A stretch of 49,339 bases of DNA, counting the filler, from Dimargaris cristalligena (Eukaryota), in assembly GCA_003614675.1 (NCBI GenBank). It is 2 parts of 2 records of this genome, joined end to end, with 100 filler letters (N's around TTAATTAATTAA, not from the genome) between each part and the next. Parts side by side here need not be neighbours in the genome. Positions count along the whole stretch, not along the records: positions 1 to 24,636 come from ML002582.1; 1 more part is not named here. One strand, 5' to 3'. Of this stretch, positions 1-49,339 are shown piece by piece; within the stretch, counting starts at the first letter, position 1; every line of letters starts with the position of its first letter. The translations under genes and the position numbers were made by a program. The notes beneath the pieces were generated by a model that did no database searches, was not told the DNA's origin, and worked only from the letters and a program-made list of their open reading frames with translations.

Positions 1-1245
1 TCATCTATTTTTTCAAATAAAGTTCAGTTTTCAAGGATTTGATTTCAGTTCTTTACATTAGGTAACCCTTTATCTCAACTAATGAGAATATACTCCAGAA
101 GTCCCCATATTTAAATAAAGGCCTGATTATTATTAGACCTTTTAATCTGACTTAATCTAAACACAATACTGTCCATTTCTATTAGGCCTTATAATACCTT
201 ATCAACCTTCCCATAATCACCCCTGGTACTATAGGATCACCCTATATTATATAGCTATTACCCTTCCAGACTCCTTATTCTACACTAATCACTCCAGTAC
301 TGATCCAAAGATTCCTCTGGTTACCAGTAGAGTCTTCTAGGTCCTCATGGCCATCTGGTTAGCTTATTTATCTTACCTTAGTCTTAGGAGTTACTTCCTT
401 TGAGGACCTCCCTTTAGAGTCACCCCTATATATATATAACTAGGTCCCACTGGGACTGGTTTGATTCCTTAGCTTATTCTTTACCCCTAGTTTATCCTAA
501 TAAACTATATATATACTCACTACATGTCCCTTACTTATACCTACATCTAGTAGCCGTTATTAGTTAGTACTATATCCCTAACCTAATACTAAGGCCCAAT
601 TGGCTGAGCCTAAGCCCTGTCTACTGATAAAAGCCTATCCTTAGGACTCTTAATAGACTAAGAGTGGTTAACCCAGGTAACAATTATAAATTAATATCTG
701 AATTTAGCCCTACTTAATATATCCATTACTTATCCCCACTTAGTACCTTATTATAAAAGTAATAAGAATAAGCTAAGGAATTTAACTAATCCCAATAGGG
801 CCCAGTTATATATATATAGGGACAAATCCAAAGGGAGGTCCTGGTGGGAAGATTTTACTAAGGCTATAGGATAGATAAATAGGCTAACTAAATGGTGGCT
901 AATGTTTAGAAGAATTAGCTGGTAATTAGAAGAATCTAAGGGGTTAGTACTGGAGTGATTAGTATAAATAGGTAGAGACTGGGTAGGGGAAAGGTTATAT
1001 AATAGTATATAATGATCCCATGGTACTAGGTATAGGTATAGGAAAGCTAATATAGAGTAGTAAGGCCTAATATAGTTGGATATTGAAGCCAGCCATATTA
1101 AGATGAATTAGATGGTCCAATAAAATAATGATAGGAAAAAAAAACACTGCAGAGAGAGATATGCAGTAGTCCCTTGGGGAAAAATGTAGTTCAATCTTAT
1201 GGATATTGTTCCCTAAACTGTACTTCAGTTGAATAGCAATACTTT
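1..1245. repeat. Degenerate inverted duplication (arms ~1-481 and ~764-1245, spacer ~280 bp); probable decayed repeat/TE relic
   Basis: Reverse-complement matches read by eye: ATTAGGCCTTA (181-191) vs TAAGGCCTAAT (1061-1071); CTAATCACTCCAGTAC (~285-300) vs GTACTGGAGTGATTAG (947-962); TTCCTTAGCTTATTCTT (~465-481) vs AAGAATAAGCTAAGGAA (764-780); weaker match 12-30 vs 1215-1233. Coordinate sums stay ~1245-1252. Only one CpG (555) in the first 1381 nt. No intact ORF; TE family not identifiable. Confidence 0.75.
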
Positions 1246-1952
1246 AAAACTGTTCATTACAGTAGTTGACTACTATTATTACACTAAAATTCCACATGTA
1301 TGGGCCTCTATGGGATGTAGTACTAGGAGTTCTCTTAACTAATATCCACTTACTTAATGGTTATATTGGATAGCAAATGTACGTAAGATAATGAATAGTA
1401 CTAGGTATATACTTACGATTAAAGGGGTATAGATATACAGGTCTATTAGATAAATAAGAGTCTGGTATAGGCTAAGGAACTAACATGCCTATATCCTAGG
1501 TAATGTATTTATATACTTAGTCAATACTGTGAGGTCACCTAAGAAGGGTTTACTATAGGGGCCGGTCCAAGTCAATTGATATCTAGAAGACTGTGATAGA
1601 AATGGAGGGGTCTGGTAGTAGTAGCTAGGAGGTAAACTAGAAAATCCCCACGATAGTGGGTGTTGCCATAAGGTGGTGAAATGGCACAATAAGGCCTTAA
1701 TTGGGTAAGGTGCACGAAATAGGCCAAACTGGGTTAAGTTAGACTAGCTGGCGCAACAGAACTAAAAGAATATAAAAGAGATATGTAACTATATATGGCG
1801 GGGGAAAGTAAATAAGCCAGCCCTGGTATTTGCTGTCGATTTATAAAGGCAATATGGGTTCCAGTAGGTTAAATGCGGTATTTATTAAAATAACACCCTC
1901 TACCTGTCAGCCGGGTAGCCATCCCGCCCGCATGTTTGTCCTTTAGACGTAA

Positions 1953-2597
1953 TTAGAATGTTCGCATGAACACCTGGGTCCAGTAATTACCGACCCGGGC
2001 CACGGCCGTGTGGGTATAGGCAGGGTTACGAATATTACGTTCATGGCCGGGGGAACGAAGCCAGGCATCCATGACGGCTGCCTCATCGGGGTAGTTAACG
2101 GCCACGTTTTCGCCAATGGTCTGCCAGTTGATACCCATGCGGGTCATTCGTGTGCCCAAGTCGCCGGCGGGATCGTAGTGGGTCATAGTGTTGGAATTGT
2201 ACTGGTAGACGCTGTGATCGTTGGCCAACCGTTCCAGCTGCCAGTTGTACTGGACAGGCGGGGAACCCACGCGGGCGCGGTAGTTGTTAACCAGGTTGAG
2301 CACCCAGCCCTGGTTGGCGGAGTTAAAGCACTGGGCTAGGTGGTTCGATGCGGCCTCCAGTTGGAGAGCAGCGGCATCAAGCGTATGGGGTTGGGGGGCT
2401 ACTTCGGTGAAGCCATCTCCCACTTTGGGTGGACCGGCGAGCAGTTTGGGCGTGCCCTTAACGGAGGGGCACATTAGGCCAGCGTGGTTGGTAGTGGGCA
2501 TGTCCGTGGCAGACTGGACAGCCGGGGCAGTATCAGTGGGGAGGGCCGAGGCGCTGGCGCCGAGCAGAATACAGCAGATGGTAATGAAGTTCTTCAT
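1953..2597 (-). CDS. Secreted CAP/SCP (PR-1/Tpx-1/Ag5) domain protein, YkwD-like subtype, 214 aa, intronless
   Basis: Hydrophobic signal peptide MKNFITICCILLGASASA. CAP motifs LNLVNNYRA, LERLANDHS, GENVA, WLRSPGHERNI, YWTQVF. TATA-like run at ~2742-2751 upstream. Confidence 0.9.
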   Translation of the reverse strand: MKNFITICCILLGASASALPTDTAPAVQSATDMPTTNHAGLMCPSVKGTPKLLAGPPKVGDGFTEVAPQPHTLDAAALQLEAASNHLAQCFNSANQGWVLNLVNNYRARVGSPPVQYNWQLERLANDHSVYQYNSNTMTHYDPAGDLGTRMTRMGINWQTIGENVAVNYPDEAAVMDAWLRSPGHERNIRNPAYTHTAVARVGNYWTQVFMRTF

Positions 2598-4537
2598 AGT
2601 GGATGGTGGTGGAGGTTGGAGGGGTAATAGTTGACTTATCAGCGGTCTTGATAAAGTGGTTTAGTGGGGTTGAATGATGAATTTGAATTGCAATGTCAAA
2701 TAGCTCATTTGAGTTGGTTGGAGGAAGGATGGTGAGCTGCCTATATATATACGACCCTATCGACTAGGTTCACTTTAATTCACTGGGGCTCTCTTTTCAA
2801 TTGCCAAATTATCACGGACTCTGAAAGATATTCGAGTAGAATATTGAATAATAGTCGCGTATATAGAGCGGTTAGATCTAGACGACATTAACAGTCATTG
2901 GTTATAGTAACCGTTTAGTAGGGTTAAACATATTTTCAGATGAGGTTGCGATATGAGATCACATAAGGTTAATACTAAACCAATTTCACAAGAAGAAAAG
3001 TGGCTGTATGCCCCTGGATATGGACCCTTCTAAGCGCCAATCCAACCCAGCTACTGTTTGGTGTTCGATATACTACATGAACTGGTAGGAAAGTGGAGCC
3101 GTTTACAAATCTTTAGAGCGGTGCCCTCGCATTTCAAACTAGTCAACCTTATTATTCTAGCATCGACAGCAATTAAAAATTTAATATCGAAAAGATATAG
3201 CTGCTGATTTGGTCTGAATCACGACATTGGATTTCACCGTATATATTGGTATATAAATTCATTTATTGGCAGCTTCGTTACTATTTCGCATGAGTCAGCT
3301 ATTCCCGATGCAGCTAGTTCGACCAGCATATTACTGCCCAAACCGGTTAACTGCTCTTTACCGCAGGGGAAGGGTCTGTCGAAACTAACCCCATACGGAC
3401 CGAAAATAGAGCAAATATAATTGCCATGACTAAAGCCCAAAAGGTCCCCTTGCACCGACGTAATTATGGCGCGGAACCCTGAAGACCACTTTCCATTTGG
3501 GGGTCGCTCAGTAAACTGCGTTTGACGATGATGGTCTGTCGTTTTCATGACTTCAATTCGCATTTTTGTTTGTCGAAAAAAAATATAGCATGCGTGTGCC
3601 ACTTTACCATTACCAAATATGGGTTATAGATTAACATTTGTTGACATATATGGTATTCCGTGACCGTTGGCCAGCTGACCCGACGCCTTGCATATGCCCA
3701 ATATGCAGTTCGTCTACCTGTATTAACCCAGGCCAACATGCGAAATAGAGCAGTCGACCCGAAATTGCTACCCCAAGTGGGTCAAACCGAGCCAGTTTAC
3801 GGAAACCGCACTTGTGCGGTTGATTTCGGGTTAATAGGGAATGGCAATGGTAGGCTGTGGATATCCAGCATATAAAATACAGTATATGCTTTCAAGCAAA
3901 TGTGGCATTCACCAATATCCATCACTCTTAGCTCGCACTCAACGTAATTTTATGGCCTGGCTCACTAAAGAATAAATTGAAATCGATAAGGAGTATTTTA
4001 TGAGAGATAGTGGCAAACATAGGAGTGGCAAAAGAAGGAGTGGGAATATCCAACAAAGTCCCTGTAGGAATACAGAAATAAAAGATAAAGAATGTACCAA
4101 TTGTCGACGGCGGCCGGATAGAGCGCCGGGGAGAGTATAAAAGAGGGATGGGGGATGAGCGGGATAACTAGTCTAATACCTGCAGAGTGCCCCAGACAGC
4201 ATATTCGCAATTCAAGAGCAAAGGTGGCCGGGGTGGCAATACTTTTACAAACCTGGTTTATTATAAAAGTAATGTAGAAAAAAAGTACTTGGACTGTACA
4301 TTTGGTGATACATAGGCGGAGGTAGTACTCCCCCCTCAAAATAATACTGGTGCAATATCAGTAAAATATATAAACGGGTGTAGAAATAAGTCTCTAACTA
4401 AAAAGGAATGGGATATCTGGATACACAAGGCAAGTCACCGGATGGCCAAGTCATTAAGTCTAGGGGGAACAAGTCACATTTAACCACTCCGCCCTGCCCC
4501 CTCTTCCCCAGGCTAACCCGATGAATAATGGAATGGC

Positions 4538-5977
4538 TCACAGGTCGGTAGAGTCTTCCGCAATATCGGGCTGAATACGCCGACGAACACTACTCCAGAG
4601 TCCGGCCAGGATACCCCGGAACTCAATGGAGTCCCAGGCGTCCAGAGCGGAGGAGTCATATTCAGCGACGGAGTCCAGGGTGACCGGGTTGGTCCACGTG
4701 CCCACCGCCGCCATACCGGCAAACGCACTGGAAAACACGTCTTCCGAAGACGGGGGGTCCATATTACCGGTACCTACGGGATGGCCGGAGCCGGCGGGAT
4801 GCAAGGCGAGGGGGACCGTCGAGCGGGCGGCTCGGGCTAGAGGAGAAATGTCGGTATTTACCGATGGTTTACGGCGGTAACGACGGTCCCGCCGACGTGG
4901 GGGATCCCCTCCGCCCATTCCCAGCCGGGGTACTTCTAGCTGGGCTATTCCACCCCCACCAGTACTTCCTCCGGCCAACGAGGCCTTGCGACTATGGGGC
5001 CGTTTAGGTGCAGGGCCATCGACACCCCGGGACGACGCCGTTGGGGCTAAAGGGGGTAAGTCCAAACCCGGGGCCCGGGCCGTGAACCACGTCGAGTGGG
5101 TCCGGGGTAGGCGGGGGTACAGGTCATTCTGGGTTAAAGTAGCCTGCCGGTTCTCGATAAGGTAGCGGCTCAAAAGGTTAAAGGCCAGTTCCGGGTCGCG
5201 CGGGAACCCCGAGGAAGACAAGCCCCACCGGGCCGCGGACGAACCCGACAGGGCCCGAGGAGGTGGAGGGATCCCTTCGGAGCCGTTGGCTTCGAGTTCA
5301 ACAAGGTCAAGTTCGAGGTTGGGTTCGGCAGTAACTAGGTCGGGGCGTCGCGGAGAGGAAAAGAACGCATCCAAGGCCGCTTCACTCTGACTGCGCGTTA
5401 GGTTAGCCACTGCCAGGGGCGCCGGTAACCGTAAACCAACGACCCCCACCCCTTCAACCCGACCCAGGTTATCCCCCGCCCCCCCTAGCGAGTGGCCACG
5501 CTCCAATAGACTGGCGAGCACACTCGGACGACGCCGCTGGGTGGGCGGGGGCAAAAGGGCGGACTCGCTTAGGCCAAAGGGTTCCTCCAGGTATTGGCTG
5601 AGTCCCGTAGAGGTCGGGGAGAGCAAGTCCCCGCAAGTGACGGGGGAAAGGCCCGGCGGAGAAACTAGCGAGGCCGAGCGGGAACGGACTTGTCCTTCTT
5701 GGGTTCGGCTGGGCGAAAGGAGGTCGGCGGTGGTAGCGATAGATAGGGTCAGCACGTCAATGGTCGAAGATGGCCTCGGTACAGTGGAGAGGCGGAGGCT
5801 TTGTTGGTGTTGGTTGTTGTTACTAGCCTCGGCGGGGGAACGAATTTGGAGCCATTCGTATTCACTGGACGTTTCGGTCAGTGAGGCCCAGGAGCGGGTT
5901 TCTAGTGTGAGGTCGGATAGGCGGGAGCGGAGTTCAGGGACTCTGGGACTGCCATGTTCTTCGACAAATCCAGGCAT
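4538..5977 (-). CDS. Hypothetical Ser/Pro/Arg/Gly-rich, probably disordered protein (479 aa from ATG 5977)
   Basis: 1.44-kb open frame in GC-rich sequence with AT-rich flanks. The track start at 6040 is TTG; the first ATG is at 5977 (MPGFVEEHG). No recognisable domain. Confidence 0.7.
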   Translation of the reverse strand: MPGFVEEHGSPRVPELRSRLSDLTLETRSWASLTETSSEYEWLQIRSPAEASNNNQHQQSLRLSTVPRPSSTIDVLTLSIATTADLLSPSRTQEGQVRSRSASLVSPPGLSPVTCGDLLSPTSTGLSQYLEEPFGLSESALLPPPTQRRRPSVLASLLERGHSLGGAGDNLGRVEGVGVVGLRLPAPLAVANLTRSQSEAALDAFFSSPRRPDLVTAEPNLELDLVELEANGSEGIPPPPRALSGSSAARWGLSSSGFPRDPELAFNLLSRYLIENRQATLTQNDLYPRLPRTHSTWFTARAPGLDLPPLAPTASSRGVDGPAPKRPHSRKASLAGGSTGGGGIAQLEVPRLGMGGGDPPRRRDRRYRRKPSVNTDISPLARAARSTVPLALHPAGSGHPVGTGNMDPPSSEDVFSSAFAGMAAVGTWTNPVTLDSVAEYDSSALDAWDSIEFRGILAGLWSSVRRRIQPDIAEDSTDL

Positions 5978-8456
5978 TGCACAATGTCGAAAAGTAGCAG
6001 GGAGTGGAATACAGCACAGGAATATATATATATAAGGCAACTGAGGTTGGAGCTGAACCGGAGTTTAATATAAATAAGTGTCGAAGTTGGGCAAGGAATA
6101 GAAGTAGGAAAGAGCACTGTGTTCGCGAGTGACAGCTGGGCAAAGTGGTTAAAGAAGGAATATATAAAAGACAAACTAGGTCAAGTTCAACCGCGAGACT
6201 ATAGTTTGAGGGTATTACATATACATAAATCATCTGCCTATTGAAAGGTGACTTGGTAGTAAACGTATATATAAATGCAGTTGAGCTATGAAAGGCGGGC
6301 GAGAGAGCGACAATCCGACGTCAAGCGGCAGGAAGGTGGGTAATAAATCGGAAAATAAGGCAGGCGGTAATGGGAAGGGCGGCGTCCGCTATTTACGGAT
6401 GGGCCCGCTTTGGTATTATAGTATCGATACACATCTCTGTCCTCCCCGGCTCGTTCCGAACTATTCCGAGCGGGAGCCGCCCGATTGTCCATCGACCAGT
6501 AGCACTTTTACACCCCTTCTGCTAGGTAGCGACGGTAGTATCTTGTAAGGGCTTTTTTAAAAAATTTAAAAAATAGTCGTTGAATTGCCGCCCCCTTCGT
6601 TTGGTATTTTTGCATTACTTATGGGGGGTGCGGAGATATAGTTAGTTTGAAAGAACATGCCCTTAACTAGTGATACGCCCACCATGTGTTTGAATTCCTT
6701 GATGAGGGAATGGCGCCACTTTGAAGCTCCATGGTGCTATACTATGAATACCCCTCCCTCTCCATACCAAGCGCATTAAACATGAACATATCAGTGGAGA
6801 CTTCAAGTCGGGGGAGGAGGCGAAAGTAGCTCTGTGGTATAGATTATTAGAGCAGTTTCCAGCTTTAACCCCCCACCCAGTATAGCTCGAGATACATACC
6901 GGCTGCAATCAACGAAACCACCCGGGACCTCTGATTGCCAGGCACGAGACCCACATTGACTGGCTCACCAGACAGGGTATGATCCCGTCAGCTGAGCCAC
7001 CAATGGCCTGTTGTGGCAATTCGAACCCTATCTACGCGATCCATATGAATAAATAATAATAATAATAATAATAGTGATAAAGGCCAAACTAGGGCAATGT
7101 ATCTAGGGCGCGCACCACAGTGAGCTTAAAATACTATTCAGGGCGTATCTGTAAGGGCTATAGTGGGCGGGTGGGGGGAGGTGCCATAATCAATACAAAC
7201 CAACTAGGCCAAATCGTCTAATCGACTAACCTATTATTAGTTCCACTGGTCCCTGATTCCCTCCCAAATTTAGAACCCGTGTTTTTCCCAGCATTATGGG
7301 CCGCATCTAAGACGGGCAAAGAGGTCGCCTTAAACGGACAACGAGTAAGTAAATGTAAGTAGAATGTGCCGCCGAGGTGGTTGTTATCTAAGCATCACTG
7401 CGCATCTATATCACCTGGCTACATTCCGTAGAACGGGGTGGGGCTATTGATTTGGCCCGGGTAGGCTCTCTTGGTCAGGGCAACAGGCCCCATAAAAAAT
7501 ATTATACCAGTCGGATTGAAAGGTTTGGATAGTGTCGTATTGGCAGATTTTCCAATAACACCCCATTGAACATACCTCATAAAAGAACAAATGACCTACA
7601 TTAATAATTGTTGCTATCTAGTAACAGGATACACCCAAGTTTGTGCTTAGTCTACATTATCTAATAAGTGGTCGTGAGAAAGCACCCTAAATTCAATCGA
7701 GCTCAATATGGGAAATGTTCAACTGAGCTGTATACCGAAAAATCCGTTGGATGAAGCAAATATTACTGGTTAAAAATAAATATCCCATATATTATCTCAT
7801 ACACTAATCATTTAAAACCATATACAGCTGGGCCGAATTTCACCCATATTAAGTCGGTGTTTAATATACCTTTATATGTAATTGGCGGATCACTTGTCGG
7901 CAAGGGTATAAAGGCACTGAGCCAGTATAAAAATGAGGCAGAAAAATGAGTAATGAGGTAAAAAGAAGAGGGGAAGTGCTAAAGCAAACACCATAATATA
8001 GGACGGTATTGGGAGGATGATCATAGTGGTGCAGAGGATAACAAAAAACGATGCTACAAAAGCACGAAACGTGGGTGGTATGATAGGCCTATATAGAGCC
8101 TTTCTCACCAAGAACCTAAAATAAAAGGGATTGAGTAGAATCTAGGCCACCTGGCAATACCGAATAGCCGGCCAAAGTAAACATAATAATAGAACAAGTG
8201 GTATGTAGGTGGATCATTGATTTCCCTCCTCCCGAAAAAAATGAAGAAAAAATGTTAATACATGAGTGTATAAATGCTATAAAGTATGTCTAAAGGATGA
8301 ACGGGCACATTGCAACTAGCAGGACGAGGCAGCATGCTCACTCCCCGGCCTACACCTACCATGTCATTACCAAACCGGCTGTGGCCCAGAGTAAGTAACA
8401 ATGAATAATAATAAGGGTACCCCTATGGTATTAATAAGGCCGGGCGGAATCGCATG

Positions 8457-11400
8457 TTATACGTTATGTAATTTGTGCTTCAGGCTATCGATTTCCGCCT
8501 TATACAGGGTAATTTCCGCCTCCAGCGCCACGATTTTCTGGCGGTATTGGGCCACATTATTCTGGTGCAATTTCTTTTCATTGGCCAGCTGCTGTTTAAG
8601 ATCCTTGACCCGCGCTTCGCTGACCGCATTCACCTGGATAGGTGGACTGGACTGGTAGAAATGGTACAGACTGCGGGGCCGCCCGCTGAGGGTGTGGAGG
8701 AGGGACGACGGGGAACCCGGCCGATTCGCCGGAGTGATGGAACGAGGGCCTCCCCCCAACTCCCCCCACTCTTCCTGGCCACTATCGACCCGGGTATCCT
8801 CGCCCTCGGGCCCGTCACCGGTGGGGCCCGGCGTAGAATTTGTACGCCCCCCCGCACCCGCGCCCAGGGCCGGGGGATCCAACGATTCGGGGGACTGGGC
8901 CTTGACCAGAGGGAAGAAGGACGTAGTGGCGGCTCGGGTGAGTGACGGTGGCCAGGGGTGTCGGCCGCCCGAATGGGCCGATGTGGGGGATACCAAAGTA
9001 GCCGACGCGGTGATGGGACTCGTCGATCCCGTAGGAGTGGGGATACGGATGCTGACGGGGGCAACCAACGGGGACGACGGCAAGGGAAGGTTGTCCTCCA
9101 TTGAACCAATCCCACCACCACCACCACCGTAGGAAGCGATACTACGGGCCCGGCGGCGGGAGGGGAATAAAGGGGGTGATCCGTAGGGTGGTCGGGAAGA
9201 GTTCATAATGGAAGCCGCTGCAGATAATACGGGCGAGGTAGTCGGGGGTATGACCATGTTCATGTTCATGGCCGGAAGTGGCGGTTGGCAATTCGTCAGT
9301 TCAGCCCGGAGCTGCGCGATGGTGTGGTTCTGCATTTGGATGGTCTGGGCGATGCCCTCGTACTGGGGATGCTGGGTGATATCATTATCGGGCTCCTGGG
9401 AGGGGGAGGGGTCCGGGGTGGGAGTCTGGGCCGATGGGGGGATAAGCGTGGATAACTGGTTGCGCAACCGGGCGATTTCGTCGTCTTGATTGGCGATTTT
9501 CTAAATGAATCGGGATAAGACGGCGGTCCAGAAAAGGTAATACAATAAATAAAAATCATGCACCGTACCAGGCATATAGATCTCAGCTTAGTTAATAATA
9601 TGTTCATCACTCCCATCCCATGACAAATAGCATAGCACGCACTTCTTCAAGAATTTAAAGAATATATATTGATTATGTAGGTATTAATCACTCACCTGGT
9701 GAAGTTCCTGGTTGGCGTTCTCCCCCGCCTCACCCGATGAACTCATCGCCGCTGGTGCCGACGGCAGGACGATGGGAGCCTTTGGCGAATAACTGATGAT
9801 TGCCTTGGAAGCCACGGAGGACGACGTCAAAATCAGTTTCGTCAAGTGATCGATGCGTTCCTTCAGGGCCGTCCGGGACATTTGCATTTCCATAATTTCC
9901 TCTTCGTATTTCTGTTTCTCCTGGCGCAGGATCGATACTTCGTGGTCCCGGCTAATCGTGTCGTTCACCTGCGAGAGTTTATTCTTCAAGTCCAGAATCT
10001 CCAACCGGTATTTCTGGAGGAGCGCCTTGTCATCCACGATTTGGTGCGTTTCGGCCCGGATAGTGACCCGTTTCACCCGCGAGGCGAACTTGAGGGTATT
10101 CATCGTTTCCTCGTAGTTGAGGGCGGCCGGACTGGCCGTACAAATCACGGAAACCCGGGCGTGCCCCGACAGGGACGACTGCAGGATACGGGTCAGTTTG
10201 GAATCGCGGAACGGAATGTGGGCGCTCTTTTCGTCCGTTAATTTGGCGATGACCGTGCCTAACGTTAAGAGACTCTTGTTGATGAAAGCCCCTTCCTTGC
10301 GACGCTCCATGGACCCCGAGGCTTTTTCCGACCCTGCCAGGTCAATGAGGTTGAGCTGTGAGATGCGTACCCCCATTTCCCGAAACGGTTGGCTGTTGCT
10401 GCGGAAACGAACCGGGGTTCCAATCCCCAGACCGCTGTGCTCCCGACTCTCGATGATCTAATAATCAGGATAAAAGAAAACCATTGGAAGAATACCAATG
10501 AGACAGGGTACAGCGTACTCATTTAAAAGGTGTAATTGGAAGAGCTGGACTGGCAATATAAAAGGGCTCGCTATTTCACTTTGAACCGCAATAGTCGTCA
10601 GTAACTAATTAAACGACTTACCAGTTGGAATATCGAGTGGGATCGGCTGCTGTGAGTATTGAAGTCGGTCGCTCCAATGTGGCGATTGGCTAATAGCAAG
10701 AAACATAGTGCATATTGATGAGAATGGGTTAGATGGTGCATAGTAAGTCAGGAATAATCGCTGTCGAATTAATACCCCAAACAGCGCATAGAAACGTACA
10801 CGTATATACAAAATAACGCAGTCGATAAAATATATATGTAAATGACCACTAACGTTGAAAATTATAGCCTACCTTCACCAATCTTTAGGACCCGGATGAC
10901 CTGTTCTGGGGTATTGACAACCTCTTCTTTCAGCGGGCTTACATAGACGCCTCGCTATGGTTGCCGATAGTTAAGATTGAGTGAATCATCAAAATGGAAA
11001 TGGATTAATAACGATATCTTCCATGAATTATCTATAGCCATACGCTATTCCAAAGATCCACTTTGGGGACCACAGGTTGCTGTAAGGGATGGCAAAATCT
11101 GGATCGGAACAACATTGGCTTAACCGTAATATAACCGCCCTGAGCTTACCTTCTTGTCGTCGTGGATACGCAGGTCCGGGGTGGACGGGCTCAGTAAATC
11201 CCGGATGGTCTCGTTGTAAATCTCAATGTAAGATACCCGCAGGAGGTATTCGCGCCGATCGGAGCTTTCCTTGATGTAATCGAACACTTCTTGTATGGTT
11301 TGGGGGATCACGCCGGGTTGGCTGGGTGTACCCGCCATGGTGTAGGTTTTACCCGAGGCGGTTTGACCATAGGCAAATACCGTACCTAGAGCGGGGAAGA

Positions 11401-12632
11401 TTCGGACGGAATGGTGAAGCAAAGTCAGGAACGATAACAACATGAGTCATTCTGTTGATAGTGTAGAATGGGAATAGTCCAGGATACATTGGCACCGCAA
11501 GTTGAATTCTACAACCGAGTGGATATCAGATACAATGTCGTCTATATTTCAATAGAGTGTGGACTTACCATTATAACCCTCCATGGCCGACCTAATAGTA
11601 CAAGGTAGAACAGCCGAATTGACATTGTTGGGGAAGAGCGAATCCAATAAAAAGGAATTACAAATACAGCGAAATTGATTAGGCTATTACCAATACATCG
11701 ACAAATTCCGGTCCTATAAGCAAACGAACATTCAAAATCCAAAGAATCAACTTACTGGACGACGTGGGAAACACTTTGGCTATAAATGGCGAGGTTGTCG
11801 CTTCCATCCATCAACTGGTCTATTGAACACGGTTGCAGCGATAGATTCCAGATCCAAGGTAACACAGGCAATGTTAGTAACCATAGAAAAGAGAATACAG
11901 CCGTCCGGCCAACACAGAATCAATCCACCTCGGCCCGCAGTGGCCTAGAAAAGCCCGGGCTCTCTCGTGGACTCAGTTGTTTGGGCCGGGAATATCCAAA
12001 GATAGATTGATTTCGATAATATTCCAGGTAACTTGGGAATATTACCATGGGCCACCCTGCTTATCACGCATACGAGCGTGGTAAAAAATATAAATTGAAT
12101 CACCAACAACAACGGGACATTATGGAAGGGGTGGCAATAGGGAAGCGCTATTTGAAGCATAATATTCACGCTTAGAGACCAAATAGAGCCGGGGGGAGGG
12201 GGGGCTCGAGCTCGTCAAGACTCCCATATCGCCGAACCCTATTCTCCCCGGGAGCCCTCCCCCACTCTATTCCAAAAGGACACATTCCTCCCAGCATGCA
12301 CCACATGGCAAGGGTTCAATATCAAATATATATATATATATATATATATAAAGTGGCCCATTTAGAGTAGGTACGGGGCACTTACCAAAAGTAAAATCGG
12401 CGATGGGTTTCCGCATGCGTTCGGCAAATTCCGAGGCCAGGGCGATTTTATTGGCCAATGGGTCAATGTCCCACGTGGGAAACAGGGTGGCCACCTCCAA
12501 TTCCTGGGCATTGGGCGGCCGTACCCGCACGGTGACTTGGACATTCTCGGTTTTTATCGGCGGTTTGTTAGGCACGAAGGGTGAGGTCGGCGAAGAAAAG
12601 CCCGTGGAGGAACGTCCGCGAGTGACATTCAT
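8457..12632 (-). CDS. Kinesin motor protein, kinesin-7 family (Kip2/Tea2/KipA/CENP-E-like), 8 exons, 841 aa
   Basis: Exons 12632-12386, 11819-11756, 11591-11569, 11385-11150, 10954-10873, 10689-10622, 10457-9696, 9500-8457. All introns GT..AG with consistent phases; total 2526 nt. Motifs [28 protein letters not shown] (P-loop), [17 protein letters not shown] (switch I), LIDLAGSE (switch II), [14 protein letters not shown]; post-motor LLQKYRLEI coil; C-terminal coiled coil. Confidence 0.92.
12327..12350. repeat. (TA)12 microsatellite in the first coding intron of the kinesin
   Basis: Direct read of the TA run. Confidence 0.9.
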
Positions 12633-12645
12633 GGTAGGCTAGTAT

Positions 12646-12685
12646 AATAGAATAGAATAGAATAGAATAGAATAGAATAGAATAG
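12646..12685. repeat. (AATAG)8 pentanucleotide microsatellite just upstream of the kinesin ATG
   Basis: Eight perfect AATAG units; reads (CTATT)8 on the kinesin sense strand. Confidence 0.95.
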
Positions 12686-15367
12686 AGGTGGGTGAATGAG
12701 TGGGGAGTTAAGCAAACTTGAGAGAGTTGGACCGCAAGTAAACGGAATGGGTCTGGTAAAAACCCAAGTTCGGTTTAAAGGTTATAGTTGCCTGAGTTCC
12801 AATGGGTAAGGAAGAGGGGGGACGATGTATATTATGTACAGAGAAGTGGGAGGGTGTTCTAGCAGTCGGAGTTTGAATGAGGGCTGGATTAAGAGTAAGA
12901 CTAGTAGGTTCTAATAAGATTAGGAGGAGAGTAGAGTAGAGTAGGCTGAGGTAGGCAACCGAATGAAGAAAGGGTAAGCTAAGAGACAAGGGAGGGCTGG
13001 ACCCACTGAAGACTCCCGGGCCAAAGCAATAGGGTTAGGGAGTGAGCTGGGACGAAACGCCTGCTGCTGGTCAAGGCTATACGACTAGGAGGAAGTGGCC
13101 GTAATATATCTCTCTCCCAAGCAACAATACTTCCGAGGGCTCGAAGGGGAAGAGTAGAGACTTTAAAGAGACTATCGCAGGTGAGACGTAAGAAAGAAAG
13201 GAAGAGTGGATTTTTTTGAAATAAACCGCCCGGGAAAGGGGGAAAAGGCTGGGCTACACCACAGAGTATAGACTTGGGCCCGGTTGGTTTTAGCCGACCA
13301 CCTGGGATACTAGGGTAGGCGTGGTGTATTAGCGGGAAATAGGGAGGTGAGAAAAAGGCTCCTTCAAGCTGGGCTATTTACTCTCCCGACTGAACCCACA
13401 CGTCAACAAGTCGGGTGAATGGGGGGGATCGTTTACTCTCAAGCCTTAGTTAATTAACTGGGGCACCGCACCCAGGTTACCGAAACGACAAGCCGAAGAA
13501 TAGCTAAAGGGTGGGGGGGGCGTGTCTATATAGATATATATAACAGTAACGCCGCCACTCCTGTGACTAAACCGGAGGAAATAGGAGTGGACCGCGTTGG
13601 AATTCCAACGAAGCAGCGCGGGGCACCGGGTTGGGAATTCCGAGTTTCAAAAGGGCCCAGAGAAGTCACGTCGGCGGAGGTTGAATCAATAGCCACAGGG
13701 GAATAGAAGGAAAATTCAACGGAACGAGCGAGCGGACGAACGAACGAACGAAAGAATGAATGAATGACTGATACGAAACAAGTGGCATACCCATGTACTA
13801 AGCACGAAAAAAGGAAACCCTTATGTAAGAGGGCAGTGAGTATATATATATATTATTTATTTATATATATCTCTATGCCTTGGTTGATGTACTAGGGAGT
13901 GTGTGCCAGGGAGCAGCTGCCCATCATCACTTTGCCTCCCCCAATAAAAACTATGACTAACTTACCAGGTCCAGGTTAATCTAAGTCCCCAGCCGACATG
14001 TAAACCAAAAACCACCCGTCGGTTAGCTGGTAATGTTGTAACTCTTCCCGGCTATGACGCGTGTCTCCGGCGCACGGGGAGGGATCATTCGACGGAGAGA
14101 GAGAAATAGAGACATACCCAAACTGGCCGACGCCTACACTGCCGAATAATCACCAGGGGTAATGGCATAATAGGGAGAGTCTTCCCCCCCCATTGTAGGT
14201 CGCGAACGAGTTCTGCATCACGGTGCGGTTCGACGCTTAGCCATTCACCCCCCTCCTACTTTACCTCATTCTTTCCCCGCACCCTTCTCCCTCATTCACT
14301 CACTCATCTACTTTTCTAATGTCTATTCACCAGACTTGGCGTATTATCTCGAATGGCTTCATGTTGACGTCTCCCTCCTTCTTCCCCCGCCTTGACCCGA
14401 ACGACACCCGACCGTACGAAGCGGGTAAAAAGGAACAAGAAGAGAGAGAGAGAGAGAGAGAGGTGAGAGAAGGGGTGTGATCGACTAACCCGTAGGGTAG
14501 GCCCCACCTCGCATTGGATTGCCCTTTTGTTTATCTCCTGACCATTATTGTTATTATTTACCATATCCCTTCGTTTGTTGAGATTTACCGACTGTGTCTA
14601 ACGAGGGTGGGGCAGTAGAGGGGATATTCAAACGAATGCTATATATATATTTGCGTATATATAGAGAGAGAGCAAGAATATGGATACTTGTGCGTGTGTA
14701 TTTGTGGCCGACATACTTAAATTAATCGTGCTATCACTTGCGATGGGGATTCGCCGCCTACTTGCAATGCTGGTGGTGTATCCAGCAAGCGGGCTGTACA
14801 GAATGGGTAGCTGTCAACACCGTATATAGGCCCCAGCAACCCGGTTCAAATATAGGTGTATATACATTGCTCTCGCGCATCCGAAGATGTTCAGATAATA
14901 AGTGGTGTTGAGCGTAAAACTCGGAATGGGGAAGCTGTTGGCGATACCAGCGGATCGGGATTACCCTCCTTCGTCATAGACTCGCCCTTACCGTAACACC
15001 TAGCTAAGCCCAAGGCGCAAAAGTATAGAAGAATATAGAACCATCTAGGGTGTTTACTTATTATTTTTGACATGCCCTTGTTTGGATTATCATTAAATTG
15101 ATAAGTGAAGGGGGGCGGGGGAAAAGCAAATAAATCAATAAACGGATTGTGAAACCCATTTCCTGTTGGGGGCAGAGATGCGCAGAAAGTAGTTGGGGAT
15201 GGGTGTGAAAAATGAAAATAAAATTAAAAAAATGTGGGCTACCTATCCCTTAACTAATGGTAATATTAGTCGATTTACATGCCCAACCCCCTCAAACAAC
15301 GCCACGTATGGCTCGAAAATGGCATTGACAAAACTCCCGCAGGTCCATAATGACGGCGGTAATCTGA

Positions 15368-16916
15368 TCATATGGGCACAATGTGACATCTGCAGGCCCG
15401 TTAGGCATAATACAATTAATGGGATAAGACCACACAATTCGAATGGGTATCGTTAGTAATCGCCAGGGATGTTAATAGGCGCGAGGCATGTCCACCTCGC
15501 TACATTGATTATATGCCTGTCTATATTCACATATACTCCCCGTATTTACATAAGCCAAGCTGGCCACCAAAAACTTACCCTAGAAAGCCGTTACCCTCCC
15601 AGGGACCGGGTACCAGCTCCAGTTCAATGGTCGTTTCAGCCGGTGACGTAGTGGTGGATGTGCGCTGGATACGGAGGGCCAGGGGTTGGTTGAGCGACTG
15701 GTACACTTGACCGGGTAACGCCTGCAGATTCTCGTGGTTAGTGTGGTCAATACCACCAAAACGAAGGAGGCGGTCATTCTTAACCAGGCCCTTAGGGTAT
15801 TAAGCCAATAAGGGGGTTATAATAATAAAAAAATACAGTGTGGAGTAATAGCGAAGGAGGGGGGGGCGAAGTGAGTCAAGGATCTAAATAAAGTTTAGAA
15901 TTACTTAACCAATGTCCAACAATCAACTTAAACTTATCGTATGGATGCCCTTTTCGAATACAATGAAGGGAAGGGAAGTGGGCGGGGTAGACTATACAGA
16001 CACGGCTACAGACTCAAAATTTAAGCTGTATGATAATGAAGCACTTACCGCGCGTTCAGCAGGTGAATTCCGGGCCACGCTATTGATCACGGCAAACGGC
16101 AGAAGGATGCTCTCGGCTAAAACGAAGATGGAAATGCAAATAGGATTACCACCTTATTGAGCTAGGTCAACTAAAATCATCTAGCTCAAGAAGGATACGG
16201 AGTCCAGCTACCACACGAAAAATTCATCATCATCACCATCATCATCAAACCAACTCGTGAAGTGCACTATAAACCCAGATAGGTATATATCCAACTTACG
16301 TGTTTCGGATTTCGGGGGGGGCTGAACCGCGGTGGCCTGGGCCTTGCTATGAACCTCATACAGGCACTGTTCCATATCGGCCATCAACTGCTTCAAATCA
16401 TTCCGCAGTTTAAGGATTTCGACCCGGATAACCCGGACAGCCGACACGTCGATATCCGCCCGGGGAAACCCCTCCGCATCGATCAGGGGATCATTAAGCC
16501 CGACCCCTTGCTAAACAAACCGCCGGTCCGAGTTTACCAACCGTCCATAATAAATAAATAAAAAACAACAATCATTATGTTAAGGGCGGTTTAGACAGGG
16601 TCAGTCGGGTAACTAAAGTGTGCATTCCGAATGTGGCCAAACCTACGAGACCAGGTGGTCAAGACTCCCTCCCCCCTCTCTTTTTATTTTTTCACTTAAT
16701 TGCCTGGCTTACCTTAGCTACTCCACCTTTGTCGCAGCCCCCATCTCCTTATTTTCTCCATTTCTGCGTCTGTGTCTATCCCCGCACTATCCCAGTTCCT
16801 GTGTTTATTATTCGGCGACTTAGCTACCTACTTACCTTGTGAAGCGAGGCTTCGAGAGTCCGGAGCTGGTTCTCGATAATGTCTTTTCGGTCAAGGAGTT
16901 CTCGAGCGGCGTCCAT
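15368..16916 (-). CDS. NAS2: 26S proteasome regulatory-particle assembly chaperone Nas2/p27 (PSMD9), Nas2_N plus PDZ-like domain, 5 exons, 197 aa
   Basis: Only partly represented in the ORF track. Exons 16916-16836, 16510-16300, 16116-16049, 15790-15579, 15389-15368 (594 nt; GTAAG donors, AG acceptors, phases consistent). Translation includes MDAARELLDRKDIIENQL, GVGLNDPLIDAEGFPRADIDVSAVR...LRND, PFAVINSVARNSPAERAGL, and LVPGPWEGNGFLGCHIVPI*, all typical Nas2/PSMD9 motifs. Confidence 0.93.
16677..16835. repeat. Left arm of a perfect 159-bp inverted repeat (first 159 nt of NAS2 intron 1)
   Basis: Base-by-base reverse complement of 16934-17092. Its inner end is the G of the intron-1 GTAAGT donor. 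Confidence 0.95.
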
Positions 16917-16933
16917 GGGTGTAAGAGTTATTT

Positions 16934-17092
16934 GTAAGTAGGTAGCTAAGTCGCCGAATAATAAACACAGGAACTGGGATAGTGCGGGGATAGACACAGA
17001 CGCAGAAATGGAGAAAATAAGGAGATGGGGGCTGCGACAAAGGTGGAGTAGCTAAGGTAAGCCAGGCAATTAAGTGAAAAAATAAAAAGAGA
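16934..17092. repeat. Right arm of a perfect 159-bp inverted repeat (NAS2 5' leader/core promoter)
   Basis: GTAAGTAGGTAGCTAAGTCGCCG...TAAGTGAAAAAATAAAAAGAGA is the reverse complement of 16677-16835. The 98-bp spacer holds NAS2 exon 1. Confidence 0.95.
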
Positions 17093-17722
17093 AAGAAGAA
17101 ATCTGGTCTCCGAATGGGATAGCGAAAGGGGAAGGGAATAAGGTGTAGGGTGGAAGTAATTCGGGGCTGGAAGCTACATAATGTGGATAACAGACGCCTA
17201 TTGGTATCATGTATTTAGGTCGTGGCTGATTAATCAATAGTCTATCCCAGTCGACCATTACCTCCTATACTAGTATGCCCCAGAACATTACACCAATTTT
17301 AGCAATGTATACAACGGCCAGTACTTTAATGTTCAAAAACGAAAAACGGTGGGGTAAGACGGGTCCACAGTTTAATGGCGTATTTAAAAAAATACCTAGA
17401 TTCAAGTGGTTTCCACGGACTAAAATCACCCTTGGGGTGAAAGCTCGCTGGTAAGAATCCATCAGCGTCACAATAAACGTTTACAAATTGGTCAAAAGTG
17501 AGGAAAGCCAGTAAGAGCGACAGGCACTATATGGGTTTTCTTCAAATAAACTAATAATACTAATAAAAACAATTGTGATAAATGAGCCCTCATTTGAAGG
17601 ACCAGAGTAATCACTAATGTTTGTGCGGCCTATAAGTATAGATCGAAATAAAGTACTAGACACGTATAAAAGTATAAAAGGGGGGGGGGTCCAAAGCTAA
17701 GGGCGACGGGAGGCCATTTCAC

Positions 17723-20058
17723 TTAGTAGGGCGCAAATTCGCTATCGGTGTCGCCCTGGAGGTCAGCGCTAGTCACGGATCCAAAGGACCGGGTCTGTTC
17801 AATGTAGTGTAGAGCATTGGTCACCTGGGGAAAGAACATTTGCGGACCAATCTTCGCAGTCAGGCCGGAACGGTCGAAAGCCACGTAGAGCTGCGGGTGC
17901 AGCTGAACGAAACAAACCACAACCTTACGCAAATGGTAGGACTCGACAATTTCCTTGAGAATGGCAAGGGCGCTGGCGTCCACGTCAGGCATGTTCTCCA
18001 CATCAAATACCACCGCCTGGGCGGGGGCCAGGCGGGCCTGCTCGGACGGATGGACGGTCAGGTCACCGAAAAGCTCCAGGCGCTTCAAACGGGCCTGCAG
18101 TTGTCCGGTGTTGGCAAAGAAAAGGGGCTCCTCAATGCGTACCATCATGATACCTTCCACGTGCTCGACGGTATCAGGGAAGTCCGGCACGGGCGCGAAC
18201 TGATCCTTGGTACCGGTCACTCGGCCCAAAATGGTAATACGCGGAATGGTGGTCCTTTTGATCACCTTCATGAGAGATAGGGTGACGGCCAACAGGATGC
18301 CGACCTCCACCGAGACCACCATCGTGGCTCCAAAAATAAGGGAGAGCAGCACAATGTCACCCCAGGCACCCACCTGGTACAAAAATTTGAGCTCGCGGGG
18401 AGTCTTGGTGAGAAGCGACAGGGCAGTGTTAAAGATAATGGCACTGAGCACGGTCTTGGGTAGGTAGTGGAAGAACGGGAGGAGGAGGACGATGGTCAGA
18501 AGCACAATGGCACCCGATATGATACCGGACAACTGGGTCCGCGCCTTGGCCCGGTCATTCAGCCGACTGCGGGCCAGAGACCCGAAGGCAGGGAAACTGC
18601 CAAAGACGCAGCCCACCATATTAGCCATGCCTAGAGCGACGAGCTCACGGTTGGGCGAGACGGAATAGTGGTTCTTGCTGGCGTACTCCCGGGCAATAAT
18701 GATGGACTCGACGATACCGATAATGGAGACGAGCATCGATGAGGTGATAATGTCCTTGTAGAAGATGGGCTCGGGGAGCTGAGGCAAGGCAGGCATGGGG
18801 AAGGCAGCGTCGACATTTCCGAAAATGGCCAGGCCTTGCCGGTGCCAGTCAAAGATGTAGCAGAGAATAGTGGAAGCCAGTACGGTGACCAGGATTTCCG
18901 GGATCTGCTGCAGCCAATTGACCCGCTTGAACCGCCGTTTGACCAAAGTGGACAGAACTAAGAAGGCGATGCAGCCCACTGAGACCCAGAGGGTCAGGCT
19001 GTGGTGCTGGGAAAAGTGCTGAACCACAAACTTCACCCGGTCGATGGGACTAGCGTGCGTGGGCAAGTTCGAGGGAATACGGTCGAGACCGCACAGGGGA
19101 ATCATTTGGCCACAAATAATCACGAAAGCGACGGCGGTAACGAACCCACGCAGCAGGGCCTTGGACAGGATAGAGTCTAGAAAGCCGAGGCGGAAGATAC
19201 CCACGGCGAAGGTAATGGCGCCCACCAGAAAGCAGAGGATGCGGGCTATCCCCTGGGAGTCAAGCAGGCCCTCGCCATTGGCCTGGTGGTTGACGGTCTG
19301 CTGGTAATCGGCGACAATGGTACCGACGAGGGTGGAAATGAGGGCCTCGGGGCCCATTGCCAAGTGGCGCGAAGTACCGAAAATACCGTATATGAAGTTG
19401 GGGATAAGGGCGGTGTAGAGACCGTTAATGGGGTTAAGCTTGGCCAGCGACCCGTAGGACAGGGCCTGGGGAATGAGGAGGCAGGAAACGGTCAGACCCG
19501 CGCGTAAGTCGTTTTGCAGGTAAGACCATGAGTACTCGGGGAGCCAGCCGAAGATGGGCACGTAGTAGCGTAAACGAGTGGCGAAGCGGGCTATGGTGGA
19601 TTTGTCCCGGCTGGGACCCGATGGATCGCCCTCTTCAACAGTGCCAGGAGTGGAGAGACAGGGCTGCTCCTCATTAGGCTCGTCGTCCTCCTGGTTGGGT
19701 TCGAGTATAGGGGTAGTTCGAAAGCCGGGGGTAAGAGGGTAACGGTAATGGCCTTCGTCGCGGTCGCCAGTGCCCTGGGGGAGAGGGCTGAAGGAGACTT
19801 GGTGAAGGGAGGACCGGCGGGAGAGGAGCGAGCTAGTCGCTATAGTGGGCGGGGTGGGCGGAGTTTTATCTATGACGGGGGGGGGGAGAAGTAGGGGGAG
19901 TATACCAAAGCGGTTAGGATAAGCGGAGGGGCTGGGTCTAAGCAGGGTGGTGAATGACTTAAATAAGGTATGGACGGCGTGGCTTCGTTTAAAGGGAAAA
20001 CGGAGGTCAAACCGGCCTGTTTGACGACCACTGGGAACTTACTTGGTTGGTTAGCCAT
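17723..20058 (-). CDS. SulP/SLC26 sulfate/anion transporter with C-terminal STAS domain, 2 exons, 720 aa
   Basis: Exons 20058-20043 (MANQP+A, then GTAAG) and 19869-17723 (after ...TCATAG); the frame is open upstream of the track ORF. Motifs YYVPIFGWLPEY, DLRAGLTV...IPQALSY, GTSRHLAMGPEA, NRELVALG, RIEEPLFFAN, VFDVENMPDVDASA (STAS). Confidence 0.92.
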
Positions 20059-21963
20059 GTCAGCACGCAGGTATGTGCGAGGAAAATGACGAGAGGAGGC
20101 TTTACAAGCACAGACTATTCAAACAACTACCGAAAAGACAACAGAAGTAGAGAAATACACACAATGGGATTAGGGGAATGGAGGAAGGATAAAGTAGAGT
20201 AGAGGGAGTGAGTTTGGCTTATTTGAAAAAACAGAGGCTATATATGACCAGGGGCGTTTGCTAGGATAACCGCATGGAACGCGGACATTGAATATATGCA
20301 CAGTAGTGGCCAGATAGCGAGGTTATTGCAAGGGGAGAGGAGTCTTAATGAACCGCATATACTGCTCAAGGAGGCCGTGGATATTACAGAGCGGAGAAGA
20401 GAAAGGGTTGGAAATGATGAACAGTGGGGCCCCGGCCCACTGACCATTGTATTTATTAAGCCGCCAATCCACCCTCTGTTTCCGCCAGGGCTCTTCTCGC
20501 ATTCCCTTGTGAGCCTATGACGCCAGAATCTATCCACCCACCACCTCCCTGCTGCTTTTTTGTAGATAGTATGACCCGTCCTGGGGTGATTTATTATCCA
20601 CAACACTGGCCACCATGGAGCCCATCAACTAACAACCCCCGCCGCATGGATGGATATCAGGCTGTCAAGGATGGAAGGGTCCCTAGTGCCGATTTAAGAT
20701 CAGGTGGCGCTACTTACCAGAGCTGATTAGAATCGACCAAGAGCGCTGAAAAGGGGGCGATTTAGTTGCGGCGGATATTTACCTGGTAGGTGAGCGGGTA
20801 GGCTTTGATGTGGGATCGGGCATAGTGAGGGTGAGATAAACTTCAGGCAAATGACGGTCGAGGTTTCGCCGAATCAAATGCTATATATATATATCCGAAA
20901 AAAAATCCGATTAATAAAATAGACCAAGAAAAATTGGCCAATCGAAAATCAAGCTGTCGAGGCAGATGGAATGAGTATATGGGGTTGGGATCTAAAAGAC
21001 AGTCACCGCCCACCGATGCAGGTCAGCCAGGGGGCCACTGAGGTATTTCACTGGCGGACGGGGGGATTAGAACACCGCCAGGGTTGGGACCGGGTAACAA
21101 GCAAGGAGGTCAGTGCTGCAGGTACATGTCGTTAAGTCACGCGGTACATACGCATCGGAGGAAATCAGCGCTGGGGATAATGAAGACACTCCCTAGATCA
21201 CAAAGGACGGCTGTAAGAGGGGGGAGACCTCCTTCCACCTCCGTGAATACTCAGGGGTGTGATGGTGAGTGGCTTAGTGGTCAGGGAACCTGATTTATTA
21301 GGTCGAATTGGCCATGGTGGGAGGCTTTTATTGTGATCAATATTTCTAGGGGGAGGTGTTTCAAATGGACAGTAAGAAAGTAAAATTACAGAGAAAGAGC
21401 TGGCGTGTTTTGGCAGACCGCCCAGCCCAATGGGCCCAGAGACCAGCATGGTGTGAAGAAGTCGAAAGGGTGATCCTGGGCCGTAGTGTGGGTATTGGCT
21501 TGTGAAAGCCTTTAGCTAGGAACTATAATCTGTACCAGGTGGGTTAATGAGGCAGTACAGCACAGAGTGTCTAACCACCAACCGCCCATATAATGTGAAT
21601 GTAAGTCTAACGGCAACTAACGGCCCATAGAATTAAAGTGAGGCAAATTGCCATATTGGGACATCGAATGATACTGAGGCCCGCGAATGGCAGGCTGGGC
21701 TGGAATGGCCCCATAGGCCCAGGGAGCAGGTACTGCATTGGGTCACCCTGCAATACGGCGCTACTATTGGTTCATGCAAACCTCCTGGTGTGCCTTTAGT
21801 TCAATCATAGGGAACCCTTCACTTCTAATCAAATATCTATTCTATTCTATTCTGATGCGATATTGCTGACCCCCGCCCATATCGTCTGTCTAATAAGTAC
21901 TTGCCTACCGACGGCCGCTTGTCTAAGAGTTTATCTTCTCCTTTTTTCTCGCTTCTATTGTAT

Positions 21964-21973
21964 ATCACCCCAC
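21964..21973 (+). promoter_or_regulatory. Candidate sterol regulatory element, exact SRE-1 sequence ATCACCCCAC
   Basis: Exact 10-mer match to the classical SREBP site, ~100 bp upstream of the ERG6 ATG. It lies in C/A-rich sequence and function is untested. Confidence 0.35.
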
Positions 21974-22075
21974 CACCACTGCCCCAGCTTCACACTAGCA
22001 GTGCCTATTCTACCCAGTCCCAACTCCTCCGTTTAAGTCATCCGCATATACCCTCCCCCCACACTTACAAACACC

Positions 22076-23212
22076 ATGGCCCCTCACGCTGAACCCACCA
22101 ATTCCTCCTCCCATCAGGCCGACAAGTCCTTCTCTACCCAGCTCCATGGCGAGAAGGTCATCGCCTCCTCCGAGGGTTTCGTCGATAAGCTGCGCTCCAA
22201 GGACAGCAGCCTCCATGCCGAGGCCGTAGACAGCTACTCGCAGTTCTGGGATAACCAGAAGGCCGGGGCCGATCTGAACAACGAGGACAGCCGTCTCAAG
22301 CTTTACACCAACCTCACCAACACCTACTACAACCTGGCCACCGATTTTTACGAATACGGTTGGGGCCAGTCCTTCCACTTCGCCCGCAAGTCCATCGGTG
22401 AGGACTTTGGGCGCAGCATCGCCCGTCACGAACACTTTCTGGCCAACCTGGCCGGTTTGCGCCCGGGCATGAAGGTCCTCGATGTCGGCTGCGGTGTCGG
22501 TGGTCCGGCCCGCGAAATGATCCGTCTGTCCGGCTGCCACGTCACCGGCCTCAACAACAACGACTACCAGATCGAGCGCGCCCGCGAGTACGCTGTCCGC
22601 TACCAACAGGAGGACCACTGCGAGTTCGTCAAGGGCGATTTCATGAAGATGCCCTTCCCCGACAACTCCTTCGACGCCGTCTACGCCATCGAGGCCACCT
22701 GCCACGCCCCCAAGCTGGAGGGCGTCTATTCCGAAATCTTCCGCGTCCTGAAGCCCGGTGGTACCTTTGCCCTCTACGAGTGGGTCACCACTGACCAGTA
22801 CGACGAATCCGACGCCCGTCAGCGCCAGATCATCCTCGATGTGGAAAAGGGCGACGGTATCCCCAAACTGTTCCCCGCCCGCACCTGTATCCAGGCCCTC
22901 CAGAACGTCCGATTCGACATTTTCTTCCACGAGGATCTGGCCAATACCCGCGTGGGTAACGAAGTGCCCTGGTTCGTCGAACTCGAAGGTGGTAGTATGT
23001 TCAGTTCCCTCCGGGGTTTCGCCCGGTCCTCCATCGGCCACACCGTCACCAATACCTTCATCAGCATCCTGGAAACCCTCGGTATCTCCCCCAAGGGCTC
23101 CCTCGAAGTCCAAAAGGTCCTACTGACGGCCTCTGATGGTTTGGTCGCTGGTGGTAAAATGGGTATCTTCACCCCCATGTACACCGTAGGCTGCCGTAAG
23201 CCCCTCGAGTAA
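22076..23212 (+). CDS. ERG6: Sterol 24-C-methyltransferase (SAM-dependent), 378 aa, intronless
   Basis: SMT motifs YYNLATDFYEYGWGQSFHFA, VLDVGCGVGGPAR (SAM motif I), GLNNNDYQ, YAIEATCHAP, LKPGG..ALYEW, GIFTPMY. Strong C-ending codon bias. Confidence 0.97.
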   Translation: MAPHAEPTNSSSHQADKSFSTQLHGEKVIASSEGFVDKLRSKDSSLHAEAVDSYSQFWDNQKAGADLNNEDSRLKLYTNLTNTYYNLATDFYEYGWGQSFHFARKSIGEDFGRSIARHEHFLANLAGLRPGMKVLDVGCGVGGPAREMIRLSGCHVTGLNNNDYQIERAREYAVRYQQEDHCEFVKGDFMKMPFPDNSFDAVYAIEATCHAPKLEGVYSEIFRVLKPGGTFALYEWVTTDQYDESDARQRQIILDVEKGDGIPKLFPARTCIQALQNVRFDIFFHEDLANTRVGNEVPWFVELEGGSMFSSLRGFARSSIGHTVTNTFISILETLGISPKGSLEVQKVLLTASDGLVAGGKMGIFTPMYTVGCRKPLE

Positions 23213-24636
23213 TGTCATATTTACCCTGGGCTCTATTTAAAGATGACACGGCGAATGCTTCTTCCTAATCGTAGACACGGCGGACTCCCCTAATCGAAAA
23301 TTGCAGCTATGGTCCTGGAATGGGGGAGGTGGCGCTGTATTTACGCATTGGCCCCGTTTTCCTGCTTTATAATTTATATAATTTATATTATACATATATA
23401 TACATACACACAATTTTCATTAGTAACCCTAATAAATCAATTTAATCAACTGAAATGTCAAACTCGATTGGGGGGGGGGATACACTCAGCCCACAGTCTG
23501 AAGCATGGCTTATATGATACAAGGGAGTTGGAGTACCTCTACCATTATGCAAAAATAAAAATAAAAACATATCCGAATTTAGATTTCTTCAACCCCATGA
23601 GACTGTTAACTCAATATCCGTTACTAATGGCAATTATTCAGCCACGGAATCCACTCCTCGCATTTAAAAAGGGTATTGCTTAATGGCCCAATTTCCAATG
23701 GATTAGTTGAAACTATAAATAATGAACCACCCAAACTAGTCGAATTATACCCCCACATGTGATCCATTCGACCCCAGTGGTTTAACAAAGCCCCCGTTTG
23801 TTAGAGTAAATGGTATGTGGATAACAGTTACTTTACCCCCATTGCATATTTTACCCTTTCATCATCGCAATCCACAAATGTTGGGGTTGAATATACCCAC
23901 CATCAACTTATTCCTGCATTAGCATGACTGAAATACAGGCCAGTTAAATGATGTGCCAATGGGGCTAAAACAACTGTATAAGCTACCTGTTTAAATAAAT
24001 TTGTATCATCCTCAACAAACTAACATGTTATCAATTTTAGAGTCCTTGTATACTGCCATCTTACATATAGCCCAGCTGCATTACCCATACCATACAGCTA
24101 AATGAAACCAGTAAACCTAGAGTAAATAATGTAGTGAGCCAATCAGTTTATTTACCAGGCATGCTGATGTGGATGCCTTATGCTGGTGGTTAAACACAAT
24201 GAGGCAGTTCTATGAACCACAATGTGACAGGAAAGGCACCACAAGTGATGATGTGGAATCAACTGGGGCAGAGTAAAATGTAAAGTATATAGATGGGGTG
24301 GGGGTTAAACATAGACAGAGGAGGGTTGGAGTAGAGGATATACCCACACAGTGCTGTATCGATCTTGATCATTTTTAGGTAGCCCTGGGCTGGGGAACAG
24401 CAGGGTTGGTGACAGTAGAAAGGCTGGGGCTGAGAGTAGCACTAGTGGTACTTATGCTAGTGGGGGTTGAAGGGTGGAGGTGGTTGCAGTGGCGGACTGG
24501 GAAGCAATCAAAGCTGAGGCCAAGGTTGAGGCCATGGGTTTCTTAGGCTGGGTTGAGCAGGTACCTGTTGTGGTAAGCTTACCACATTTTTTACCTACTT
24601 TTATTTTTAATCCATTTTTCGCACTTATCGGAAATA

Positions 24637-24736
24637 NNNNNNNNNNNNNNNNNNNNNNNNNNNNNNNNNNNNNNNNNNNNTTAATTAATTAANNNNNNNN
24701 NNNNNNNNNNNNNNNNNNNNNNNNNNNNNNNNNNNN
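24637..24736. other. Artificial assembly spacer / contig join
   Basis: 44 N + TTAATTAATTAA (stops in all six frames) + 44 N = exactly 100 bp; not biological sequence. Confidence 0.95.
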
Positions 24737-24894
24737 TTGAAAATAAACATCCCACCAATTTTCCCATACACATATCGGTTAAAACCTTATATAACCAAGC
24801 TAAACTTCACCCATATCCAGTTAAACCTAATATGTTACCCATGATCACGTGATGTATAAATGACTAATAAAACCCTAACAATATAACAATTTTC

Positions 24895-25012
24895 AGTTGT
24901 GGCCATATGTCAGAATATGCTCCGTATCCCGTTAGATCTGCGAAGATAAGCTCCGATCAGCCAATTTAGTACTGAGGTGGGTGACCACTTGGGAATAGTT
25001 GGTGCTACAACT
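24895..25012 (+). rRNA. 5S ribosomal RNA gene (dispersed copy, possibly variant or degenerating)
   Basis: 118 nt. Helix I AGTTGTGGC/GCTACAACT; conserved GGCCATA, CCCGT..GATC loop, TAAGC, TAGTAC..GGTGGGTGACCA..GGAAT (loop E/helix IV). Followed by oligo-T. No 18S/28S sequence in the window. Confidence 0.93.
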
Positions 25013-25016
25013 TTTT
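25012..25016 (+). terminator. RNA polymerase III oligo-T terminator of the 5S gene
   Basis: T-run immediately after the 5S 3' end, with further T-runs just downstream. Confidence 0.7.
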
Positions 25017-25954
25017 AATTTTGTTATACTTTTTTTACCCATTATTAGGAATTGAATAGTTAAGTAGCTATAAAATATCAGCTAATGAAGCATTTACTAC
25101 TCAGATGAAGTAGAGTTTTATTTAAAGTGAATCTAAGGCAGGCGACCTTTTGGTCATAATTGCTATCCACAGGGAACATGATAATGGTTTTTTTTTTCGC
25201 GTTAAATAGTTGTTTTATTAAAAATTCGCCCAATAATGGAATACTCTAGACTGGACCATATAAAATAAAAATAGCGGGCAAACATGTTCCTGGACAATCG
25301 TCAAAGACGTTCGAAACAAACTGCTAGAACGGAGGTATCAGAGGGAGTGGACAACGAATAAATTATAATACGAATGAAATAAACCAAAGCGATGCGCATT
25401 TACTACTCAAAATTACATTCATTACCACCGAAACATTTCTTTTAAGCAGTTATCTACTTAACAAATCGGCTGTAGCAGTGGTTAACTGTTCTAATATTAT
25501 ATCAGAGTCCATGTAGACGGGCCTCCTATGAATACAGTACCTAGTAACAATTATCGTAATACCCCTAGTACTGTCGTGGTACAGGCACTGTAACTTAATA
25601 TTGTATAGTTTAAGTAATGACTAGAGCATAAGGTTTTTTTTAGCCATAATCACACCGGTTTTATTATCAATTCCGAAATCCTACACTCCAAACAACTATC
25701 ATTGTTGCGTGGGTTCACCATTTTGATATTTATTAATGATCGCAATATCCCTATCACATGTTAGCCCCCCTCCAGAAACCACGCCCTGTGTTCTCTGCCT
25801 ACTGGAATTTCAGCTCACTTGTTATAATGTCTTCCATTAAGATAAATGTAAATCGGGCTCGATTGAGTATATAATTAAAGGACATTTTAGTCGTAAGCCA
25901 CCAGTACGGGGTGTGTGGTTCACAGGCATAATATTAACAGCAATCACTCATTTA

Positions 25955-28152
25955 CTACGCCGCATCGCCAAAGAATCGTTTACCATACTCGTAGCTGGAA
26001 ATCATAATGGCGCACGCCGGGGCCACCTTGATTAGACGGGCGGACAGACCGCGATATAGGCCGGGGATACCTTCCTGGTCCACGATCCGCCGCATTAGCC
26101 GAATTGTACTTTCGCTTTGGCTCGCCCGGGGTTCGGAGCGATGGGCTGATGTCCTTAATGATGAAGACGACGACGACGACAACAAAGATGGCAATGCATG
26201 AGTTACTTTGGGGGTGAAAAACGACGTGGGAACGGGTCGCCGCGCCATATCGACCTGCCGACGGGTTTTAGCAACATCGAAGGGAATGGTCAACGTCGCC
26301 GCCAGCATGCCTGAGAGAGCCCCCGAGATAAAGGAGATGCGGAAATTTTCAGATGAGGAGAGATCCGTGGCGTGCAGCGCTGATGTGGTTCCTGCTCCCG
26401 TTCCCGTTCCCCGGCCTCCATGATGGGGGCGCGATCGCCGGGAATTTTCAATGAGGCGGCCCTTGAGAACCTCGTAGGAGGTCCAGTAAATCGAGGAGAA
26501 GGGAATATCCCGCCATAGGGTGGGGGAAAGGCCCCGCCAGAGGGATGAAAACCCCATCGTTTTGGCCATATCGACGAGTCCGCGAAGAACGACGGGTAAG
26601 CTATGCGAAGCGGATGATTGCATCCGGGTACGGACTAGCTCGAGGGGCGATATGAGTGTCGCGGAGACGGCTATAGACAGTATGTAATAGAAGGTGGTCG
26701 TCAGAATCAGTGGAGGGGGGAGTGGAAATATTGATTAATATCGGGGCATTTTATAATATACAAAAGGGATTCCATTCGACTAGCCACTAGGAATGTAATG
26801 CCCGAAAGGAATGGTGTAGGAGAATCGTCCCCTAAGGGGCCGCCCCACTGACTACCTCACCCCATGCAGCCCTTTTAGCTACTAGAGAGTGAGATCTTCT
26901 ATCATTTTGAACTTTTACTTACCTCGAGCAATACCTCCCGCTACAAAAGGAGTATAGAAGTCCAACTCAGGGGAATTCCGGAGCCGCTTGCCCATGTAGC
27001 CTCGCAGATGATCATACCCGACGAAATAAACCACAGTCGTCGGTACGGACATGAGGAGGGTCGGGGACAGGCCCCGCCAAAGGCTGGTGAACCCTTCATG
27101 CCGGAAGATTTTGACAAACCCGTCCCAGGTTCCCGTAATATGCCGACTGGAGTAATTGGCCGCCGCCCGGGTCGAGGGTTCAATAATAGTAGTGTTGCTG
27201 TGGCCACTACTGGGGGCCCAGGTAGTGGGGCCATGTCCGGCCTGGGCGGGATATTCGAGTGACGAGGGATAAAAGCAGAACGGGTATTGGCGCTGCTGGT
27301 AGACAAGGGTGGCTGTTCGCCGACCGGGTGGCGTACAGAAACATAATTCTATGGTAGATGAGCTGGCGCCGGAAACCGACGGGCTGCTGTGACTGGCCGT
27401 GGTCAGGAGGGTAGAGGGGGAGAATCGGGAGAGGGGATGGTGTTTGCTATAGCTTGCGGGGGAATAGCCCGAGTGGTAATCGCCGGAACTATTCGATGGG
27501 TAGGCGGTCTGTGACTGGAGTCGCGTTTTAACCAAATCCAAGGGGGTTGCTGTTGAGTTTATTAACCGATGGGGAAAATACGGAATCGATTTAGTGGGTA
27601 TTTCGGGAAAATGTCATTGGGTAGGTATTAATGAATAGAATAGATTGTTTAGGTTAAATTAACATAAATAAAAATGGGTGAACTTAGAATATATATATTG
27701 CCTTACTTGGCATTTTATTTACTATCAACGAGACATATCCTACTGGGTAAAACTCGGACCCAAATACTTACTTAAAATTGACGTCAATATAGCCCCGGCA
27801 CAGGCGGATATGATTTTATGGGCGGGGGAAATTTCACTGGGTTCTTCGAGAAGTTCATTAGGTAAGAGTACCTCGGAGTCAAGTGAGGTATACGTCTAAA
27901 ATGTACAATTGGACAAAAATATTATGCAAATATACGTTCCAATCCGTCAGCACTCTGTAATTAAAAGGCTATATAGCAGAGCCTGGAACTCGCTGGTTAT
28001 GCCTTAACCAATTGACAAATATACGAGAGGTGGGGCGGGCACATAGAGGTGTCCTCATGTAGTACACTCGGGTCATTGTAGATCATGGAGAGCGGACGTG
28101 CCAGACTATGGAGGAACATTAGTGGGTTCGGACAATGCGGGGTACTTACCAT
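25955..28152 (-). CDS. MTM1: Mitochondrial carrier of the Mtm1/SLC25A39/SLC25A40 subfamily, 4 exons, 489 aa
   Basis: Exons 28152-28150 (ATG only, then GTAAGT), 27895-27772, 27549-26923, 26670-25955 (1470 nt, phases consistent). Three PX[DE]XX[KR]X[KR] motifs (PLDLVKTR, PLELVRTR, PFDVAKTR). Subfamily-type motifs SACAGAILTS, LWRGLSPTLLMSVP, TLWRDIPFSSIYW, KVAPACAIMISSYE. Confidence 0.9.
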
Positions 28153-29434
28153 GGTGACAGGGCGGAGGGGTAAGACCCGAATACCGTTGGTTTCAAGGCA
28201 CCTTTCCTTCGGGGGATTTGATTACGTGGGGGCCGCTGCCCGTAGTTTGGGGAAGGGCAATGCGCCGGGGTTGGACCGGGAACAGTAAATTGAAATGCCG
28301 TGTACGATTCTAATCAATCAGGGAATAATAAACTCGGCTGCCGACTGACTACAATGTGACGGCAGAGAGGTGGTGGGGGCGCTGTCTTGAATCCGGACAG
28401 GTGCCAATGAGCAAAGAAAAAAATACCTACTAGAAATAAGGTATTTGGATAAAGGGTAAGGACATGTCAGAAAATCAGAAGATGGTTTTTACTCTGTTGA
28501 AACTGGCAGTCGGTATGCCGTAAAGTAAATAAAAGTAGTTGGTTGTCAAGGGAAGTTCGTCGAATCTATCGGGTAAAAAAGTACTACAACAAAGCCAAAA
28601 GAAGAGATAAAGGGGCTCCCCAGGTCAGCGGCGGTGGATTGGGGCAGGACACCCTTGTGTAAGCTTGTCAGGGGCTCTCTGCTGGCTAAGTAAAATGCTA
28701 GTAATATACTATATACCAAAAAGAAATGTAGGCAACTGACTAGCAGAATAAAAGAGTCTTCAGGGAAGGAGAGGAAAATGGAGTGATTATTAATCAATAA
28801 ACCTAAAGCCAATTGATAAAACCACCTTTCTCATTAAAGTTCTGTGACCAGCTTCATTCAACCAGTAGTAAAACGAATAGTATAGAGTGGTGTGGTATAT
28901 AAAGGACGGGAAGGATTAGAGAAGGTCTGTCTGGCAATTTTACTAAGTCACATAATATACACCATACCCCTTTCCTCTACAGCACTGCGCCACTGGCGGC
29001 ATTTTCCTTGCAACCAGTCCTATACACATATTCCGCCGAACCCTTCCAGCGGGTAACTACAGCATTGGCTTAACCTGCACTTCCCCCTGGCCGCGCTACC
29101 CCATCCGCCGAAAGTGATTCGTCATCCCTTAGGCGCCTATCATCAGACTGGCGACTAGAATCACCCGCCCCTTGCTGTCGTACCCAACCATGACACATTA
29201 GATTACTTTTAACCCACTGCTACTCTACATCAGATATACCGAAAACCAATGAAGCCAATACATCATCATTCAACTTATTGACCAGCCGCCGGTTTAGCAG
29301 GGCCGTGAACGTATGTATTCACTTTGGACTGCTCCAATATTCGACAATCAGATAGATAAGCGATCCGGGCCGCTCTAATGTGATGAAGTAAACATTTACC
29401 AGGAATACTTAACGTGGCAGAATGCCATCTTTAT

Positions 29435-31215
29435 TTAGCGGAAATAAGGCTTAATATTAGGCCAATTTTTAAGGTCCTCTAGGGGCCATTTGGGCATCAC
29501 CCCAATATCATACGAATCGACCATATTTGCCCGTAGCCGTTCATAGCCGGCCCAGGCAACCATGACGCCGTTATCCGTGCATAACCGAGGTGGAGGACAA
29601 AACAACGGAATGCCACCACCGCCTTTCTCTGCCGCCGCCCAGTCCTGCAGTTGGCCCCGAATATACGTGTTACTAGCTACACCGCCGCTGCATACCAAGG
29701 CCCGCGGTTGCGCCATCCCCAGTTCCGTTTGGCAGTACCGGAGCCCCAACTTTACTTTCTGAAGCAAATGCCGAGTAGCAGTGTACTGAAAGGCCGCGGC
29801 CATATCGAACACGAACTGGCTAGGGAGGGGGAAAGGCGAAGACGATGAAGTATCAGATGGATCGACGGGCGAGCTAGAGCCGGCGGTATCGTCCAATGCC
29901 TCCGTGCGCTGCGCAAAGGCATTGGCCAGCGGGTCCGATACCGGCTGGGGTTTGCTGGGATGCCGAAGTCCGTGGCTTGACCCATAATGGGACGCCAATT
30001 CCGCTTCGATGCGGCGGAACACGTCCGCCTTCAGACCCGAGAAACTAAAGTCCAGGGACGCTACCTGGTGGTTCACCGACATGGGTACCCGAAGCGGGAT
30101 TTTGAGTGACGGCCGACTCCGCGGGGATTCCTCCGAGATGGCTACGGGCGACTCGTATAGTTCCCCGCGTTGGGCCGCCTGTTCGAGGGCCGCTCCGGCC
30201 CCCCCACCGGGTCCGGATTTCCAGGGTAATTGTAGGGCCCGGGCGACCTTATCGAAGGCGTCGCCGATGCTATCGTCGCGAGTTGTGCCTAGCTGGGTGT
30301 ATTGGCCCACGCCATGGACGGCTAGCAGTAACGTGTGTCCCCCGCTAATCAGCAGACTGAGAAAGGGAAATTCGATCTGATCCGGGAAACAGAGTCGGGC
30401 AGTCAGCGCATGGGCTTCCTGGTGGATAAGGTGAAATACAATGACGCACGAGTAAAAGATTCGGTATGACATAAATGATGCGTTAGGCCAGGGGGGGGAT
30501 CAGACTAAGGAGTCAAAAATATGAGAGGATTCGAATATAAAGACTATGGTTCGCAGGAATGACCGCAAATTGGGCGGCGTGACTGAACTTACCATGTGAT
30601 GGGCCCCGATTAACGGTTTGCTGTATAGAGGAGCGATAATTGAATTAGACATTAAAAAGCAAAACCATGAGTGCCAATTGGATGGGGGCATTCGGGGCAA
30701 TGACTTGAATATTTCGATTACAGTGAATTTGATGGTATTACTATCAATACCTACTTATGAACGGCGGCGAGGGTCTTGGCGGCATTGAAACCGACACTAA
30801 GGCAGGCTGAAATGCCCGGACCGCGGGTCACCGCCACGGCATCAATATCCGCCATCGTGAGTCCACTCTGATCCAGGGCCTCTTTGACTACATATGGCAT
30901 ATTTTCCACGTGTTTCGCCACGGCCAAGACGGGCACGATACCGCCCTTGGGCTCATGGGATGCGGCCTGCCCCCGGGCCACTTCACTAAGGATCCGCCCG
31001 TGACTATCGATGATGGCCGCAGCCGTGTCGTCACACGACGTTTCGATGCCCAGTACAACGGTCGGGGCGCCGGCAGATTTAGGGGGCTGCTGTGTAGTAA
31101 GGGGTCGGGAAAAACCGGAAACGGGGACATGGGTTGATTTAGTCGTGGGTCGGGCTGTACCGAAGCGCAGCGTGCCCCAACGGGGCAGAGCCGCTAGGCG
31201 GTTGAGGGAATGCAT
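29435..31215 (-). CDS. QRI7: Mitochondrial tRNA N6-adenosine threonylcarbamoyltransferase (Qri7/OSGEPL1/TsaD family), 3 exons, 490 aa
   Basis: Exons 31215-30755, 30620-30593, 30418-29435 (1473 nt). Arg-rich, acid-free N-terminal presequence. Motifs VLGIETSCDDT, AVAVTRGPG, HHM|EAH (metal-binding, split by an intron), LLISGGHT, GDAFDKVAR, FSFSGLK, SGGVASN, CTDNGVMVAW. Confidence 0.93.
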
Positions 31216-34200
31216 GCGCAAATGAGCTGAGGCGACGGTGGTGCCGTGGTGAAAATTTTGGTAGGTAGGGCGGATTAGGAATAAGAAAATGGAATGGCTT
31301 ATTCGAGCAGGACGCTATACGAAGGGGTAAATCTGGAACTCTCGGGTGACTATTCCAGGAATTGAGTGGCTTCAATGCGATTGACTTCCGGAATTGGAAT
31401 TTCTTTGGGGGCCCTTCTGAGAGAAGGACATGCACCCTCATGCCCAACTAAAAGAAAAAGGTTCGATCCGAGCCTCCCATAATCTAGAATAGGTCAGGTG
31501 ACTAGGAAAGTATGTTTAAGGAGGAGTGGGAGGTAGTTTATAGTTGAAATTATAAGCAAACCATACCTCTTTTACCTGCCAACCCCGTTCAATGGAGTTA
31601 TTATCCTTTACAATACATGCCTTCCTGATCCTCGCCAAACTATGACTGAGTCTGAGTCAGGGTCTTTTGACATTATCGATCGACGAGGGTGAGGTGGCCT
31701 AAAGGTTGGTTGTCTTTAATTGGAAGCGGCGCGTCCCCGATAGTGCTGCAACGGGGTCCAATTGGAACCGCGGAGAGGACACCGTGTTCCGGTGATGGTT
31801 ACGGCTGTCTATAAGGCGCGAAATGGGAGCCCTATTGAACATAAAACAATGCCAAGTATGTGGGAACTAGCCGTGGTACTATTGACCTGTCAAGTGATCA
31901 TATGGAAAGGTGGTCAGTAATCTATGTTTTACTCATACACAGTGAAGTGTGAGAAACATGCCTGGACTACTAGGTCAGCCAGTATAGCCTAGTTACTCCC
32001 TGCTCTAGCCAAAACCGGCCCGCCGACTGAATGAAAGTGCCCTGTAGCTCGCTGTCAACCTTGTCAATACAAGAAACCCATCTATACAAATACGCGACGT
32101 GCTACCAATAGAGCAATAGGGCCAGGTAAGGCAAAGTGTGTGTGCACACTTCATTTTCCAAATCACCACTAACTTAACTTCTCTCTGCTGTAAACAAACC
32201 TTGGCAATCGCTCAGATTATTACAAGGTAAGTAAAATAAATAATTAAACGACGCCAGGCATATCTCTCATACTCAAAGGCATTGTGTTGTTTAGGAGGGG
32301 ATTGACCCACGTTTACCCCAATTGGGCTACAGCTACCCACCCCTCTCCTCCCCTCTGACCATCCATCCATCTGCTTATTCGGACGATTTTGGATATCCGG
32401 CCATGATCCTGAAAAAAGGTCTTCCATACTGACCTTTTCGGGGGGATTGGAAGGATATTTTATGCAGAACAATTGAAACTATTTGGCTCACCTGACTGTT
32501 GGCGGGGCCATTTTCCACTGCTGATGGATACCCACACTCGCCAGGCATAAAATCCCTTAAACTATTGTTTGGGTGCACCTTGAGGTTTCCGAAAAGCCAT
32601 GCATAACCGACTGAGATGGCGAAGATCAAACCGGACGCTGCGTGAAGATAAGGGAAGGGAAGGGTAGGATAGTTATGGTTCGCCTTTATTCCTAGCGGGT
32701 AGGGAAAACAGGGGGGTAAAATACTTGGTACACGGCTACGCGCATTTTTTTCGCAAACAAACCTGACTTGCTTTGTCATATCGCGAAGGTCCAAACTAGT
32801 GTATACTGCTTGATGAATTCAGAGTAGGGTTTGATTACTCCAAGTTCGAATGCTTATAGAGGGTTGGGGAATGGAAAAACCACACTTATCCATTACTTAA
32901 TTTAATATATTGAGCCCCACAGTCCTACCTCCCTCCCCAAGGCGGACAGGCAAAGGTGCGGCACCGGCTGGGGCAATCATCCAGGGATAGGCGCAAGCCC
33001 CCTCTACCGGTTGTAAAGATCAACGCTGCGCGTAATTACACAATTCTGGTTGCATTGGGATAAACCGTGAATCTGGGTGCAGGCCTTCCTTATCCTTAAC
33101 CCTTTCCTTTTTTTTCATATGCAAGTCTAGAGCACACGGTATACGGAGTCGCAACTGAAGGATTGTGAAAATAAACGAGTATTAGCGGCATATCAAAATA
33201 GGCGCGGCCTCTCTGTGCCGTGTGCTCCCATTACAACCTATTCTTGAACGCGTTGGAGGGGCAGAGGGGGAGTTCGAAAAAAAAGTTGAAAAGTCAATAT
33301 GGCACAAGTACTGGCGGATATAATTCGACTGCTCGGCTTTTTCTCTCCCCACAGTCATTAGCAAAAAATGTACATGGTAACGGTGTACGAAATATAATAC
33401 TGTAGAGGAATTTGCGTTACTTAATCGTATTTTGAAGTGAAAAAAATCCACCCGGACAATAAACATTGGTGGACGCAGCCGAGAAATGACTGGCATTGTA
33501 CGGTGGTTGTGCATGTACCCCCCGTCAAGCTAAACTGAAGCGAATGCAGTCCACTGGCTTAGGGGGTTACACGGTTGATATTAGTACCAGGTCCCCATAA
33601 CGGATCGAGTATAGGGCAATAGGCCGGATTGAACATTCATCGGATAATAGATACTACCTCATATTTTTTTGGCCCAATACACCATTCCTCTATTCATAGA
33701 AGAAGAAAATGATTATAGGGGAATATGCCCCGATTTACATGCCGTCATTTTAATCGCAAGGCCCCTTCCGTACACATGTAGACCCAATGGCCCAAATAGG
33801 TGAAATGAATCCCGTATTACCTCGAAGGGGCCAATCGTTAATCGCTTGACCTTAATTACTGGTATACCCTCCGATAACTCGATGGCAGTGGGATATATCC
33901 ATGGTCCCTGGCGGCCGAAACGACCTCATGACAAAGTCATACCATCTTTAGAAACCATTTATATTAAGCAGGGTGGTAATGGGCAACAATAGGTTTTATT
34001 ATCGACCGAAGCTGGGGCAATATCCACTGATTGGTGAAAAAATGGGCAAAGCCACCTGATATGATGGGCTTTTGTTTTACCGGATATATATATTATATTA
34101 TGTGCGTTTTAGATGCTGCATTCTATTCGTGAGCAAAGATAAGAAAACTGCACGGTCATTGACTCGTGGGGCGAATAACCTGACATTGCTAACAATTGCG

Positions 34201-37200
34201 CAAGTCATGAGTGCCCCCGCCTGCACGTTAATGAAATGGTTCCCCAGCTGATGCCCTACGACCGTAGTTATTACTATACTGCACGTTGGTGAAGGCCGCA
34301 CCGGTACCAATGGGCCGGGAAGAGCGACCTCGGCTGGGGGGGGGGTGATAAGTTTATCCCTAATAAAATCAGTACCATAATACTTTTATTTCTCCTATTC
34401 CCTCCACCGAGCCCGATACCAACGGCCCTTACCGAATTATCCACCCGCCCCTTTTGTCACTGATACATCCGAAAGATGAACAAGAACATACCGACTACTA
34501 TGGTTTCGAAATTGTTGGGTTCGGTTTGGCCCTTATCCTCCCTTTCTCTTTCTTAGGCAACAGTAAGATCCGCCGAGCCGGAAGCCGGCACTGAGTCGGT
34601 GGGAGTGAATGAGCCACCGTTGATAGAGGCTAGGCTGTAATCGACAATAGTGAACCCTTCGACCCTGGCTTTATTCTCTCCCTCATACACCATACACACA
34701 CTCTCTCTCTCTCTCTCTATAATTTTCCCTATCCCCTTCCTCACAGCCAGTCTTAGTGGGAAGGTGATGAATTGAGAACGTGTATATCTACAGTTGCGAT
34801 TGGGAAAACCGGTGTGTAGGTGCCCATCTATAAGTGTGGACGGGTGAATCGAGGTGAATTAGACAGTGTGTACAAAAATGAACACTACTATCCTATCTCC
34901 AAAGGGTCCTTTGAAACGAACCACCGCCCCCAATATAACCCAGTTTGCCAAGTTAAGGGTGGCGGTCCTGAAACTACCGAAATTGGGTTTCGTTCCGCCC
35001 GCCTCTATTTTTGTCTACCAGCATGCAACTCTAAGGCCCCACCGGCAATTACGAAACCAATGTACGAAAGTTTTATATGCGGAGAATTGCCCCTTCACTC
35101 ATTATAGGTATTACTAGGGCAATCCGTACCATCTCAATTGCCAAACGGTACTGTGTGCAATATATATTCTGGGTAGGTGCATCCGATTATCTACTATTCT
35201 AATATCGACCCATATTCCCCCAAAAATACATTGGCCTAGTGGTATTCCAAATGCGAATCGTTCTTTAACTATTTCTTCAGGATTTACGCATTTCCGTAAT
35301 AACGGAACTGCAGAAATGGCTGTGTATCCCGCATTATCGAAGGGGCAATCTATATACCCCCCTCTGTCCTAACGGCTCGTCAAGTAGAGGGGGATACATG
35401 AGGAGAATTCGGTGGACTACCACCGCACCCTACGTTTGGCCAATGGTGGATTGCCGGAATAGTCCCTATTTAGAGGGTGCCGTGGTAGCAGCGGTTCCTA
35501 AAACACTTTAGTTGGGCTCACTAATAAAAGTTGCGTACCAGTGAAAGTTAAGGCCTCAAGGGCAGGACATAAAATAAATGAATCGGTGCCGAAGGGTTGG
35601 CACTAGTGTACTATTATTTAACAGTATATAAGTTATATTTAGATCTTGGCCCAGTGTAGTAGACGTCACTTGTGTTTTTTATTATTCAGCTTCAATAAAC
35701 TGACAGGTCAGCGATGTAGTGAATAGGATATGTTCCCAGGGGGAATGTGGTTGACAAGTTGACTGAAATATTGTTGATACCCAATTAGCCAAGCAGCCAG
35801 CTTTACCAACAAATCACCGGCAAGGTAACCCAGTTGTCTGTCATCCGGGAAAATACGTCAGCCCTAAAAATGAAACCTATTGCAGCACCAAGCCGACGAG
35901 GCAGTGAGTGGGGGGGTCGGTAAACTAATGGGCGAGAGAGAGAGAAAGGGATAGATAGATAGAAAGAGAGAAAGTGGGCGTGTGTGAAATTAATTGACAA
36001 ATGGTGTTACCATTAATGCGCCCCGTATCACTTAAGCCAGTGATCGGCCACTAGGCGCGGATTAGTTCATTTGACCGCCTATATCACTGCCATTAAGTCT
36101 TCACGGATTGCTGGTATTAGATACGACGGCTAACCCTTTAATGTAATCGATTGTGCTTATAGTATGGTTCGGCGAGGGTATGTGGTCTTTTGCCAACGTC
36201 ATTTTCGACTAGTTTGCTTATTGTTCCTAATCTGCAAGATCCCACAGTTACTGGCGCACCCATCATCCCGGAGGAAACTACCTAGTGGTCCACGACACCC
36301 CTTTGTTATTCATTTAAAACCTATATACTATATATTGGGGGATGTAATCGAACCCTCCAATCGAAGGGCCAAAATGCCAGCTAGTTAGCCGCCCACCCAA
36401 TGGTGTCCACTTGGGAGGGAAGGATGTGCCGTTTCGACACTATACCCTAGGGGACGGGACAATAAAAAAAATAGATATAATACAATATTATTGCATCGTA
36501 TTGTTTGCGGCGCCTTAAAGCGCGGATTGGTTGTGATGGGCCAAGATCCTATAGAGACTATGGGGTTGAGTAGTATCGATTTTAAACGGCAGTCGATGCC
36601 CACAAACCCACTAGGCGAATGGCCTTAGAGAGTAAGGGAGATGTAGGGGGGGGGGAGGGATGGGCGTCCCCAAAACTGAATTGCCTATATTTGTCTGTCT
36701 GTCGATCCTTTGCCCGTCTCGTCACATTTATCCCACTCGTCTTTACAATGGCATACACCGCTCTTCGATTGCTTCATAGTAATGTTCCCAAGGATGGGAA
36801 GTCGGCTTGATAAAGGGTGTATAATAAATACACGATCCACCGACCCCCCCTCTGTCGGCCAGCCGGGCCAGAGTAGTGGAAACGTGCCTAAGTTCAAAGA
36901 ACCAAGCCATGCGACATGTATTAGACTGAACGAAGGAGGAGGGGGGGGAGGTAAAGGGAAAAATAATCGACGAAGGGGGTTGCGGTAATACAATAGAGGA
37001 AATATCCGGCGCAAAAGAGGTGGGAATGGTATAACCTCGCCTTGGTCTATTAACCCCCATTGTTTCGATTGAACCAAACCTGTGGCACTGTTTAGTACCC
37101 AACGGGTAGTACAAGGCGTTATTCGATGAGGGCAGTAACCATCCGAAGAAGACCGGTGCGAATTGGGGACGGAAGGGCGGGGGAAATATGATGACTTATA

Positions 37201-38448
37201 CTACTACTCCCCCTCACACGTATATACCCTTTCATCTATTATATCCTACCCCACCGGGGGAAAAAAAGAAAGAAAAGGAACAACCAAGTAGACTCTTATC
37301 GCTATTTCCAAGCTGGATTGCCTCAATTCGTAGGGATTATCGTCCGGGCATCTTTATTGCCCGAAAGGTGACCCTAACGTAACCCATTTGCAATGTGATA
37401 TACCGGGAAATTGGCCCGAAAGTTGAATCTAACGGACAATCTTATAAGACCTAGTACATTAATAAGCCCTGCTCGAATTGCTACCGATTAGTATAGTACT
37501 CCTCCTATGCAGATCTATTGTCCTGGAAAGTCGGGTGCCGTATCATCCCCACCATTAATAAAAACCCAGGGCCGAGAGTCTTGGATTTTCGGTGGCCCTC
37601 GTCCCCAGTCCTTCCAGATAAACATGCCAATGCTAAAACCAGGGTATCGAGAGGGGGGTGTATGTATTTATATATGGATGGGATGGTTTATTATTTATGT
37701 ACGGTTATCAAACATTGGGAGTGGGAGGGGAGGGTTTGGTATTTACAACAGGCAGAGTGAATGGATAAAACTCTTGCCCAAGAGACAAGGTTATTTGTGA
37801 TCGGATAGTGAGGCGTGGGAGGGAGAGGGGCAAAAAAATGTATTTGGGGGGAAGGGGAGTGGGAGAGGAAGTGTGGGTGGGTTAGAAATGTATAATAATG
37901 GTCGTTAGTGGGTTATATATGAGTGAGAAGGGTTAAGTGTGAGGAAGGGTAATAAATACAGCGAGCAGGCTAGGGCAAGGTGGGTGGGGGAACGACTTGC
38001 GCTGGCCAAAGGCGGGAATAGTCGAATAGAACAGAATCACAATTGAAAAGGGTCGGCATTATACAGATTGAAAACTGGCAAAAAAAGTATCGAATAAAAT
38101 ATCCTTGGAGAGGGGTGGTGGTTGTGCGGATATATAGTATAGTGGAGGGGGAAGTATAACAGAGTACAAGAAATGATATCTCGCAGGAGATTGGATGGCT
38201 TCGAGTGATACAGGTCAATCCAGCCCAGAACACAAACGAGCCGAGTAGTGTAACGGGGTATAACCAATAGGCCAGAAGAAACCAAAATGATGTGAAAAAA
38301 ATAAATGAGAACGGTATGTGGGAGGGGGTGTAGTGGTGGTGGTATTGTAGATACCGCCCGACGGAAGGATATTATAATCTAGAGATACCAGCAACCAGAT
38401 GTGCAATACATGTAAAATGGGGAAGGTAAAGATAGAGAAAGGATCGCA

Positions 38449-39684
38449 TTAGGCGGATTCCTGGGGAGCGGGAACCTGATGGGGGTGGAAGGTCAGGCCG
38501 GACCGGCAGACGGCGATGGTCTGGAACCAAGGGGTAGCCATGATAGCCGGGATGCTGGGGCGTTCGTTGGGGTTGAGGGCCAACATCCGACCGAGCAGGT
38601 GCAGGACCTGGGGGGGCTGGTTAGGCAGCATACGGCGCAGAATCTGGTCGGGGTGCTTGGTGAACAGGGCGAAGTTGGGGTCCTGGAGGGTAGCGCGGTC
38701 CCAGGGGAAATGCTTGGTGCACATGGCGATGTAAATGATCGCCAGGGCCCACACATCGACCTTGCGGGCATCATAGATGGTCGGCGCAAAGAGTTCGGGG
38801 GCCATGTAGGTATCGGAGCCGCATGAGCCCGAGGCAATGATGGCGGGGGACCGCTGCTGGGGGTCGTACTTGGGGTTGGAGGTGGTGGCACAGCCAAAGT
38901 CGATCAGTTTGGCCACCCCCTGCGGCGAGATGCAGACATTGTCGAGCTTCAGGTCACGATGGGCTACCCGACGCTGGACATGGAGGTAGTGCAGACCCCG
39001 GACCATCTGGGCGAAGTAGCAGTTAATTTCCGTTAAGCTAAGGCTGGCGGACCCTTGGATGAGGGCGAACAAATCGAGGGGGCAGTAGTCCATGACGTTA
39101 TAAAAAGCCCCGTCGGTTTCCTGGTACACATCGTAGGTCGCAATGACGTTGGGGTGTTGGAACGTCCGGGTAAGGGCGGCTTCGTGCAAAATCTGTCGCA
39201 CATAGCGCTGGGCCCGGTCGGTGGACTGGAGGGCCACGGCGGGCATGACCAGCCGCTTGACGGCCACGGGGGTGCCGTCGGTCAAGCGGTGGTGCAGGGA
39301 CACAATACCATTGGTACCGGCGCCCAGCTCGCGAACGGCGGGGCCGTAGACCTGGTGGGTAAAGCCCACATGACGACGCATCACCACCCGTCCAAAGTCA
39401 TAAGCTGGCGCTGAGGTGGTATGGTGGGGGGCGGCAGGTGGGGAGGAAGACCGGGGGGCCTTAGTAGGAGTGGTTTGGGGGGACGACACCGATTCATTAG
39501 ACCGGGTTTTGGTGCTCGTCCGGCTGCGCTGGAACCATTGGGTAATGTGAGCCAGAGTGCTGGGGGATTGGTGGTGGTCGGCGGCGACCAGCTTGGGAGA
39601 GTCCTCCTGGAAGTCCCGGTCACAGAGGGTAGAGGCAGGGGAGATTTCGACTGGGGAGTCGTAGGCAACAGTGGTGGAGGCCAT
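38449..39684 (-). CDS. Ser/Thr protein kinase, fungal HAL/Npr (Hal5/Sat4/Hrk1/Ptk2-like) group, 411 aa, intronless
   Basis: LGAGTNG, VAVK, HPNVI, HRDLKLDN, LIDFG, CGSDTYMAPE, YDARKVDVWA, FPW; S/T/P-rich N-terminus. Subfamily assigned by motif resemblance only. Confidence 0.9.
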   Translation of the reverse strand: MASTTVAYDSPVEISPASTLCDRDFQEDSPKLVAADHHQSPSTLAHITQWFQRSRTSTKTRSNESVSSPQTTPTKAPRSSSPPAAPHHTTSAPAYDFGRVVMRRHVGFTHQVYGPAVRELGAGTNGIVSLHHRLTDGTPVAVKRLVMPAVALQSTDRAQRYVRQILHEAALTRTFQHPNVIATYDVYQETDGAFYNVMDYCPLDLFALIQGSASLSLTEINCYFAQMVRGLHYLHVQRRVAHRDLKLDNVCISPQGVAKLIDFGCATTSNPKYDPQQRSPAIIASGSCGSDTYMAPELFAPTIYDARKVDVWALAIIYIAMCTKHFPWDRATLQDPNFALFTKHPDQILRRMLPNQPPQVLHLLGRMLALNPNERPSIPAIMATPWFQTIAVCRSGLTFHPHQVPAPQESA

Positions 39685-40192
39685 GGTTAGTAAGTGGTAG
39701 GGAAAGGTTTCGTTTTTTCTTTAAATCTATAGAAAATAGCAAACTAGGTGCTATTAAATCAGGGCAGAGTGATGCGGTGAGCAAGGGATAGGCAGGGCAC
39801 TGGGTGTAGTAGTGATGATGGGACTGTGGAATAGGAGGGAATGAATAGTAGGGGCAAAGTTTTTTTTTTAAAAAAAGGGAGAGGATAAGGAAGGGGAAAT
39901 CGGCGAAGATAATGAAACGGCACAGCAGGGCGGGCTGTGATTGTGAATAGGAAGTGTGCAGCAGGGCCTGAGGGTCAGGCAAAGCTGTCGAGCTAATACG
40001 ACAAAGTGGGAGCAGACTGAGAGAGATATATATATATAGAAAAAAAGAGAGAGAGAAACTTGACGTAGAACGACCGAATGGCGGCGTAACGTGCGGTATA
40101 AATTATAAAACTGTAGTGGCTGTTTGAGCACGGTGGCTTCAAGGCAAGACAAGGGGAATGGAGTCACCCTGTAGTGCGGGGACGGGGTGGGC

Positions 40193-40200
40193 TATTTATA
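40193..40200 (-). promoter_or_regulatory. Candidate TATA box (TATAAATA) for the kinase gene
   Basis: Consensus TATA on the minus strand ~510 bp upstream of the ATG. The intervening sense sequence is pyrimidine-rich and contains no ATG. Confidence 0.45.
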
Positions 40201-41415
40201 TGTTCCTGTGGAAGGATAAGACGATTAAGGGGGAAAAGTTCCCAATGGCTGATGGGAAAATTGCGAATACCGAACCGAGAAATTTGACCCATTTGTGGTA
40301 GTGCAAGGGAAAAAAGGACAAGAGAGAGAGGGACGGGAGGGATGGACGAGTGAGGCAAGGACAATCGCATCGTGAAATGGTGAATAGGCGACCCAGGGTA
40401 CAAAGGGCGGGATTGCCCTCTCCCTCCTACCCTCTCTCTCTCTATTATCCCATAGGCCTATTACAACCCGCGGTTCAATTAGGTCTAGTGAGAGGAGAGG
40501 GGGAATCGGGTCTAGTTACTATGGAGAGAATGGGATTTAAAGAGAGAGAGAGAGAGAGAGAGCGTCTCCATAAGGAAAACAGCCCTATAGTTTACCCTAT
40601 ACCCCCAAAAAACGAGTTTACTTGTTCGCCCACTTTCACACTTAGTATCACGTTTATTACTCCGCCCGCTCATTCACTGCGTCCGCGCCCTCTCCGTACG
40701 GGGCTCGTTCAATCGCTGTAACCCCCTCCCCTCGGTCGCCCCCATACAGCTCGTCGTATTAGTGTGCGTGTGTGTGTGTATGTGTGGGCGTGTAAATGTA
40801 TATATCGGTGGGCCCTAATACCCTCCCTCATTCAATCCCAGCCCAATGGCTCCCTCTTCCATACTCACTCCTGCCAAACAGACCGCCACGCCTTAAGAAC
40901 CGGCTACTGAGTGCGCTCACGGCGATTAGTTGGGGTGCTCTGTTGTTTTGTTATTTGATATAAATATTATCAATGTATATATTCGAATCGCTAACGGATA
41001 TCCCTTGCCGCAAAACCCTGCCACAACTAACTAACTAACTGGTCATCAGGAGTAGGATGCTCCTTCCCCCCCCCCCCAACATAAAATAATATGATATACT
41101 AATCACTAATGGTCTTCGCCTTATTCTCTCTGATACTGTAACGACGCCCTGCCTAAGTGCGCGAATGGGGCCTGCATCGACCAACGCCGACCCAGCCAGT
41201 AAGTCCCTCGATCGTCTCCATGGCCCTCTTTCCCTATCTCTCTCCTTTTGGGCTCATTTACGCATGGCTCCTCCGCCCCCAAGGTGTCACTGTATCACCG
41301 AAAGGCATAACAATTCCATGCTGGATAGGTTGGCTCGAATCTATCCGTTAACGTACCACTGATTTCATTCTTGGGGCGCGTAGACTCCTAGAAACGGCAG
41401 GAGATAGAGAGAGAG

Positions 41416-41420
<5 letters not shown>

Positions 41421-41448
<28 letters not shown>
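41421..41448. repeat. (GA)14 microsatellite
   Basis: Direct read. Similar GA/CT runs occur at ~14441-14461, ~34701-34718 and ~40541-40562. Confidence 0.9.
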
Positions 41449-41453
<5 letters not shown>

Positions 41454-44400
41454 GGGAAGGGAAGGTCTGTGTCGTCGCGTAATACCAACGAACGCCGAAT
41501 TTCTTCGTTAACGCTCGGCCACTATTTCCATGTTTACTATACTGTACATATTTTACCCAATATACTCTTTTTATATATACATATATATATATATATTCGT
41601 TCCTTTCTTTTCTCGCTCTTTCATATATCTCACACAAGGGCAGTATGGTCGAAGGTATTCGTTCATTGTGAATCCGACTTGCCCTCCAATTCTCTCCGAC
41701 GACTTGACCTTTTTTGCCCATTAGACTAAAAATAAAGCTATGCGCCTCTGTAACAATGGGCATATTGGTGCGTACCTTGGGGCCGGGTCGGTGGTAACAA
41801 TGACTGCCGGACTCGGATCAATGGGTCCTGTGGCCTTATGCCTACCCTCCCATTTATTTCGTATTCGTCCGCTGAGGTCCGTCCTCGCCGTCCTATATGT
41901 TTTTTTTTACACCAATGCATGGGCGACTCTTCTATTCCTAATGGAAAGGTCCCTGGAAGTTTAGCCAAAAGACTCGGCTCCCCTTTTTCGTTTATCCTTT
42001 TAAACTGGGACTGTCTTGGTTCAAACGGTCCTAGCTCGTTGTATTCCAGCGGCTCCCAAATTATAACAATAGCTGTTAAAGTCGAGCCACTCATATCTGG
42101 CCTTCCACCCCTTCCCCCTTTCACCTGTCCATTTAAATGACTCTGCATTCTGCTACAGACCCGATTTATCGCTGGCTGGTGGGTATAATTTGGGGCGGAT
42201 AAACAGATCCGGCATGGCGATTAATATTGTCATTAACCATAGTAATCTCCCACCCCATCTCCATTTTCCGAATAGTAGGCTCTACCGGGTTTTCAGTGGC
42301 TTGCAGTTTTGTTTATCAACCACCCAGTCTAATGTGCACTGGTCCTAAATGAACTAAATATTGGCGCTGTGGCCGGGGGGTTGTTTAACACCTTTAATTA
42401 AATCGATATCAAGTATGGGAATCCGATAATAAAAGGATTGCTGTAAGTTTTTCAAAAAGAAAGACCTAGTCGCGCCCCTATTCCAAAGCGTCTTCCACTG
42501 CCCTCCCTCTGACTTACAGGGCATCCCCCGTCGGCACTATCTTGTACATTGTTAGCCGGGATCTTCTCGCCGTATAATGCTATGGAGTATTTTATGCACG
42601 GATAAAAACAGCCGACGCTGGACACTATTATTCTTTTCTTTCCGACTTAATTGAATTCGTGTCGTTTAGCCTAGTATAGAAATACGGGCTGTGGGATACC
42701 AGAATGCCCTCTTCGGTCCCTGGTCCGGCTCTAAGAAACTCGAACATGGGGGAGAGGGGGTTAAAGCCAGCCTCTTATTTCCGCCTATTCACCACTTGTC
42801 CCACCTTTAGCCCTTCTGTTTCTTCGGTTTTAGTCGACCCATACCCTGGCCTTAGGATATAACGGTTTTCCGGATGATACTCAATTGGGTTACTGGGCTT
42901 TTCATAATACAAATGTTACCATGGGGGTCAATAAGGAGATTTTAAGCTCCGCTTTACTACACTAAACTCAATTTGGGTCCTTATTCCCTTTTCTCATTTT
43001 GCGTATACCCATTAGGCGGGCGGTTGGCTGACCTATCCTCGCCCAACCTTCTTCCGTAGTCCTACCGCCAATATATTCTGGATTCCCTCGCCTCATATCT
43101 TGCCGTTCCTCTCCCTTGCGGTTTTATTATTCGCTATCACTAGTCCTGCTTCCACGCTATCTCTTGGTTGTGCTTCCTAAAAGGTCGGTCCCGTGGGCGC
43201 ATACTACCATGCTAGTGAGAACGATTGGATATTTTTCCAGTCACCAGCTGCTATCGGTTTTTTATTGTGCTATTCCCCACGACCATTCAGGGCTAGGCGG
43301 TCAATCAACTCCCCACGACTCTTTACTTCAAAAGTAATGACCACTTGCCCCACCTAAACATCAACCATCCACGGCCCGCTTATTATATTAAAACAACGTA
43401 GATGATGGTCCCTTAGATAAGTGATTCGATATTAGCGGTTCAACCAAGTCCGAAACCACCACCCCGGTGATTGGGCCTAGAGCAAAAATCCTTCTTTAGC
43501 CTAAATCACCGCGATTTTTGTTTCGCTAATGGTAAAATCATCGAATCATCCCAAATGTACGATTCCTTTAACAATGGAAGCCATCTGAATCGCTTGCATC
43601 GACAAGGGTCATCCCGATTGCCCTCATCATCGCCAGCCTCCACCCATTCACATTGGCGGACTAAACCATTATCGGCCATAGTCCTTTAAACCTTTTAGAA
43701 AATGAAGAAGAATAAAAAACAGGTAGGCTAACCACCATGGTCATGTGGTATGGGGGGATGTGTGGGGTTACACGTTTCTACCCATACCGTTGGCTATGTT
43801 CGTTACATTTCCAATAAAGTCCCCTTGCGTTCACCCCTGAAATAAATTAATCATCGGCCAACAAAAAATAGAGACTAGTCGTAAAAAACCCACCCAACCC
43901 ATGCTTGCTATTCGGAAACGCAAAGTGTGGGTAGTACCGTGAAACTCCGGTCTATTCGCCGGTCATACCAGCCGGGAAATTCAAGGGATCCCACCTCTAC
44001 ACCCTAGCCCTCGCTCAATCTATATTGTATTTTTGGGAGGGCTTAGGCACGGCCTTTGGGACTACGAGGCACATGTAATAATGGTCGTTGGGATGAGCCC
44101 CACATTGCTAGTTCATTGGCTAGGGTAAACGCTGGTCACCCACATGAGCAAAATTCTTCGTCGGTTCGTGGGTTCATCTGAGAACCCACTTAGAGGTGAG
44201 TGTGTGGCGTGGTAGTTGCCGGTGAACTCGTATTATAGCCTGGCGAGTAAATGTATATTATTATTTGAGCCATGGGCAAAGGGCTCCTCCCCCACCCTAA
44301 ATAATAAAAATAATCCACAAAATATGCCTCTAACACCCTCCTCTCAACCCTTCTCCACTTCACTAGTCTCATGTATAGCTTTCTATAATTCGCTATATCT

Positions 44401-47400
44401 TCACCAGTTTGAACATTTTGTCCGCTTCCCAGCTGAAGCACTTCAATGTAGCACATTGGGCTGCCTGTAATTGGGTGTCAGTTCGAAGTCCCTTTCGGCA
44501 TAGATGGAACAATTGCGCCAACTAGCGAACACCCCCAAACCGGATTAGACCCCCGGACTGTTAGTATGACTAGGGCCCGATAGATGGCCATCACTGAGCT
44601 CATTCACATTCGTCGCTAGGCGCATCATAGGGATTATCATTAAGCGACCTCCCCATCCCTCACCTCCTCCTCCGCCCCTTCCTCACACTCTATCCCTCGC
44701 CTATACATCGGATTTCTCACACTCCCGTAATAGTCCCCGTACCAAATCCTGGGTTAATCAACTCATCGGTAAGCCTAAACCACCTCATCTGGTAAGAAAG
44801 TGTACAATCGAGATAGATTATCCCCATTACCTCACTCCCCACGACTATGTGGGTGCACTATGGAGGAAGGATAAGTTTCATTAGCTTATAGAAGGGATTC
44901 TCTACCTTCTAATCAATACTGGTATAAATTAAATATAGGCCAGGAGAAATAGAGTGAACTTATTATGGAACAGGTAAATCGTGGCTATCCTTATTATTAT
45001 TTTTTTGATATTCCATTAGTTCACATCCACCACCTGGTTAAATTTACACATATGCTAAGTGGTGATCGCGTTTCATGTATAGGGTGGTTCGTTTTACAAT
45101 TCCGACGCAACTTTTGCATGCATGGACTTTTAATCCGTGCAACAATAGGCATGGGTGACAAGGGCTACAAATGAGAGGGTACGCCGAAGACCAGGTATAT
45201 AACGGTTCTCCAAGTGCAAGGTAATACGCCTAGGTTGGCCTGGCGGGATGAGACTGGCTAGTGTGTTATAATGGCCCGGATGGTCCGATGGGGTTCATCC
45301 GAGTATCGTACTTAATTCCGTACTAGAGTATCGGCATAGTTTCTTTACAATTTCGATCTTCATCAGGATGTACTCTGGTGGATACTTGGTACATTCCGCT
45401 GATCGCCGAACCCAACTTTGTTGCCGACCCTCTAGGGATTCTTATCCACTACCTTGTCTATCCAATAAGGCTGTGTTATCATGACTATAGGTAACATAAA
45501 TCGCCGGTACAAATTTAGCCGGCGGTCCTCAGGTAAGGACTAGGTGGCCGTGTAGCCCCGACTAGCCATCACGTTCCTTGGGGGTCTTATCGATACCACT
45601 CTACAGCCGGAATAACCAGTCTGGGATGAATGTAAAAACCATAAACTCAATTCCAAACGAAGCACAATGATTACGAAAACGGTCGATTCGAATTCCATAG
45701 TAGCTGTTAAAGTTGCCAGGTGAAGTAGGGGTAGGGAAATGACCCCTAGGAGCCATCGTGCCCCTGAATTATACTTTGGGGTGCATTGTCTTCCCCCCCC
45801 CCAAAGGAATTCAATAATAGCGGCCCCCAAAACTCAATCTACACCAAGGTCCGTCCCTATTAGCAACCAGCCCCTCGCTATTACGACAGCCTTGGAGGAA
45901 TAACTTACTAGGGCCTATGCCCTTGTAGGCGAATAAGTTAGGTAAGAAAAAGATCCACCAGGTGGATTTTCCTTTTTTTATGTTTCACTCGCCTGGATTA
46001 TATTTTCGGTGATTTTTAGCACCATCGTAACGAATACCCGAGCTGTGGAACATTCCGTTAAGTAGCTACTAACAATAGTACTTCAAATGTTAAAACACTT
46101 TGTCGTCAGCCAAAATGGTACCTAGGTGGTGAATGAGAGGCCTCGGAAGCAAATGAAGCGACGTTGGCTATTTGGAAGTGAGGCGAGAGCGAAATGGGGG
46201 GAGATATTACGTAGAGTGGTGAACCAAGAGTCGCGGCTGGTTACACAGTACACCGTTACATTTAAACTCCCCTGTACATTCGAGCTGATCGTGCGCCTAT
46301 TATTAGCTTCGTTCCCTCGTTTCCGAGTCTTGGCGCCCCTCGCTAGCGCTTCAATTACTATAGCCATGCTAGCATTTCTGGACCGACTCTCGAGTGCGTC
46401 TGTTCTTCTCAGAGTGCTCCATGCGTTTTCTGCTTTGGTGAATTATTCTGGGTATAAATCCACGAATATTGGCATCCCCCGTATTTAATAATGGAAGTAG
46501 ACCATTATAATGCCATTCGGCTTTTAGGAATGGCGAACTAAAAATACAACAGGACTTTCTAAAAGGCACTAGGCCAAAGAGAGAAGGCGTAGGTGGCCAT
46601 AATTAAAGTAAAAAGGATGCCAATCAATAAGGAACGGAATATCACTTGGTAAGCTCCTATGTCCATCTTGGGCATTAATCGTCACTCAGTAAGTCCTTAC
46701 GGAATACAAGTCTACTTCCGATGGGGTGGCCAATTGTGACTATCACTAAATGTATGGTTTTCAAATACTGAGTGTGCCTCTAGATTCTTTATTATAGGCC
46801 AATGATGCTCTCAAGCCCATATTAGGGGTACTTAGGCTAGTCTAGATCTCACACCGTATCTGAAAATGGTCGTAATAGTCATTGAAGCGCAACCTTAAGC
46901 GAGCACGGCATTCTCTATCCCCCAAATTCTTCATACTTATTTTAGTTTACCGTTTCTATACTGAATTTTTGGTACTGAGCGCACCATTTCTTTGGCATTT
47001 CTTAGATATCGATATATATATATATATAGATATTCGCGGAAATGGTGGAACGTAACTATTCAGTACCTCTGCAAGTACATCTCTAACTACAAAAGCCGAC
47101 TCCGTAAAAGTGCAACTTATCGGCACGCGTAGAGCTGAAGTGGTGAAAGGCCCATACCTCATTTGGGAGCTGAGTAGTAATGCCCTAATGATTCAAAGAA
47201 TTCACAGTACAGTATGTAGGAGTTATACAGGAACTGGCTAAAAATATCCCACCACGAATTTGTGGAGCCAGCCACCACAGTCCAATTAGTCGGTATTTCT
47301 TCATCCTAGAATTTAGTAAAACCAAAAGGGAGCGGAAATGGTATTCCAGTACTAGCGCTGCTCCTATTTCTTCGGTCTACCATCCGGCTTCTAAGCCTCA

Positions 47401-49339
47401 ACTGATTACATAGTCCCAAAAAACCCTCGAAGGCCCGCCTATCAACCATCCTCACTCACTTATCCACAAAACAGGTCGCCACTTTTCGGGAGACAGTGAT
47501 TAATATAGCCAACTTGGCCGAGGATGGGTCGGCCATCGTAAACTATACCGTTTTTGGCGTCATGCGAATCAGTAAATGGTCGGGTAAGGGGAGAGGGAGG
47601 GATTTTCAAGGACACCGATTCAAATCATTGATTGACCTAGCGCTACTCCATTAGTATCCCTCGCTGATCAGGGCTCCAACGGAGCCACTCCACTGAACTC
47701 AGTGGGTCCGATGGTCTTTGATTTAAAATTACTGTCTACAAAGCATATTATACACTGGTAAAAAGGGGTGTCCCACAGTGCCCATCGTTCGCCGAATACA
47801 GAGAGTATTCACCATTTTAATGGAACACCCTATCGGTAATCATGATCATCTCAGTACTCATGTATAGGTCGCTACAACCGGCCCGCCGCATCTTCGAGAG
47901 TCCAAAAAGTCCAATAGTAGATTGGGGTTATGTATAAGGAGAGTCACCAGTATGATAAGACCAAGTAGCCCCCATTCGAGGGCCAAGTCCCACGCATTTT
48001 CGATGGCATAGTTTAGAGGCATTGTCTTCGTTTCTTGGGTCTTTAGTAGTAGTACCTATAGTTTCCTACTAAGTAATGTATATAATATTGGAATCAAATG
48101 GCTGTGGTAAGAGTGTTGAGCAGAGACCACTTGGATGGTTCATATCCGCTGCCTTTTAAGAACAGTTGATTCATTCCTGGAAATTGAGAGAGTCGCCAAT
48201 CAACCACTGGTATGAGGGGGAGGGGTATCTCCAAGCTATACGCTGATCCGTGTAGGGAGGGGAACGAACCGGACTGGTCAATGGTTGTACCTTGGCGAAA
48301 TAATAATCATAATCAATTAGGTCACCGGGGAATGACGTAGTGCCAGTTAATCGTTTGTGACGTGCAAATGGGAAGGCTGAGTATACAGGTCAATTTATGG
48401 GTGGATGGCCGTATGTCTACGTCGAAGGAAGGGGTGAGTAAAACAGGCAAGGGAAAGATAAGAATGGATGGATGGATAGGGTATCTATTGAGGAGTATAC
48501 CGGGTTGATTTTGGCAGGGAATCCGCACGTTGTAAGAGACGATAGTCGCCATGGATTGACTAAGCTCAACCGGAGCCTTTTCCCATTTAAGGCGAGATTC
48601 GGCTCTTCCGTTGAATTCGGCCGACAACGGATACTGCGGAGAACTCGGCTCATCAGGCAAATTTTGCACTGTCATCTCTAGAAAGAGCGAATTGCGCAGC
48701 ATCTTTTTCGGAATTTACAAAGGAGGTGGCTAACATGTAGGTGCGTAGAGTCATTCGGGAGTTTTCCGGTTGGTGCGGGAATCCTGCTTTTTTTTTGTAA
48801 TAGTGCCTTATCCATGGCGACGATCGCCGAGGGAGCGCTAGTTCTGAATCAAGTGTGGTGTGCATTTTTTTTAAAATTTTTACCTCATGTGGGGTTCTCT
48901 TCATATTCTCTCTATATTAATTACGGCAAATTTCTACTAAACAGTATTATGCGACACGGATAGGGCTCTTAAAGGGACTAATTATACCATGGATCAGCGG
49001 GGATCATGTTGACAGCTGACTGGAATATCTCGGCTTCGCTGTCACATGAAACCGAACGGTGGAGATCAGGGCGTTCTATAGTCTCTGAATTCAGGCACGC
49101 CAGTTTCGCTGGCTCAGCCATACATTGAAATCATGGATCTGATTTAACCCCCTGAGCCAAAGGCACGCATTGGCGAATCCGCAAAGGGTTTATCCAAATC
49201 AACACTTGCCTAAAATTTGACTGATTTCCGCAAAATGTAAATAATGCATAGCGTTGGAAACCCGTTTACGCTTTAGTAAATGTAAATATCCGACCGTCTA
49301 GGAACTACCCAATATGACCACATTTGGGAAATTGTCTAC

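Follow-up and report, generated by a model that had tools for sequence, protein, structure and literature searches.

The NAS2 gene and its surroundings

The DNA analysed is a stretch of 49,339 nt from Dimargaris cristalligena, referred to here as the window. It consists of two contigs, the first 24,636 nt long, joined by a linker at positions 24637–24736 that is made up of 44 N, TTAATTAATTAA and a further 44 N, and that includes stop codons in all frames. The minus strand of the first contig carries a gene for a homologue of NAS2/PSMD9, a proteasome assembly chaperone. On the plus-strand numbering used throughout, its four exons lie at 16836–16916 (exon 1), 16300–16510 (exon 2), 16049–16116 (exon 3) and 15578–15790 (exon 4, where the annotated model stops at an in-frame TAA). 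A search for longer relatives gave 17 proteins from 80 candidates; P0001, a protein of 191 aa, was the best of them and the only one with 100% identity to the gene product. Its precomputed families are Nas2_N and PDZ_6, and the C-terminal PDZ domain is given as PF17820; translations of single exons gave no Pfam match for this C-terminal PDZ. The upstream neighbour of NAS2, at 17723–20038, is a sulfate permease gene that includes a STAS domain.

Exon 2 encodes most of the Nas2_N domain (Pfam PF18265, E 3.9e-20) and matches the profile from position 25 to position 79 of 79, so that about 24 profile positions remain to be encoded by a short first exon. Exon 1 encodes 27 amino acids that are identical to residues 1–27 of P0001, and in P0001 they are followed directly by the residues of exon 2. 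Exon 3 likewise matches P0001 exactly. In six fungal homologues, aligned by eye, the same N-terminal pattern as in exon 1 precedes the conserved LVDAEGFPRADIDI block. When searched alone, the 27 amino acids of exon 1 gave no Pfam match with E allowed up to 10; exon 1 is nevertheless held to be real because of its identity to P0001 and its resemblance to the N-termini of the homologues. The three introns of the model all open with GTAAGT in the window. Intron 1 as written (16511–16835, minus strand) is 325 nt long and reads GTAAGT...TTTAG, and the other two annotated introns are 183 and 258 nt long.

At the other end of the gene, the in-frame TAA that closes the P0001 model lies within a GG/GTAAGT donor at 15578. 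If this donor were spliced to an acceptor that ends near 15390, one further base and CHIVPI-stop would follow, and the C-terminal GCHIVP of the fungal homologues would be regained (15390–15578, minus strand). As judged by this reading of the sequence, the annotated NAS2 protein is probably six residues short, a last small exon having been missed.

The inverted repeat around exon 1

Two segments on either side of exon 1, at 16677–16835 and 16934–17092, are perfect reverse complements of each other over 159 nt each (100%, checked by script), and they enclose a spacer of 98 nt. The spacer consists of the 81-nt exon 1 and the 17 nt at 16917–16933 that separate the upstream arm from the ATG on the minus strand. 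The upstream (right) arm, at 16934–17092, therefore lies immediately 5' of this short stretch and the NAS2 start codon, and on the sense strand it is 74% pyrimidine. The first base of the left arm, when read along the minus strand, is the G of GTAAGT, the donor of intron 1. The repeat ends sharply on both sides: on the inner side C at 16836 stands against A as the complement of 16933, and on the outer side C at 16676 stands against T as the complement of 17093. Its flanks are CCCCCC and AAGAAG, and no target-site duplication is present. The initial annotation had described arms of 159 bp, a 98-bp spacer formed by an 81-nt exon and 17 nt, and an arm that starts at the splice donor; this geometry is correct to the base.

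A 45-nt piece of the arm has just two sites in the 49,339-nt window, one in each arm, and 0 of 100 dinucleotide shuffles gave a match. Chance is ruled out as the origin of a repeat of 159 nt. In a scan of the whole window it was the sole perfect inverted repeat of at least 30 nt, the N-run linker aside.

A second inverted repeat was found near the start of the first contig, at 379–481 and 764–866, where it adjoins TA-rich low-complexity sequence. Its 103-nt arms are 78% complementary and 282 nt apart, and as they are diverged it does not belong to the class of perfect artefact proposed below for the repeat in NAS2. Both contigs also include long intergenic GA/CT and TA dinucleotide tracts (14431–14474, 34701–34740, 40014–40576 and 41392–41464).

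Contigs from public sequencing runs

Among the public runs listed, five DNA runs and no RNA run contain the locus. X1 to X4 belong to one sample, which is a possible source of the window, and X5 belongs to another sample and study. The segment 16400–17350 was compared with four of the five, X1, X3, X4 and X5. For all four runs the comparison was with Logan contigs and not with raw reads, and such contigs drop minor variants and may break at repeats.

The upstream arm 16934–17092 is unbroken, with both flanks, in all four runs. Single contigs cover it in X1 (record 2) and X5 (record 11), and in X3 (records 5 and 6) and X4 (records 8 and 9) it is covered by two contigs that overlap by 30 nt. The intron-side arm behaves differently from the upstream one. 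None of the four runs has a contig in which 16681–16830 occurs together with its flanks, and neither join of the left arm is seen in the contigs of any of the 4/4 runs, from the two samples. The one exception on 16681–16830 is a 54-nt fragment of X3 (depth 4) that is compatible with both arms.

Other letters stand in this place. A 14,660-nt contig of X5 (depth 173) equals the window over 16400–16680 with no differences, continues with 63 other letters, and then follows 16831–17350 with four base differences, so that the jump from 16680 to 16831 skips 150 nt of the window. The contigs over 16831–17350 from X1, X3 and X4 show no differences from the window in this part and carry 57–58 unlike letters ahead of it in each of the three runs. 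The contig depth across the other letters at 16831 is 173 in X5 and 12–42 in X1, X3 and X4. A 30-letter consensus of the loose end before 16831 is identical in X1, X3 and X4 and is found nowhere in the window at up to three mismatches. We assume that the 63 letters of X5 and the loose ends of X1, X3 and X4 are the same sequence. The left-hand contigs of the latter three runs end at 16676–16680, and the full bridge is seen in X5 only. Near 16677–16680 there is one difference in X4, and the alignment of X1 and X3 ends at 16676. The initial annotation had held that spanning sequence with a different content at one arm would refute its reading of the repeat as a working hairpin, and the X5 contig is a sequence of exactly this kind.

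The shares of sampled 31-letter words agree with these alignments. The joins are spanned by 60 words, of which nine recur elsewhere in the stretch and 51 are specific, among 1042. If only the join-spanning words were missing, a word share of about 0.95 would be expected, and 0.96–0.97 was observed in X1–X4; for X5, with the four base differences added, the expected and observed shares are 0.83 and 0.85, respectively. The observed shares hence fit a loss of the join-spanning words only.

The differences between X5 and the window, all upstream of NAS2, are 17040 A>G, 17131 G>A, 17153 G>A and 17190 A>T. With four differences in 520 nt, X5 represents another strain or haplotype, which could differ in structure too. 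Position 17040 is situated in the upstream arm, and the two arms of the window are identical, which is consistent with a template from the window's own strain.

Side branches of low depth that run into unlike sequence were also found in the 951-nt stretch, in X3 (record 4) and X4 (record 10), and none was found in X5. The branching contigs, at 16733–16762 / 17007–17036 and at 17134–17163, are short and of low to moderate depth, 54 nt long with a depth of 4 and 55 nt long with a depth of 13.7. These branches look like further chimeric joins in the DNA of the sample of X3 and X4.

The two arms also differ in composition. On the sense strand the intron-side arm is 26% pyrimidine, as compared with 54% in the rest of intron 1 and 54–62% in introns 2 and 3. 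Because the upstream arm continues into its flanks in all four runs, and because the composition of the intron-side arm is unlike that of the introns, the upstream arm is genuine and original and the intron-side arm is the copy, in agreement with the direction of copying proposed in the initial annotation. The part of the left arm that the contigs leave unsupported, 16681–16830, is an inverted copy of 16939–17088, and these 150 nt of inverted upstream sequence occupy the place of 63 real nucleotides. In the real locus, then, the pyrimidine-rich upstream stretch is separated by 17 nt from exon 1, and exon 1 is followed by the GTAAG donor of an intron that would measure about 238 nt (325 − 150 + 63), in line with the 183- and 258-nt introns of the same gene.

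The inner join lies at 16831–16835 and is 5 nt long (CTTAC on the plus strand, GTAAG in the sense direction on the minus strand), and the outer join lies at 16677–16680 and is formed by 4 nt, TCTC, common to the real left flank as given by X5 and to the end of the inverted copy. The pentamer of the inner join is the real donor of intron 1 and has its complement where the upstream arm starts. From 16831 onwards to the right, the contigs of all four runs agree with the window; the donor is a native one that the copy did not supply. The suggestion that a splice donor had been supplied by template switching is thus not upheld, as GTAAG belongs to the real sequence. The donor pentamer happens to have its complement in a pentamer that lies 17 nt before the ATG, and it acted as the switch point, which removes the seeming coincidence of an arm that starts at the splice donor.

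Origin of the intron-side arm

The intron-side arm is very probably an artefact of in vitro amplification and assembly, an alternative that the initial annotation had mentioned and that the contig data favour. There is a correspondingly high probability that the 159-base inverted repeat is not real as a biological feature. During whole-genome amplification, a growing strand would have left its template for the opposite strand of the same molecule, where short complementary stretches primed it, and inverted joins would have resulted, with GTAAG/CTTAC (5 nt) at one of them and TCTC/GAGA (4 nt) at the other. The joins may stem from one doubly switched molecule or from two separate chimeras. The assembler would then have followed a path through both, swapping 63 real nucleotides for 150 inverted ones, and it probably took the chimeric path since in the source-like data the true path breaks within a few letters of 16680. 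In this scheme we infer two parts, amplification as the maker of the joins and the use that the assembler made of them. The assembler needs reads with both joins, so molecules of this kind must have existed in some library, and they could have arisen either in the tube or in the cell. A minority of molecules may carry the repeat; contigs show presence, not absence.

The published methods are of the kind that this explanation calls for. In the genome paper, the D. cristalligena genome is described as obtained from 1–100 sorted cells by phi29/REPLI-g multiple displacement amplification (MDA), with pooled libraries co-assembled by SPAdes in single-cell mode at k 21, 33 or 55 (PMC6784888). According to a companion paper, D. 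cristalligena lacked an isolate assembly; the paper also mentions chimerisation during amplification (PMC8042348). As judged by the species and by the methods of the genome paper, the window and the runs would come from phi29-amplified DNA.

The structure was further compared with the inverted chimeras of MDA. In the study by Lasken and Stockwell (2007), 406 of 475 chimeras were inverted, the joined segments being mostly less than 10 kb apart on the same molecule, and in 93.5% of the inverted joins less than 10 kb apart the priming site had at least 2 bp, and up to 21 bp, of complementarity (PMC1855051). Palindromic artefacts from such chimeras are described for reads and assemblies (PMC6218980, PMC9984789, PMC13265396). 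Here, 16681–16830 is the exact reverse complement of 16939–17088, so that the orientation is that of an inverted chimera and the arms are identical. The join partners are about 100 nt (16831/16939) and about 410 nt (16680/17088) apart, within the 10 kb typical of MDA, and the complementarity of 4 nt at 16677–16680 (a value from X5 alone) and of 5 nt at 16831–16835 falls within the range of 2–21 nt. As with MDA chimeras, the joins are missing from an independent DNA sample at the level of contigs, X5 bridging the place with 63 other letters, and X5 itself may be amplified or not. The locus differs from the classic case, which has a single join, in that two joins here return to the collinear path. 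It also differs in that the artefact is a clean replacement inside a 24.6-kb contig and not a fold-back at a contig end, and in that amplification of this particular DNA is itself deduced.

Three other origins were weighed against amplification. The least improbable of them, to which we nevertheless give little credence, is a four-point replication template switch, private to one nucleus or cell lineage, in which 63 nt of intron 1 gave way to 150 nt of inverted upstream sequence; single- or few-cell libraries with the change would then have come to dominate the assembly at this spot. The structure suits a two-switch event, with an inverted copy of nearby sequence in place of the original, a few shared bases at both switch points and no target-site duplication, and the exact return of both joins to collinear sequence is more simply explained by one doubly switched molecule than by two independent chimeras. 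Against such a switch, the copy, at 150 nt, is longer than is usual for 'short' template switches. Events of this type have been described in real genomes (PMC5453318, PMC8604942), and the four-point mutations among them resemble the present case in that a nearby reverse-complement copy replaces the original, leaving a perfect hairpin-forming repeat with no target-site duplication (PMC5453318). Those mutations are, however, heritable and present in the organism's DNA, whereas here the copy is missing from the contigs of 4/4 runs, namely all three compared runs of the possible source sample and the independent sample X5. Moreover, phi29 can yield the same two-switch product in vitro, and amplified DNA is known to be rich in such inverted joins (PMC1855051). 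If a private mutation were nonetheless the true origin, the assembly would record a de novo 150-nt template switch in one nucleus or spore lineage, with the GTAAG donor of an intron as switch point. It would have made a 159-bp leader–intron hairpin in a housekeeping gene, caught because the assembly came from a single cell or few cells.

It is less likely still that a real repeat, fixed or allelic, was masked by collapse of the arms in a de Bruijn graph, in which case the leader–intron hairpin would exist in vivo. Identical arms do have the same canonical 31-letter words, at which contig builders may break or simplify, and breaks near 16680 are indeed found in the contigs of the source-like sample. 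Collapse of the graph cannot, however, generate the 63 other letters that adjoin 16831 in X5 or the 57–58 in X1, X3 and X4. These letters, present at full contig depth (173 in X5, 12–42 in the others), are positive evidence that the sequence here differs, and since they stay unexplained, graph collapse was rejected as the cause of the missing arm. The deficit of the word share from 1.00 is also about the number of join-spanning words, and the composition of the intron-side arm is unlike that of the rest of the NAS2 introns. A foldback or MITE-like mobile element, or an introner-like insertion, with its terminal repeats around exon 1, is scarcely credible. Young foldback elements typically have long and perfect terminal inverted repeats, and the arms have this form. 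Against such an element, the flanks CCCCCC and AAGAAG are unlike the target-site duplication that an insertion leaves, what lies between the arms is a conserved coding exon that includes the start codon, and the 49-kb window includes no third copy of the arm. Furthermore, one arm is missing from the read-derived contigs while the other is present in 4/4 runs, which insertion of a whole element would not produce. The mobile element was rejected on the missing duplication, the coding interior and the missing arm. Complementarity between leader and intron was also sought in an orthologue. The metagenome scan gave one locus (L001, match at 2894–3046) with 49% identity, which is too distant to inform either way; within 1.5 kb it has 10 weak inverted repeats of 20–42 nt with 71–85% complementarity, none of which brackets a first exon as in the window.

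The preferred explanation, amplification followed by assembly, implies that an amplification chimera with two joins can lie seamlessly in the interior of a long contig and mimic a striking regulatory structure. Where an assembly was made from amplified DNA, a perfect inverted repeat that has a short spacer and lacks a target-site duplication accordingly needs a check against reads before it is interpreted. The public record appears to hold 150 wrong bases in intron 1 of NAS2, and the protein is unaffected. With the artefact removed, the gene is an ordinary NAS2/PSMD9 homologue apart from the last exon that the public model probably missed. The leader–intron hairpin that had been proposed to gate U1 or to feed Dicer loses its basis, as the intron-side arm is missing from the contigs of both samples. 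The fungus most likely has no hairpin to mask the splice donor, so that neither gating of U1 nor small RNAs from the arms need explaining, and the repeat carries little biological weight.
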